Source of the DNA: a virus
Strand: one strand, 5' to 3'
DNA: 64,000 nt
Virus record (IMG/VR): IMGVR_UViG_2716884767_000001
Coordinates: 39,510 to 103,509 of that record
Shown here: one piece after another, positions 1 to 64,000 of the stretch
Layout of the letters: the number at the start of each line of letters is the position of its first letter
How positions within the stretch are numbered: the stretch's first letter is position 1
Position numbers and translations under genes: made by a program
The notes under the pieces: generated by a model
Database searches by the model: none
What the model saw: the letters and a program-made list of their open reading frames with translations, nothing else
Told to the model about the DNA's origin: nothing

Positions 1-114
1 TTTTATAGTAAAAAGATGACAGAAGCTAAAAAAATTGTTTTAGAGCATAAAGGAATTAAATTAGAATATCTAGAAATAAATAATAAAAAATGTAATCGAC
101 ATGGAGTTCGATGA
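1..114 (+). CDS. partial hypothetical protein (5' truncated)
   Basis: Frame 1 open from the window edge to TGA at 112-114. Confidence 0.4.
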   Translation, partial: FYSKKMTEAKKIVLEHKGIKLEYLEINNKKCNRHGVR

Positions 115-328
115 ACAGATAGAATTAGAACATTTATTATTTTCAGAAAGGAAATGTAGAGTTTGTGGTAAGGTTAAAAATTTAGTAGAAGATTTCTATC
201 TTACGAGAAAATATAAAGGAACTCTCCCATCAGCATATTCTTATGAATGTAAGACTTGTACTGTAAAAAGAATTACAAAAAGAAGAAAAGTTAAAATTTT
301 AAAAGAAGATATATATCCAGACTGGTGA
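101..328 (+). CDS. small zinc-finger-like protein
   Basis: CRVC...CKTC cysteine pairs, basic C-terminus; upstream of tail sheath. Confidence 0.7.
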   Translation: MEFDEQIELEHLLFSERKCRVCGKVKNLVEDFYLTRKYKGTLPSAYSYECKTCTVKRITKRRKVKILKEDIYPDW

Positions 329-408
329 TGCTCACGCATTGTTTCCCCGTCGTAAATACCCTTTTTCCTAAATATTTTTAGATAAATTTGAATTACGAGG
401 AGTAAGGG

Positions 409-2583
409 ATGGCCTTAAATTTAGCATCTCCAGGTATACTAATAAGAGAAGTCGATCTCACGATTGGGAGAATTGACGGAACAACAGGTAAAGTTGGTGG
501 AATCGTGGGATCTTTTGAAAAAGGACCTGTCGGTGAACCAACTCCTATTACAGGAGAAAATGACCTGTTTGATCAGTTTGGTAAACCATACGATACAGAT
601 AAGCAATACGAAACATGGATGGTAGCATCTTCATACTTATCGTATGGAGGAAGTTTAAGTGTAATCAGAGCAGATGATACTGAATTAAAAAATGGTTTTG
701 TGGGATCTGCATCAAGTGTAAAACTGAAAAGCACTGAACACTACCAAGAATTAGGGTATCAAGAAAATGCTTTAACGACTGTAACTGTTGCTGCAAAAAA
801 TCCTGGCACATGGTCAAATGGAATTAAAGTTGCCATTATTGATAATGCAGCAGATCAAGTACTAAAAATTGATACAGTTGGTGTTGCTAGTACAATAGTA
901 GTTGGTATGGGTATAACACAAGCAGTTCCATCAGGAACAGTTATATCAGGTGCTGGTAGCACTAGTTTATTAGATGGTCATTTTAAAGGTATTGTTACTG
1001 CAAAGGGAGCAGGAACTATTGATGTTAAATTCTTAAGTCATGTTTCTGCTGGAAATACCGAAACAGCACAAGACTTTAACAGCATTTACAAATTTGGATC
1101 TGCAACAGATATATCAGTGTCTGGTAGTGGTACTACATCTGTTACTTCTGTAGTAGACTGGTTTGATCAACAAACCTATGATGTTACTACTGCTTCAGTT
1201 GGAGGAGGAACAACAATTACGACTGCTAAGTGGAATGCGGTTGCCGATAAACCAGGTACATCTGAATATGCTGCTGCTAGAGGTGGTAGATTTGATGAAG
1301 TTCATGTTTTAGTCATTGACGCAAAAGGAACTATTTCAGGAAATGCAGGAACAATTCTTGAAAAACATCTTAACCTATCAAAAGCAAAAGATGCAGAATT
1401 CTCAGTTGGATCACCATCTTACTGGAGAAAGTATCTTTACACAAACTCCGAAAACTTATTTGGTTTAAGTGGTTCAATAATTGGTGTTACAACAACTGGA
1501 TTTAGTGCAGACTTCACTAAGTTTGGTGATGGTGGATGGGATCAGGATGCAGAAGGAATTATTTTCAATAGTTGTGGAGCAACTAATTTAACATTAGCAG
1601 GTGGACTTAACTACAGTGGTATCAGTACAATTACAGAAGCAGGAGCACTTAACTCTGGTTTAGGTGATTTGATTTCAGGATACCAAACATTTGAGAATGA
1701 TACAATCAATAATGTTGATTTCTTACTTATGGGTGGTGGACATCTTGGTAAGGATAGCACAAGACAATTAGCAACAACAATGATTTCTGTTGCAGAGGTT
1801 AGACAGGATGCTGTTGCATTCATCTCACCATCAAGAGATACTATCTTATCAGATACAGATGATCAAACAGCCGTTACTGTTAAGAGTGATGAGGATATCA
1901 CCACAGGTGTTATTGAGTTTTATGACACAATTACATCATCAACCTTTGGAGTATTTGACAGTGGGTACAAATACATGTATGATAGGTTTAATGAAGTGTT
2001 CCGTTATGTTCCATTAAATGGAGACATTGCGGGAACATGTGCAAGAAACGACATTAACGATTTCCCTTGGTTCTCACCAGCAGGTACAGACAGAGGAGCA
2101 ATCTTAAATGCAGTTAAACTTCCATATAATCCAACTAAATTACAGAGAGATAAACTTTATTCAAATCGAATAAACCCAGTAATCAATTCACCTGGTGCTG
2201 GAATTATCTTATTCGGTGATAAAACTGCTTTCGCAAAGGCATCAGCATTTGATAGAATCAATGTTCGCAGATTATTCATCTACCTTGAGCAAGGTATTGC
2301 AGCTGCTGCTAAAGATCAGTTATTCGAATTCAACGATGAGATCACAAGGGCAAACTTTGTGAATATTGTCGAACCTTTCCTAAGAGATGTTCAGTCCAAG
2401 AGAGGTATTCAAGATTATGTTGTTATTTGTGATGAGACAAATAACACTGCTGCTGTTATAGATAACAATGAGTTTATAGCAGATATCTTTATCAAACCAG
2501 CAAGATCAATTAACTTCATTGGTCTTACCTTTGTCGCCACTCGAACTGGTGTATCATTCGAAGAAGTTATCGGTTCCGTTTAA
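409..2583 (+). CDS. g18: contractile tail sheath protein gp18
   Basis: N-term LASPGILIREVDLT; C-term PWFSPAG, FDRINVRRLF, KPARSINFI. Confidence 0.97.
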   Translation: MALNLASPGILIREVDLTIGRIDGTTGKVGGIVGSFEKGPVGEPTPITGENDLFDQFGKPYDTDKQYETWMVASSYLSYGGSLSVIRADDTELKNGFVGSASSVKLKSTEHYQELGYQENALTTVTVAAKNPGTWSNGIKVAIIDNAADQVLKIDTVGVASTIVVGMGITQAVPSGTVISGAGSTSLLDGHFKGIVTAKGAGTIDVKFLSHVSAGNTETAQDFNSIYKFGSATDISVSGSGTTSVTSVVDWFDQQTYDVTTASVGGGTTITTAKWNAVADKPGTSEYAAARGGRFDEVHVLVIDAKGTISGNAGTILEKHLNLSKAKDAEFSVGSPSYWRKYLYTNSENLFGLSGSIIGVTTTGFSADFTKFGDGGWDQDAEGIIFNSCGATNLTLAGGLNYSGISTITEAGALNSGLGDLISGYQTFENDTINNVDFLLMGGGHLGKDSTRQLATTMISVAEVRQDAVAFISPSRDTILSDTDDQTAVTVKSDEDITTGVIEFYDTITSSTFGVFDSGYKYMYDRFNEVFRYVPLNGDIAGTCARNDINDFPWFSPAGTDRGAILNAVKLPYNPTKLQRDKLYSNRINPVINSPGAGIILFGDKTAFAKASAFDRINVRRLFIYLEQGIAAAAKDQLFEFNDEITRANFVNIVEPFLRDVQSKRGIQDYVVICDETNNTAAVIDNNEFIADIFIKPARSINFIGLTFVATRTGVSFEEVIGSV

Positions 2584-2603
2584 TTAATTTAGAGGTTTAA
2601 GAA

Positions 2604-3197
2604 ATGCCTTCACGTCAACAAATCAACAATATTCCACTAAGGAAAATTAGTGATTTCAAAAGTAGATTGTCTGGTGGTGGTGCTAGACCGAACCTCTTTG
2701 AGGTAGAGTTAGCATTCCCAGATGCCGTTGCAATTGCAAACGATGTCTTACAGAAATCTAGATTTTTAGTCAAAGCAGCAGCACTTCCTGCTTCAACAAT
2801 TGCTCCAGTCGAAATACCATTCAGAGGTCGTATTTTAAAAGTTGCTGGAGACAGAACATTTGAAACTTGGACTATCACAGTTATCAACGATACAGATTTT
2901 GTTATCAGATCTGCGATGGAAAAATGGATGAATGTAATTAACAAACTAGAAGATGCCACAGGATTAACTGATCCAGACGAGTATCATAAAGATGCTTTTG
3001 TTCATCAGTTAGATCGTGATGGTTCAATTCTACGTTCATACAAATTCTGGGATATTTTTCCAACTAATATTTCCACAATTGATCTTAACTACGAAACAAC
3101 TGACACAATTGAACAGTTTGATGTAGAGATGCAAGTTCACTGGTGGGAAGCATTTAAAGGAACTAGCTCTCAAGCTGGTGGTGAAAATATCAGATAA
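2604..3197 (+). CDS. g19: tail tube protein gp19
   Basis: GGARPNLFEV, FRGRILKVAGDRTFETWTITV; follows g18. Confidence 0.96.
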   Translation: MPSRQQINNIPLRKISDFKSRLSGGGARPNLFEVELAFPDAVAIANDVLQKSRFLVKAAALPASTIAPVEIPFRGRILKVAGDRTFETWTITVINDTDFVIRSAMEKWMNVINKLEDATGLTDPDEYHKDAFVHQLDRDGSILRSYKFWDIFPTNISTIDLNYETTDTIEQFDVEMQVHWWEAFKGTSSQAGGENIR

Positions 3198-3224
3198 ATA
3201 ATAAAATACTAGTACAATTATAAT

Positions 3225-4886
3225 ATGGCACGGCTATTTGGGTTTTCTGTTGAAGATAACGAAAAAAAATCACAGTCGATAGTTTCACCCGTTCCTGAGA
3301 ACAATCAGGACGGGTCTGACTATTATATACAGAGTGGGTTTTATGGTTCTTACGTAGACATCGAAGGAGTATATCGTAACGAGTTTGATTTAATTAAAAG
3401 ATATAGAGAAATGGCACTTCATCCAGAGGTTGATGGTGCAATCGAAGATATTGTAAATGAAGCAATTGTAAGTGATCTATATGATTCACCAGTTGAAGTT
3501 GAATTATCTAATTTAAATGCGAGTGATAAATTAAAGAAAATAATTCGTGAAGAGTTTAAAAATATCAAAGAAATATTAGATTTTGATCGAAAGGCACATG
3601 AAATATTTCGTAACTGGTATGTTGATGGTAAATTGTGTTACCTCAAAGTTATTGATCAAAAGAGACCACAAGATGGTATTCAAGATTTAAGATATATTGA
3701 TTCACTTAAGATTAAATATATCCGTAAAGAACAGAAAAAAGATCGAAATGATTATATAAGTGTGAGAAGAAATAATGATGAAGATCCATCTACTCTCAAT
3801 CCTCAGATTGATGAATATTTTATATACACACCTGCACCAGCATATCCATCAAATCTTGCAACAGGTGGTGGTGGTAGTAAAGGAATTAAAATTGCCAAAG
3901 ATGCAATTACATATTGCACATCAGGTTTAATAGATCGAAATCGTGGAAGTGTTTTATCATATTTACATAAAGCAATTAAAGGACTCAATCAATTAAGAAT
4001 GATTGAAGATAGTCTTGTAATTTATAGATTATCAAGAGCACCAGAAAGAAGAATATTTTATATTGATGTTGGAAATCTTCCAAAGATAAAAGCAGAACAA
4101 TATCTCAAAGAGGTAATGTACCGTTACCGCAATAAGTTAACTTACAATGCACAAACTGGTGAAGTTCGTGATGATCGAAAGTTCATGTCAATGATGGAAG
4201 ACTTTTGGTTACCAAGAAGAGAAGGTGGAAGAGGAACTGAAATCACAACTCTACCTGGTGGACAAAATCTTGGTGAATTATCAGATATTGAATACTTCCA
4301 GAAAAAATTATATCGTGCACTTGCTGTTCCAGAATCACGTATAGCATCTGATGGTGGATTTAATTTAGGTCGTTCGTCCGAAATATTAAGAGATGAACTT
4401 AAGTTTGCAAAGTTTGTTGGACGTTTGAGAAAGAGATTTGCTCAGATGTTTAATGATATGTTGAAGACTCAGTTAATTCTTAAGAATATAATCACACCCG
4501 AAGATTGGGAGTCAATTCGTGAGCATATTCAATATGATTTCTTATATGATAATCAGTTTGCAGAACTCAAAGAATCTGAATTGATGAATGAAAGACTTGG
4601 AACTCTTGCAACAATTGAACCTTATATTGGTAAATACTACTCAAATGATTATGTAAGAAGAAAGGTATTACGTCAAACTGATGCAGAGATACTTGAAATC
4701 GATGAACAGATTGAACAAGAAATTAAAGATGGTATTATTCCAGATCCAAGTGCAGTTGATCCAATTACAGGTGAACCACTCGAAGGTGAAATGGGAATGA
4801 TGGGTGATGTTCCGACAGAACCAGATATTGATGGTGGCATTACTGATGCACAAGTACAGAAAGATACTAAATCGGCGGAGATATAA
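3225..4886 (+). CDS. g20: portal vertex protein gp20
   Basis: YRLSRAPERRIFYIDVGNLPK, EDFWLPRREGGRGTEITTLPGG. Confidence 0.98.
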   Translation: MARLFGFSVEDNEKKSQSIVSPVPENNQDGSDYYIQSGFYGSYVDIEGVYRNEFDLIKRYREMALHPEVDGAIEDIVNEAIVSDLYDSPVEVELSNLNASDKLKKIIREEFKNIKEILDFDRKAHEIFRNWYVDGKLCYLKVIDQKRPQDGIQDLRYIDSLKIKYIRKEQKKDRNDYISVRRNNDEDPSTLNPQIDEYFIYTPAPAYPSNLATGGGGSKGIKIAKDAITYCTSGLIDRNRGSVLSYLHKAIKGLNQLRMIEDSLVIYRLSRAPERRIFYIDVGNLPKIKAEQYLKEVMYRYRNKLTYNAQTGEVRDDRKFMSMMEDFWLPRREGGRGTEITTLPGGQNLGELSDIEYFQKKLYRALAVPESRIASDGGFNLGRSSEILRDELKFAKFVGRLRKRFAQMFNDMLKTQLILKNIITPEDWESIREHIQYDFLYDNQFAELKESELMNERLGTLATIEPYIGKYYSNDYVRRKVLRQTDAEILEIDEQIEQEIKDGIIPDPSAVDPITGEPLEGEMGMMGDVPTEPDIDGGITDAQVQKDTKSAEI

Positions 4887-4889
4887 ATA
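4882..4889 (+). promoter_or_regulatory. T4-type late promoter TATAAATA
   Basis: Exact consensus upstream of the head-assembly genes. Confidence 0.8.
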
Positions 4890-4912
4890 AAATATAACGT
4901 TATAATTAAAAT

Positions 4913-5095
4913 ATGGAAGACATTATCGATTTGATAGCAACAGATTCTGCTGCTTCTGAGGTTACTGATAAACTCAAAGACATTCTTTTTACAAAATCTG
5001 CAGAAAGAATTGAGTCTCAGAGACCAAATATTTCTGCGTCTATGTTTGATGAACCAGAAGAAGAATTATCACAAGAACCTCAAGAGGAGGAATAA
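4913..5095 (+). CDS. small acidic protein, possible prohead core component
   Basis: Acidic 60 aa between g20 and g21, the position of T4 g67/g68. Confidence 0.6.
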   Translation: MEDIIDLIATDSAASEVTDKLKDILFTKSAERIESQRPNISASMFDEPEEELSQEPQEEE

Positions 5096-5349
5096 TGAAA
5101 ATTAAAGGAACTGCTGCTGCATTATCTGGCACAACACAATTTACATCATCAACTGCTGTTTGGGTCGCAAACACTGATGCTACCACAAACAAAACAGTAA
5201 CTCTACGCAATACGGATGACGACGCTGATTTGGGCACATTGGTTGTTCCAGCAGCTGGTGGAGTTATTATTCACTTAAACGTCGGTGAAGGATTACGTGG
5301 AGTAGCCGCACTTATGGCAACTCAAGTCGATTCAAATTCAGGTAGATAA
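5095..5349 (+). CDS. hypothetical protein, possibly structural
   Basis: TAATG coupling, GGAGG RBS; Ala/Thr/Gly-rich. Confidence 0.6.
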   Translation: MKIKGTAAALSGTTQFTSSTAVWVANTDATTNKTVTLRNTDDDADLGTLVVPAAGGVIIHLNVGEGLRGVAALMATQVDSNSGR

Positions 5350-5351
5350 AA

Positions 5352-6002
5352 ATGAAACTAATCACAGAAGAAATTTCAAGCGTTAAATTTATCACCGAAG
5401 GAAAGGGTGCTAAAAAGAAGATGTATATCGAAGGTGTATTCTTGCAAGGCGATATTAAAAATCGTAATGGTAGAATGTATCCAGTATCAACTCTTGCAAA
5501 AGAAGTTGGTAGATATAATGAATCTTTTGTACAAAAAGGTCGTGCACTTGGTGAACTTGGACATCCAGATGGTCCGACTGTAAATCTAGATCGTGTTTCT
5601 CATAAGATTACATCTCTTCGTCAAGAAGGAAATAATTTTATAGGTAAGGCACAACTTCTTGATACACCAATGGGTAAGATTGCAAAGTCACTTATTGGTG
5701 AAGGTGTAACACTCGGAGTTTCCTCTCGTGGTGTTGGATCATTAAAAGAAGATCGTGATGGATGCAAAGTAGTTGGTGAAGATTTTATGTTAGCAACTGC
5801 TGCAGATATCGTTGCAGATCCTTCTGCTCCTGATGCATTTGTATCTGGAATTATGGAAGGAAAAGAGTGGGTTTGGGAAGGAGGAATTCTTCGTGAACAA
5901 CAAGCAACAATCACTAAAAAGAGAATCAATACTCTTGTAGATCAAGGTAGATTGGAAGAGCACAAACTGAATTTATTCAGTGATTTCTTATCAAATCTAT
6001 AA
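5352..6002 (+). CDS. g21: prohead protease gp21
   Basis: NRNGRMYP, ALGELGHP, GVSSRGVGS, DIVADPSAPDAFV. Confidence 0.97.
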   Translation: MKLITEEISSVKFITEGKGAKKKMYIEGVFLQGDIKNRNGRMYPVSTLAKEVGRYNESFVQKGRALGELGHPDGPTVNLDRVSHKITSLRQEGNNFIGKAQLLDTPMGKIAKSLIGEGVTLGVSSRGVGSLKEDRDGCKVVGEDFMLATAADIVADPSAPDAFVSGIMEGKEWVWEGGILREQQATITKKRINTLVDQGRLEEHKLNLFSDFLSNL

Positions 6003-6006
6003 GTTC

Positions 6007-6014
6007 TATAAATA
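6007..6014 (+). promoter_or_regulatory. late promoter TATAAATA
   Basis: Exact consensus upstream of g22. Confidence 0.8.
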
Positions 6015-6054
6015 AATATAGAAAAATCTCCGAAAAGGCAACAATTTACACAAC

Positions 6055-7179
6055 ATGGAAAACGTAGTAACCAAAGGAGCTCAACCTGCAGAACCAATGC
6101 AGAAGCTTACCACAGGTGGAACACCACCAACAGTAGAAGATCTAGGTGGTCCTACACCAGAAAACTATAAACCAGACGACGATTCAGCAAAACTCAAAGA
6201 TGCTGGTGCAATCCTTAAGCAAGTTAAAGATATTGTTAACAAAGGTGCAAAACCAGCAGAGCCTATGAAATCATCAGGCATGAAAGAGGAAGAAACAGAA
6301 ATCGAAGGTGAAGTAGTAGCAGAAGAACCTGCTGTTGCTGAAGAGGAAGAAGTTGTAGCAGAAGAACCTGTTGCATCTGAAGAATCTGAGGTTGTTGCCG
6401 AAGAGGAAGAGGTAGAAGAGGAAGAGGTTGTTACCGAAACTATCGTCAATGTTGACGAAGATATCGAGGCACTCTTAGCAGGTGAGGAATTATCTGAAGA
6501 GTTCCAAGAGAAAGCAAAAACAATCTTCGAAGCTGCTATCAAATCAAAAATCGCAGAAGTTAAATCAGAACTTCAAGAGCAATACGAAGCAACTATTGTA
6601 GAAGAAGTTACTGCTGTTAAATCAGAATTAACAGAAAGAATCGACGCATACCTTGAGTATGTTGCCGATGAATGGATGTCCGAAAATCAACTCGCAGTTG
6701 AAGCAGGACTTAAAACAGAAATGACAGAATCATTCCTTACAGGAATGAAAGGTCTATTTGAAGAACATTATGTAACAATCCCTGAAGACAAATACGATGT
6801 ACTCAATAATATGGTAGATAAACTTGATGAAATGGAAGGAAAACTCAACGAGCAAATCAATAAAAACATCGCTCTTACTAAGAGATTATCAGAATCTACT
6901 TCTGATGTAATCTTTGCAGATGTCACAGAAGGTCTTGCTGTAACACAGAAAGACAAGTTGGCAAAACTTGCAGAGAATGTTGAGTTTGATAGTGAAGACA
7001 CATACCGTGAGAAACTAGTAACATTAAGGGAGTCTTATTTCCCAACTAATGGATCTAGTGTTCAAAGAAACGAAACTGAGACATTAACAGAAGGTACAGA
7101 AACAGGTCATCAAGAACCAGCAGTCACTGGTATGATGGAATCTTATCTTCAAACTCTAAGCAGAGTTTCTAAAAAATGA
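6055..7179 (+). CDS. g22: prohead core scaffold gp22
   Basis: Glu-rich coiled coil, KAKTIFEAA, YLEYVADEWM; between g21 and g23. Confidence 0.95.
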   Translation: MENVVTKGAQPAEPMQKLTTGGTPPTVEDLGGPTPENYKPDDDSAKLKDAGAILKQVKDIVNKGAKPAEPMKSSGMKEEETEIEGEVVAEEPAVAEEEEVVAEEPVASEESEVVAEEEEVEEEEVVTETIVNVDEDIEALLAGEELSEEFQEKAKTIFEAAIKSKIAEVKSELQEQYEATIVEEVTAVKSELTERIDAYLEYVADEWMSENQLAVEAGLKTEMTESFLTGMKGLFEEHYVTIPEDKYDVLNNMVDKLDEMEGKLNEQINKNIALTKRLSESTSDVIFADVTEGLAVTQKDKLAKLAENVEFDSEDTYREKLVTLRESYFPTNGSSVQRNETETLTEGTETGHQEPAVTGMMESYLQTLSRVSKK

Positions 7180-7226
7180 TTTTTATATCATAAATTCAAA
7201 CTAAACTTTTAAAGAGGTAAATTTCA

Positions 7227-8657
7227 ATGCAAGCTCCTATTAATCACGAGCATCTGCAGAAGAAGTGGGCACCATTACTTGATTACGATGGACTAGATCC
7301 AATCAAGGATAATCATAAGAGAATGGTTACCGCACAACTTTTGGAGAACCAAGAGACAGCAATTAGAGAAGAAAGAGAGTTTCTTTCAGAAGCTGTGCCA
7401 ACAAACAGCACAGGTTCATCAGGTGCAACAGCAGGTTTCTCTGCTGGAGCAAACGCACCAGTAGCAGGTTTCGACCCTGTTCTAATCAGTTTAATCCGTC
7501 GTTCAATGCCTAACTTGGTCGCATATGACCTAGCTGGTGTTCAACCAATGACTGGACCTACTGGTTTAATTTTCGCAATGAGATCTAAGTTCAGCGGACA
7601 GTCTGGACCAGAAGCACTATTCGATGAAGCAGACACAGCGTTCTCTGCAGTTAGTGCAAGTGGTACTGCAGGAGACGTTGGTAGTGGATATGTATCAGGA
7701 TCTGACGGAGTGGCCGTTGGTTTCGGTACAACAGGTGGATCAAGTCAAGGTACAAATCCAGGCGCACTTAACCCTAATGCAGGTCAAGATGCTACTCAGT
7801 TTGCTTACAGAACTGGTCAAGGTATGGATACTGAGAACTCTGAAGCACTTGGCACAGATAGCTCACCAGCTTTCAACGAAATGGCATTCTCAATCGAGAA
7901 GGTCACCGTTACTGCGAAGTCCAGAGCACTAAAGGCAGAGTACAGTTTAGAACTTGCTCAAGACCTTAAGGCAATTCACGGTCTAAATGCTGAAGCAGAA
8001 TTAGCAAATATTCTTTCAACAGAAATACTTGCTGAAATCAACAGAGAAGTTATTAGAACTATCTACAAAACTGCTGAAACTGGTGCTGCTGTTAACACTG
8101 CACAAACAGGTGTATTTGATCTTGATATCGACTCAAACGGTAGATGGTCAGTTGAGAAGTTCAAAGGACTTATCTTCCAGATCGAAAGAGATGCAAACAG
8201 AATCGCACAGAGAACTCGTAGAGGAAAGGGTAACATGATCCTTTGTTCTGCTGACGTTGCTTCTGCATTAACAATGGCTGGTGTACTTGACTACACTCCT
8301 GCACTTAATGCAAATCTTAACGTTGATGACACAGGTAATACATTTGCTGGTGTTCTTCAAGGTAAGTACAGAGTATACATCGACCCATTCTCTGCAAACA
8401 GTGCTACAAATCAGTACTATGTTGTAGGATACAAAGGTACATCACCTTATGATGCAGGACTGTTCTATTGCCCATACGTACCACTACAGATGGTTCGTGC
8501 TGTGGGAGAGAACTCCTTCCAGCCAAAAATTGGCTTTAAGACCAGATATGGTATCGTTGCAAACCCATTTGCTCAAGGTACTACTGCAGGTCTTGGAAAA
8601 CTTGTTAAAAACTCTAACAGATACTATCAGAGAGTTACAGTTAACAACCTTATGTAA
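7227..8657 (+). CDS. g23: major capsid protein gp23
   Basis: GVQPMTGPTGLIFAMR, KSRALKAEYSLELAQDLKAIHG, FQPKIGFKTRYG. Confidence 0.98.
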   Translation: MQAPINHEHLQKKWAPLLDYDGLDPIKDNHKRMVTAQLLENQETAIREEREFLSEAVPTNSTGSSGATAGFSAGANAPVAGFDPVLISLIRRSMPNLVAYDLAGVQPMTGPTGLIFAMRSKFSGQSGPEALFDEADTAFSAVSASGTAGDVGSGYVSGSDGVAVGFGTTGGSSQGTNPGALNPNAGQDATQFAYRTGQGMDTENSEALGTDSSPAFNEMAFSIEKVTVTAKSRALKAEYSLELAQDLKAIHGLNAEAELANILSTEILAEINREVIRTIYKTAETGAAVNTAQTGVFDLDIDSNGRWSVEKFKGLIFQIERDANRIAQRTRRGKGNMILCSADVASALTMAGVLDYTPALNANLNVDDTGNTFAGVLQGKYRVYIDPFSANSATNQYYVVGYKGTSPYDAGLFYCPYVPLQMVRAVGENSFQPKIGFKTRYGIVANPFAQGTTAGLGKLVKNSNRYYQRVTVNNLM

Positions 8658-8678
8658 TTTACATATTACATACTATTC

Positions 8679-8708
8679 AAGAGATTCCTTCGGGGATCTC
8701 TTTTTTTG
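8679..8708 (+). terminator. rho-independent terminator after g23
   Basis: GAGATTCC-TTCG-GGGATCTC stem with UUCG loop, followed by a T run. Confidence 0.9.
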
Positions 8709-8710
8709 TG

Positions 8711-8718
8711 TATAAATA
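8711..8718 (+). promoter_or_regulatory. late promoter TATAAATA
   Basis: Exact consensus immediately after the terminator. Confidence 0.8.
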
Positions 8719-8723
8719 CTCAT

Positions 8724-8858
8724 ATGAAGGATAAGAAAGCAGCTAAAAAAATAATTAAAATTGCAAAATGTTGCCCAGAATATTACTCAGAAGCAGAAGT
8801 AACTTACGCAAAAATTATTAAAAAACGAATTAAGCATCTTGAAAAAGATTCTAAATAG
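8724..8858 (+). CDS. small basic hypothetical protein (44 aa, not in ORF track)
   Basis: MKDKKAAKKIIKIAKCCPEYYSEAEVTYAK...; directly after the late promoter. Confidence 0.55.
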   Translation: MKDKKAAKKIIKIAKCCPEYYSEAEVTYAKIIKKRIKHLEKDSK

Positions 8859-8869
8859 TTAAAAAACTG

Positions 8870-9118
8870 ATGAAACATTTTCGCAAATTCATGGAGGAAA
8901 TTGACTCCACTGAAAAATCAGTGGATAACAGAGCTGATGCTGCAAAAAAGAAATTTGAAATTCAAAAAATGAAAACAAAAAGTGAACTTGAATCAACTAG
9001 AGAAAAAATAAAAGATTCAGGAAAAAGATCTACATCAATGTTTAACAAACATAAATCAGTTAAATTAAATAAAAGCACAGGTCAACTACCAAGTTTTAAT
9101 AAAAAGGAGGAAAAATAA
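8870..9118 (+). CDS. basic protein with capsid-targeting-like N-terminus
   Basis: MKHFRKFMEE start; CTAAATA late-like motif at 8851-8857. Confidence 0.6.
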   Translation: MKHFRKFMEEIDSTEKSVDNRADAAKKKFEIQKMKTKSELESTREKIKDSGKRSTSMFNKHKSVKLNKSTGQLPSFNKKEEK

Positions 9119-9351
9119 TGCCTTATCATATCAAAAAAACAAGTGTTTTAGGAAATGCAGTGCCAACAAATGGTGCTGAATATTATGCTGGAGATAATAA
9201 ATGGACTAATGTCTATGAGAATCGTAAAGTATATGCAAATGAATCGGATGCAAATGCTCAAAAAGCAACGACTGTAAGTCGTACTATTGGTGATAAAACG
9301 TATACATACACACCATCTTGGTTTAAAAATAGCACAGTAGTCGAAGAATAA
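9118..9351 (+). CDS. hypothetical protein
   Basis: AAGGAGG RBS; coupled to both neighbours. Confidence 0.7.
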   Translation: MPYHIKKTSVLGNAVPTNGAEYYAGDNKWTNVYENRKVYANESDANAQKATTVSRTIGDKTYTYTPSWFKNSTVVEE

Positions 9352-9899
9352 TGGCAAGAATTTATTCCAATCAAATTGAAAATCGTAATTTTTTATCTCC
9401 AATTGGATTTAAATTTACATTATCAAAAACACCAAAGGTAACATTCTTCTCAAACTCAAGTCGTATTCCTGAGATATCTCTTGGTACAGCATTACAACCA
9501 AGTTACCTAAAAGATATTGATATACCTGGTGATAAGTTACAGTATGGTGAATTTTCTCTTCGATTCTTGGTTGATGAGAATATGGAAAACTATATGTCAA
9601 TACATAATTGGTTGACAGGACTTGGATATCCAGAAACAACAGAGCAATTTAAAAAGGCAACAACAAATGAAGATGGACAAAGAGATAGAGAAATAATTTT
9701 TAGTGATGGTAATCTACACATACTGAATAGTAATTTTAATACAACAGCAATCGTTAAGTTCTTTGATCTATTTCCAATCAGTTTATCCTCTCTCGAATTT
9801 GAAGCAACAGACACAGATGTCAATTACTTTACAGCAGATGCAATTTTTCGATATACAGTGTATAATATAGTTAAACCCGACGGAAGAACTCCTTTATGA
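9351..9899 (+). CDS. g3: tail completion/tube terminator gp3-like protein
   Basis: NFLSPIGFKF, PGDKLQYGEFSLRFLVDENMENY, FPISLSSLEF. Confidence 0.85.
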   Translation: MARIYSNQIENRNFLSPIGFKFTLSKTPKVTFFSNSSRIPEISLGTALQPSYLKDIDIPGDKLQYGEFSLRFLVDENMENYMSIHNWLTGLGYPETTEQFKKATTNEDGQRDREIIFSDGNLHILNSNFNTTAIVKFFDLFPISLSSLEFEATDTDVNYFTADAIFRYTVYNIVKPDGRTPL

Positions 9900-10327
9900 A
9901 TCTTGATGAAATTCAGGAGATGTGGGAACGTGATGCAACCATTGATCCTGATAACCTACATGATGAGTCACTAAAAATACCTCAGTTACACGCAAAGTAT
10001 TATACTGTTTATAATACCATTACTTTGATGCGCGAGAAAGCAAAAGATCAAAAAGCAAAGATTAAATTGGAAAGATATAATTACTACACAGGAAAGGCAG
10101 ATCCTAAAGTTTACGAAGAGGAACCATTTCCGTATAAGGTTAGAGAAAAGGATGCCATACAGAGGCACCTAGATGCCGATGAGAGGTTAACTAAGATAGA
10201 TTTAAAGATAAGATATTACGACACAACTCTTAAGTTTCTGGAAGAAATAATACGCATCATATCAAATCGCACTTATCAGATTAAAAATGCAATTGAGTGG
10301 CATCGTTTTCAGTCTGGATTTACATAA
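9896..10327 (+). CDS. uvsY: recombination mediator UvsY
   Basis: SLKIPQLHAKY, RTYQIKNAIEWHRFQSG. Confidence 0.92.
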   Translation: MNLDEIQEMWERDATIDPDNLHDESLKIPQLHAKYYTVYNTITLMREKAKDQKAKIKLERYNYYTGKADPKVYEEEPFPYKVREKDAIQRHLDADERLTKIDLKIRYYDTTLKFLEEIIRIISNRTYQIKNAIEWHRFQSGFT

Positions 10328-10354
10328 CTAAATAAAATCAGATGAGCATATTTT

Positions 10355-11821
10355 ATGTCACATTTGATTATATCAAAGAAGAATGAGGTCTATCTAAAAA
10401 TAAATGCGGAACCTCATATCTATTATGAGTTGTCGGATCAATTCACCTTTGATATTCCAAATGCAAAGTTTTCACCAGCATATAAGAAGAAATATTGGGA
10501 CGGTAAGATAAGACTTTTTAATACTCAGAAGGGAGAAATATACGTTGGATTATTAGATCGAATTATACAATTCTGTAAAGATCATAGTTATACTTATGAG
10601 TTTGTTGATAGTGAATACTATGGACTACCCTTTGAGGTCAATGATTTTATATCATCTGAGGGTGTCAAAGACTATATGAATGCAATATCTAAATTTAAAC
10701 CTAGAGATTATCAAATCGAGGGAGTATACGACGCTTTAAAACATAATAGAAAATTATTGATATCTCCAACTGCTTCGGGTAAATCGTTGATGATATATTC
10801 GATTGTTCGATATTATGTTGGAAATAAGAAAAATATTCTGATAGTTGTTCCGACGACATCGTTAGTAGAACAGATGTATAAAGATTTTGAAGACTATGGT
10901 TGGAATGTGGGTTCATTTTGCCATAAGGTATACGCAGGTAAGGAAAGAGAGACGGACTCTCAAGTTATCATTACGACTTGGCAATCAATCTACAAACTCC
11001 CCAGAAAGTATTTTGAGAGATTCTCTGTGGTAATTGGGGATGAGGCGCACCAGTTTAAATCAAAGTCATTAATATCTATAATGTCAAAACTTGACAGTGC
11101 AAAGTATCGATTTGGATTTACAGGCACATTAGACGGAAGTGAGACTCATAAATGGGTTCTTGAGGGATTGTTCGGACCTTCCTATAAGATCATTAAAACT
11201 GACGAGCTCATGAAGAAAGGGCACCTTGCAAAACTAGATATCAACGTGCTTTTGTTGAAACACCCACCGAATAAATTTGAAAATTTTGAGGAAGAAGTTC
11301 AGTATATAATTGGACATGGAAAACGAAATAACTTCATTAAAAACCTTGCACTCGATCTCAAAGGCAATACTTTGATACTGTTTGCAAGAGTTGAAAAACA
11401 TGGAGAACCTCTTTACAATTTGATAAATAGTAACAACATTATTGAAAATCGAAATGTCTTTTTTATTCATGGTGGAGTGGAAACCGAGGACAGGGAAAAA
11501 GTTCGAGAAATCACTGAAAAAGAGAATGATGCTATTATCGTTGCCTCGTACGGGACTTTTTCCACTGGGATTAATATCAAAAATTTACACAATATAATTT
11601 TTGCATCCCCCTCAAAATCAAGAATACGTAATTTACAGTCAATCGGAAGAGTTCTAAGAAAAGGAAACCAGAAGACAAGAGCAACTCTTTACGATATTGC
11701 TGATGACATTAGTTATAAATCTCGAAAAAATTATACTCTAAACCACTTAATTGAAAGAATAAAAATTTACAATGAAGAAAATTTTGATTATGATATAGTC
11801 AACATACCACTTAAAAAATAA
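10355..11821 (+). CDS. uvsW: SF2 helicase UvsW
   Basis: SPTASGKS, DEAH, QSIGRVLR. Confidence 0.96.
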   Translation: MSHLIISKKNEVYLKINAEPHIYYELSDQFTFDIPNAKFSPAYKKKYWDGKIRLFNTQKGEIYVGLLDRIIQFCKDHSYTYEFVDSEYYGLPFEVNDFISSEGVKDYMNAISKFKPRDYQIEGVYDALKHNRKLLISPTASGKSLMIYSIVRYYVGNKKNILIVVPTTSLVEQMYKDFEDYGWNVGSFCHKVYAGKERETDSQVIITTWQSIYKLPRKYFERFSVVIGDEAHQFKSKSLISIMSKLDSAKYRFGFTGTLDGSETHKWVLEGLFGPSYKIIKTDELMKKGHLAKLDINVLLLKHPPNKFENFEEEVQYIIGHGKRNNFIKNLALDLKGNTLILFARVEKHGEPLYNLINSNNIIENRNVFFIHGGVETEDREKVREITEKENDAIIVASYGTFSTGINIKNLHNIIFASPSKSRIRNLQSIGRVLRKGNQKTRATLYDIADDISYKSRKNYTLNHLIERIKIYNEENFDYDIVNIPLKK

Positions 11822-12225
11822 TGGGAGAAGAATTTTACGCAATACTCAAGTTAGTTTCAGGAGAAGAAATCTTCTCACTTATCGTTGTGGATAATGAAAA
11901 TGATGATGATACTGTGATTGTCCTTCAAAATCCTGTTATCATGTGGTCAGTTGTAAGTCCAGCTGGAACTTTTGTTAAAGTTAAACCTTGGATGGAATTA
12001 CCTGATGAGGATATTTTTATAATAAGACTTGATAAAGTCATCACTATGACAGAATCAAATGATAAAAAATTAATTAATTTATATAACCACTACATTAATG
12101 ATGAGGAACCTATTTACAAAGAAAATGGTTTGATAAAACCAAATTATGAAATGGGTTACATTTCTTCGGTTGAAGAAGCTCGTAAGAATTTAGAGAAAGT
12201 CTTTAAGCTTAATAAAGAAACATAA
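11821..12225 (+). CDS. conserved Sm-like hypothetical protein
   Basis: LKLVSGEEI start; usual position between uvsW and g55. Confidence 0.7.
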   Translation: MGEEFYAILKLVSGEEIFSLIVVDNENDDDTVIVLQNPVIMWSVVSPAGTFVKVKPWMELPDEDIFIIRLDKVITMTESNDKKLINLYNHYINDEEPIYKENGLIKPNYEMGYISSVEEARKNLEKVFKLNKET

Positions 12226-12281
12226 CTATATTATATCCCTTCCAAACCTTACAAAGGTTATTGTACACATATTTACACTAC

Positions 12282-12309
12282 TTGTCAAGTATCCAAAATA
12301 TGTTATAAT
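12282..12309 (+). promoter_or_regulatory. sigma70-like promoter for g55
   Basis: TTGTCA-N16-TATAAT with TG extension. Confidence 0.6.
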
Positions 12310-12334
12310 ATTCATATGAAAACAATAATTTGTT

Positions 12335-12856
12335 ATGCCCAGAAAAAAGTCAGAACACTATGTAAATAACAAGGAATTACTTCAAGCAATAACAATTTAT
12401 AGATCAAAGGTTTTAATTGCTAAAAGTGAATATATTAAGAAATATGATCAAGATCCACCTAAGTCAGGACCGTGGGAGGGTAAACCCCCTATTTCAAATT
12501 ATCTTGGTTCTTGTTTCTTAAAGATCGCAACACACTTGTCGTATAAACCGAACTTTGTTAATTATATGTTCCGTGAAGACATGATATCGGATGGAATCGA
12601 AAATTGTGTTCAGTACATACATAACTTTGATCCTGAGAAGTCTAAAAATCCTTTTGCTTATTTTACACAGGTAATACATTATGCATTCCTTAGACGTATT
12701 CAAAAAGAAAAGAAACAATTAGATATTAAAACAAAGATTATTGAAAGAAGTGGATTTGACGAAGTTATGGCAGTTGATGATAATGCAATGTCAGGAAGTA
12801 GTTCTGATTTCAATACTATTAAAGATAATATTCAATATCGTAATAATAATCGATGA
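12335..12856 (+). CDS. g55: late sigma factor gp55
   Basis: HYVNNKE, EDMISDGIENC, NPFAYFTQ, AFLRRIQKEKKQ. Confidence 0.96.
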   Translation: MPRKKSEHYVNNKELLQAITIYRSKVLIAKSEYIKKYDQDPPKSGPWEGKPPISNYLGSCFLKIATHLSYKPNFVNYMFREDMISDGIENCVQYIHNFDPEKSKNPFAYFTQVIHYAFLRRIQKEKKQLDIKTKIIERSGFDEVMAVDDNAMSGSSSDFNTIKDNIQYRNNNR

Positions 12857-12969
12857 AACTAGGATTAATTGGAATTATTTTTATTATGCTTTTACATTTT
12901 ATAGGTATATCTGTGTCAGAATTTTACACAAATCCGAATGACAATGAAATTTTATGGAGAGATGAATGA
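12853..12969 (+). CDS. small single-TM protein (38 aa, not in ORF track)
   Basis: ATGA overlaps at both ends; MKLGLIGIIFIMLLHFIGISV. Confidence 0.55.
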   Translation: MKLGLIGIIFIMLLHFIGISVSEFYTNPNDNEILWRDE

Positions 12970-14000
12970 AAGTTGCCATAATTACAGATACTCATTACGG
13001 TGCACGTAAGGGATCTACATCCCTTCATGAATACTTTCAGTTATTTTATGATAATGTATTTTTTCCTACTTTAGAAAAAGAGGGTGTAGATACCATAATT
13101 CATATGGGAGACATATTTGATAGTCGTAAATCAATCGATTATCAGAGTTTGGAGTGGTCAAAGAAAGTTGTTTTTGATCCAATGAGAAAGTATAAGGTCT
13201 ATGCAATTACTGGTAATCATGATTGTTATTACAAAAATACTAATTATGTAAATTCACCAGAACTCTTGTTAAATGATTATTCAAATATATCAACTTTCTC
13301 AAAAGCAACTGAAATTAATTTAAATGGATTAGATATATTATTATTACCTTGGATTAATTCTGAAAATTATGAGCATACAACTAATCTAATCAGTGAAACC
13401 AAAAGTAAGGTGGCAATGGGTCATCTCGAACTGAATGGATTTAGAGCTACTCGTGGTCATATGATGGAGAATGGAATGGATGTTGATATATTCGATAAGT
13501 TTGATGTAGTTTATTCTGGACATTTTCATACAAGATCAACTAACGGAAAGATACATTACTTAGGTAATCCATATGAGATGTATTGGAATGATGTAAATGA
13601 TACAAGAGGATTTCATATCTTTGATACGGATGACCTCACTCATACTCCAGTTAACAATCCTTATAAATTATTCTATAACGTATATTATGAAGATAGTAAT
13701 TATAAATTATTTAATACGACTGAATATAAAAATAAAATTGTTAAATTGATCGTTCGTAAAAAATCTGATCCTAAAAACTTTGAAAAATTTGTAGACAAAC
13801 TTTACTCTTCTGGAATTAAAGATTTAAAAATAATTGAAAATTTTGCAATAGAGGAGGGTGAGAATTTTGAAATAGAGGAAGAGGAGAGTACAATTTCAAT
13901 ATTAAATCGTTATATTGATGAATCTGATATTGAATTTGATAAGAATATTATCAAAAATATTTTTCAAGATCTTTATCGACAAGCTTGCGAGGTAGAGTAA
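12966..14000 (+). CDS. g47: recombination nuclease gp47 (Mre11-like)
   Basis: TDTHYG, GDIFD, GNHD, GHFH metallophosphoesterase motifs. Confidence 0.96.
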   Translation: MKVAIITDTHYGARKGSTSLHEYFQLFYDNVFFPTLEKEGVDTIIHMGDIFDSRKSIDYQSLEWSKKVVFDPMRKYKVYAITGNHDCYYKNTNYVNSPELLLNDYSNISTFSKATEINLNGLDILLLPWINSENYEHTTNLISETKSKVAMGHLELNGFRATRGHMMENGMDVDIFDKFDVVYSGHFHTRSTNGKIHYLGNPYEMYWNDVNDTRGFHIFDTDDLTHTPVNNPYKLFYNVYYEDSNYKLFNTTEYKNKIVKLIVRKKSDPKNFEKFVDKLYSSGIKDLKIIENFAIEEGENFEIEEEESTISILNRYIDESDIEFDKNIIKNIFQDLYRQACEVE

Positions 14001-14257
14001 TGTATCTCTTAACACTCAAAAATAAAAGAGATGAGGGAGTATACGCTGTAGATGATCGGCGTGGAAATCTTGTTTTGTTTTTATTTGAGGATGAAGATGA
14101 TGCGACTCGATATGCTATGATGTTAGAAGAAGATGAACAAAAAGAAATGGTCGTTGTTGAAATTGATGATGATCTTGCATTGAAAACATGTAAAATGAAC
14201 AATTACAAGTATGCAGTAATTACACCTAATGACATTGTTATTCCACCCAAAAAATGA
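14000..14257 (+). CDS. conserved hypothetical protein
   Basis: TAATG coupling; LFEDEDDATRYAMML. Confidence 0.7.
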   Translation: MYLLTLKNKRDEGVYAVDDRRGNLVLFLFEDEDDATRYAMMLEEDEQKEMVVVEIDDDLALKTCKMNNYKYAVITPNDIVIPPKK

Positions 14258-15984
14258 TAACTTTTAAAACTATAAAATGGAAAAATTTTCTTTCAACTGG
14301 TGATCACTGGAATGAAATTAATTTTTTAGAAAAAAATACAAACTTAATAATCGGCACAAACGGTTCTGGTAAGTCTACAATGTTGGATGCTCTAACATTT
14401 GCTTTATTCAATAAACCTTTTCGTAAGATAAACAAATCACAGTTGATGAATAGTGCAAATGAAAGAGATTGTCTAGTTGAATTAGACTTTTCTGTGAATA
14501 ATAGAGATTATATTGTTCGTCGAGGAATGAAACCAAATATCTTTGATATTGAAATCAATGGTAACCTAATGAATCGACAGGCAGATGATAGATCTAATCA
14601 AAAAATATTAGAGGAAAGTATTCTAAAGGTAAATTATAAATCATTTACACAGATTGTAATATTGGGTAGTAGTACGTTTGTTCCATTTATGCAGTTAAGT
14701 GGGTCAAATCGGAGAGATGTGATAGAGGATCTCTTAGATATACGTATTTTCTCTGCAATGAATCAGTTAATTAAAGATCAAATTAGAGAGAAAAAAGAAA
14801 AGGTAAGATCTCTTGATCTCAAAAAAGATAACCTAAAAGATAAAATGACAATGCAAAAGAATTTTATCAAAGAATTGGAGGATAGGGGTAAGAGTGATAT
14901 TACAATTAGTAAAGATAAAATTAATACTTTAATCACTGAAACTGATAATTATGTTACGACTAATGAGGGGTTAGAACTTGAGGTAACTGGTCTCATAGAG
15001 GATCAAGAAAAGGTTACAGGTGCAGGAAAAAAGTTACTAAAGCTTAACAATTTAAAGGGTAAATTATCTAATAAAGTAACAACCCTTACTAAAGAACATA
15101 AGTTCTTTAAAGATAATGTATCATGCCCTACATGTACTCAACCAATAGAGGAAGAGTTTCGTTTAAATAGAATTACTGACGTTCAAACTAAAGCTAAGGA
15201 ACTTAAGAAAGGTTATAAAGACCTTGAAGAGACCATCAAAAAAGAGCAAGACCGAGAACGTCAGTTTCAAAAATTATCAAAGGAGATTACTAAACTCAAT
15301 AATGACATTTCTCAAAATAACACTCGCATCTCTTTTAACCAAAGACAAATCAGAGATCTTGAATCAGAAATTCAAATTACTACCGAGCAATTTAAAAACA
15401 GAAATACTGAACATGAAAAACTAAAAGAGTTTAAGGACAATCTTAAAGATACAATTGATGAACTTTCAGTTCATCGAGAAGATATAAATCACCACGACTT
15501 TGCATATTCCCTACTCAAAGATGATGGTGTAAAAACAAAAATTATAAAAAAATATCTACCATTTATCAATCAACAGGTAAATCGATACTTGCAATTGATG
15601 GATTTTTATATTAATTTTACTTTAGATGAAGAGTTTAGAGAGACTGTAAAATCTCCTATTCATGAAGACTTCTCTTATGCATCCTTTAGTGAAGGTGAAA
15701 AGATGAGAATTGATTTAGCACTTTTGTTTACTTGGAGAGAAGTTGCAAGAGTTAAAAATTCTGTTAACACAAATCTGTTAATTATGGACGAAGTATTTGA
15801 TTCATCTCTTGATGGATTTGGGACAGATGAATTTCTCAAAATTATTCGTTATATTATAAAGGGTGCTAATATATTTGTGATATCACATAAGTCTGACTTA
15901 AATGATAAGTTCGAAAATGTAATTAAATTTGATAAAGTCAAAGGATTTTCAAAAATTTGTTCTTCTCAACATTATGAACAGTAA
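14254..15984 (+). CDS. g46: recombination ATPase gp46 (Rad50-like)
   Basis: GTNGSGKS, CPTC hook, FSEGEK signature, MDEVFD. Confidence 0.97.
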   Translation: MITFKTIKWKNFLSTGDHWNEINFLEKNTNLIIGTNGSGKSTMLDALTFALFNKPFRKINKSQLMNSANERDCLVELDFSVNNRDYIVRRGMKPNIFDIEINGNLMNRQADDRSNQKILEESILKVNYKSFTQIVILGSSTFVPFMQLSGSNRRDVIEDLLDIRIFSAMNQLIKDQIREKKEKVRSLDLKKDNLKDKMTMQKNFIKELEDRGKSDITISKDKINTLITETDNYVTTNEGLELEVTGLIEDQEKVTGAGKKLLKLNNLKGKLSNKVTTLTKEHKFFKDNVSCPTCTQPIEEEFRLNRITDVQTKAKELKKGYKDLEETIKKEQDRERQFQKLSKEITKLNNDISQNNTRISFNQRQIRDLESEIQITTEQFKNRNTEHEKLKEFKDNLKDTIDELSVHREDINHHDFAYSLLKDDGVKTKIIKKYLPFINQQVNRYLQLMDFYINFTLDEEFRETVKSPIHEDFSYASFSEGEKMRIDLALLFTWREVARVKNSVNTNLLIMDEVFDSSLDGFGTDEFLKIIRYIIKGANIFVISHKSDLNDKFENVIKFDKVKGFSKICSSQHYEQ

Positions 15985-16015
15985 CTGCTAAATAATTTTA
16001 GATTCGGTTAACCGT

Positions 16016-16264
16016 ATGCTTTTACAAGAGGCTTGTAATTCTCTAAAATTAGAATGTGCGTTGAGAGAATTGGGGTTTGTAGATATAGGATGGAAATGTG
16101 TTGCACATGCAGGTATATTTTTTGTACAACCCATGGGTATACCTGACAACCCAGAAGGGGACTTACTTGGATTTGCATTGACAGTTCCCTATGCAAGAGA
16201 TTATAATAAAATTAAACTAATGACCACGGCAAAAAAAGCACTCGATTATGCTCAAGGAATATGA
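16016..16264 (+). CDS. hypothetical protein
   Basis: 82 aa ORF with ATGA overlap to the next ORF. Confidence 0.6.
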   Translation: MLLQEACNSLKLECALRELGFVDIGWKCVAHAGIFFVQPMGIPDNPEGDLLGFALTVPYARDYNKIKLMTTAKKALDYAQGI

Positions 16265-16425
16265 ACACACCTAACTGGCAACACCACTCCAAGAAGGAGA
16301 AAAAACGAAAACTTAAACCACAAGCTCTACGTTCTGCAAGAGAGAGACGTAGACAGTTATTAAAGTGTCTACTCAACCCTGCCAATGGTAGGGTTTCTTT
16401 GTATAATGAGTATATCAGACAATAA
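16261..16425 (+). CDS. small basic hypothetical protein (54 aa, not in ORF track)
   Basis: MNTPNWQHHSKKEKKRKLKPQALRSARERRRQL; AAGGA RBS. Confidence 0.6.
   Translation: MNTPNWQHHSKKEKKRKLKPQALRSARERRRQLLKCLLNPANGRVSLYNEYIRQ
16353..16417 (+). promoter_or_regulatory. phage early-type promoter, copy 1
   Basis: ACAGTT-N4-AAGTGTCTAC; TATAAT begins 49 nt after motif start, followed by GAGTATATCA. Confidence 0.65.
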
Positions 16426-16430
16426 TCCTC

Positions 16431-18644
16431 ATGACCATCCAATACGAAATCAAATCTCAATTAGCAAAGTTACTTGCAACAGAAGACCTTGTTGTTGAGC
16501 ACAAGCAAGTTCAGACTGCATCGTTCAATGTTGTAAGTCGAGTATTGACTCTACCTATGTGGAACAATACAACAGAAGAAGTTGTTGATATGTTGGTAAG
16601 TCATGAAGTAGGACACGCACTCTATACTCCTACTGACGAGTGGTATAAGGAATATAAGATCAATCCAAACGTTGTTAATGTTGTAGAGGATGCACGTATT
16701 GAGAAGTTAATGAAACGTCGTTATGAGGGTATCACAAAGACTTTCTACAAAGGATATACAGAATTACATAGTCAAGATTTCTTTGAAGTTAAGAAGAAAG
16801 ATATCTCTAAGTTGAGTCTTGCTGATCGTATTAACCTATTCTTTAAGATTGGATCACACTATAGAATTTCCTTCACAGAATATGAGCAAACACTTGTAGA
16901 TCGTGTTGCAGAATGTGAAACATTCCAAGATGTATTGGAAGTATCTAAAGATATTTACGAGTATTGTATGGAAGAGATTGAGAAGAGAAAACAAGAGCAA
17001 GAGATAGAGCAAGATGCAGGACTAGAGATGGATAGTGGTGATGGTCAAAATAGTGGTGGAACAGGATCAGAACTTGAAGATGTAAAAGACGATTGGTATG
17101 ATGAAGATGGTAATATGACTGAACCTGATGAAGATGGTTCTGATGTTGAAAGTCATCAAGTTAGACCAGAAGGAATTAGTGGTGGTGGTTCTCAAATGGG
17201 AACTGGTGAATCAGAAATTGCTGAGACTGCTGAGAGTCTTGAGAGAGCATTAAAGAATCTTGCAGTTATGGAAGGTCTAGAAAATCACTATCTAGAATTA
17301 CCTGATGTAGATACAGATCAAATCATTATCGACAATGATGTTATTCATGCAATATGTGATGCTCACTTCGAATCCATTCGTAATGACTTTGAAGAAAAAA
17401 GTAAGATAGTAGGTTTAGAAAGAGATTGGTCATTGTATAGTTTGGAAGAATCAATCAAGAGTATGGCAGAAACAGATAAAGAGTTTCTTAAGTTTAAGAA
17501 AGAAGCACAGAAAGAAGTCAATTATCTTGTTAAAGAATTTGAGATGAAGAAGTCTGCAGGTGCCTATGCTCGTGCTACTACAAGTCGTACTGGTATTCTT
17601 GATACAAGTAAATTACACACTTACAAATACAACGAAGACTTATTTAAAAAAGTTTCTATTCTTCCAGATGGTAAAAATCATGGATTGATATTTGTTCTTG
17701 ATTGGTCTGGTTCAATGTCTCGTGAGATGTTGGATACTATCAAACAACTTTACAATCTAATTTGGTTCTGCAACAAAGTTCAAATACCTTTTGAGGTTTA
17801 TGCTTTCACTGAAAACTTTCCTAATCAAGATGAAAATGGTATTCCGAAAGAATCTTATGAACCAAAAAATGGATTGTTTTCAATTAGACCTGGTTTTAGT
17901 TTGATGAATTTATTTACCAGTAAAGTTCGTGGTAAAAACTTAGAAAATCAATTAAAGAATATATTCTATATTGCTACAGCATTTAATAATTTTAATGGAG
18001 GTAGAGTCGTTCCTTTTGGTATGAGTTTATCAGGTACACCACTTAATGAGTCAATCGTAGCACTACACAAAATCATTCCACAGTTCCGTAAAGAGAATGG
18101 TGTTGAGAAAGTCAATTGTGTAATACTTACAGATGGTGAAGCATATCAATTAAATTATCATCAAGAAGTTCAAAGGAACTGGGAAGATACACCATACATG
18201 GGGTCACGTTCAATAGACAACAGTTGTTTCCTACGTAATCGTAAAACAGGTAAAACATATCGAACAGGTGACAACTGGTCTACATTCACACCAATTCTAC
18301 TTCAAGACCTTCGTGATACTTATCCTGATGTAAACTTTGTTGGTATTCGCATCATGTCACCAAGAGACCTTTCTAGTTTCCTTCGCATCAACTGTGATGA
18401 CTATAATAGTCCAGATGTTGAAAAGCATAGACTTTCTTGGAAAAAGACAAAAGCAGTTGCAATTAAAGGATGTGGATATCATGTTTACTTTGGATTATCA
18501 TCTGCTGCCCTTTCAAATGATTCTGAATTTGAGGTCGAAGAGGGTGCAACCAAGGCACAAATCAAGAGAGCATTTACTAAGTCATTGACTGCAAAGAAAA
18601 TGAACAAGAAAATCTTGAATGAGTTTGTAACCATGATTGCCTAA
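16431..18644 (+). CDS. CobT-like protein: metallopeptidase-like N-terminus plus VWA domain
   Basis: HEVGH, NVVEDARIE, acidic linker, DWSGSM MIDAS, LSGTPL, ILTDGE. Confidence 0.85.
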   Translation: MTIQYEIKSQLAKLLATEDLVVEHKQVQTASFNVVSRVLTLPMWNNTTEEVVDMLVSHEVGHALYTPTDEWYKEYKINPNVVNVVEDARIEKLMKRRYEGITKTFYKGYTELHSQDFFEVKKKDISKLSLADRINLFFKIGSHYRISFTEYEQTLVDRVAECETFQDVLEVSKDIYEYCMEEIEKRKQEQEIEQDAGLEMDSGDGQNSGGTGSELEDVKDDWYDEDGNMTEPDEDGSDVESHQVRPEGISGGGSQMGTGESEIAETAESLERALKNLAVMEGLENHYLELPDVDTDQIIIDNDVIHAICDAHFESIRNDFEEKSKIVGLERDWSLYSLEESIKSMAETDKEFLKFKKEAQKEVNYLVKEFEMKKSAGAYARATTSRTGILDTSKLHTYKYNEDLFKKVSILPDGKNHGLIFVLDWSGSMSREMLDTIKQLYNLIWFCNKVQIPFEVYAFTENFPNQDENGIPKESYEPKNGLFSIRPGFSLMNLFTSKVRGKNLENQLKNIFYIATAFNNFNGGRVVPFGMSLSGTPLNESIVALHKIIPQFRKENGVEKVNCVILTDGEAYQLNYHQEVQRNWEDTPYMGSRSIDNSCFLRNRKTGKTYRTGDNWSTFTPILLQDLRDTYPDVNFVGIRIMSPRDLSSFLRINCDDYNSPDVEKHRLSWKKTKAVAIKGCGYHVYFGLSSAALSNDSEFEVEEGATKAQIKRAFTKSLTAKKMNKKILNEFVTMIA

Positions 18645-18667
18645 ATATAAAAAAAGTGTCTAGTGAA

Positions 18668-19159
18668 ATGAAGACCTATAAAGAATTCATGCAAGAGAGT
18701 AGTCTCTCTCGAATCAAAAGTAAATCTGATAAGGGTGGTATTGCTACAATGTCCGCATCCAGAGCAGATAAGTCTGCAAAGGAAAATCGTGCAAGGGCAA
18801 AACAATTAGACCGAGATATTCGTGGTAGAGGATTAGGTGGTGCTACAAAGGTAACTGGTTCATATGTTGAGAAAGATGATAAGACTGGTAAAGAGAAGAA
18901 AGTAAAGGAGAGGAGTCATGTAGTCTCCTCTGGTAAGATGGGTAAGAGAAAGTTTAAGAAAACAGTCAAGGCACTTGGTAAAAAGTACGGACAAGATTCT
19001 GTGTTGACACAAACGAAAAAAACTGGTACACTATCAGCAACAAGAAAAGGTGGACTTGGCAAATCAAAAAATATAAAACTAGGAAAATTTAAACCACAGG
19101 GTAAAAACCCAGAGGGTCAATCTCAAATCAAAGGCAAAACTTTCACATACGGAAAATGA
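18668..19159 (+). CDS. basic protein with T4-like capsid-targeting N-terminus
   Basis: MKTYKEFMQE start; CTAAATA at 18641; SASR...EN...GSYVE...ERS...YGQDSV pattern. Confidence 0.7.
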   Translation: MKTYKEFMQESSLSRIKSKSDKGGIATMSASRADKSAKENRARAKQLDRDIRGRGLGGATKVTGSYVEKDDKTGKEKKVKERSHVVSSGKMGKRKFKKTVKALGKKYGQDSVLTQTKKTGTLSATRKGGLGKSKNIKLGKFKPQGKNPEGQSQIKGKTFTYGK

Positions 19160-19404
19160 CAACACCACTTTACGATGACTCCAATTGGAGAGAAGAATAT
19201 AAAAGTTACATAAGTAACAAGATGGAACTTGATTTGCTAGAGAATGGACCTAAGAGTCTATCTCAATCTTGGCATCTTCAAGCACTTTATTCAGACTGGA
19301 AAAAAATGAAGGGATATAATAAATTAGATCCAAAAGAAAATAAAGGTCAACTTCAATCTTCTATGACTGAATTTTTTCAAAGTCAAAAAGATCAGGGTAT
19401 ATAA
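19156..19404 (+). CDS. hypothetical protein
   Basis: ATGA overlap; LLENGPKSLSQSW. Confidence 0.7.
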   Translation: MTTPLYDDSNWREEYKSYISNKMELDLLENGPKSLSQSWHLQALYSDWKKMKGYNKLDPKENKGQLQSSMTEFFQSQKDQGI

Positions 19405-19405
19405 A

Positions 19406-19470
19406 CCAGTTAAATAAGTGGCACACACATGGTTGTTTTGATATTGATATCGATTATAATAAGTATATCA
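19406..19470 (+). promoter_or_regulatory. phage early-type promoter, copy 2
   Basis: CCAGTT-N4-AAGTGGCAC; TATAAT begins 49 nt after motif start, followed by AAGTATATCA. Confidence 0.65.
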
Positions 19471-19486
19471 AACAAAGAACTACATC

Positions 19487-20596
19487 ATGACTTACACTCC
19501 CTTCACTGTTAAAATGACTGAAGAGCAAATTACTGACAAGTTAGTATCACTTTATGGATCAGAAGTTACTACTGCAGATATCAAAGCATTTTGCTCTATG
19601 AATGACATTCATTATAACACTGTCACTCGCAAGTTGCAAAAATATAAAGTAACAAAAGGTAAATGGAATCTTGAAGTTACACAAGAAGCAGTTGAGCAGA
19701 TTGAAAAAACATTCAATGCACCATCCGCACCAGTTCAAGAGAAGAACTTAGTTCCAACAAAAGATGATACATTTGTTCCTTTTGGTGGTTTCAAAGATAT
19801 CAAAAAGATTATTCAATCCAAGCAATTCTATCCTGCATTCATCACGGGTCTATCAGGTAATGGTAAAACATTTTCTGTTGAGCAAGCATGTGCACAACTA
19901 AATAGGGAGTTAATTAGAGTTAATATTACGATAGAGACAGATGAAGACGATCTTATTGGTGGGTTTCGTCTTGTTGATGGTAACACTGTTTGGCACAATG
20001 GACCAGTTATCGAATCTTTGGAGAGGGGAGCTATACTCCTTCTAGATGAGATTGATTTAGCATCAAACAAGATTCTATGTTTACAATCTATTCTTGAAGG
20101 TAAGGGTATCTTCTTGAAGAAGATAGGTAGATGGGTAAAACCTGCTGCAGGATTCAATGTCATTGCGACTGCGAATACAAAAGGTAAAGGTTCTGACGAT
20201 GGTAGATTCATAGGAACGAATGTTCTTAATGAAGCATTTCTTGAAAGATTCCCTGTAACTTTTGAGCAATCATATCCATCAGTTAAGATTGAAGAGAAGT
20301 TATTAAATTTACATGCTGCAAGTGTAAATGTTTCTGATGATAAGTTTATCAAAAAACTTGTTGATTGGGCAGACATCATTCGTAAGACATTCTATGATGG
20401 TGGTATCGAAGAGATCATTAGCACTCGTCGTCTTGTTCACATCATTCGTGCATTCTCTATCTTTAAAGATAAGGCAAAGGCAATTCAAGTTTGTACAAAT
20501 CGTTTTGATGATGAAACAAAGCAATCATTCATGGAACTTTATGACAAAGTAGATGCTGACTTTAACCTACCAGTTGACCAACAGTCAGGAGAGTGA
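19487..20596 (+). CDS. cobS: CobS/MoxR-like AAA+ ATPase
   Basis: GLSGNGKT, LLLDEID, ATANTKGKG, NEAFLERF, ISTRRL. Confidence 0.9.
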   Translation: MTYTPFTVKMTEEQITDKLVSLYGSEVTTADIKAFCSMNDIHYNTVTRKLQKYKVTKGKWNLEVTQEAVEQIEKTFNAPSAPVQEKNLVPTKDDTFVPFGGFKDIKKIIQSKQFYPAFITGLSGNGKTFSVEQACAQLNRELIRVNITIETDEDDLIGGFRLVDGNTVWHNGPVIESLERGAILLLDEIDLASNKILCLQSILEGKGIFLKKIGRWVKPAAGFNVIATANTKGKGSDDGRFIGTNVLNEAFLERFPVTFEQSYPSVKIEEKLLNLHAASVNVSDDKFIKKLVDWADIIRKTFYDGGIEEIISTRRLVHIIRAFSIFKDKAKAIQVCTNRFDDETKQSFMELYDKVDADFNLPVDQQSGE

Positions 20597-20602
20597 TATA
20601 AT
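20574..20602 (+). promoter_or_regulatory. sigma70-like promoter
   Basis: TTGACC-N17-TATAAT with TG extension. Confidence 0.65.
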
Positions 20603-20663
20603 GAATGCATGGAGTTTATTGTATGATATTCTCAATGGCACATTTGATAAGGAGTATCCAATC

Positions 20664-21380
20664 GTGGATAAAAAAGAAGTAGATGAGAAGACAGGATTGT
20701 GGAAAGAACCCGATCCTGTCGAACATTCAGATTATTATTACGATTATAAACGTAATGATCCGAATGCAGAAAATCCTTTTACTGATCCTGCAGATCGAGC
20801 AAGAGCAGAAAGAGTAGTTAGCAACATTGATAAAGATCTAGAGTGGATAGAAAAGTCTGGTGGATTTGAGTGGACACCAGGTTCACCTTGGCCACCTTCT
20901 GATCCAGAGGAAGATGATCTTGATTATGATATAGATCTATCCACAATAGATGATCAGTATTCACATCATTTTACTAATGCCAATTCACCATATAATGATG
21001 GGTGGACTCAAGAATTTCACAAAAGAGAATTAGAAAAAATGGATTACAAACCACAAAGAAATCATCAATACAAATATCATGAACAGGAAATTCTAAAAGA
21101 TATTGAAGAATATGTTTCTAATACTTACAATGGACATTATACAGGAACGAAACATGAGTTTCGTAAAGTTCAAACAATTGATTTAATGGCAGCAAGAGAT
21201 ATTGCAGCACAATTCTGCCAAGCAAATATATTGAAGTATGGAAGTCGTTATGGAAGTAAAGATGGGAGAAATAAAAAAGACTTGTTAAAAGTTATACACT
21301 ATGCTATGCTGTTATTACACTTTGATGGACATTATGGAGAACCATCCATGCCATCTGGAAACTTTGATCAAATGCCTTAA
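20664..21380 (+). CDS. hypothetical protein: acidic N-region, DUF3310-like C-domain (start uncertain)
   Basis: C-term HY...QANILKYGSRYGSKDG...DLLKVIHYA; AAGGAG upstream of in-frame GTG 20664; ATG 20601 is the alternative. Confidence 0.65.
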   Translation: MDKKEVDEKTGLWKEPDPVEHSDYYYDYKRNDPNAENPFTDPADRARAERVVSNIDKDLEWIEKSGGFEWTPGSPWPPSDPEEDDLDYDIDLSTIDDQYSHHFTNANSPYNDGWTQEFHKRELEKMDYKPQRNHQYKYHEQEILKDIEEYVSNTYNGHYTGTKHEFRKVQTIDLMAARDIAAQFCQANILKYGSRYGSKDGRNKKDLLKVIHYAMLLLHFDGHYGEPSMPSGNFDQMP

Positions 21381-22066
21381 TGATGAAATTACGTGAATCT
21401 ATGAAATTAACAGACAGCACTTTAACTGTTCTAAAAAACTTTGCAGGAATTAATAATTCAATACTTGTAAAGAAAGGAAATAAACTTCGCACAATATCAG
21501 TTGCTAAAAATATTTTAGCAGAGGCAGATATATCTGAGGATTTTCCAAAAGATGTTGCAATATATGATCTTAATCAATTTTTAAATGGATTGAGTCTTCA
21601 TCAGGATCCTAATTTAGATTTTAGTGAGGAATCATATTTAACTATTCGTGAGGGTAAGAGAAGGGTAAAGTATTTTTATGCTGATCCGCAGGTCATTATT
21701 TCACCACCAGAAAAAGAAATAACTCTTCCAACTGAGGATGTTTGTTTTCAGTTAGAGAGTGTTACTCTAGAGAAATTACTTAAGGCAGCAGCAGTTTATC
21801 AATTGCCAGATTTAGCAGCAGTTGGTGAGGCAGGTGTTGTTAAACTTGTTGTTCGTGATAAAAAAAATGATACATCAAATGAATTTGCAGTTGTTGTTGG
21901 TGAAACTGATAGAGACTTTACTTTTAATTTTAAAGTAGAAAATATCAAGATAATACCTGGTGCTTATGATGTTGTCATATCATCTAAACTTCTTGCAAAA
22001 TTTACTAATTCGAATTATAATTTAATTTACTACATAGCATTGGAACCAGACTCTTCTTTTGGATAA
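21380..22066 (+). CDS. g45: sliding clamp gp45
   Basis: LKNFAGINNSIL, IYDLNQFL, YYIALEPDS. Confidence 0.96.
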   Translation: MMKLRESMKLTDSTLTVLKNFAGINNSILVKKGNKLRTISVAKNILAEADISEDFPKDVAIYDLNQFLNGLSLHQDPNLDFSEESYLTIREGKRRVKYFYADPQVIISPPEKEITLPTEDVCFQLESVTLEKLLKAAAVYQLPDLAAVGEAGVVKLVVRDKKNDTSNEFAVVVGETDRDFTFNFKVENIKIIPGAYDVVISSKLLAKFTNSNYNLIYYIALEPDSSFG

Positions 22067-22239
22067 TGAAGTATCATTTATACGACGAAAAGGAAAGGCA
22101 TCAAGGTCGATTTGATTCAATCGAACAATTGAGAAATTTTTTATGTGATCGTAAATATGATATAAATTGTGATAAAGATATAGGATGTACATTTGATTAC
22201 ATCAAATCTATTAAATGGTATTTTGAAATAGAAGAATGA
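22066..22239 (+). CDS. small hypothetical protein (57 aa, not in ORF track)
   Basis: MKYHLYDEKERHQGRFDSIEQLRNFLCDRKY...; TAATG coupling. Confidence 0.6.
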   Translation: MKYHLYDEKERHQGRFDSIEQLRNFLCDRKYDINCDKDIGCTFDYIKSIKWYFEIEE

Positions 22240-22322
22240 ATAACATAGGATTAGAAGTTGTCTTTTGGACAGTATTATCAGTTTATCTCTTAGCAAAGTT
22301 AGGAGTATTTAAAAAGAAATGA
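22236..22322 (+). CDS. 28-aa single-TM peptide
   Basis: MNNIGLEVVFWTVLSVYLLAKLGVFKKK; ATGA overlaps at both ends. Confidence 0.55.
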   Translation: MNNIGLEVVFWTVLSVYLLAKLGVFKKK

Positions 22323-22540
22323 CTGCTATTAATAGATGTCGATTGATAGGAAGTGTTCTTTTAATATTAGGATATTTTCTAGTTTTATATGTTGATGTAA
22401 AGTCTGGATGCACCGCTAGACTTTTTGGTAATCTTTTAGTATTGCCATTTTCAATAAATTGTAAAGCATATGATATTGCTTTTGTATCATCTTTCTTTGC
22501 AGTTATCGATATATCAAAGATTATTCAATTATCCACATGA
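22319..22540 (+). CDS. small membrane protein
   Basis: Up to three hydrophobic segments; ATGA coupling. Confidence 0.6.
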   Translation: MTAINRCRLIGSVLLILGYFLVLYVDVKSGCTARLFGNLLVLPFSINCKAYDIAFVSSFFAVIDISKIIQLST

Positions 22541-22749
22541 CTCAAAAAGTGAACTATTCTCTTACTGAGGAGGAATGGGAATGTGTTAGGGTATGTGTGT
22601 CAAATGCACCCATACCCTATGATATTACAAAAAAGAAAATACCTGGTAATATCCTACAAAAAATAGGACAACCAATTAGAAAGAAAGAAGAAGGTATTGC
22701 CAAAGTAAAATACGATTTAACACCATACGGAATACAATCTGACGAATGA
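22537..22749 (+). CDS. hypothetical protein
   Basis: ATGA-coupled ORF. Confidence 0.6.
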   Translation: MTQKVNYSLTEEEWECVRVCVSNAPIPYDITKKKIPGNILQKIGQPIRKKEEGIAKVKYDLTPYGIQSDE

Positions 22750-23021
22750 AACTCACACAAGAACTTATTGACAAAATTCAAGAAGCAATGCTTCATACTA
22801 ATCTAAAAGGTGAAATAAACTGGAAAGATGGTGATGATATAGAAGTTAATCTTGCAGGGACTTTTGCAAAAGATAAATTTATTGTCATCAAGAATAAAAC
22901 TAAAGATCCTGTTGTAAGTGCTTTACCACATCCTTTGTATGATTATGAAAAGAATGTCTTTACCGAAGATGGTAGAGAGCAATACATGAAAGAGCAGTGG
23001 ATTAAGAAGGAGAAAAAATGA
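22746..23021 (+). CDS. hypothetical protein
   Basis: ATGA-coupled ORF. Confidence 0.6.
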   Translation: MKLTQELIDKIQEAMLHTNLKGEINWKDGDDIEVNLAGTFAKDKFIVIKNKTKDPVVSALPHPLYDYEKNVFTEDGREQYMKEQWIKKEKK

Positions 23022-23170
23022 ACTTTGAATATCTTGAAGAAACAATTGTAGATCAGATTCAAATTCTTGCAGAAGAATTAGGTGGAAAAATGTCAAAATC
23101 AACACGTCACGATTACACTGGAAGAAGTAGTAAGATAATTACTATTGAGTATGATGTAACAGAATCTTAG
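23018..23170 (+). CDS. small hypothetical protein (50 aa, not in ORF track)
   Basis: AAGGAG RBS, ATGA overlap; fills the gap to gcvP. Confidence 0.55.
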
Positions 23171-23171
23171 T

Positions 23172-25949
23172 ATGTCAGAATTTATTCAAAGACACATTGG
23201 TCCTACACCAGAAGAACAATCTAAAATGTTAGATGATTTAGGTGTATCTACTATTGATGAACTTGTAAGACAAATCGTGCCAGATTCGATTTTACTTCGT
23301 GGTGATAATAATTTACCAGAACCATGTAGTGAACAACAGGCACTTGAAGAATTAAAAGAAATTGCAGAACATAATATTGTTAGAAGAACTTTAATTGGTC
23401 AAGGATATTATGGTACGATTACTCCTCCAGTGATACTCCGTAATGTATTTGAAAATCCTGCTTGGTATACATCCTATACACCATATCAGGCAGAGATATC
23501 GCAGGGTAGATTAGAAGCATTATTTAATTATCAAACACTGATTACTGAACTTACTGGACTACCAGTTGCAAATGCATCTTTATTGGATGAAGGAACTGCA
23601 GCAGCAGAGGCCATGTTACTTGCTCACAGTGCATCTAAAAAAGATACATTTTTAGTTGACAGTGAAGTATTTCCACAAACTCTTGCAGTTTTACAAACAA
23701 GAGCAGAACCACTAGGAATTAGAATAAAATTACTTGATTGGCATACTGTAGCAACATTAGAAGATTTTGAAGATGCCTTTGGATTATTGGTTCAACTACC
23801 AAATAATAAGGGAAGACTTCGTGATCCGAGTTCACTTCTTCGTATTGCAGATGTGCATAAATGTATAAAGATTGCAATCGTAGATCCAATGTGTCAGGTT
23901 TTAATGAAACCTGTAGGAGAATGGGGATTTGATATTGCAGTTGGTAGTATGCAGAGGTTTGGAATCCCTATGGGTTTTGGAGGACCTCATGCAGCATTCT
24001 TTGCAACCACTGACAAATATAAACGTAAGATTCCTGGACGAATTGTAGGGCAGTCTCTAGACTCCCAAGGTAATAAAGCATTACGATTAGCATTACAGAC
24101 AAGGGAACAACACATAAGACGAGACAAAGCAACGTCCAATATATGCACTGCTCAAGCACTCCTCGCAAATATGGCAGGGTTTTATGCTGCTTATCACGGT
24201 TCGGAAGGTTTGAAAAAAATAGCAGATAGAATACTGCGATATAGGCACTTGTTACTAACAGCATTGAAATGGTGTGGTATTGAGGTTGATGAACATGAAG
24301 GATTTGATACTGTAAGATTTAAAGGTAAAAAAACTATAAAAGATTTCAATGTTCGATATGAAGATGGTTGGACTATTCTTTCATTAGATGAGCTTACAAC
24401 ATTAGAAGAAGTAGCATTGATTGTGTATTCACAATATGAAGATTTTCCTTTTAATGTGACCGATATCATTAAAAGATATGAGTGGTCAAATGTTCCTCTT
24501 CGAAAGAAACCTTGGTTACAACAAGAAGTATTTAATAAGTATCAAAGTGAAACTAATATGATGAGATATATTCATGAATTAGTATCAAAAGATTTTTCAC
24601 TTGTGAATGGTATGATACCTCTTGGTAGTTGTACAATGAAATTAAATGCAGCAGCAGAACTGATGCCAGTATCTTGGCCAGAGTTTGCAAATATGCATCC
24701 GTTTGTTCCAGAAGATCAAACTCTTGGATATCAAAAAATTATATTCGATTTGACTGAATGGTTGTGTAATATAACAGGATTTGCTGACATTTCACTACAA
24801 CCAAATGCAGGATCACAGGGTGAATACGCAGGTCTATTAGCAATACAAAAATATCATCAGAGTCGTGGTGATTATAATCGAAATGTATGTTTGATTCCAA
24901 CAAGTGCTCATGGAACTAATCCAGCATCAGCAGTCATGGCAGGTATGAAGATTGTTCCAATTAAATGTGATGATGATGGCAATATAGATTTGAAAGATTT
25001 AGAGAAACAAGCACTCATGAACATGCTTGAATTATCTTGTATTATGATTACATATCCATCAACTCATGGTGTATTCGAACCTACGATTAAAGATATTTGT
25101 AGAATTATACATGAGAATGGTGGGCAAGTGTATCTTGATGGTGCAAATATGAATGCACAGGTAGGACTTGCAAAACCTGGTGATTACGGTGCTGATGTAT
25201 GTCATCTTAATTTACACAAAACATTCTGTATTCCTCATGGTGGTGGAGGTCCTGGTGTAGGACCGATTGGAGTTGCAGCACATCTTACACCATTTATGAA
25301 TCAAAGAGTTTCAGCAGCAGAATATGGAAGTGCATCTATATTACCAATCAGTTGGATGTATATTCGTATGATGGGTGGAGAAGGATTAAGAAAGGCAAGT
25401 GAAATATCTTTATTATCTGCAAATTGGTTAGCATATCAGATAGATCCATCATTCAAAGTTTTGTATAAAGCAAAGAATGGACGTGTTGCACATGAGTGTA
25501 TATTTGATTGTCGAAATCTACCAGTCACGGCAGAGGACGTTGCAAAGAGATTGATGGACTATGGTTTCCATGCTCCTACACTATCTTGGCCAGTTACAAA
25601 CACCATGATGGTGGAACCAACTGAAAGTGAATCATTAGATGAACTCAAGAGATTTGTAAAAGCAATGGAGATGATAAGAAGAGAAATCTTTACACAAAAA
25701 GATATTTTAAAGAATGCTCCACATACTTCTCGAATGGCAACGAAAAATAAATGGGAATACGATTACAGTCGTGAAGATGCAGTATATCCTATGAAACAAT
25801 CAAATAAATTTTGGCCAGCAGTATCAAGAATCGATAACGTATATGGAGATCGTAATTTAGTTTGCTCTTGTGAAGATTATTTTGCTAAAGAAAAAACACC
25901 AGTTGAAAGATTACATGATGATATTAGAAAAAATATTGGCAAAAAATAA
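23172..25949 (+). CDS. gcvP: glycine dehydrogenase (glycine cleavage P protein)
   Basis: [36 protein letters not shown]-lysine motif [23 protein letters not shown]. Confidence 0.97.
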
Positions 25950-25962
25950 TTTATGTGCTAGA

Positions 25963-26157
25963 ATGTGGAAGGTATGGAAGTATGCTCTTGGTTCATTCCA
26001 AGATGAAACTACCAAAAAGTATGATGATATTATCTGTATTATCAGATCCTTTATCTTCTTACAACTTGTGATTACCAATTGTTTTATCGTTGCAGGAAAC
26101 ATTCGACACTGGAACGATCATTATACACCACCACATTATGAACATATTCGTGACTGA
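25963..26157 (+). CDS. small membrane protein
   Basis: MWKVWKYALGSF...ITNCFIVAGNIRHW. Confidence 0.6.
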   Translation: MWKVWKYALGSFQDETTKKYDDIICIIRSFIFLQLVITNCFIVAGNIRHWNDHYTPPHYEHIRD

Positions 26158-26671
26158 TCCTGACCCAACTGTGTCAGCAGAAGTCTTGCCTGATAAACAC
26201 ATTGTAAAGATGCCACTTGAGACCTGCCAGATGTTGGCAGTAGTCTATTCCAAGTGGTATTTTAATTGGGGTAATGATTTACTACCTAAGAAAGATGGAA
26301 CACCTTACAACACCGAGAAAGGTGCTTTCCGTGGACATCCTTGCACTGTATGGGCAGCACAAAGTATTGCGAATACTGCTTGGTTGATTCAACATGGTTT
26401 CGGGTTACTTGAAGAGTATACTCATAGGTATAGTAAAGTGCATTCTTGTCAAACTGCAATGAATGCAGCAGAAGAAGTATTTGAGAAAAAAACAGGGAGA
26501 ACATTATTATGTCACAAAGAAGCAACACCATTCGCATTTGCAGGTCCTGATGAGTTTAAATTTGACACAAGCATTGACACTTTTACTGCTTACAAACGTT
26601 ATATATCGAGCAAACCTTGGGCTGCATCTAATTATCTTCGTGACCCATCCAAAAAACCAAATTGGTTATGA
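26138..26671 (+). CDS. pyrimidine-dimer glycosylase/DenV-family-like protein
   Basis: MNIFVTDPDP, DKHIVKMPLETCQML, HPCTVW, EYTHRY. Confidence 0.75.
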   Translation: MNIFVTDPDPTVSAEVLPDKHIVKMPLETCQMLAVVYSKWYFNWGNDLLPKKDGTPYNTEKGAFRGHPCTVWAAQSIANTAWLIQHGFGLLEEYTHRYSKVHSCQTAMNAAEEVFEKKTGRTLLCHKEATPFAFAGPDEFKFDTSIDTFTAYKRYISSKPWAASNYLRDPSKKPNWL

Positions 26672-27009
26672 AACACATTCTATTTGATTTAAAACAATGT
26701 CTAATAACTTCTTCATTAGATGATGAGGAATATGTTAAAGAAACCTTGATAGAAGCAGCAAAGATTGCTAAACTAGAAATGTTAAAGGTTGATACTCATA
26801 AGTTTCAACCACATGGTGTTACTGGTTATGCTCTACTTGCCGAAAGTCATATGAGTGTACACACCTGGCCAGAGGATGGTATTGCTAGATGCGATTTATT
26901 CTCATGCAACTCAAATACAGATTACAAATCTGTGATACAATATATGCAAAACCGTTTCCACTCAATGGAGGTTAAGAGATGGGGATGCGACAGATCTGAT
27001 TGGTTATGA
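26668..27009 (+). CDS. speD: S-adenosylmethionine decarboxylase proenzyme family
   Basis: FQPHGVTGYALLAESHMSVHTWPE...DLFSC; ESH self-cleavage site. Confidence 0.9.
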   Translation: MKHILFDLKQCLITSSLDDEEYVKETLIEAAKIAKLEMLKVDTHKFQPHGVTGYALLAESHMSVHTWPEDGIARCDLFSCNSNTDYKSVIQYMQNRFHSMEVKRWGCDRSDWL

Positions 27010-27467
27010 AAGAATTTGATTATGGACTCGATTACAAAAACATTGATTTTACAATTGAAGAGAATCGCAAACTTTATCGTATTGGAAGGGGAGAACAAGG
27101 AGTGCTATTGGTACGGCCTTACACTAACAATATATGCTCTCATTGGAGATTTGTAAATGAGTCTGTTGCTCGCAAATCTGCTGATAAGATTTATTCCATG
27201 TTCCTTGACTATAAAGACAAACAAGACTTCATTGGAATGGACATGGCACGGAAATTTCTTGAGATGGGATTTACACGCTCCCGTCGGTATGCAAATCATC
27301 CTAGTGGAAAGAAGTATGCTAAAGATGGTTCCGTTAGACCCCAATCGGCAGATGCATTATACTCTGAAAAAGCAAGGTCTGCGAGAGTTTTTAAAGAAGT
27401 AAGAGATAGGGCTGCAAAAGATGAAAAGTATGTTACAATGAGAAAAACATGGAGGTCTAACGAATGA
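27006..27467 (+). CDS. DUF4385-like conserved protein
   Basis: YRIGRGEQGVLLVRPY, DMARKFLEMGFTRSRRYANH. Confidence 0.8.
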   Translation: MKEFDYGLDYKNIDFTIEENRKLYRIGRGEQGVLLVRPYTNNICSHWRFVNESVARKSADKIYSMFLDYKDKQDFIGMDMARKFLEMGFTRSRRYANHPSGKKYAKDGSVRPQSADALYSEKARSARVFKEVRDRAAKDEKYVTMRKTWRSNE

Positions 27468-27727
27468 CACTAGGAAGTGAAATGTATGCGATAAGAGATT
27501 TATTTGTCGCATGTCCACCAGTTTATACATTACCTGGTACTTGGAGTGATCCAGAAAAGATTGCTAGGTGTAATGATACACTAATTCCACACTTTACATT
27601 TAATCCAAATTATACCTTTGGAATATCAATCGCAGTTATCACTGTTCTATTAGCAGCATATGGAATTTATAAAGGATTCTTTGCAAACAAAGGATTAGCA
27701 GATCCATGGGATGATCATGAAGATTGA
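27464..27727 (+). CDS. PsbN-like membrane protein with N-terminal extension
   Basis: TM helix, then YGIYKGF...LADPWDDHED resembling the PsbN C-terminus LRDPFEEHED. Confidence 0.65.
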   Translation: MTLGSEMYAIRDLFVACPPVYTLPGTWSDPEKIARCNDTLIPHFTFNPNYTFGISIAVITVLLAAYGIYKGFFANKGLADPWDDHED

Positions 27728-27902
27728 TACACAAGGCATGTCCTTAGATACAGGTAAAGATACTGGTAAAAGTATAGAAGAGCAACGTGCTGCTATTCCT
27801 GATGTAAAACCAAAACAAATTAATATAATATCCGATGCTTTGAAGGAAGAGTTAAAAGATATTATTAATGAAGTTTTAGATGAGAGGATCAAACATAGAT
27901 GA
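27711..27902 (+). CDS. hypothetical protein
   Basis: Coupled ORF. Confidence 0.55.
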   Translation: MIMKIDTQGMSLDTGKDTGKSIEEQRAAIPDVKPKQINIISDALKEELKDIINEVLDERIKHR

Positions 27903-28114
27903 CGGAATTGATTTCATCTAATGACCCAAGATACTTTTCACAGACTAGTGATAAACCTTATGATAGACATCACTATAAGATAGTTTGCAAAGACCATTCT
28001 TTTGTGGTACAATCTTGGGATGAAGTCCAAGAGTATTGGTGGAATAGACGAGGGTTTAATTCACCAGTTATTGAGGTTATTGACAAACCAAAATCTAAAA
28101 AAGGTTTTAAATGA
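27899..28114 (+). CDS. hypothetical protein
   Basis: FSQTSDKPYDRHHY; ATGA coupling. Confidence 0.65.
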   Translation: MTELISSNDPRYFSQTSDKPYDRHHYKIVCKDHSFVVQSWDEVQEYWWNRRGFNSPVIEVIDKPKSKKGFK

Positions 28115-29052
28115 GTGATTTTATATGGGTTGAAAAATACAGACCCAAAACAATTGAAGAATGTATCTTACCTGAGAGTATCAAAAAAACCTTTCAGGAT
28201 TTTCTAACTGCAGGTGAGATACCAAATATGTTATTGTCAGGTCCACCAGGTATTGGTAAAACTACCGTGGCAAAAGCACTATGTAATGAATTAGGAGCAG
28301 ACTATTATGTCATTAATGGATCGGATGAAGGACGTTTTCTTGACACGGTTCGGACGAACGCAAAGAACTTCGCATCTACCGTCTCTCTTACAAGTCAGTC
28401 GAAACATAAAGTCATTATCATTGACGAAGCAGACAATACCACTTCCGACGTACAGCTCCTTCTCAGAGCGTCTATTGAGGAGTTCTCTAGGAACTGCAGA
28501 TTCATTTTCACCTGCAACTATAAGAACAAAATTATTGAGCCATTACACTCTCGTTGCTCAGTTGTTGACTTTTCAGTTAATAAAAAAGACAAACCAGCAA
28601 TAGCAGCACAATTCTTTTCTCGAATTAATCACATATTAGAAGTTGAGAGAATTGAATCTGATAAGAAAGTTATAGTACAATTAATTAATAAACATTTTCC
28701 TGATTGGAGGAGAGTGTTAAATGAGTGTCAAAGATATTCTGTAAGTGGTAAAATAGACAGTGGAATACTTGCTGCATTTTCTGATGTTGCTGTTGATGAT
28801 CTAGTTAAAAATCTTAAGCAAAAAAACTTTTCTGAAGTTCGTAAATGGGTAGTTGCTAATTTAGATAACGATCCTTCTGTTTTGCTTAGACGCATCTACG
28901 ACTCCTTATATGATACAATGATACCAACTAGTATTCCTGCTGCGATACTAGTCATTGCAAAGTATCAGTATCAAATGGCATTTGTTGCCGATCAAGAAAT
29001 AAATCTTTTGGCAGCACTAACTGAAATTATGGTGGAGTGTGAATTTAAATGA
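28111..29052 (+). CDS. g44: clamp loader large subunit gp44
   Basis: WVEKYRP, GPPGIGKTT, DEAD, SRC. Confidence 0.97.
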   Translation: MSDFIWVEKYRPKTIEECILPESIKKTFQDFLTAGEIPNMLLSGPPGIGKTTVAKALCNELGADYYVINGSDEGRFLDTVRTNAKNFASTVSLTSQSKHKVIIIDEADNTTSDVQLLLRASIEEFSRNCRFIFTCNYKNKIIEPLHSRCSVVDFSVNKKDKPAIAAQFFSRINHILEVERIESDKKVIVQLINKHFPDWRRVLNECQRYSVSGKIDSGILAAFSDVAVDDLVKNLKQKNFSEVRKWVVANLDNDPSVLLRRIYDSLYDTMIPTSIPAAILVIAKYQYQMAFVADQEINLLAALTEIMVECEFK

Positions 29053-29588
29053 AAGATGAATTGCTAAAGATGATCAAGGAGAAAGGATATCGTAAAGGTG
29101 AATTTACTTTATCATCTGGTAGAAAAAGTGAGCATTATGTAAATTGTAAACCTATTACTTTAGATGGTAGAGGTTTAGCAATTACTTCTGCGATGCTCAT
29201 GGAATGTATAGATGAGAAATCTGTTGCTGTGGCAGGACTTACTCTTGGTGCTGATCCTTTAGTATCAGGAGTTGTAATTATGTCTGCACTCAATAGGGGA
29301 ACTTTATCTGGACTTATAGTTCGAAAAGAGGCAAAGGGTCACGGAACCAATGAATACATTGAAGGTCCATTACCTCCAGAAGGATCTAGAGTAACTGTAT
29401 TAGAGGATGTAGTCACTACAGGTGAATCATCAATCAAAGCAGTAAAGAGACTTCGTGATGCAGGTTATGAGGTTAAACGTATAGTTTCTATCATTGATCG
29501 TCAAGAGAATGAAGAAGCAAACACAGCATTCAAGTTAGCAGGACTTGAGTTTTACAGTTTATTCTCTTTAGAGGAAATTTCAAAATGA
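29049..29588 (+). CDS. pyrE: orotate phosphoribosyltransferase
   Basis: FTLSSGRKS, RKEAKGHG, VLEDVVTTGES. Confidence 0.93.
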   Translation: MKDELLKMIKEKGYRKGEFTLSSGRKSEHYVNCKPITLDGRGLAITSAMLMECIDEKSVAVAGLTLGADPLVSGVVIMSALNRGTLSGLIVRKEAKGHGTNEYIEGPLPPEGSRVTVLEDVVTTGESSIKAVKRLRDAGYEVKRIVSIIDRQENEEANTAFKLAGLEFYSLFSLEEISK

Positions 29589-29794
29589 AAAACATGTCAA
29601 AATTAAAACACCAAGTTAAATCAAACAAATATTATATCTTCTGGGGTGCTGCTACAGTAGCAGTTATCATTGGTCAAGTTTACATTGGAATTGGTTATCG
29701 TCTGATGACTCAAAGTGTAAATGATCTAACAGAAGTTTTCACAATCATACAAGAACAAGATGATTTGAGAAGGTATGGTGATAGATTATATTGA
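29585..29794 (+). CDS. small membrane protein
   Basis: One TM segment. Confidence 0.6.
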   Translation: MKNMSKLKHQVKSNKYYIFWGAATVAVIIGQVYIGIGYRLMTQSVNDLTEVFTIIQEQDDLRRYGDRLY

Positions 29795-30675
29795 TGTCAA
29801 TCAAATCTCTTAAGACACCATTAAGATATCCTGGTGGTAAATCAAAAGCAATCAAAACTCTTTCTAAATGGTATCCTAAAACTATTTCCGAATATCGTGA
29901 ACCATTTATAGGTGGAGGATCGATTGCGATTGATGTTACAAAATCAAATCCAGATATACCAATTTGGATTAATGATCTCTATGTACCTTTGTATAATTTT
30001 TGGGTTCAACTTAGAGATAGGGGTGAGGAGTTATCTGAAAGAGTACGTGAAGAAAAACAAAATACTCTTGATGAAGGTGACCCAGATAAGGTAACATCAA
30101 AAGCAAAAGATCTTTTCAATAAGTACAAAGAAGAGATTGATACTTATGATGACTTTGAAAAGGCAGTTGCATTTTTCATTATGAACAAGTGTAGTTATTC
30201 TGGTCTCACGGAAAATAGCACCTTTTCACAGACAGCATCTAACTCTAATTTTTCTTTAGTTGGTGCTGATAAGTTAAAAGACTTTTCAAAGTTAATTAAG
30301 AATTGGAAAATAACTAATGTAGATTATTCTGAATTGATGGTAGAAAAAGGATCGGATGATACGTTTATATTTTTAGATCCACCATATGATATTAAAGATT
30401 TTCTATATGGAAAGAATCGTGAGATGCATAGGTCATTTGATCATGATAGATTTGCGGATCAGGTTTATAATTGTATTCATAAATTTATGATTACTTACAA
30501 TGTTAATGACCGTTTAAAGGAGATGTATGGCAATTATAATCTTGAGGAATGGAAACTAAGATATTCAATGGCACATCGTGGAGACAAGGGAACAGATGAG
30601 AACGTAAAGACAGAATTATTAATAACAAATTATAACATACATCCAGTATCACCACTTGAACAATTATTAATTTAA
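29791..30675 (+). CDS. D12/Dam-class DNA adenine methyltransferase
   Basis: RYPGGKS, EPFIGGGS, FLDPPY, ELLITNY. Confidence 0.92.
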   Translation: MMSIKSLKTPLRYPGGKSKAIKTLSKWYPKTISEYREPFIGGGSIAIDVTKSNPDIPIWINDLYVPLYNFWVQLRDRGEELSERVREEKQNTLDEGDPDKVTSKAKDLFNKYKEEIDTYDDFEKAVAFFIMNKCSYSGLTENSTFSQTASNSNFSLVGADKLKDFSKLIKNWKITNVDYSELMVEKGSDDTFIFLDPPYDIKDFLYGKNREMHRSFDHDRFADQVYNCIHKFMITYNVNDRLKEMYGNYNLEEWKLRYSMAHRGDKGTDENVKTELLITNYNIHPVSPLEQLLI

Positions 30676-30677
30676 TT

Positions 30678-31196
30678 ATGATTGCATTAGTTATTGCTCT
30701 TCCACAAGAAGCAGAAGGAATAGAAGGACACCAGATCTATTTGAGTGGGTGTGGTAAAGTAAATGCTACCATTGCTACAATGGAGGCTATAGATTCGGGA
30801 GCAAAAACAATAATTAATTATGGGACTGCTGGTGCCGTAAAAGATATATCTGGTTTAGTTGAAGTTACTGGATATGTTGATCGTGATATGGATGTTCGAC
30901 CACTTGGATTTAGATTAGGTCAAACTCCATTTGAAGAGAATATTCGTATAGGTAGAAGGGGTCTAGTTGTTGGAAGTGGTGATTCTTTTGCAGTAGGTAA
31001 ACCAGACATAGAATGTGATATAGTAGATATGGAAGCATACGCAATTGCTAAAGTATGTAAAAAATATGATGTTAGTTTTAAATGTTTCAAATACATATCG
31101 GATAAGGCAGATGAAAATGCTGCTTCTGATTGGAAAGATAATATTAAAAAAGGAAATAAATTATTTCAGAAAATACTTTATCATGGTGAATTGTAA
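30678..31196 (+). CDS. MTA/SAH nucleosidase (PNP_UDP_1 family)
   Basis: SGCGKVNA, INYGTAG, SGDSF, VDMEAYAIA, KYISD. Confidence 0.85.
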   Translation: MIALVIALPQEAEGIEGHQIYLSGCGKVNATIATMEAIDSGAKTIINYGTAGAVKDISGLVEVTGYVDRDMDVRPLGFRLGQTPFEENIRIGRRGLVVGSGDSFAVGKPDIECDIVDMEAYAIAKVCKKYDVSFKCFKYISDKADENAASDWKDNIKKGNKLFQKILYHGEL

Positions 31197-31579
31197 TGAC
31201 TGAACTCAAAGACTGGTTAAACTCTATAAATCAGACAAAGAAAAATTTGATTGATGAAGACCCATCAATTGAAAAAGACTATCCACCTTATATAATTAAT
31301 CGTTGTTATTCTGGTCATCTTGATGCAGTTATGTTTGCAAATGAGATGAATAAATATAACTTCTTACCAAAGAAGATGCAATATGACTTTTTTATAAATA
31401 CCCTCAGAGTTAAGAAAAGATTTTCTCCTTGGCTTCGTAAGGATGAAATCAAAGATCTAGATTATGTAAAACGTTATTATGGGTATAGTAACGAAAAAGC
31501 AAAACAGATTATTAAAATTCTTTCCAAAGAACAACTTAATTTTATAAAATCGAAATTTGAAACTGGAGGATCGAAATGA
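31196..31579 (+). CDS. g62: clamp loader small subunit gp62
   Basis: YPPYIINR, ANEMN, YYGYSNEKA; upstream of regA. Confidence 0.92.
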   Translation: MTELKDWLNSINQTKKNLIDEDPSIEKDYPPYIINRCYSGHLDAVMFANEMNKYNFLPKKMQYDFFINTLRVKKRFSPWLRKDEIKDLDYVKRYYGYSNEKAKQIIKILSKEQLNFIKSKFETGGSK

Positions 31580-32007
31580 GTGTCGTTAAAGAACCAGAGG
31601 TGAACTGGACATCGGATCAGATGGTGGAAATTTCACTAGGTGAACCTGATGATTTTTTGAAAGTCAGAGAAACTCTAACAAGAATTGGTGTCGCATCAAG
31701 AAAAGAGAAGAAAATATATCAATCATGTCATATACTGCATAAGCAGGGTAGATATTACATTGTTCATTTTAAAGAGTTGTTTGCTTTAGATGGTAAACGT
31801 GCAAATTTAACTGTAAACGATGTCCAGAGACGTAATCGTATAGTTCAATTATTAGTTGATTGGGGATTAGTTGAGATTATAAATGCTGATAGAATACAAG
31901 ATATAGCACCTTTAAATCAAATTAAAGTTTTGTCTTACAAAGATAAAGGTGATTGGATATTAGAGACAAAATACAATATCGGAAGTAAAAAGAAAAAGAC
32001 CGACTAG
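31576..32007 (+). CDS. regA: translational repressor RegA
   Basis: DDFLKVRETLTRIGVAS, SCHILHKQGRYYIVHFKELF. Confidence 0.97.
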   Translation: MSVVKEPEVNWTSDQMVEISLGEPDDFLKVRETLTRIGVASRKEKKIYQSCHILHKQGRYYIVHFKELFALDGKRANLTVNDVQRRNRIVQLLVDWGLVEIINADRIQDIAPLNQIKVLSYKDKGDWILETKYNIGSKKKKTD

Positions 32008-32082
32008 GCATTTCTTTTTGTTAAGAAATCCTCACATAAGTATAAATTCTTTGATACATAATAATGAGTATATAAGGAGACG

Positions 32083-32241
32083 ATGCCTATGCACAATCCA
32101 ATATCATTCAATAATTTGAACTCTTGGGTGCCTTTCAATTTATCTAATACAGACCCAATAGATGATTACTTTGAGTGTATTGTTGAATGTAAAGAAGGAG
32201 ACAAATCATGTGCATTAGAATGTAGATCACTTCTAGAATAG
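32083..32241 (+). CDS. small four-cysteine protein (not in ORF track)
   Basis: ...DPIDDYFECIVECKEGDKSCALECRSLLE; AAGGAGA RBS; in-frame ATGs at 32083 and 32089. Confidence 0.7.
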   Translation: MPMHNPISFNNLNSWVPFNLSNTDPIDDYFECIVECKEGDKSCALECRSLLE

Positions 32242-32264
32242 GAGCAGACCAATGAATCCTTACA

Positions 32265-32297
32265 AAAAGGGGGGGGTAAACCACCCCCTCTTTTTTG
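32265..32297 (+). terminator. rho-independent terminator
   Basis: G-run/C-run stem followed by a T run; upstream A run suggests it works in both directions. Confidence 0.8.
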
Positions 32298-32318
32298 CGT
32301 TTTATGGTTAAATAGTAT

Positions 32319-32369
32319 TGGATGCCGAAAGGATCCACATTTAACACTCGCTTACTAAGGAGAACTATG
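32319..32369 (+). promoter_or_regulatory. structured hsp20 leader, ROSE-like RNA thermometer candidate
   Basis: GAAA-tetraloop hairpin at 32319-32337, then UCGCU able to pair with the AGGA SD. Confidence 0.55.
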
Positions 32370-32798
32370 AACTTACAAAGGTATCACTCTGCAAACTTAC
32401 CAGAGTTGATGAAAATAATTTCAAAGAACGGTATAGGTATGGACGATTATCTAGACCGATTTTTTAATTCTTATGAAACCACAACAAACTATCCACCCTA
32501 CAATTTAATTCATGTAAATAATGTTGAGTCTGTGCTTGAGATTGCTCTTGCAGGGTTCACTAAAAAAGAATTAAAGGTTTACACTGAATATGGAAAACTT
32601 ATTGTTGATGGTCAAAAAGAGACGAAGGAGACGGGATCCGAGTATGTCCATCAAGGACTGGCTCAAAGATCTTTCTCAAGAGCCTGGACATTATCAGACG
32701 ATGTTGAAGTCAGAGAGGTTCAATTCAAAGATGGACTTCTTACCGTCAAGTTGGGTAAGATAGTACCAGATCATCATGCAAGGAAAGATTATCTATGA
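32367..32798 (+). CDS. hsp20: small heat-shock protein
   Basis: NYPPYN, EIALAGF, HQGLAQRSF, DGLLTV. Confidence 0.95.
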   Translation: MNLQRYHSANLPELMKIISKNGIGMDDYLDRFFNSYETTTNYPPYNLIHVNNVESVLEIALAGFTKKELKVYTEYGKLIVDGQKETKETGSEYVHQGLAQRSFSRAWTLSDDVEVREVQFKDGLLTVKLGKIVPDHHARKDYL

Positions 32799-32825
32799 TA
32801 TAATAAAAGAACTTATTATTATGTA

Positions 32826-33791
32826 ATGGATTATAAAAGTTCTGGAGTTGATATCGAAGCAGGTAATGCTTTCGTAAATTCTATTAAAGATACCGTTAAG
32901 TCCACTCATCGACCAGAAGTCGTGGGTGGACTTGGTGGTTTTAATGGTATGATTAAAATTCCAGAAGGATATAAAAAACCAATCTTAGTATCAGGAGCAG
33001 ATGGTGTAGGTACTAAATTAAAAATAGCTCATATCTGGGATAAGCATTATGAAATGGGTATTGATTTAGTTGCAATGTGTGTTAATGATGTAATTACCTG
33101 TGGGGCAGAACCCTTATATTTTTTGGATTATATTGCGACTGGTAAACTCGATGCAAAGAAATTATCAGAAATTATTACAGGAATTGCCATGGGTTGTACT
33201 ATGTCTGGATGCACATTGTTAGGTGGTGAGACTGCAGAAATGCCTAGTATGTATGATTCATTAAGTTATGATCTTGCAGGATTTTGTACAGGTGTTGTAG
33301 ATGAGGATGATATTATTGATGGATCAAACATAACTAAAGGTGATTTAATTATTGGTATTGAAAGTAGTGGACTTCACAGTAATGGATATAGTTTAATTAA
33401 TAATATGCTTTGGAGACAAAAGATTGCTTATCTTGATATGCCTGAGTTATCTACACCAACACGCATCTATGTATCAGTGGTTAAGGAACTAATCAATCAA
33501 GTTCCAATCTTAGGAATGGCACATATTACAGGTGGTGGTATTATTGAAAATTTACCAAGATGTATTCCTGATGGACTTAAGGCAAATGTAAATTACGACT
33601 CATGGCCTTTACCCGACATATTTAAAAAAATTATGCTTGCAGGTGAGATACTACCAGAGGAAATGAAAAAGGTATTTAATTTAGGAATTGGTTATTGTAT
33701 TGTAATTCCGAAAGATGCTGAGACAGATGCACATGATACCATAGATGCATTTGGATACAAAAGTTGGACAATTGGAGAAGTTGTGCTATAA
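32826..33791 (+). CDS. purM: AIR synthetase
   Basis: YKSSGVDI, DGVGTK, GGETAEMP, GLHSNGYSL, HITGGG. Confidence 0.97.
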   Translation: MDYKSSGVDIEAGNAFVNSIKDTVKSTHRPEVVGGLGGFNGMIKIPEGYKKPILVSGADGVGTKLKIAHIWDKHYEMGIDLVAMCVNDVITCGAEPLYFLDYIATGKLDAKKLSEIITGIAMGCTMSGCTLLGGETAEMPSMYDSLSYDLAGFCTGVVDEDDIIDGSNITKGDLIIGIESSGLHSNGYSLINNMLWRQKIAYLDMPELSTPTRIYVSVVKELINQVPILGMAHITGGGIIENLPRCIPDGLKANVNYDSWPLPDIFKKIMLAGEILPEEMKKVFNLGIGYCIVIPKDAETDAHDTIDAFGYKSWTIGEVVL

Positions 33792-33792
33792 T
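33765..33792 (+). promoter_or_regulatory. sigma70-like promoter
   Basis: TGGACA-N16-TATAAT with TGTG extension. Confidence 0.6.
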
Positions 33793-33798
33793 GTATTT

Positions 33799-33867
33799 GT
33801 CAGAGAAATACTGACTGCGGTGATCCCCTTTGGTAGGTTCAGGATTAGCGGCGATAGGAATCTACCA
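33799..33867 (+). ncRNA. candidate structured small RNA with pseudoknot
   Basis: GTCAG/CTGAC hairpin; 10-bp TGGTAGGTTC/GAATCTACCA stem; loop GGATTA can pair with upstream TGATCC. Confidence 0.6.
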
Positions 33868-33889
33868 CAAAAATATTCGACTCAAACAA

Positions 33890-34156
33890 ATGGAAAAAAA
33901 TATACAGTGTATCATCTTACAAAGTGGTGTTGTTTTAGTATCAGAAATTGAAGAAGCATTTGGTGATATACCTGGTGAACCAGATTGTAGATTACTCAGT
34001 CCGTTTAAGTTAATCAAAACAAAAGAAACATACACTTTAGAACCATGGTTGGATTTCAGTAATCAATCTGTTACAATGATGAGGTCAGGTGATGCCATCA
34101 CTTTTGTTGAACCAAATGGTGAGTTGCGTGACAAGTATATTAAATTGACATCCTAA
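33890..34156 (+). CDS. conserved hypothetical protein upstream of g43
   Basis: GEPDCRLLSPF; TAATG coupling to g43. Confidence 0.7.
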   Translation: MEKNIQCIILQSGVVLVSEIEEAFGDIPGEPDCRLLSPFKLIKTKETYTLEPWLDFSNQSVTMMRSGDAITFVEPNGELRDKYIKLTS

Positions 34157-36657
34157 TGAGGTTTTACACCAACGTCCAAATGGTTGGAGACAATTTCTTA
34201 GTTCGTGGTTATGAGAATGGAAAACATTTTGCCACTCGTGAGAAGTTTTATCCAACTCTTTTTGTTCCTTCGAAAAAGAAAACAAGATTCAAAACTCTTG
34301 AGGGTGATTACGTCGAGTCTGTTGAACCAGGCACTGTAAGAGAGTGTCGTGAGTTCATTAGAAGATATTCTGAAGTTGAGAACTTTAAGGTGTATGGTAA
34401 TGATAGGTACATCTATCAATATATTTCAGAGAAGTATCCAGAAGAAGAAATTAAGTTTGATTCGAGTAAGATCAAGATCACTACACTTGATATTGAGGTG
34501 AAATCAGAGAATGGTTTCCCTGATGTAGAATCTGCTGCGGAAGAAATACTTCTCATATCAATACAGGATTATACAACAAAACAGATACGGACTTGGGGTC
34601 AAGGACCTTTCAATAATAAACAGAAGAATGTAATATACAAGGGATTTAATAGTGAGTATGAATTACTAAATTCATTCATTCACTGGTGGATGATAGAAGA
34701 GAATACACCAGAGGTTATTACTGGTTGGAACAGTGAGTTGTATGATATTCCATATTTGGCACGTAGACTTGAAAGAGTCTTGGGAGAAAAACTTCGTAAA
34801 AGATTATCTCCATGGGGTTTGGTGACTGAAGATGTAATTTATATCGCAGGACGTAAGAATATTACATATGACATTGGTGGTATCACACAATTAGATTATT
34901 TAAATCTCTATAAGAAGTTTACTTACAAGGCACAAGAATCATATCGTTTGGATTATATTGCAAGTGTTGAACTTGGACAGAAGAAACTTGATCACTCAGA
35001 GTTTGATACATTTAAGGATTTCTACACAAAAGGTTGGCAAAAGTTTGTAGAGTATAATATAATCGACGTTGAACTTGTTGACCGCATGGAAGACAAGATG
35101 AAATTGATTGAACTTGCAATCGTTATGGCATATGATGCAAAGGCAAACTATGCTGATGTATTCTCACAGGTTCGTATGTGGGATACAATAATTTATAACT
35201 ATTTAAAGAAGAGAAACATTGTTATTCCTCCAAAAGAGAGATCTGATAAATCCGAAAAGTACGCAGGAGCCTATGTCAAAGAACCGATACCAGGAAAGTA
35301 TGATTGGGTGGTTTCGTTTGACCTTAATAGTCTGTATCCTCATCTCATTATGCAATATAATATTTCCCCTGAGACCCTCAAGGATGAACGACATCCAACA
35401 GCTTCGGTTGATAAAATCCTTCAGGAAGAAGTAAATTTTGAGTTGCACAAAGATAGTGCCGTATGTGCAAATGGTGCGATGTATCGAAAAGATGTGCGTG
35501 GATTTCTTCCAGAGTTGATGGAGAAGATATACAAAGATCGAACTGTTTATAAAAAGAAAATGCTTGCTGCAAAACAAGCATATGAAAAAACTCCTACCAA
35601 AACTTTGGAGAAGGAGATTGCCAGATGTAACAATATACAAATGGCACGTAAGATTCAACTTAACTCTGCCTATGGTGCGATTGGAAATCAATATTTCCGA
35701 TACTATAAACTTGCTAATGCAGAGGCAATCACTCTATCGGGTCAAGTATCGATTCGTTGGATTGAGAATCGAATGAACACTTTTATTAACAAGATATTAA
35801 AAACGGAGGATGTTGATTATGTCATTGCTAGTGATACTGATTCTATCTACCTTAACCTTGGTCCTTTGGTGGAGGTCATATACAAGGGGAGAGAGAAGAC
35901 TTCTGAAAGCATTGTTTCGTTCCTTAATAAGATCTGTGAGATGGAATTTGAAAAGTATATTGAAAGTTCTTATGAAACGTTGGCCAACTATGTAAACGCA
36001 TACGATCAAAAGATGTTCATGAAACGAGAGAACATCGCAGATCGTGGCATATGGACAGCAAAGAAAAGATATATTCTAAACGTGTGGGATAGTGAGGGTG
36101 TGAGATACGATGAACCCAAACTGAAGATGATGGGTATTGAAGCAGTTAAGTCATCAACCCCTGCTCCTTGTCGTACCATGATTAAAGATGGACTCAAGTT
36201 GATGATGAATGGTACAGAGGAAGATGTGATTCATTTTATTGATGAATGTCGTTCAAAGTTTAAGACACTTGATCCAGAAGACATAGCATTTCCAAGAACT
36301 GCATCTGATGTTCGTAAGTATAAAGCATCTTCTACGATCTATGCAAAAGGAACTCCAATACATTGTCGAGGTGCTCTCTTGTTTAATCATTATATTACAA
36401 AGAAAAATTTAACAAATAAATATTCACTTATTGGTAATGGTGAGAAGGTTAAGTTTATTTACTTGAAGAAACCAAACATCATACAGGAGAATGTAATATC
36501 ATTCATTCAAGACTTTCCCCGTGAACTTGGACTTGACAAATACATAGATTATGAACTACAATTTGAGAAGAGTTTCGTCGAACCACTTAAAGCAATTCTT
36601 GATGCGATTGGGTGGAACGTTGAAAAAACTGTAAACCTTGAATTATTTTTTACATAA
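34156..36657 (+). CDS. g43: family B DNA polymerase gp43
   Basis: DIEV exonuclease motif, SFDLNSLYP, KIQLNSAYG, SDTDS. Confidence 0.98.
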   Translation: MRFYTNVQMVGDNFLVRGYENGKHFATREKFYPTLFVPSKKKTRFKTLEGDYVESVEPGTVRECREFIRRYSEVENFKVYGNDRYIYQYISEKYPEEEIKFDSSKIKITTLDIEVKSENGFPDVESAAEEILLISIQDYTTKQIRTWGQGPFNNKQKNVIYKGFNSEYELLNSFIHWWMIEENTPEVITGWNSELYDIPYLARRLERVLGEKLRKRLSPWGLVTEDVIYIAGRKNITYDIGGITQLDYLNLYKKFTYKAQESYRLDYIASVELGQKKLDHSEFDTFKDFYTKGWQKFVEYNIIDVELVDRMEDKMKLIELAIVMAYDAKANYADVFSQVRMWDTIIYNYLKKRNIVIPPKERSDKSEKYAGAYVKEPIPGKYDWVVSFDLNSLYPHLIMQYNISPETLKDERHPTASVDKILQEEVNFELHKDSAVCANGAMYRKDVRGFLPELMEKIYKDRTVYKKKMLAAKQAYEKTPTKTLEKEIARCNNIQMARKIQLNSAYGAIGNQYFRYYKLANAEAITLSGQVSIRWIENRMNTFINKILKTEDVDYVIASDTDSIYLNLGPLVEVIYKGREKTSESIVSFLNKICEMEFEKYIESSYETLANYVNAYDQKMFMKRENIADRGIWTAKKRYILNVWDSEGVRYDEPKLKMMGIEAVKSSTPAPCRTMIKDGLKLMMNGTEEDVIHFIDECRSKFKTLDPEDIAFPRTASDVRKYKASSTIYAKGTPIHCRGALLFNHYITKKNLTNKYSLIGNGEKVKFIYLKKPNIIQENVISFIQDFPRELGLDKYIDYELQFEKSFVEPLKAILDAIGWNVEKTVNLELFFT

Positions 36658-36842
36658 TGGATTTGCCTATCAACAAAAAAGAATTTGATTATATTGTTAC
36701 CGCATTGTGGAAATGTAGAAAAACTGAAGATGAATGTGGAGATTTATATGAAAAAATGAAATTGATTCAAGACGTTATGAATGAGTATCCCGACGGACCT
36801 TATAAAAAAATACTTCGTGAACAATATGGAATGGTAGCTTAA
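36657..36842 (+). CDS. hypothetical protein
   Basis: TAATG-coupled on both sides. Confidence 0.65.
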   Translation: MDLPINKKEFDYIVTALWKCRKTEDECGDLYEKMKLIQDVMNEYPDGPYKKILREQYGMVA

Positions 36843-37849
36843 TGGATTTTTTAAAAGAAATAGTAAAAGAGATTGGTGATGAGTACACCCAAATCGCAGC
36901 AGACATAGATGAAACAGAAAGATTCATTGATACAGGAAGTTATATCTTCAATGCGCTTGTTAGTGGTTCCGTTTATGGTGGCGTTTCTACTAATAAGATT
37001 ACTGCCATCGCTGGTGAGACCTCTACTGGAAAGACTTATTTTTCCCTTGCTATTGTCAAGAACTTTCTGGACACTAACCCTGATGGGTATTGCCTCTATT
37101 TTGATACTGAAGCAGCAATCACCAAGGGATTACTTGCATCTCGTGGAATTGATCAAAACAGACTTGTTGTTGTCAATGTCGTTACCATAGAAGAGTTTCG
37201 AAGTAAGGCACTTCGTGCAGTAGATATATACTTGAAGACAGAAGAAGAGAATCGCAAACCTTGCATGTTTGTATTAGATTCTTTAGGTATGCTTTCCACA
37301 GAGAAAGAAATCACTGATGCACTTAATGATAAACAAGTCAGAGATATGACCAAATCTCAACTTGTTAAAGGTGCATTTCGTATGCTTACCTTAAAACTTG
37401 GTCAAGCAAATATTCCACTCATAGTTACAAATCACACTTACGATGTTATCGGATCTTACATCCCTACTAAAGAAATGGGAGGCGGCAGTGGCCTCAAGTA
37501 TGCCGCGTCTACAATCATTTATCTCAGCAAAAAAAAGGAAAAGGATAAGACAGAAGTTGTTGGAAACATTATTAAAGCTAAGACGGCTAAAAGTAGACTC
37601 AGCAAAGAAAACCAACAAGTTGAAATAAGACTCTACTATGATGAAAGAGGACTTGATCGTTATTATGGTCTTCTTGAATTAGGAGAACTTGGTGGTCTTT
37701 GGAAGAATACTGCTGGAAGATATGAGGTTGATGGTAAAAAAATATATGCTAAAAATATATACGCAGAACCTGAGAAATATTTCACAGACGATATAATGAA
37801 TAAACTAGACGAAATATCAAAGAAGAATTTTTCTTATGGAACGAATTGA
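36842..37849 (+). CDS. uvsX: RecA-like recombinase UvsX
   Basis: AGETSTGKT, YFDTE, DSLGML, MGGGSGLKYAAS. Confidence 0.96.
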   Translation: MDFLKEIVKEIGDEYTQIAADIDETERFIDTGSYIFNALVSGSVYGGVSTNKITAIAGETSTGKTYFSLAIVKNFLDTNPDGYCLYFDTEAAITKGLLASRGIDQNRLVVVNVVTIEEFRSKALRAVDIYLKTEEENRKPCMFVLDSLGMLSTEKEITDALNDKQVRDMTKSQLVKGAFRMLTLKLGQANIPLIVTNHTYDVIGSYIPTKEMGGGSGLKYAASTIIYLSKKKEKDKTEVVGNIIKAKTAKSRLSKENQQVEIRLYYDERGLDRYYGLLELGELGGLWKNTAGRYEVDGKKIYAKNIYAEPEKYFTDDIMNKLDEISKKNFSYGTN

Positions 37850-39212
37850 ATCTACAATTCTTAAAAACCTAATACACAATGAAGAGTATTCTCGAAAGGT
37901 AATTCCTTTTATTGAACCTGATTTTTTTGAAGATCGAAAGGAAAAGGTAATATTTGAAGAGATAACATCATTTATTGTCAAGTACGGATCATCGATAACT
38001 TTAGAAGCACTAAATATTGAGGTTGACAATCGAACTGATTTAAATGATTCTGAAGTCAAAGAAATACATGAGATAAATCAAAACCTCATAGAGTCCCCTG
38101 TAGATCAGCAATGGTTGCTTGATTCTACAGAAAAGTGGTGCCGTGATCGTGCAATTTATCTTGCTTTGATGGAATCAATTCACATCGCAGATGGCAATGA
38201 TGAAAAAAAGAATCGTGATGCTATACCAACCATACTATCAGATGCCCTTTCAGTTTCCTTTGATAACAATATTGGACATGATTACCTACTAAACTACGAA
38301 GACAGATATGAGTTCTACCACAAGAAAGAAGAAAAAATTGAATTTGATCTGGAATATTTTAATAAAATTACCAAAGGTGGTTTACCTAATAAGACTCTTA
38401 ACATCGCGCTTGCTGGTACTGGTGTCGGGAAGTCTTTATTCATGTGCCACTTTGCTAGCTCCGTGTTGTTACAAGGGAGGAACGTACTCTATATTACAAT
38501 GGAGATGGCAGAAGAGAAAATTGCTGAACGAATTGACGCAAATCTTTTAGATGTTTCAATACAAGATCTAACTGATCTACCAAAGACAATGTTTGAGAAT
38601 AAGGTTACTGCTGTATCCAAGAAGACTCAAGGTCATTTAATTATCAAAGAATATCCAACTGCAGGTGCACATAGTGGACATTTTAAAACTTTATTAAATG
38701 AACTTGCATTGAAAAAATCATTTAAACCTGATATAATATTTGTAGATTATCTAAACATTTGTGCATCTTCACGTTACAAGGTAGGTAGTAATGTCAATTC
38801 TTACTCGTATATCAAAGCAATTGCGGAAGAACTTCGTGGTCTCGCCGTCGAAGCGAACCTACCGATTGTATCCGCAACTCAAACTACTCGGAGTGGTTTT
38901 GCTAGTTCTGATGTTGATCTTACCGATACCTCTGAGTCATTTGGCCTTCCTGCAACTGCTGATCTTATGTTTGCTCTTATTTCAACTGAAGAATTGGAGA
39001 ACTTAAATCAGATAATGATTAAACAACTTAAGAATCGTTACAATGATCCGACTATTTTTAAAAGGTTTATTATCGGAGTAGACCGTGCAAAGATGAGATT
39101 ATATGACTGTGAGCAAAAGGCACAAGATGATATTCTTGACAATGGTAAGGAAGAGGAGTATAATAAACAAGACAAGGTTCCTAAAAAATCATTTGCTGAG
39201 TTTAAATTTTGA
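37836..39212 (+). CDS. g41: replicative helicase gp41
   Basis: AGTGVGKS, DYLNI, SATQTTR, QLKNRY. Confidence 0.97.
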   Translation: MERIESTILKNLIHNEEYSRKVIPFIEPDFFEDRKEKVIFEEITSFIVKYGSSITLEALNIEVDNRTDLNDSEVKEIHEINQNLIESPVDQQWLLDSTEKWCRDRAIYLALMESIHIADGNDEKKNRDAIPTILSDALSVSFDNNIGHDYLLNYEDRYEFYHKKEEKIEFDLEYFNKITKGGLPNKTLNIALAGTGVGKSLFMCHFASSVLLQGRNVLYITMEMAEEKIAERIDANLLDVSIQDLTDLPKTMFENKVTAVSKKTQGHLIIKEYPTAGAHSGHFKTLLNELALKKSFKPDIIFVDYLNICASSRYKVGSNVNSYSYIKAIAEELRGLAVEANLPIVSATQTTRSGFASSDVDLTDTSESFGLPATADLMFALISTEELENLNQIMIKQLKNRYNDPTIFKRFIIGVDRAKMRLYDCEQKAQDDILDNGKEEEYNKQDKVPKKSFAEFKF

Positions 39213-39436
39213 TAGTTCAAAGAGTTAAATGGTGTAGTGCTACTATAGTTCTCATTGCTATGGTTTTTCATGTCATGGGTTGGACTCCTTGGAATAGCAT
39301 ACTTCAAATGATAGGTGCTGCTGGATGGGTCTACGTTGGTAAAAAAATGGGAGAACGTGCAATTATCTTAAACTTTTTACCACAATTTTTTATTATTATT
39401 CCTGGTCTTATTATTCTTTATTTACAACATGACTAA
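39209..39436 (+). CDS. small membrane protein
   Basis: Three hydrophobic segments; TTG start overlapping the g41 stop. Confidence 0.6.
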   Translation: MIVQRVKWCSATIVLIAMVFHVMGWTPWNSILQMIGAAGWVYVGKKMGERAIILNFLPQFFIIIPGLIILYLQHD

Positions 39437-39839
39437 AAAAGTTGACTTTACTAAGTATGCTGATTTCGTGGATGGTGTCACATCCCATCCCAGTAAAGAT
39501 TATCAATGCTTTATTGAGAGTGTTAGTTCCCTTAATGGAAAGGGTGCCAATATTGAACGTCTTCTTACTGCTGCCGTTGGCATTTCTGCTGAAGGTGGTG
39601 AGTTTATGGAGATTGTCAAGAAGATGGTTTTCCAAGGTAAACCTTGGGATGAGCATAATCGAAAGCATCTTATTATTGAGTTGGGTGACGTTATGTGGTA
39701 TGTGATGCAAGCATGCATGGCATTAGATGTATCACTAGATGAAGTTGTAGAAGGAAACGTAGATAAATTAAAGAAGAGATATCCTGGTGGGGAGTTTAAC
39801 GTGTACCAATCAGAAAATCGTAAGGAGGGAGACCTATGA
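39429..39839 (+). CDS. mazG: MazG-like NTP pyrophosphohydrolase
   Basis: AEGGEFMEIVKK, ELGDVMWY, NVDKLKKRYP. Confidence 0.93.
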   Translation: MTKKVDFTKYADFVDGVTSHPSKDYQCFIESVSSLNGKGANIERLLTAAVGISAEGGEFMEIVKKMVFQGKPWDEHNRKHLIIELGDVMWYVMQACMALDVSLDEVVEGNVDKLKKRYPGGEFNVYQSENRKEGDL

Positions 39840-40039
39840 GGGAACAACTAATCAAAGCATTACTTGCACATGCCCAAGGTGATATTGCTAAACACAAAGC
39901 AAACATTGAAGTATATCTTACAAATCCTGTGGGTATTGGAGAGCATTCAAATATTGTAGAAGCAATCGAAGGAGAGTTAGACATGATTGCAAAGTACCAA
40001 GATCAGATAGACATTATAAATAAATACTTCAAAAAGTAA
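39836..40039 (+). CDS. conserved hypothetical protein
   Basis: NIEVYLTNPVGIGEHS. Confidence 0.75.
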   Translation: MREQLIKALLAHAQGDIAKHKANIEVYLTNPVGIGEHSNIVEAIEGELDMIAKYQDQIDIINKYFKK

Positions 40040-40045
40040 CCTGAG

Positions 40046-41143
40046 ATGGCAGATGCTAAAGGGTTTCTTACTGGTGGTGAGCAAACAACTATTAATGCCA
40101 CAATAACAGAATTATTTCCAGCACTCGCATTTAATACTGGAAATAATCCTAAAACACCAGAAGAAATGCAACAGTTAGTAACAGAAATGAATTTGCAGGA
40201 TAGTGGTGCACAAGAATCATTTGTTGCTAAGTCGAATGTTTTATCTGCGAGGGAGTATATAAGTCAAATTGATAGAATTAAACCTGTCACTAGAAATACT
40301 AAGTTGCAAAATTCTATTGCAATTTTGGATTGGATTAAAAAATACGATAAGGACAGAAAAATTGAAAAAGTTGTTTGGGGATATAGGCAGAAACCAAAAG
40401 GAGTTCCAGACAATCACTCTGGAGACATATTTTTAATATTTAAAAACACAAAAATTGAACCAAAGATAATTGGAATTAGTTTGAAAGCAGGTACAAAATC
40501 CTCCAAAGAACCTAAACTAAACTCTTATGTTGGAACTACTCTAAGAAAATCTATGTGGCAGAAAGCATATCCAAATGCCATGACTCAATTGAAAGATAAA
40601 TTATGGAGTGATGTATATTCTAAAGTCCCAAATTTACCCAAAACTGTAAAGAAAGATAATTGGTTGACACTTTCATCAACAAGACAGATTCCTAATAAGA
40701 TACTTCAAGAAAAAATTTTAAAGTTATTCAAATATGATCCTTTAATGTTTGATGCTTTATATTCTAGAATGAATACGATATGTAGAAATAAGTTATGTGA
40801 TATGATAAATGGAAATCTGAATGCGACAAAGGAATGGATAGAGCAGGAATTTAGATTAGAAAAAAAAGATGTGAAAGTTCCAATGGTATTAGTGAAAGCG
40901 ATTGGTGATAAAGCAGAATCACAATCCACCGATCCTTTGAGAGATTTTCTTCCTTCTGTAACTTCAGTGAATGCTTACATAGATAAACAATCTGTTCAAG
41001 AGTGGTTTATTGATTTGATGGGTGATAACGGTAAAAAAATGACACTTACTATGACTATAAGAAGCGACTCCGAATACCGAGAGGCAAAACAAAAAGGTAA
41101 GTTAGGTGCTTTTATGATGCTCAAACTATTGTATAGAGGTTAA
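40046..41143 (+). CDS. putative PD-(D/E)XK-fold nuclease
   Basis: TELFP...HSGDIFLIF...IIGISLKAG. Confidence 0.55.
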   Translation: MADAKGFLTGGEQTTINATITELFPALAFNTGNNPKTPEEMQQLVTEMNLQDSGAQESFVAKSNVLSAREYISQIDRIKPVTRNTKLQNSIAILDWIKKYDKDRKIEKVVWGYRQKPKGVPDNHSGDIFLIFKNTKIEPKIIGISLKAGTKSSKEPKLNSYVGTTLRKSMWQKAYPNAMTQLKDKLWSDVYSKVPNLPKTVKKDNWLTLSSTRQIPNKILQEKILKLFKYDPLMFDALYSRMNTICRNKLCDMINGNLNATKEWIEQEFRLEKKDVKVPMVLVKAIGDKAESQSTDPLRDFLPSVTSVNAYIDKQSVQEWFIDLMGDNGKKMTLTMTIRSDSEYREAKQKGKLGAFMMLKLLYRG

Positions 41144-41144
41144 A

Positions 41145-42689
41145 ATGGCAGAAAAAATAAACAGTCAAACTATAATAAATTATCTTTCCAATTTAGGTAA
41201 AAAGGATTCTAAAGGAAAAATATTATTTCAGAGAGTTTTATTTGATACAAAAACTACAAAAATTGGTGTGGAAATTATATTAGATAGTCCTGATACTGAA
41301 CCAATTGTAAAAAACTTTAAAAGTCAAATGATAAAAACTTTGATGGAAGAATTTAAAGGTCTTTTACAGAAAACTGATAAATTATTACCTAAAATAGGTA
41401 AGGTAGTTAGATTAAGATATTCTGATAATGGTGCTAAATTTATTGATTTTGAAATTAGAGAGTATCCTAAAAAAGGTAAGTCAGGTGCTTTACCACCAAA
41501 AATATCAGAACCTGCAACCATGCTCATATTGAATGCAGCATTAGAATCAAAAGGTCAAAAATTTAAAACCGAAGATGATATTTTTGTCAGTGATGTTTAT
41601 AAAGATTTGGAAAAACTTTTTGGTAGAACATGGGGACATAAGTTAAATGAATGGATTTATACCTTTCTCAAACAAAATCAATTATTTTTTGATAATTATT
41701 CAAGTGTTAATTGGGCACCATTTAAACATAAAGATTATCGAAAACAGAGAGATCCTCAAGTATTCTTCAAGGAACATTTAAAAAATTTAGAGAGAGCACC
41801 TGGTGTTAAAGCAGGAACTTATGAACAATGGAACCCCTCCGATTTGTATGCTGTGAAAACGAAAGAATTAAAAACACTTGAAAAAGATATTAAAGAAGCT
41901 AGTTCAGCACCAAATGCAAATACATTGTTAAAACTAAATTCTGATTTAATTACTTTGATGGAGAAAAATGAATTGGTAGGAATATCCTTAAAAAAAATAC
42001 AATCTGGGGATAAAGCAACATTTAAAATATTTAACGTAGAAAATTCTAAATTGTTATCTGCTCTAAAATCATTTAAAGCACTTGAAGAATTTGATATGAA
42101 AGATATTAATTTTTCATTAAAAAATTTATTTCAAAACTTTTTCTTCAAAGGTGCTCCAGCAGCAACTACCTCTATTTTTTTCGGTGGTAAAGATGCAGCG
42201 TCCTCAAAATTTAAAATAGATATTACTCGATCAGGTGATGCTCTTGTTTGGAACACAAACATACCGAGTTCTAGAGGTGCTCAAGGTGGGCAAACGCCAA
42301 GAGGAGTGGTTATTAACATGTTAGGTTCTAGGGCATCTTTTAAAAATAAATATATTGATTATCCTAAAGATGCTGGTGAATTCATGAAAATTTTAGAAAA
42401 ACCAAATTCATCAGAGTATAAAACATATCACAAGTGGTTTGATTTTTGCTACAAACATCCTAAAAATGATTTTAAATCACCAGTAGCATTTGATCAATGG
42501 GCAGATAGTGTGTTGGAAGCATATGAGAATCGTGCAAAAGTAGGTAAAACTAAATTAGCACTTTTAAATTTTTGGTATGATGCACTTAGCAACTATGATA
42601 AGAAACATCAATTTTGGACGGATTTATTATATTTTGGATTGAAGATTACAGAAAAAGGACAATTTGCTCCTCACGCAAAGATATCATAA
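41145..42689 (+). CDS. putative PD-(D/E)XK-fold nuclease
   Basis: SEPAT...WNPSDLYAV...LVGISLKK; C-term FAPHAKIS. Confidence 0.55.
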   Translation: MAEKINSQTIINYLSNLGKKDSKGKILFQRVLFDTKTTKIGVEIILDSPDTEPIVKNFKSQMIKTLMEEFKGLLQKTDKLLPKIGKVVRLRYSDNGAKFIDFEIREYPKKGKSGALPPKISEPATMLILNAALESKGQKFKTEDDIFVSDVYKDLEKLFGRTWGHKLNEWIYTFLKQNQLFFDNYSSVNWAPFKHKDYRKQRDPQVFFKEHLKNLERAPGVKAGTYEQWNPSDLYAVKTKELKTLEKDIKEASSAPNANTLLKLNSDLITLMEKNELVGISLKKIQSGDKATFKIFNVENSKLLSALKSFKALEEFDMKDINFSLKNLFQNFFFKGAPAATTSIFFGGKDAASSKFKIDITRSGDALVWNTNIPSSRGAQGGQTPRGVVINMLGSRASFKNKYIDYPKDAGEFMKILEKPNSSEYKTYHKWFDFCYKHPKNDFKSPVAFDQWADSVLEAYENRAKVGKTKLALLNFWYDALSNYDKKHQFWTDLLYFGLKITEKGQFAPHAKIS

Positions 42690-42913
42690 TGAATAAAACC
42701 ATCGACCAATTAATACAATCCTTTGAACCTCGGTCAAAGAATCGAAAACAAATCTTTAATGATTTTCTACATCATTGTTTTATGACCATAGATAGAATGA
42801 TTACTTCTGAAAAACGCAAACGTAATCAAGATAAATATATTATTATGAGGCAAAATCTCATTAACTATCTTATCGCCAACGAAAGAAAAGTAACATCCAA
42901 ACTTTATCGATGA
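42689..42913 (+). CDS. hypothetical protein
   Basis: TAATG and ATGA coupling. Confidence 0.6.
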   Translation: MNKTIDQLIQSFEPRSKNRKQIFNDFLHHCFMTIDRMITSEKRKRNQDKYIIMRQNLINYLIANERKVTSKLYR

Positions 42914-44109
42914 AATCATTTTTCCAATTTTTCACTGAATCACAGGCAGTTCAACAAGCCACACGTATGGGTTTGAAGAGTGATGGTCATGGAGGATGGT
43001 ATGATAAACAAGGTGAGTTTGTTGCAAAGACAGAAAGAGGACAATTAAAATTCTTCAATAAGAGACAGAGAATAGGTAAGCAAGATCCACCACAATCAGA
43101 TAGAGAAAAGAAATTATCACAGACTACGACTGAAAAAGATAAACCAATTGAAATGGTTCCTCCAGAAGTAGAAAAAACTAAAGGAACTTTAACCATTGCA
43201 TTTGGTAGATTTAATCCACCTACTACAGGACATGAAAAACTTTTAGATTCAGTGGCAACATCATCTGATGATGGAGACTATGTAATCATACCATCAAGAA
43301 GTCAGGATAAGAAAAAAAATCCTTTAGATCCTGATATGAAAGTATCTGCAATGCAACAGATGTTTCCAAAACATAAGAATAAGATTATAAATGATGCAGG
43401 TAATCGTACGATATTTGATGTATTAAAGAAGGCACATACTGATGGTTATGCGAATGTAAGAATTGTGGGTGGTAGTGATCGTGTCGCAGAGTTTGAAAAA
43501 CTTACTGGAACTTACAATGGTAAACTTTACAATTTTGATAATATTGAAGTTCGTTCTGCTGGTAATCGTGATGCCGATTCTGATGATGTATCTGGTATGT
43601 CTGCATCGAAACAAAGAAAGGCAGCAGCAGAAAATGATTTTGAAGGTTTCTTAAGAGGTGTTCCAACTTCAATGAACAAGAAGATCGCAAAAGACTTATT
43701 TAATAATGTAAGAAAAGGAATGAATATCAAAGAGGGTTGGAACTTATGGCAGATCGCACCTAAGTTTGATTGGAAAAATTTAAGAGAAAATTATGTTAAT
43801 AAAAAGATATTCAATATGGGAGAAATTGTAGAGAATGTAAACACTGGTTTAATTGGTAAAATTATTCGTAGAGGAACAAGTTATTTAATATGTGTTACAG
43901 AGGATAAAATCATGTTCAAATCATGGATTAAAGACGTATCTGAATCGGTTGTAAATGGCACTGAAGTTGGAGGAGTTCCACCAGATCAAAGATTAATTGG
44001 CACTGATTCTCATCGTAAATATGTAGAGACAATGGTACCTGGTTCTTCCTACGGGAAACATTTCATAAATAAATATAGAAAAAAGAAAATTGACACAAAA
44101 AATGGGTAA
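42910..44109 (+). CDS. cytidylyltransferase-like (HxGH) nucleotidyltransferase with capsid-targeting-like N-terminus
   Basis: FGRFNPPTTGHEKL, KNPL, VGGSDR, MSASKQR; start MKSFFQFFTE. Confidence 0.85.
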   Translation: MKSFFQFFTESQAVQQATRMGLKSDGHGGWYDKQGEFVAKTERGQLKFFNKRQRIGKQDPPQSDREKKLSQTTTEKDKPIEMVPPEVEKTKGTLTIAFGRFNPPTTGHEKLLDSVATSSDDGDYVIIPSRSQDKKKNPLDPDMKVSAMQQMFPKHKNKIINDAGNRTIFDVLKKAHTDGYANVRIVGGSDRVAEFEKLTGTYNGKLYNFDNIEVRSAGNRDADSDDVSGMSASKQRKAAAENDFEGFLRGVPTSMNKKIAKDLFNNVRKGMNIKEGWNLWQIAPKFDWKNLRENYVNKKIFNMGEIVENVNTGLIGKIIRRGTSYLICVTEDKIMFKSWIKDVSESVVNGTEVGGVPPDQRLIGTDSHRKYVETMVPGSSYGKHFINKYRKKKIDTKNG

Positions 44110-45946
44110 CATAATATCTGAAGATGCTGCAAAACCAGTACAATCTGGAGCGGGTGCTGCCGATAAAATTCGTAAATCTGCACGTCAACTTGCGTATGAT
44201 GTTAGATATAAAGTCAAGCAAGGATTTAAGGACGGTCAGAAAGCTGATCCAGTTTCACTAAAAAGAGCATACTTGTCTCAACTTGGAAAGTCACCTGCAC
44301 CAGGTAATGTAAAGCAGTTGGCTAAAAAAATGTTAGTTGGTGAAGAGTATGATTTTGTAGATGTGTCAAATAGTATTTCAAAATTAGTTAATAAAGCATT
44401 TGTAGAGCATCATCAGAAAGATAAAGATGGTAATACAATTCCACATGAAGATGAGATAAAGGAAGAGTCTGAAGGTGGTAAGTATAAGATTCGTGTCAAA
44501 GATAAGAAAACTGGTAAGTCATATGTTCGTATGGCAACTCGTGATAAAATTTCAGAATTAAGAAAGAATCCAAATATTGCATCCGTTGAGATGACAGGAT
44601 ATGGAACTCCTTATGAAGGTGAGAAGAAAAAAGGTGAACAGACTGCAAAAACAAAATCAGGTAAAGGTTTAGATCCAGTTGGTAAAGAAGATGGTGATAT
44701 CAATAATGACGGTAAGAAAGATAAGACAGACTCATATCTTATGAATCGTCGTAAGGCTATTGGTAAGGCAATGGCAAAAGAAGAATTTATCGGTGAGGTT
44801 GCAGAAACTGATAAACCAGATGCGAATACTAAAAAAATGGACGTAATGAAAGGTAAGAATAAAATCAAAATTAATCCTGATATGAAAGAAGAGAAACATA
44901 ATGATAAGAAAAAGGGTGAAGAGGATGAAGGTAGTTTTGATGCAATGAAAGATTTGAAACCAAAAGAAGGTGATGATCCAAGATCTATGCCTACTCTTGT
45001 AAATCTTATGAAGAATAAGTTAAGAGCGAAAGGTTTGAACATGTCATTTAAACTAAACGGTGAATTAGTTGATGAGATGTATGGTTCTGGTGGTGAAGAA
45101 AAACCTGACAAATCAATCGAAACTCAGGAAAAGAAAGCAAACCAGATTAAAAAAATGGTATTGCGTAAGAAAATTCAGGCAGTATCTTCTGGTGCAGGAA
45201 AAGAAATCATGGCATCTCATGAACCAGAAGGAGAATCTATCACAGAAGATCCTGATAAACTTGCTGATAAAGCATATGAAAGAGCAAAAACAATAGGTGC
45301 TAGAAGAAGAAGTTCTTACGAGTATAGAAAAAAAGGTAGTTTTGGACCAGGTAAGAATGAAAGAGCAGGATACAACTTATCTCAATCACAAAAAAGTCGT
45401 AATCGATCAGCAGCAACTCAAGGTGGACCTCAAACAGGTGGTGGTTCAAAATCATTCGGATTTGCTAAAAACAAAAGCAACCCCATAAAATCCAGAAGTG
45501 GTTATGATTCTGGTGCTGAAGGGCATCGTAAGAAAAGAGACGAGAAAGTTACCACTAAGAAGGATGGAAAGACACCTTTGAAGACACCTCGTTATAAGAT
45601 GAGTGCTAAACAGAGAATAGATCATCATAGTTCTAGAAGACAAGAACTAAAAGATCCTAAAAAGAATCCAAAGCATACTGCTAATACAAAGAAAGAGGGT
45701 TATGTATTATCAGCAGTTCAAGCACTTGATTCAATAGTAAAAAAAAACTTTAATTTAGGTGAGGAAGGGTACGATATCGCAAGAGATCAAGGAAGGGTAA
45801 GACCATCCAAGGATAAGAAAGACGGAACTTCATATCCACCAAGTGAAGAAATGAAAAAGACACAGAAGGTAAACACAGGACCTTCTGCACTTGATAGGGT
45901 GAAGAAGAAGTATGGCAAGGCTGTTATGGATATGGGTAAAAAGTAA
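44102..45946 (+). CDS. large Lys/Glu-rich modular protein
   Basis: Late motif CATAAATAAATA at 44064-44075; DxNxDG loop; modules separated by xxE/xEE. Confidence 0.75.
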   Translation: MGNIISEDAAKPVQSGAGAADKIRKSARQLAYDVRYKVKQGFKDGQKADPVSLKRAYLSQLGKSPAPGNVKQLAKKMLVGEEYDFVDVSNSISKLVNKAFVEHHQKDKDGNTIPHEDEIKEESEGGKYKIRVKDKKTGKSYVRMATRDKISELRKNPNIASVEMTGYGTPYEGEKKKGEQTAKTKSGKGLDPVGKEDGDINNDGKKDKTDSYLMNRRKAIGKAMAKEEFIGEVAETDKPDANTKKMDVMKGKNKIKINPDMKEEKHNDKKKGEEDEGSFDAMKDLKPKEGDDPRSMPTLVNLMKNKLRAKGLNMSFKLNGELVDEMYGSGGEEKPDKSIETQEKKANQIKKMVLRKKIQAVSSGAGKEIMASHEPEGESITEDPDKLADKAYERAKTIGARRRSSYEYRKKGSFGPGKNERAGYNLSQSQKSRNRSAATQGGPQTGGGSKSFGFAKNKSNPIKSRSGYDSGAEGHRKKRDEKVTTKKDGKTPLKTPRYKMSAKQRIDHHSSRRQELKDPKKNPKHTANTKKEGYVLSAVQALDSIVKKNFNLGEEGYDIARDQGRVRPSKDKKDGTSYPPSEEMKKTQKVNTGPSALDRVKKKYGKAVMDMGKK

Positions 45947-46800
45947 TGCCAGCACTATCTAAGAAACAACAAAAGTTTTTTGGAATTGTTCGTGCTATAC
46001 AAAAAGGGGAGCAAGCACCAACAACACCTGAGACTGCAAAGGCAGCCGCAGACATGAAAAAAAGTGATGTGAAAAAGTTTGCATCCACAAAACATAAAGG
46101 TCTTCCTGAGAAGAAGGTTACGAAGGAAGAATTGGATAAGAATGACAAACCTTTTGTAAAACACTTAGTCAAGAAACTAAGGAGTGGTTCTAAAACACAT
46201 GCCAAACAAGCAGATGATTTAGAAAAAGCAATGAAGGAAGAGTCAAATCCTCGCATACCCAGAAAGAAGGGTCAACCTGCTAACTCAAAGAAACACTCTG
46301 ACTTGTATACAGATGAAAATCCTAAAGGAACTATTCACGGACTCGGTTTTAAGAACGTGGATACTGCTAAAGCATCTGTCTCAAAAATACGTAATTCTTC
46401 AAGATCTCATGCTCATAAAATTCAAGCGGCAGTTGCTATGGAGCAAAGAGCAAGAGAAATGGGTAAAACCTCTGAGGCAGCAGTCTACAGAAAATTCATC
46501 AACTCGATGAAAAAGAAAACTAAAAAAATGAACGAAGCAGCAAACCCTGCACAACAAGCTGCTATCGCAATCAGTATGAAGAAAAAAGGTCAGAAACCTA
46601 AGAATTTTAAAGAACAGTTAACATATAAGCATTTTGTAAACAAAGCAAAAGAATCTTCAACAAGAGTGGCAAAAAATAAAGAAAGGCAGAGAGAGATGAA
46701 TGCCATGGCTGCCTATAAAGATAAAAAAGAGAAAGGCATTAAGTTTTACGACAAGAAAGGAACAGGTAGAATTAAGGCAGGTAAAAAAGTTTACGATTAG
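45946..46800 (+). CDS. Lys-rich modular protein
   Basis: MPALSKKQQKFFG...FASTKHKGLPEK; HSDLYTDENPKGTIHGLGF; AANPAQQAAIAI modules. Confidence 0.75.
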   Translation: MPALSKKQQKFFGIVRAIQKGEQAPTTPETAKAAADMKKSDVKKFASTKHKGLPEKKVTKEELDKNDKPFVKHLVKKLRSGSKTHAKQADDLEKAMKEESNPRIPRKKGQPANSKKHSDLYTDENPKGTIHGLGFKNVDTAKASVSKIRNSSRSHAHKIQAAVAMEQRAREMGKTSEAAVYRKFINSMKKKTKKMNEAANPAQQAAIAISMKKKGQKPKNFKEQLTYKHFVNKAKESSTRVAKNKERQREMNAMAAYKDKKEKGIKFYDKKGTGRIKAGKKVYD

Positions 46801-46831
46801 TTGCTATATAATATAGTATACTTTTGTAATC

Positions 46832-47026
46832 ATGCTTTCATTTTTACTACCATTTGCATCAAAAATTATTAGTGATGCAGTAAACAAGATTCCCGATGAC
46901 GCAGAACTCGGAGAAAAATTAATCGACATATGCCTTGTAATCATAGGAAAGGCAGTTAAATTGACCAAAACCGATGCAGACGATAAATTATTTGCACAGG
47001 TAGAAAAGGCAATTAAATCACGTTAA
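46832..47026 (+). CDS. small helical hypothetical protein
   Basis: KAVKLTKTDADDKL. Confidence 0.65.
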   Translation: MLSFLLPFASKIISDAVNKIPDDAELGEKLIDICLVIIGKAVKLTKTDADDKLFAQVEKAIKSR

Positions 47027-47037
47027 TTTCAGACTTA

Positions 47038-47045
47038 TATAAATA
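47038..47045 (+). promoter_or_regulatory. late promoter TATAAATA
   Basis: Exact consensus. Confidence 0.8.
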
Positions 47046-47078
47046 TCTTTAGAAAAGAATTATTAATAGGTAAAAAAC

Positions 47079-47630
47079 ATGTCTCTTTGGGGAAATTCCG
47101 ATAATGTAACGTCACGAGGGACTGTATCACTCGATTATAGTACAGGACAGGTTACAGGTAATGCAGGTGGAAGTGGCACTCAGTTTGGTACTGCTGGATC
47201 TGCTCAAGTTGGTAATGTTATAAGGTTTGGTCTTGTGGGGGGAACTTATTTTGGTGACGCTGTTATCACAGGCATTACTAGTGCTAGAGTATTAACCATA
47301 GGTTCTACTGCTGGATTATCAGGAGCAGCAATTGCTTCTACTGATTTCTTTGTGAGTGAACTTCCAAAATATACTGTATTGGATTCTACTTATAGTGAAA
47401 AATCAACTACTGCTGACAGAAGAGTTTATGGTATAACCACAACTACAGATTATTATGATAATAGTGGTGCATTCAGAATTGATGGTGCTGGATGGGTTGG
47501 TGTTACTACATATATGCAAAGCAATCCTGATGGAACTACTACATTAAGAGTTAAATCTGAAATACTTGTTGCAGGATCTGGTATTTCAACTGGTGCAAAC
47601 AGTATCTTATATCCAACTAACGAAGGTTAA
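47079..47630 (+). CDS. probable virion structural protein
   Basis: MSLWG start, Gly/Thr/Ser-rich, AGWVG...RVKSEILVA; late promoter. Confidence 0.7.
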   Translation: MSLWGNSDNVTSRGTVSLDYSTGQVTGNAGGSGTQFGTAGSAQVGNVIRFGLVGGTYFGDAVITGITSARVLTIGSTAGLSGAAIASTDFFVSELPKYTVLDSTYSEKSTTADRRVYGITTTTDYYDNSGAFRIDGAGWVGVTTYMQSNPDGTTTLRVKSEILVAGSGISTGANSILYPTNEG

Positions 47631-47645
47631 TTTTTGTAATATGAT

Positions 47646-48017
47646 ATGAAATTTGATGAATTGAATGAGAGTAATTACATGCTCTTTGCTATAAAATTCT
47701 ATGATAATCCACAATCAGTCACAAAAGAAGACTTTGAGGATGATTTGAAAAGAATTAAATATATTAAAAGATTGTTAAAAAGGTATCAAAATAATGGTGA
47801 ACTTAAAGTTCATCTGATACTTAATCATTTAACGGTCTTATTTAATGTCTTTAATGAGGCAACAGTGCCAATTTTGTTTTATAACTTAGAAAAAGATCTT
47901 TGGCCAAGTATTAAAAGTTTCTTAGTTTTTTTGGGTAGGATTCCTGAATATCCAAAAACTGAAATTAACGATATTGAAGAAGATCCTGAATGTCTATCTC
48001 AATTACGTTCACTATAA
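47646..48017 (+). CDS. conserved T4-like hypothetical protein
   Basis: FAIKFYDNP, DLKRIKYIKRLL, HLILNH. Confidence 0.8.
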   Translation: MKFDELNESNYMLFAIKFYDNPQSVTKEDFEDDLKRIKYIKRLLKRYQNNGELKVHLILNHLTVLFNVFNEATVPILFYNLEKDLWPSIKSFLVFLGRIPEYPKTEINDIEEDPECLSQLRSL

Positions 48018-48217
48018 TGGATATTGATAAAGTTATTAAGAAGATTCGTCAATTGAAAGAAGAGATGGCTTCTGGTGGAATACCAGCCAATAATGCAAGT
48101 AGTGGTAACATCGCAGGTCTACCACCTGATAGTCCTCCTGTAAAACAGAAGAAAAGATACATATATTCAGGGAGGGGATCACGTAAAATGTGGTTGACAA
48201 ACAAGAAAAATGGATGA
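48017..48217 (+). CDS. hypothetical protein
   Basis: LKEE-MASGGIPANN...IAGLPPDSPPV. Confidence 0.65.
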   Translation: MDIDKVIKKIRQLKEEMASGGIPANNASSGNIAGLPPDSPPVKQKKRYIYSGRGSRKMWLTNKKNG

Positions 48218-48593
48218 CAATACGAACGTTAATGCAGCAATACTAGAAAGATTAGAAAAAGTTGTCGAATCTCTACAGGAAAACTCTGTAAAGATGGGGC
48301 AACTTCTTGCTGTTCATAATGAGAAGTTAGATAAGCAAGATCGTATTGATGCAGTATTGTTTGAGAAGATAGAGCAAGTAGACCAGAAATTAGATCGTCA
48401 CGCAGAGAGTATCAAGAAAGGATGTGAGAGGGATATCAAACTTGTAGATAACCGTTTAAGAGTTATAGAGAAGAAGATGTGGACAATCGCAGGTGCACTG
48501 ACTATTATCAGTTTTGTAGTATCACCGATTGGACAAAGATTTGTAAAAGGATTGACAACAACACCGCAACAGAGTATAATAATAGAAAAGTAA
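48210..48593 (+). CDS. coiled-coil protein with C-terminal TM
   Basis: LLAVHNEKL, IEKKMWTIAGALTIISFVV. Confidence 0.7.
   Translation: MDDNTNVNAAILERLEKVVESLQENSVKMGQLLAVHNEKLDKQDRIDAVLFEKIEQVDQKLDRHAESIKKGCERDIKLVDNRLRVIEKKMWTIAGALTIISFVVSPIGQRFVKGLTTTPQQSIIIEK
48552..48580 (+). promoter_or_regulatory. consensus sigma70 promoter
   Basis: TTGACA-N17-TATAAT upstream of cupin, primase and nrdAB. Confidence 0.8.
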
Positions 48594-48603
48594 TTACTTT
48601 GTA

Positions 48604-49077
48604 ATGAGTGAAGTTGAATTTAAGAAGCATCGTGTGTTCCGTGAGACACAGGATGTTATTTTTTATGATATATCTGTAGATGAATCAAATGCAGCAGATT
48701 TGGTTGTGCATACTGGGTCTGCCACATCTCCACCTGCTGATTGTGTAGGTGGTAAGCAGTTTTATATTCATGGGTTTCAAGATGATTATAATCGAGTTGT
48801 ATCTGGCGAGAGAACATTTGAACTAGTAAATCTTCAGTGGAAATATAAGTACCATATCGTACATCTCAATCGTCAAAGTGGTGCATTAGTTATACCTCGT
48901 GGAACTTTTCATCGATCTGTATCAGGAGAGAAAGGTTCGATTGTCATAAATCAGGCAAAAAGATATGAGGGATTCGATCCTCAGTCTGAATTTTATCCTG
49001 TATCCACTGCTGAGAATATGGATTTATACAATGTTCTGAAAAATGAGACACCAGTTGTGCATACTTTAGGTGAGTAA
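48604..49077 (+). CDS. cupin-like protein
   Basis: FYIHGFQDDYNRV, LVIPRGTFHRS. Confidence 0.7.
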   Translation: MSEVEFKKHRVFRETQDVIFYDISVDESNAADLVVHTGSATSPPADCVGGKQFYIHGFQDDYNRVVSGERTFELVNLQWKYKYHIVHLNRQSGALVIPRGTFHRSVSGEKGSIVINQAKRYEGFDPQSEFYPVSTAENMDLYNVLKNETPVVHTLGE

Positions 49078-50051
49078 TGGATATCGTTGATTCGAAATAC
49101 ATTGGTTTAATATCATCAAGATTACAGAAGTTTAAGAGAGTCAAAGCAGATCTTTATAACTTCCGTTGTCCAATTTGTGGTGACTCTCAGAAGCACAAGA
49201 ACAAGGCAAGAGGATATTTCTATCAGGTAAAGACAAATACAAACTATAAGTGTCATAATTGTGGAGCAAGTTTATCATTTAATAATTTTCTAAAACAAAT
49301 TGACAGCACACTCCATAAACAATATGTAATGGAGAAGTTCAAAGAGGGTCATGCAGGTGGTCGAAACTTTGTTGTCGAGGAACCAAAGTTTGAATTTAAA
49401 AAACCAGTATTTAGAAAAAAGTTAGATTTACCAAGGGCATCAGAGGTTACAATAGCAAAGGAATATCTTGAAAAAAGAAAATTAGATCCAACTAAATTTT
49501 TCTTTACAAATAAATTTAAACAGTGGACAAATACACATAAACAAACATTTGACAATATCACTAGAGATGAGAGCAGGATTGTAATTCCACTATACGATGT
49601 CGATAATAATTTGATAGGATTTCAAGGCAGAAGTCTAGGTCCTAACTCTGTTAAATACATTACCGTGATGATTAATGAAGAAGCACCAAAAATTTATGGA
49701 CTTGATCGAATCAAAACTGAAAAACCCATTTACGTTTTGGAAGGTCCCTTCGATTCCACCCTCGTGGAAAACTCGGTTGCTATGTGCGGTTCCGATATTG
49801 ATATTGGGACGTTTGGTTGGAGCGATTATATTTGGGTTTTTGATAATGAACCTCGCAACAGAGAAATCGTCAATCGAATCTCCAAAGTTATTAATAGAGG
49901 AGATCAAGTAGTAATATGGCCACAAAATGTAAATGAAAAAGATGTGAATGACATGATACTTTATGGACATGATGTCATGAGTATGTTAAAATCAAACACG
50001 TACTCAGGATTAAAAGCAAAAATTAAATTCAACAACTGGAAAAAAATATGA
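49077..50051 (+). CDS. g61: DNA primase gp61
   Basis: CPICGDS...CHNCG zinc ribbon, GFQGR, EGPFDS, DNEPRN, KDVNDM. Confidence 0.96.
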   Translation: MDIVDSKYIGLISSRLQKFKRVKADLYNFRCPICGDSQKHKNKARGYFYQVKTNTNYKCHNCGASLSFNNFLKQIDSTLHKQYVMEKFKEGHAGGRNFVVEEPKFEFKKPVFRKKLDLPRASEVTIAKEYLEKRKLDPTKFFFTNKFKQWTNTHKQTFDNITRDESRIVIPLYDVDNNLIGFQGRSLGPNSVKYITVMINEEAPKIYGLDRIKTEKPIYVLEGPFDSTLVENSVAMCGSDIDIGTFGWSDYIWVFDNEPRNREIVNRISKVINRGDQVVIWPQNVNEKDVNDMILYGHDVMSMLKSNTYSGLKAKIKFNNWKKI

Positions 50052-52345
50052 GTAATGGAACTAAAGTCGTAAAAAGAGATGGTTCAATCCAACCATTAGA
50101 CTTAGAAAAGATGCATCTTATGGTAGAAGAGGCATGTAAGGGTCTTGCAGGAGTCTCTGCGAGTCAGGTAGAGATTCAGTCGGGAATACAGTTTTATGAT
50201 GGTATAAGCACCGCAGAGATACAGGAGATCTTAATTAGATCTGCAAGTGATCTTATTGATCTAGATCACCCTAATTATCAATACGTTGCTGCAAGACTTC
50301 TCCTTTTCGCATTAAGGAAAAATCTATTTGGTAGAATCCATGAAATGCCTTCTGTAAAAGATCACGTAGTCGATTGTGTTGATAAAAAAATATATGATAG
50401 TGAAATACTAAACACTTATTCTGATGAAGAATTTTCTAAATTAGAATCATTTATTGATCATGATCGTGATTATTTGTTTACATATGCAGGTTTAAGGCAA
50501 ATTGTTGACAAGTATCTAGTCCAAGATCGTAGTTCTGATAAGTTATATGAAACTCCTCAGTTCATGTATTTGTTAATTGCTGCTACAATTTTCTCTAAAT
50601 ATCCACAAGAAACTAGATTAGATTACGTTAAAAAGTATTACGATGCCATTTCCAAACACAAAATCAACATACCAACACCAATCATGGCGGGAGTCCGTAC
50701 CCCTCTTAGACAGTATGCCAGCTGTGTTCTTGTGGATATTGATGACACCCTCGATAGCATCTTTAGCAGTGATATGGCTATCGGCAAGTATGTTGCACAG
50801 AGGGCGGGTATCGGTATCAACGCGGGTCGCATCCGTGGCATCAACGCTAAAATCAGAGACGGGGAAGTTCAGCACACAGGTGTTGTCCCGTTCCTCAAAA
50901 AGTTTGAAAGCACTGTCAGATGTTGCACTCAAAATGGCATCCGTGGTGGATCAGCAACTGTCCACTTCCCCATCTGGCACCAAGAAATAGAGGACATTAT
51001 AGTTCTCAAAAACAACAAGGGTACTGAAGATAATCGAGTTCGTAAACTTGACTATAGTATTCAATTAAGTTCATTATTTTATCAGAGGTTTATTGATGAT
51101 GAGAGCATTAGTTTATTCAGTCCTCATTCTGTTCATGGGTTGTATGATGCTTTTGGCACTGCATCCTTTGATGAATTATATGTTGCTTATGAAGCAGACG
51201 ATAGAATACCAAGAAAAACTGTTAAAGCACAAGAATTAATTCTTGCCCTGTTGAAAGAAAGAGCAGAAACTGGTAGAATATATTTAATGAATATTGATCA
51301 CTGCAATACTCATTCTTCATTTGTTGATAAAGTGGAGATGAGTAATCTATGTCAGGAGATCACATTACCAACCAAACCTATACAACATATCGATGACCAA
51401 ACTGGTGAAATTGCTCTCTGCATCCTTTCTGCTATTAATATCGGTAAGATACGTGATCTATCCGATCTCGAAAGTCTTTGTGATCTTAGTGTTAGGTCTC
51501 TTGACGAACTTATTGATTTTCAAGGATACCCCGTCAGAGCAGCAGAAATCGCAACTAAGGCACGTAGATCCCTTGGTGTTGGTTTCATAGGTCTTGCACA
51601 CTATCTTGCCAAGCAGGGTGTCAAGTATGAGGATCCAAAAGCATGGCAATTGGTTCATGATTTAACAGAAGCATTTCAATATAATCTAATTAAGTCCACA
51701 GTGAACCTTGCCAAAGAAAAGGGTGCCTGTGAATATTCTTCTCGAACTAAATATGCACAGGGGATACTTCCCATAGACACTTATAAAAAAGATGTCGATG
51801 AACTTGTGCCAAACAATTTAAAATATGATTGGGATTCTCTTAGGTCACTTGTCAAAGAGTACGGAGTCAGGAACTCAACTTTGTCCGCACAAATGCCATC
51901 GGAGAGCAGTTCCGTTGTGTCTAATGCAACAAACGGAATCGAACCACCTAGAGGATACCTGTCCACTAAGAAGTCCAAGAAAGGACCTCTTAAGCAAATT
52001 GTTCCACAGTATGGAACTTTGAAAAATAATTATACCCTCTTATGGGAAATGCCTAACAATACTGGTTATATAAATATTGTTTCCGTGATGCAAAAATTCT
52101 TTGATCAGGCAATCAGTGGTAACTGGAGTTACAATCCAGAACATTTCCCTGACAATGAAGTTCCTGTTTCAGTGATGGCAAATGATTGGTTGACTACATA
52201 TAAGTACGGTTGGAAGACGAGTTATTATCAAAACACATATGACATTAAAACAGATGAGGTAGAGGAAGAGTCTGCTTCACTTGACTGTTTGGTGTCCGAA
52301 ATTTTAGACACATCGGAGGAAGAGTGTGAATCCTGCAAAATTTAA
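50048..52345 (+). CDS. nrdA: class Ia ribonucleotide reductase alpha subunit
   Basis: ATP cone VVKRDG, ASCV, SNLCQEI, MPSESSS, C-term CESCKI. Confidence 0.97.
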   Translation: MSNGTKVVKRDGSIQPLDLEKMHLMVEEACKGLAGVSASQVEIQSGIQFYDGISTAEIQEILIRSASDLIDLDHPNYQYVAARLLLFALRKNLFGRIHEMPSVKDHVVDCVDKKIYDSEILNTYSDEEFSKLESFIDHDRDYLFTYAGLRQIVDKYLVQDRSSDKLYETPQFMYLLIAATIFSKYPQETRLDYVKKYYDAISKHKINIPTPIMAGVRTPLRQYASCVLVDIDDTLDSIFSSDMAIGKYVAQRAGIGINAGRIRGINAKIRDGEVQHTGVVPFLKKFESTVRCCTQNGIRGGSATVHFPIWHQEIEDIIVLKNNKGTEDNRVRKLDYSIQLSSLFYQRFIDDESISLFSPHSVHGLYDAFGTASFDELYVAYEADDRIPRKTVKAQELILALLKERAETGRIYLMNIDHCNTHSSFVDKVEMSNLCQEITLPTKPIQHIDDQTGEIALCILSAINIGKIRDLSDLESLCDLSVRSLDELIDFQGYPVRAAEIATKARRSLGVGFIGLAHYLAKQGVKYEDPKAWQLVHDLTEAFQYNLIKSTVNLAKEKGACEYSSRTKYAQGILPIDTYKKDVDELVPNNLKYDWDSLRSLVKEYGVRNSTLSAQMPSESSSVVSNATNGIEPPRGYLSTKKSKKGPLKQIVPQYGTLKNNYTLLWEMPNNTGYINIVSVMQKFFDQAISGNWSYNPEHFPDNEVPVSVMANDWLTTYKYGWKTSYYQNTYDIKTDEVEEESASLDCLVSEILDTSEEECESCKI

Positions 52346-52370
52346 AATCTCATCAACAGATAGGGGTACT

Positions 52371-53519
52371 ATGTCACAAGTTAAAGGTATGACAGTATTC
52401 AATACTGAAGAGGTAGATACTAAGAAACAACCCATGTTTTTTGGTAAACCTTTAGGTGTTCAGAGATATGATAATTTCAAATATAATCAATTTGAAAACC
52501 TAACTAAACAACAGTTAGGGTATTTCTGGAGACCAGAAGAGGTGTCTCTACAGAAGGATCGTGGTGATTATCAATCATTACGTCCAGAGCAAAAGCACAT
52601 TTATACTTCAAATCTTAAGTATCAAATTATGCTTGACTCAGTGCAGGGTCGTGCACCAGGTATGGCATTCTTACCATATTGTTCTTTACCTGAGTTAGAG
52701 GCATGCATGGAAGTGTGGTCATTCATGGAGATGATTCACTCACGTTCTTACACATACGTGATTAAGAATGTATATCCAGATCCATCAGAAGTGTTTAACA
52801 AAATATTATCTGATGATCGTATCCTAGAACGTGCTGCGAGTGTGACAGAATCATATGACACATTCATTAACTATGCACAGGAATGGGGTCAAGGAAACAT
52901 GTGGAGAGATGATTGGAAGGCATCACCTTCATCAGTCTGGACACGTAAAGATTTAAAAAGACACTTATACAGGGCAGTCGCTAATGTCAACATTTTGGAA
53001 GGTATCCGCTTTTATGTATCTTTCGCTTGTAGTTTTGCTTTTGGTGAGCTTAAACTCATGGAAGGATCTGCGAAAATCATATCGCTTATTGCAAGAGATG
53101 AGAACCAGCATCTGGCAATAACACAGAACATCATCAACAATTGGAGAAAGGGTGATGATCCTGAGATGAAGGAGATTGTAAAGGAAGAAGAGCAATGGAC
53201 ATATCAGATGTTTGATCGTTGTGTGAATGAAGAAAAGGTATGGGCAGAGTATCTATTTAAAGATGGTAGTATGATTGGTTTGAATGATAAACTACTTCAT
53301 CAGTATGTTGAGTGGATTGCCAATAAAAGGATGAAGTCAATCGGATTGAAACCTGTTTACGATATTTCAGCAAGAAATAATCCATTACCTTGGACACAGC
53401 ATTGGATCTCATCAAAAGGTTTACAAGTTGCACCACAAGAGACAGAGGTAGAGTCATATATAGTGGGAGGAATCAAACAAGATGTGAAAAAGGACACATT
53501 TAGTGGTTTCAAACTATAA
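52371..53519 (+). CDS. nrdB: ribonucleotide reductase beta subunit
   Basis: FWRPEE, EMIHSRSY, EGIRFY, RDENQH, VAPQETE; start uncertain (52326-52389). Confidence 0.96.
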   Translation: MSQVKGMTVFNTEEVDTKKQPMFFGKPLGVQRYDNFKYNQFENLTKQQLGYFWRPEEVSLQKDRGDYQSLRPEQKHIYTSNLKYQIMLDSVQGRAPGMAFLPYCSLPELEACMEVWSFMEMIHSRSYTYVIKNVYPDPSEVFNKILSDDRILERAASVTESYDTFINYAQEWGQGNMWRDDWKASPSSVWTRKDLKRHLYRAVANVNILEGIRFYVSFACSFAFGELKLMEGSAKIISLIARDENQHLAITQNIINNWRKGDDPEMKEIVKEEEQWTYQMFDRCVNEEKVWAEYLFKDGSMIGLNDKLLHQYVEWIANKRMKSIGLKPVYDISARNNPLPWTQHWISSKGLQVAPQETEVESYIVGGIKQDVKKDTFSGFKL

Positions 53520-53530
53520 CACATGCTACC

Positions 53531-53737
53531 ATGGATGATAAAGATCTACTTGATGAACTAAAAGAGAGGATCAAAGAAGGTCCTGTTATTTTCACACCAG
53601 ATAACGACTTTTTAGATAGATTAAATCCTAAAGATGATATTGAATTATTTAAGGATGCGATCAAAGATGCTGCTGATAGTTATGATCAAGATATAAATAA
53701 ACTTAATAATGATGAACAATCTGAGGAATCCATTTAA
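53531..53737 (+). CDS. acidic hypothetical protein
   Basis: 68 aa ORF. Confidence 0.5.
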   Translation: MDDKDLLDELKERIKEGPVIFTPDNDFLDRLNPKDDIELFKDAIKDAADSYDQDINKLNNDEQSEESI

Positions 53738-53882
53738 CTTTGTTAAAAATACTCGACAAAGTTACTGTAGATTTTATCAAAAAACCTTTACTGAGGTACA
53801 AGTGCAAATAGAAACTGAAGACCCTGCGTGGATTCCGCTAGATACTTTAGTTGCTATTACAAAAAAGTATGAGTCAGTATGA
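53709..53882 (+). CDS. small hypothetical protein (not in ORF track)
   Basis: After TATAAATA at 53692-53699; NPFNFVKNTR...TEVQVQ...DPAWIPLDTL. Confidence 0.55.
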   Translation: MMNNLRNPFNFVKNTRQSYCRFYQKTFTEVQVQIETEDPAWIPLDTLVAITKKYESV

Positions 53883-54300
53883 AAATCCTTGGTTATATAA
53901 TGAACAAATCTTTGATAGTGATCTGATTGGTGATTATTATGGGTTTGTTTATTTAATTACTGGTGAACAAACAGGAAGAAGATACATAGGTAGGAAATAT
54001 TTTTGGCAAAAAAGAAAACCAAGAACAGGGTCGAAGAGAAGAGTTACGTCCGAAAGTGATTGGAAAAAATATTACGGTAGTTGCCCAGAACTGAAAGAAG
54101 ATATAAAAGAATTTGGTAAGTTAAATTTTAAGAGAGAAATATTAAGTTTACATAAAACAAAAGGTTTGGTTAATTTTGAAGAAACTAAACAATTGTTTTT
54201 AAATAATGTATTGAGTGAGTCCCTTGACGATGGGAGACCTTTATATTATAATAGTAACATTCTAGGACGCTATATGCGGAAAGACTATGGACAATTTTAA
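53869..54300 (+). CDS. GIY-YIG family nuclease, catalytic domain only
   Basis: GFVYLIT...RYIGRK, YYGS, YYNSNI. Confidence 0.85.
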   Translation: MSQYENPWLYNEQIFDSDLIGDYYGFVYLITGEQTGRRYIGRKYFWQKRKPRTGSKRRVTSESDWKKYYGSCPELKEDIKEFGKLNFKREILSLHKTKGLVNFEETKQLFLNNVLSESLDDGRPLYYNSNILGRYMRKDYGQF

Positions 54301-54490
54301 TGAAACGTTAAAAACAACTCATGATTGGGCTATGAGTCGCATTCAAGCATTATGCGAGACTAGTGATCTTCATACAGTTGAAGATGGTTGTGCAATTCAT
54401 GACGAATTTGCAGAATGGTTTTATTGTGACGAAGAAGATCTTGACATATGCTCACTTACTTACATAGGAGAAGGTAGTGAGTATGCTTAA
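54287..54490 (+). CDS. hypothetical protein
   Basis: AIHDEFAEW. Confidence 0.6.
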   Translation: MDNFNETLKTTHDWAMSRIQALCETSDLHTVEDGCAIHDEFAEWFYCDEEDLDICSLTYIGEGSEYA

Positions 54491-54647
54491 TAATGAACAG
54501 ATGGAACTTAGACAACAAACTTTAAGTATTTTACTAAAGAATTTTAATAACAATCGTGCCATTTATGAGTGTGCAGATGAGTGGGCAAGTAAGTTCACTA
54601 CCACCTCTGGACTCATAAAATACTACAAAACTTATTTTGCTAAATAA
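54483..54647 (+). CDS. small hypothetical protein (54 aa, not in ORF track)
   Basis: NRAIYECADEW; fills the gap between neighbours. Confidence 0.55.
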   Translation: MLNNEQMELRQQTLSILLKNFNNNRAIYECADEWASKFTTTSGLIKYYKTYFAK

Positions 54648-54669
54648 GAGTGCGTTCTAGTATCAAAAA

Positions 54670-55101
54670 ATGGTAGATAAGAAACCAGAACAAAAGGTTG
54701 AAGAGAAACCAAAAAATCTTTTGACAAAAATTAAAGAAAGTGTAGATGATAAAGAGGAGCAACTCGCATTTTTATCCACAATTGTAAGACTTTCTGTTCT
54801 TGTGTGGTCTGCAGGAATCTTGACTTTAGCATATGTAAAGTTGCCAGCAGCATTTAATATACCAGAACAAAAACTGGATCCAACTTTCATAGCTTCTGTG
54901 TTCACAGGAACTCTAGCGACTTTTGGCGTCCAAGCAGCAGGTAAGAAAAAAGGTGGAGATAGTGGCAGTAGTAGTGCAAATATATCTAAAAAAGATATGG
55001 AGTTTCTAATTCAAAAAGCATCTGAAACTGCACCAGCGCAAACAATCAGAATCGAGCAAGCACCAGTATCAATCGTACCGACTGCTGCACCTAAAAAATA
55101 G
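54670..55101 (+). CDS. two-TM membrane protein
   Basis: VRLSVLVWSAGILTLAY, DPTFIASVFTGTLATFGV; CTAAATA upstream. Confidence 0.75.
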   Translation: MVDKKPEQKVEEKPKNLLTKIKESVDDKEEQLAFLSTIVRLSVLVWSAGILTLAYVKLPAAFNIPEQKLDPTFIASVFTGTLATFGVQAAGKKKGGDSGSSSANISKKDMEFLIQKASETAPAQTIRIEQAPVSIVPTAAPKK

Positions 55102-55112
55102 GAATCAGAATT

Positions 55113-55778
55113 ATGGATATGGAAGAGGCGATGTTTGGACCAGAGGTAACAATCTCTAATCCTAAACAAGAAAAACCAAAGAAAAATATTAATCTAACCA
55201 AGTGGTTCGCACTTGGTCTTGGTGGAATTTTTGGTCTATCTCATATTGGTTTAATTGGTATGGTAAGTAGAAAAGATAGTTTACCAATTATAAGTCCACC
55301 TGTAGGACCTTATACATCATATAAAGTGAGTGTAACAGACGAAGGATATGCTATTTCATATAAAGCAAATGATCCCAAGACAGCATTCATTACTAAGGAT
55401 ATCAAAGAAAAAGGTGGTTTCTTAGGTTTAGCAAATGAAACTACTCAAGTTACAGAAGAGTATTTCTTAGATGGTAAAACTAACCAAGGTGGTGCAGTAT
55501 CAAACCATAGATCTTGGATGGATCAATCACCAGGTTTGACACAAGAGCAAGCAAAAGAAATAACCACAGCAAAATCAGAGGAATGTATCAAAGCAATTGG
55601 ATCCGCAGAGGGTACAGGTAGATTAGTTGGCACGAGTGTTGGTGCTGCTGCAGCTCCTACTCTTTCTTCTATTCCTTTTGTTGGTTGGGTTGCTGCAGGT
55701 TGGGTAGCAATGTTTGGAGGTAATCAAGGTGCTAATATAGGTGGTAACATGGCAAATGATTTGAATAAAAACTGTTAA
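55113..55778 (+). CDS. membrane protein with C-terminal glycine zipper
   Basis: N-terminal TM; GRLVGTSVGAAAA...GWVAMFGGNQGANIGG. Confidence 0.75.
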   Translation: MDMEEAMFGPEVTISNPKQEKPKKNINLTKWFALGLGGIFGLSHIGLIGMVSRKDSLPIISPPVGPYTSYKVSVTDEGYAISYKANDPKTAFITKDIKEKGGFLGLANETTQVTEEYFLDGKTNQGGAVSNHRSWMDQSPGLTQEQAKEITTAKSEECIKAIGSAEGTGRLVGTSVGAAAAPTLSSIPFVGWVAAGWVAMFGGNQGANIGGNMANDLNKNC

Positions 55779-56401
55779 TGAATCTTTGGAAAAATTACAA
55801 AGATGTCTTACATCAAACTTTTCCTTTACATAATGGGGTGGGAAGTGTTTGGGCACAATGGCATGCAAAAGATACTTGGTTGACTGCCAAGACATACACT
55901 ACTCCATATATAATAAAGAGTAGAGAAGTGGAGATCTTTAATGAAAAGTCTTGCATTTACAACAACATCATCTATCCTAAGACAGGCAGTAATCTTCCCT
56001 GTTTTGGTATGGATCTTATGGGATTTAATGAGAATAGGGTCATAATAGTATTTGATTTTCAGCATCCTGTAGAAAACTATTTGTTTTCTGTAGAGGGATT
56101 GCCTAAAGGTAGAGGAGACTATCGTTTTTTTGAACCAGGCAATCATTTTTCAGAAAATATTTACATACAATATTGTAAGATGTCAGAGGTTGATGAGCAT
56201 CTTGAGATGTTCACGACTTACTTGACAAAGTATAGAGACATGATAGAATTAGAGAAACCAACTGGTAACAATATCAGTTTTTATAAAGACTTTGATACTT
56301 ATATGACTAAACTCGATCCTGTATCAGGATATCTGAAAGGTAAGTTTGGAGAAGAGAAGGCAGAAAGTCTTGTTAATGATTTTTTATTTTGTTTTAAATA
56401 A
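55778..56401 (+). CDS. pebS: phycoerythrobilin synthase (ferredoxin-dependent bilin reductase)
   Basis: YPKTGSNLPCFGMDLM, VFDFQHP, RFFEPGNHFS, FDTYMTKLDPV match cyanophage PebS. Confidence 0.9.
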   Translation: MNLWKNYKDVLHQTFPLHNGVGSVWAQWHAKDTWLTAKTYTTPYIIKSREVEIFNEKSCIYNNIIYPKTGSNLPCFGMDLMGFNENRVIIVFDFQHPVENYLFSVEGLPKGRGDYRFFEPGNHFSENIYIQYCKMSEVDEHLEMFTTYLTKYRDMIELEKPTGNNISFYKDFDTYMTKLDPVSGYLKGKFGEEKAESLVNDFLFCFK

Positions 56402-56403
56402 CG

Positions 56404-56586
56404 ATGACTAAAAGAAAAAAAACTACTTTTGAAAAAATTGGAAATGTGTTGAATAATTTTGCGATGTGGCATAAGAAATTAATAAGGAAATTTAGAAAAT
56501 GGTTAAATCTAACAGACTATAAATTATTATGGTTGTCTTTTGGTGAGGGAGTATTAATAGGATTTTTGTTAGCATTTATACTTTAA
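56404..56586 (+). CDS. small membrane protein
   Basis: LTDYKLLWLSFGEGVLIG. Confidence 0.6.
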   Translation: MTKRKKTTFEKIGNVLNNFAMWHKKLIRKFRKWLNLTDYKLLWLSFGEGVLIGFLLAFIL

Positions 56587-56640
56587 GTGTGGGAGTCCAC
56601 ACATAAATGCGTAATTATACCTAGTATGATACAATAAATA
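56587..56640 (+). promoter_or_regulatory. palindromic operator plus promoter upstream of the PTOX cassette
   Basis: GTGTGG-GAGT-CCACAC inverted repeat; TGaTACAAT -10; AATAAATA. Confidence 0.5.
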
Positions 56641-56665
56641 GTAACGTACTGGAGTTGAAACTATC

Positions 56666-56827
56666 ATGTCCCATTACACACTTGGTTGGCACGACCAACA
56701 AAACAAACACTACGAAATAGGTGAATATGCGGAAGACGCATGGGAAGCCGTAAGAAATGCAAGAGAGGATGTTCCGTATCTACACGAACATCCTTTTTCT
56801 TTGGAATCAATTAAAAAGGAGGATTAA
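56666..56827 (+). CDS. small hypothetical protein (53 aa, not in ORF track)
   Basis: MSHYTLGWHD...EIGEYAEDAWEAVRNAREDVPYL; GGAG RBS. Confidence 0.7.
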   Translation: MSHYTLGWHDQQNKHYEIGEYAEDAWEAVRNAREDVPYLHEHPFSLESIKKED

Positions 56828-56932
56828 ATGAAAAACATACCAATTACATCATCCTGTATTACCTTCGGAGTAATAATTGGAACAGGTTGGTTCTTAATAC
56901 CACTAGCATGGTCAAATCCCTTATTAGTATGA
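56828..56932 (+). CDS. 34-aa TM peptide
   Basis: AGGAGG RBS; ATGA overlap with PTOX. Confidence 0.55.
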   Translation: MKNIPITSSCITFGVIIGTGWFLIPLAWSNPLLV

Positions 56933-57432
56933 AACAATTTAATACATGGGTGTTAGACACCACAATCTACATCTTAGATTTTCTCTATAGAGGTAGACAT
57001 AACCAGAGGTTTTGGGTTCTCGAAGTTATTGCTAGAGCACCTTATTTTGCTTTTATTTCTGTGCTTCATTTCCGTGAGAGTCTTGGATTGCGAGGTGAGG
57101 AACATATATATTTGATGAAGGAACATTTCTATCAGGCACTCAATGAAACGGAACATTTGGAAGAGATGGAACTTAGGGAGGGAAATAAGTATTGGATCGA
57201 TAGGTTCTTTGCCAAGCATCTTGTTTTACTTTATTTTTGGATCATGGTTGGCTACTATTTTATTGATCCTATTAACGCTTACGATATCAACATGAAGATC
57301 GAAAAGCATGCTTTTGAAACATATACAAAATATAGTGCTTATCACCCCTTAGACACTAAGATCGCAGAGATTGCTCAAGATGAATATGAGCATTCCAAAG
57401 AATTGCAAAAAGCAATGTTGATGATTGCATAG
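56929..57432 (+). CDS. ptox: plastoquinol terminal oxidase (PTOX/AOX family)
   Basis: RFWVLEVIARAPYF, NETEHL, IEKHAFETY, DEYEH di-iron motifs. Confidence 0.93.
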   Translation: MKQFNTWVLDTTIYILDFLYRGRHNQRFWVLEVIARAPYFAFISVLHFRESLGLRGEEHIYLMKEHFYQALNETEHLEEMELREGNKYWIDRFFAKHLVLLYFWIMVGYYFIDPINAYDINMKIEKHAFETYTKYSAYHPLDTKIAEIAQDEYEHSKELQKAMLMIA

Positions 57433-57458
57433 ATAATACTAATCACATGTATTAGTTT

Positions 57459-57752
57459 ATGTTATCTACCAATTATCGTTTAAGATTAGAAGCAATCTGC
57501 AAAGACATTGCATCAGGAACAGAAGTAAGTATTGATGATATGATATGGGCACAAAAATTGGCAAAGGCTAATACAAGTGCAAGGGGAATGTTATCCTCTG
57601 CAAGGAGAATGGTAACTGATTCTGATGGATCTTGCCTTAAGTATTTGGATATTGGAGATCCAAAATCAGACAAGAAAGGATTTAGTGGTGCAGATGATAT
57701 TGCAGAGTGGTTTAAAAACGATAGATCTGACGACTGGAGACAACGTGATTGA
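57459..57752 (+). CDS. conserved hypothetical protein
   Basis: MLSTNYRLRLE...DMIWAQKLAKAN...DWRQRD. Confidence 0.75.
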   Translation: MLSTNYRLRLEAICKDIASGTEVSIDDMIWAQKLAKANTSARGMLSSARRMVTDSDGSCLKYLDIGDPKSDKKGFSGADDIAEWFKNDRSDDWRQRD

Positions 57753-58071
57753 AATATTTTACATTATATTATTCCTGATACCAATTCTGTTTATAGTAAT
57801 TAAGTTTGAGAAACAAATTAAATGGTTGTTGACACCTTTGATTTGGGTCAAGAATATTCTTGATCATGAATGGTGGGCAGATCTTATTGGTGAAAAGTCA
57901 GGAGCATATGAACGTGCAAGAAGACCAAATAAATTTAAAACTTGGAAGTTAAAACAACCTCTATGGAAACAAGTATTCATAGAAGTTTTGATGTTTACAT
58001 TAATTGCACTAGCATTTGAACCAGTGTTAAATATGTTAGGTATGTCAATGTTACCTTGGAGGTGGTTTTGA
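57745..58071 (+). CDS. membrane protein
   Basis: GGAG RBS and GTG start; two TM segments. Confidence 0.55.
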   Translation: MIEIFYIILFLIPILFIVIKFEKQIKWLLTPLIWVKNILDHEWWADLIGEKSGAYERARRPNKFKTWKLKQPLWKQVFIEVLMFTLIALAFEPVLNMLGMSMLPWRWF

Positions 58072-58391
58072 TAAAATTTAATTTTGAAAAACAATTTGGT
58101 AAGGGTACAGACCCTTGGTACGCAAAGGCAGAAAGGTGGGTTAAGAAAAAATTTAAGAACCCATATCTTCAGCATCTTGCTTTAGGTCTTATTGCATGGT
58201 TAAAAGAAAAATGGATTGATGTTAAAGTTGCAAATACGATGAGAGAAATTGATATTCAAGCAGAAGAAATTAAAAAAATTTGGGATGAAGAAGAGAAGAA
58301 CCAATTTGCTCCTGAGATTAAAGAAACTCCATCTGAAGTGGAGGGTTTGAATGATATAGAAATCGAATATAACAAATATTATCATGGGTAG
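58068..58391 (+). CDS. hypothetical protein
   Basis: GGAGG RBS and TTG start; FEKQFGKGTDPWY. Confidence 0.6.
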   Translation: MIKFNFEKQFGKGTDPWYAKAERWVKKKFKNPYLQHLALGLIAWLKEKWIDVKVANTMREIDIQAEEIKKIWDEEEKNQFAPEIKETPSEVEGLNDIEIEYNKYYHG

Positions 58392-58494
58392 TGTTGTTTG
58401 GGGTGTAGTTTGGATGATTTCAATTCTCTTGATTTCTGTGGGGATTGTGATATACTACATAATGAGATACGATCATTTTTTTCCAAATGACTAA
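58384..58494 (+). CDS. 36-aa TM peptide
   Basis: VVWGVVWMISILLISVGIVIYYIMRYD. Confidence 0.5.
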   Translation: MGSVVWGVVWMISILLISVGIVIYYIMRYDHFFPND

Positions 58495-58583
58495 AAAAGA
58501 ACCACGTAAGTATGCAAAAAATCGTGAAGAATATTTTCGTGAGTTTCATCGAGTTATTGCACCTGTGGTAGTAATGAAAAAGT

Positions 58584-58856
58584 ATGATGAATAAACTACT
58601 AATTATACCAATATTCTTTTTGACAATGTGTGCACCTGCACCAGTTACTCCACCTGTAGATGCGATGGAAGTAGAAGAAGAATTAATGTGGAAGGCTTTA
58701 GAATATATACAAAACTATAATACGTTACAAAAACAAAAAACAGAACCTGATGACGCTATAAATAGTGCACTGGATAATTTTTGGGAGGATAGTTATGGGA
58801 GCAATGATCCCACCGAGTCGGAAGAGTTGCTACAACTTTCGGGTGACGGAGATTAA
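58584..58856 (+). CDS. exported protein or possible lipoprotein
   Basis: MNKLLIIPIFFLTMC signal-like N-terminus. Confidence 0.5.
   Translation: MMNKLLIIPIFFLTMCAPAPVTPPVDAMEVEEELMWKALEYIQNYNTLQKQKTEPDDAINSALDNFWEDSYGSNDPTESEELLQLSGDGD

Positions 58857-64000: not shown

Follow-up and report, generated by a model that had tools for sequence, protein, structure and literature searches.

A hairpin and pseudoknot RNA with its own predicted promoter, carried in many gene contexts by ocean cyanobacterial viruses

Directly downstream of purM in a T4-like cyanomyovirus, a putative sigma-70 promoter is followed by a hairpin (P1) and a pseudoknot, and cyanophage RNAs of this design form a previously undescribed family, outside Rfam 15, that is carried by well over a hundred ocean cyanobacterial viruses, usually in one copy each. 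Comparison of the related sequences indicates that the stretch is a real RNA element of the + strand, and the promoter and RNA together are a cassette that behaves as a portable module across at least a dozen genomic contexts. Because the element has a promoter of its own, usually a single copy, conserved unpaired bases, mobility and occasionally a second promoter behind it, it is best read as an RNA gene, and we give about even odds (0.5) to its being a stand-alone trans-acting small RNA whose target is a conserved factor of host or phage. A sizeable part of marine Synechococcus and Prochlorococcus falls to T4-like cyanophages, whose non-coding RNAs are, to our knowledge, almost unexplored.

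The source record is a 210-kb T4-like cyanomyovirus, with a completeness of 100% by CheckV, and the window is the whole 64-kb stretch of it that was analysed. The genes on the 5' side of the element encode, in order, a Dam-type methylase, a PNP_UDP_1 phosphorylase-family ORF, gp62, RegA, Hsp20 and the AIR synthase PurM (32826-33791, + strand; Pfam AIRS and AIRS_C). On the 3' side, and outside the RNA, lies an 88-aa DUF6561 ORF (33890-34156, + strand; PF20198, E 1.4e-22), followed by the family B DNA polymerase g43 (34156-36657, + strand; Pfam DNA_pol_B and its exonuclease domain), a 61-aa ORF, UvsX and the gp41 helicase. The stop of the DUF6561 ORF overlaps the g43 start, and the pair formed by DUF6561 and the DNA polymerase gene is conserved across cyanomyoviruses. 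The original prediction had noted the absence of an adjacent HEPN or Abi gene, which holds for these neighbours (purM, the DUF6561 ORF, g43, uvsX and gp41). It had also placed the RNA in a GC-rich island; the G+C content of the element is indeed raised, to 0.43-0.46 vs 0.29-0.39 in the flanks, but this makes the island a modest one. A scan of the whole window at Rfam gathering thresholds gave a single family, a manA RNA located elsewhere in the stretch.

The putative promoter, on the + strand, consists of a -35 hexamer TGGACA (33765-33770) and, after a spacer of 16 nt, an extended -10 element TGcTATAAT (33784-33792) that overlaps the purM stop codon (33789-33791). This near-consensus sigma-70 promoter (33765-33792) matches 11/12 positions and is the top promoter-like site within 33000-37000. 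Its parts recur among the homologues: a -35-like hexamer was found in 84/106 of them and a -10 hexamer with at most one mismatch in 101/106 copies, and the -10 lies exactly 6 nt 5' of P1 in 100/104 copies. In one clade the promoter (TATGAT) sits inside the 3' end of the upstream ORF and the 6-nt register is kept. Given this fixed register, the RNA should start flush with P1, and the predicted transcription start is G33799, the first base of P1, where the host sigma-70 RNA polymerase would begin, judging from the sequence. From G33799 to the end of the last helix (S2) there are 69 nt. The features therefore fit the proposed promoter-driven, pseudoknotted RNA of ~70 nt, as promoter, hairpin and pseudoknot are all in place and homologues share both the fold and the promoter register.

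The RNA would fold into a 5'-terminal P1 stacked on an H-type pseudoknot (33818-33867), all on the + strand. P1 (33799-33815) is a 5-bp hairpin, GUCAG/CUGAC (33799-33803 with 33811-33815), closed by the loop AGAAAUA, and it is joined to the pseudoknot by a UG linker (33816-33817). The 5' strand of the first pseudoknot stem, S1 (33818-33826), was delimited from pair counts across homologues and reads CG, a mismatched G33820 and UGAUCC; its 3' strand (33842-33850) reads GGAUUA, a mismatched G33848 and CG, so that UGAUCC (33821-33826) pairs with GGAUUA (33842-33847). Comparison adds two pairs, C33818-G33850 and G33819-C33849, which lie across the conserved G·G mismatch and make S1 a stem of 6+2 bp. 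The loop L1, CCUU (33827-33830), leads into the 5' strand of S2, UGGUAGGUUC (33831-33840; 34 helix variants in the family), which pairs with the 3' strand GAAUCUACCA (33858-33867) in a stem of 10 bp here and of 8-10 bp in the family. S2 and S1 are separated by a junction A (33841), which is constant in all copies and was fixed by every scan pattern, so its constancy is not independent evidence. The loop L3, GCGAUAG (33851-33857), varies at its third position (G/U/A) and at its U, which becomes C or A in variants, and one variant has an extra A, giving an 8-nt loop. The sequence GCGG occurs twice (33817-33820 and 33848-33851). The hairpin, 10-bp stem, pseudoknot loop and repeated GCGG of the original prediction were thus all recovered. 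Between S2 and the next start codon lies an A/U-rich unstructured spacer (33868-33889, + strand) without conservation.

The single-sequence folding energy of the region is unremarkable (z = -0.02) and hence uninformative, so the case for structure rests on comparison with relatives. For this we used 110 distinct copies, taken from isolated cyanophages and from contigs of IMG/VR, and the covariation check that had been proposed for this RNA gave strong support to both pseudoknot stems. Standard pairs fill 99.7% of the pair cells in these copies (S1 99.9%, S2 99.5%), and pairing falls to 18-50% when the 3' partners are slid by 1-3 columns. Both sides change in 9/17 pairs, and within S1 in 4/8. 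The share of S2 in this count partly reflects a one-pair length difference between long and short forms, the helix variants themselves being real; none of 500 shuffles reached the observed covariation values. Single S1 positions run through G-U/A-U/G-C/U-A, A-U/C-G/U-A/U-G or U-A/C-G/U-G, and the added pair G33819-C33849 changes from G-C to U-A in 21 copies (CUGCGG...AGCGGC vs CUGCUG...AGAGGC). At the fourth pair of S2 the copies have G-C, G-U, A-U or U-A, and once further variants were added only UUC/GAA stayed fixed in this helix. P1 is represented by 32 distinct stems among homologues, with very variable loops, GNRA tetraloops being frequent among them. Furthermore, on the opposite strand the many G-U pairs would turn into A-C mismatches, which assigns the structure to the + strand RNA.

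About 30 bases of the RNA are invariant. The core is 83-93% identical between genera vs 66-77% for the flanking coding DNA. G33820 and the UG linker are invariant at positions that the first scan pattern left free, the linker being the same in 110/110 copies. L1, which that pattern left free as well, has the consensus (C/U)CUU, in which CUU is invariant and the first base is C or U, rarely varying, and L3 has the consensus GC(G/U/A)A(U/C/A)AG. Conservation of this sort is usually a sign of a ribozyme, an aptamer or an RNA with a specific protein partner. The three invariant S2 pairs include the strand G-A-A, to which the C-U-U of L1 lies parallel, and this leads us to propose C+·G-C and U·A-U triples, with L1 CUU lying in the major groove of the invariant S2 U-A/U-A/C-G pairs, which would make the RNA a triple-helix pseudoknot. 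This proposal draws on invariance, and invariant bases are beyond the reach of covariation.

A 116-nt query from the locus matched distant cyanophages over the core (33814-33870) at that same inter-genus identity, mostly in unannotated intergenic DNA. Carriers among isolates include P-SSM2/P-SSM5, S-SKS1, about 50 ACG-2014f isolates, S-B43, S-B05, RB11-B, S-SCSM2R, S-H68 and SynMITS9220M01, and each of three pattern scans of IMG/VR matched at least 120 contigs. The family was then described by a model (R1) made up of a sigma-70 -10, 6 nt, P1, UG, S1, (C/U)CUU, S2, A, S1', L3 and S2'. The window copy belongs to the family so defined, with all pairs standard and a promoter register of 6 nt, and it is the single copy of its source genome (72.6 bits, E 4.6e-18 against R1, whose training sequences include that of the window). 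At least one contig has two copies, each 5' of a tRNA. In a cellular search with a strict core pattern, from which diverged relatives would escape, one genome for each of 185,579 prokaryote species gave a sole match, on an 832-bp contig that is listed with an Acidimicrobiales MAG. This contig carries the promoter, P1, the pseudoknot and a tRNA-Pro and looks like cyanophage DNA, so that a host origin of the element was rejected on this strict-pattern scan.

The element was also compared with known RNA families. At Rfam 15 gathering thresholds there was no match on it in the whole window or in 12 related loci, where the matches were tRNA, manA and wcaG only, none of them on the element. A cmscan of 33700-33960 with an E limit of 10 returned only three chance-level snoRNA/miRNA matches (E 0.5-9), and the identity with abiF, wcaG or PhotoRC-II for which this check had been suggested was not supported. 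With the same E limit, the SAM-II/V, preQ1-I/II/III, guanidine-III, fluoride and ZTP models gave no match. A tRNA or tmRNA identity was discarded, as neither ARAGORN nor RF00005 recognised one in the window or the source genome, and so was a self-cleaving ribozyme (HDV-like, pistol or hatchet), since the defining helices are missing and there is no Rfam match. Type III (ToxI-like) antitoxins are built of tandem ~34-36-nt repeats beside an endoribonuclease toxin gene. The element is single copy and has no adjacent toxin gene, and no tandem repeat was found in 33400-34300, which goes against the antitoxin architecture of this type raised in the original prediction. For the abiF motif (RF03085) there was likewise no covariance-model match, and the families checked downstream of the homologues included no Abi_2/AbiF (HEPN) gene. 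The manA (RF01745) and wcaG (RF01761) RNAs of T4-like cyanophages (PMC2864571) occur in the same viruses, often in the same RNA-rich neighbourhood, and likewise have no known role, but the RNA with P1 and the pseudoknot is unrelated to them in sequence and fold. In the manA alignment file of the Weinberg 2010 supplement, the 3' part of the element is present only as flank, upstream of a tRNA. Ocean-VI was considered as a published name for the element and set aside because its sequence differs, and literature searches found no description of a cyanophage RNA with P1 and the pseudoknot.

The contexts of the family are diverse. A tRNA lies directly downstream in at least 70 of the 121 informative copies, namely tRNA-Arg(UCU) in 61 and tRNA-Pro(UGG) in 9, and starts 7-11 nt past GGAA, that is, 3-4 nt past S2. 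In ACG-2014f and S-B43 the tRNA-Arg after the pseudoknot is itself directly followed by manA, and in these arrays the spacers between tRNAs and manA are equally tight, so the short distance from S2 to the tRNA probably reflects compaction. In the other copies the next gene belongs to one of at least 10 unrelated protein families, among them DUF6561 in 15 copies including that of the window, purM and a weak Phd/YefM-like ORF (three contigs, E 8.6e-5, below the Pfam cut-off), and the genes upstream belong to at least 12 families. A conserved protein neighbour was rejected as a partner because both upstream and downstream ORFs split into many unrelated clusters. In addition, the association with tRNAs is broken in both directions: no tRNA was found in the source genome by ARAGORN or RF00005, and an orthologous tRNA-Arg(UCU) without the pseudoknot directly follows an ORF in ACG-2014i, S-CAM9, S-SSM2, ACG-2014b, Syn33 and S-RIM8. 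The best R1 score in these six element-free cyanophage genera with tRNA-Arg was 5.8 bits. An obligatory tRNA-Arg leader was rejected on these grounds, as the element is kept in a tRNA-free genome and the tRNA occurs without it in six genera. A switch between S2 and the 5' end of the tRNA was discarded too, since the adjoining tRNA shows no matching change for S2 variants such as CCUGG/CCAGG. The dissociation from tRNAs both ways, together with the varied cargo, argues that the element is neither a g43-specific regulator, as had been one of the two roles first suggested for it, nor a required tRNA leader.

As a small RNA acting in trans, the element could be released in more than one way. In copies with a tRNA 3-4 nt past S2, cleavage by RNase P would free an RNA of ~70-90 nt, its length set by P1, as expected from tRNA maturation. 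In the window, the DUF6561-g43 transcript would begin with the element, which may be severed from it within the A/U-rich spacer. The folded RNA itself would be the product, stabilised by its flush 5' hairpin, and would bind a protein or small ligand in trans during early infection. In 12 S-SKS1-like copies, a TTGACT-17-TATAAT promoter of the next gene lies within 5-35 nt downstream, and this second promoter indicates that the element stands alone as a unit in that clade. No gene neighbour is consistent enough to point to a partner of such an RNA.

Small structured non-tRNA RNAs are familiar from the tRNA cluster of T4, where species 1 and 2 (rnaC, rnaD) are freed by tRNA processing. The likeness, which is one of description, lies in the T4-type phage, the co-transcription with tRNAs and the lack of a known role; the cyanophage RNA differs in combining a hairpin with a pseudoknot, in having a predicted promoter of its own and in occurring also far from tRNAs, even in a tRNA-free genome. 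Another comparison is the 3'ETS of leuZ in E. coli, an sRNA from a tRNA operon spacer that acts as a base-pairing sponge. The cyanophage RNA would similarly arise as a by-product of tRNA-precursor processing by RNase P/RNase E, but it is a compact pseudoknot whose conserved single-stranded stretches are only 4-7 nt long.

A cis-acting 5' leader is a possible alternative, although we lean against it. Such a leader would block 5'-end-dependent decay by RNase E/RNase J, tune ribosome loading on the A/U-rich spacer or modify the polymerase in the manner of put. It accounts for the fact that the element always heads a predicted transcription unit, P1 beginning right at the start site, and in about 35 copies, that of the window included, a start codon follows 15-25 nt past S2 with no promoter between, a gap that suits a cis-acting 5' UTR as well as it suits an RNA acting in trans. 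In the window, moreover, the promoter of the element is the only strong one before DUF6561-g43. The contig on which two copies each head a tRNA suits a leader role as much as a gene. Against a leader, a general stabiliser or antiterminator would hardly be expected to occur just once in a genome, P1 would suffice for stabilisation without about 30 invariant bases, and the cargoes have no common function. Before tRNAs, which require neither translation nor mRNA stabilisation, RNase P would separate the element from both polymerase and tRNA, and in the S-SKS1 clade a separate promoter serves the next gene. The put RNAs of HK022 consist of two hairpins that must remain tethered to the polymerase, which they make terminator-resistant in cis. 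They resemble the cyanophage RNA as promoter-proximal, phage-encoded structured RNAs, with a conserved fold that in put acts without translation, but RNase P would be expected to sever the tether in most copies of the cyanophage family. For copies of the window type, with the start codon 15-25 nt past S2, the leader is credible.

A bolder form of the trans-acting RNA, which we put forward tentatively and regard as rather doubtful, is that the virus-only triple-helix pseudoknot is a free aptamer, made early by a large share of ocean cyanomyoviruses and capturing a specific host factor. Examples of such a factor would be RNA polymerase, a ribonuclease, a nuclease of a defence system or a metabolite used in signalling. 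If true, this would be an RNA-based tool for host take-over or anti-defence in Earth's most abundant phototroph-virus system. As the RNA is small and some of its carriers are cultured (P-SSM2, S-SKS1, ACG-2014f, S-B43), its function is directly testable.

Folds of this kind also invite a riboswitch-like sensor, in which a triple-helix pseudoknot aptamer for a metabolite or ion would alter the processing or expression of the attached RNA. SAM-II/SAM-V, preQ1-II and guanidine-III (RF00521, RF01826, RF01054, RF01763) have the same size (~50 nt), H-type topology, order of stems and loops, conserved loops and, like the cyanophage RNA, a pyrimidine loop positioned for possible major-groove triples, and the high conservation of unpaired bases is as a sensor would have it. 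The cyanophage RNA departs from these aptamers in matching none of their models and in its unrelated cargo, tRNAs included. No expression platform was recognised, whether a conserved terminator or sequestration of a start site, the tRNA beginning only 3-4 nt past S2, and the downstream genes share no pathway. We therefore consider a sensor unlikely.

Far less probable is the decoy with which the RNA was first associated, a special case of the trans-acting RNA in which an orphan mimic of a ToxI-like or abiF-like RNA antitoxin would neutralise an abortive-infection RNase of the host. Pseudoknot RNA antitoxins such as ToxI exist and bind their toxins directly; they are short and structured like the cyanophage RNA, and phages can carry mimics of them. 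Antitoxins of the abiF-motif kind also exist and bind AbiF directly (RF03085; PMC12373285). The element is virus-only and has a putative early promoter, and the weak Phd/YefM-like ORF follows it in three contigs of one clade. It differs from these antitoxins in that neither abiF nor another Rfam family matches it, it has no tandem repeats of the ToxI type and there is no toxin gene nearby. Since the strict core pattern, which would overlook diverged relatives, had no match in the 185,579 cellular genomes other than the phage-like contig, these offer no host antitoxin with the same core to mimic.

Least probable of all, to the point of being nearly negligible, is a mimic of the 16S rRNA 3' end that would titrate a factor handling the anti-Shine-Dalgarno tail: in its 5' half the element reads UGCGGUGAUC(C)CCUU, or GACCUCCUU in some copies, which is similar to UGCGGCUGGAUCACCUCCUU of 16S rRNA over ~16 matching bases with 4 gaps, covering the invariant UGCGGU and CCUU, but the stretch is base-paired and not single-stranded, the U of CCUCC is C in 96/110 copies and G-C/G-U pairing in S1 explains the variation, so that the resemblance is probably coincidental.

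The structured RNAs of the phage, the pseudoknot and wcaG, are grouped in one area. At two of the loci carrying pseudoknot copies, L002 and L024, a wcaG RNA (3643-3740 and 3322-3415, respectively) was found 0.6-0.8 kb downstream of the pseudoknot and on the identical strand. In ACG-2014f and S-B43 the gene order is pseudoknot, tRNA-Arg, manA RNA and tRNA (3055-3413 in L003 and 3057-3415 in L004), and the adjacent RNAs of this array are separated by spacers of just 0-2 nt. Processing of the tRNAs would release manA from this array as a free RNA, which is an odd fit with the cis-regulatory filing of this family. The window itself also carries a full-length manA RNA (62997-63184, plus strand; RF01745, 189 bits), 29 kb away from the pseudoknot. 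In P-SSM2 a manA RNA is contained in the gap between regA and hsp20; the equivalent gap of the window (32008-32321), which comprises 314 nt without a long ORF, contained no Rfam family.

A single viral contig, L060, harbours two pseudoknot copies about 1.2 kb apart, one ahead of tRNA-Arg and the other ahead of tRNA-Pro, and the tRNA-Pro-linked copies constitute a subtype with the loop L3 GCGACAG. An 832-bp contig assigned to an Acidimicrobiales MAG (L126, JAURJB010000094.1) also bears the pseudoknot, together with tRNA-Pro and a sigma-70 promoter; this contig is most likely cyanophage DNA placed there by a binning error. Promoter/stem-loop cassettes of T4-type phages have been proposed to act as gene shufflers. 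In this regard, P-SSM2-like copies (e.g. L108, L110, L034 and L075) carry a CCCTTTTTTT tail directly ahead of TGnTATAAT, which looks like the end of a terminator U-tract abutting the extended -10; the likeness to those cassettes concerns this tail only. Such an arrangement could explain the movement of the module.

At L040, L063 and L082 the pseudoknot is followed by a 56-57-aa ORF on the minus strand (105-275, 12298-12468 and 755-922, respectively) and then by tRNA-Ile(UAU). This ORF matches the Phd/YefM antitoxins weakly (E 8.6e-5, under the Pfam cut-off) and none of the three loci showed a toxin partner; it may be an orphan antitoxin. In the window, the end of the DUF6561 ORF (33890-34156, plus strand) overlaps the start of g43 (34156-36657, plus strand) in an ATGA; the pair is kept across cyanomyoviruses, and the DUF6561 protein may serve the polymerase as an accessory or as a partner coupled to it in translation.
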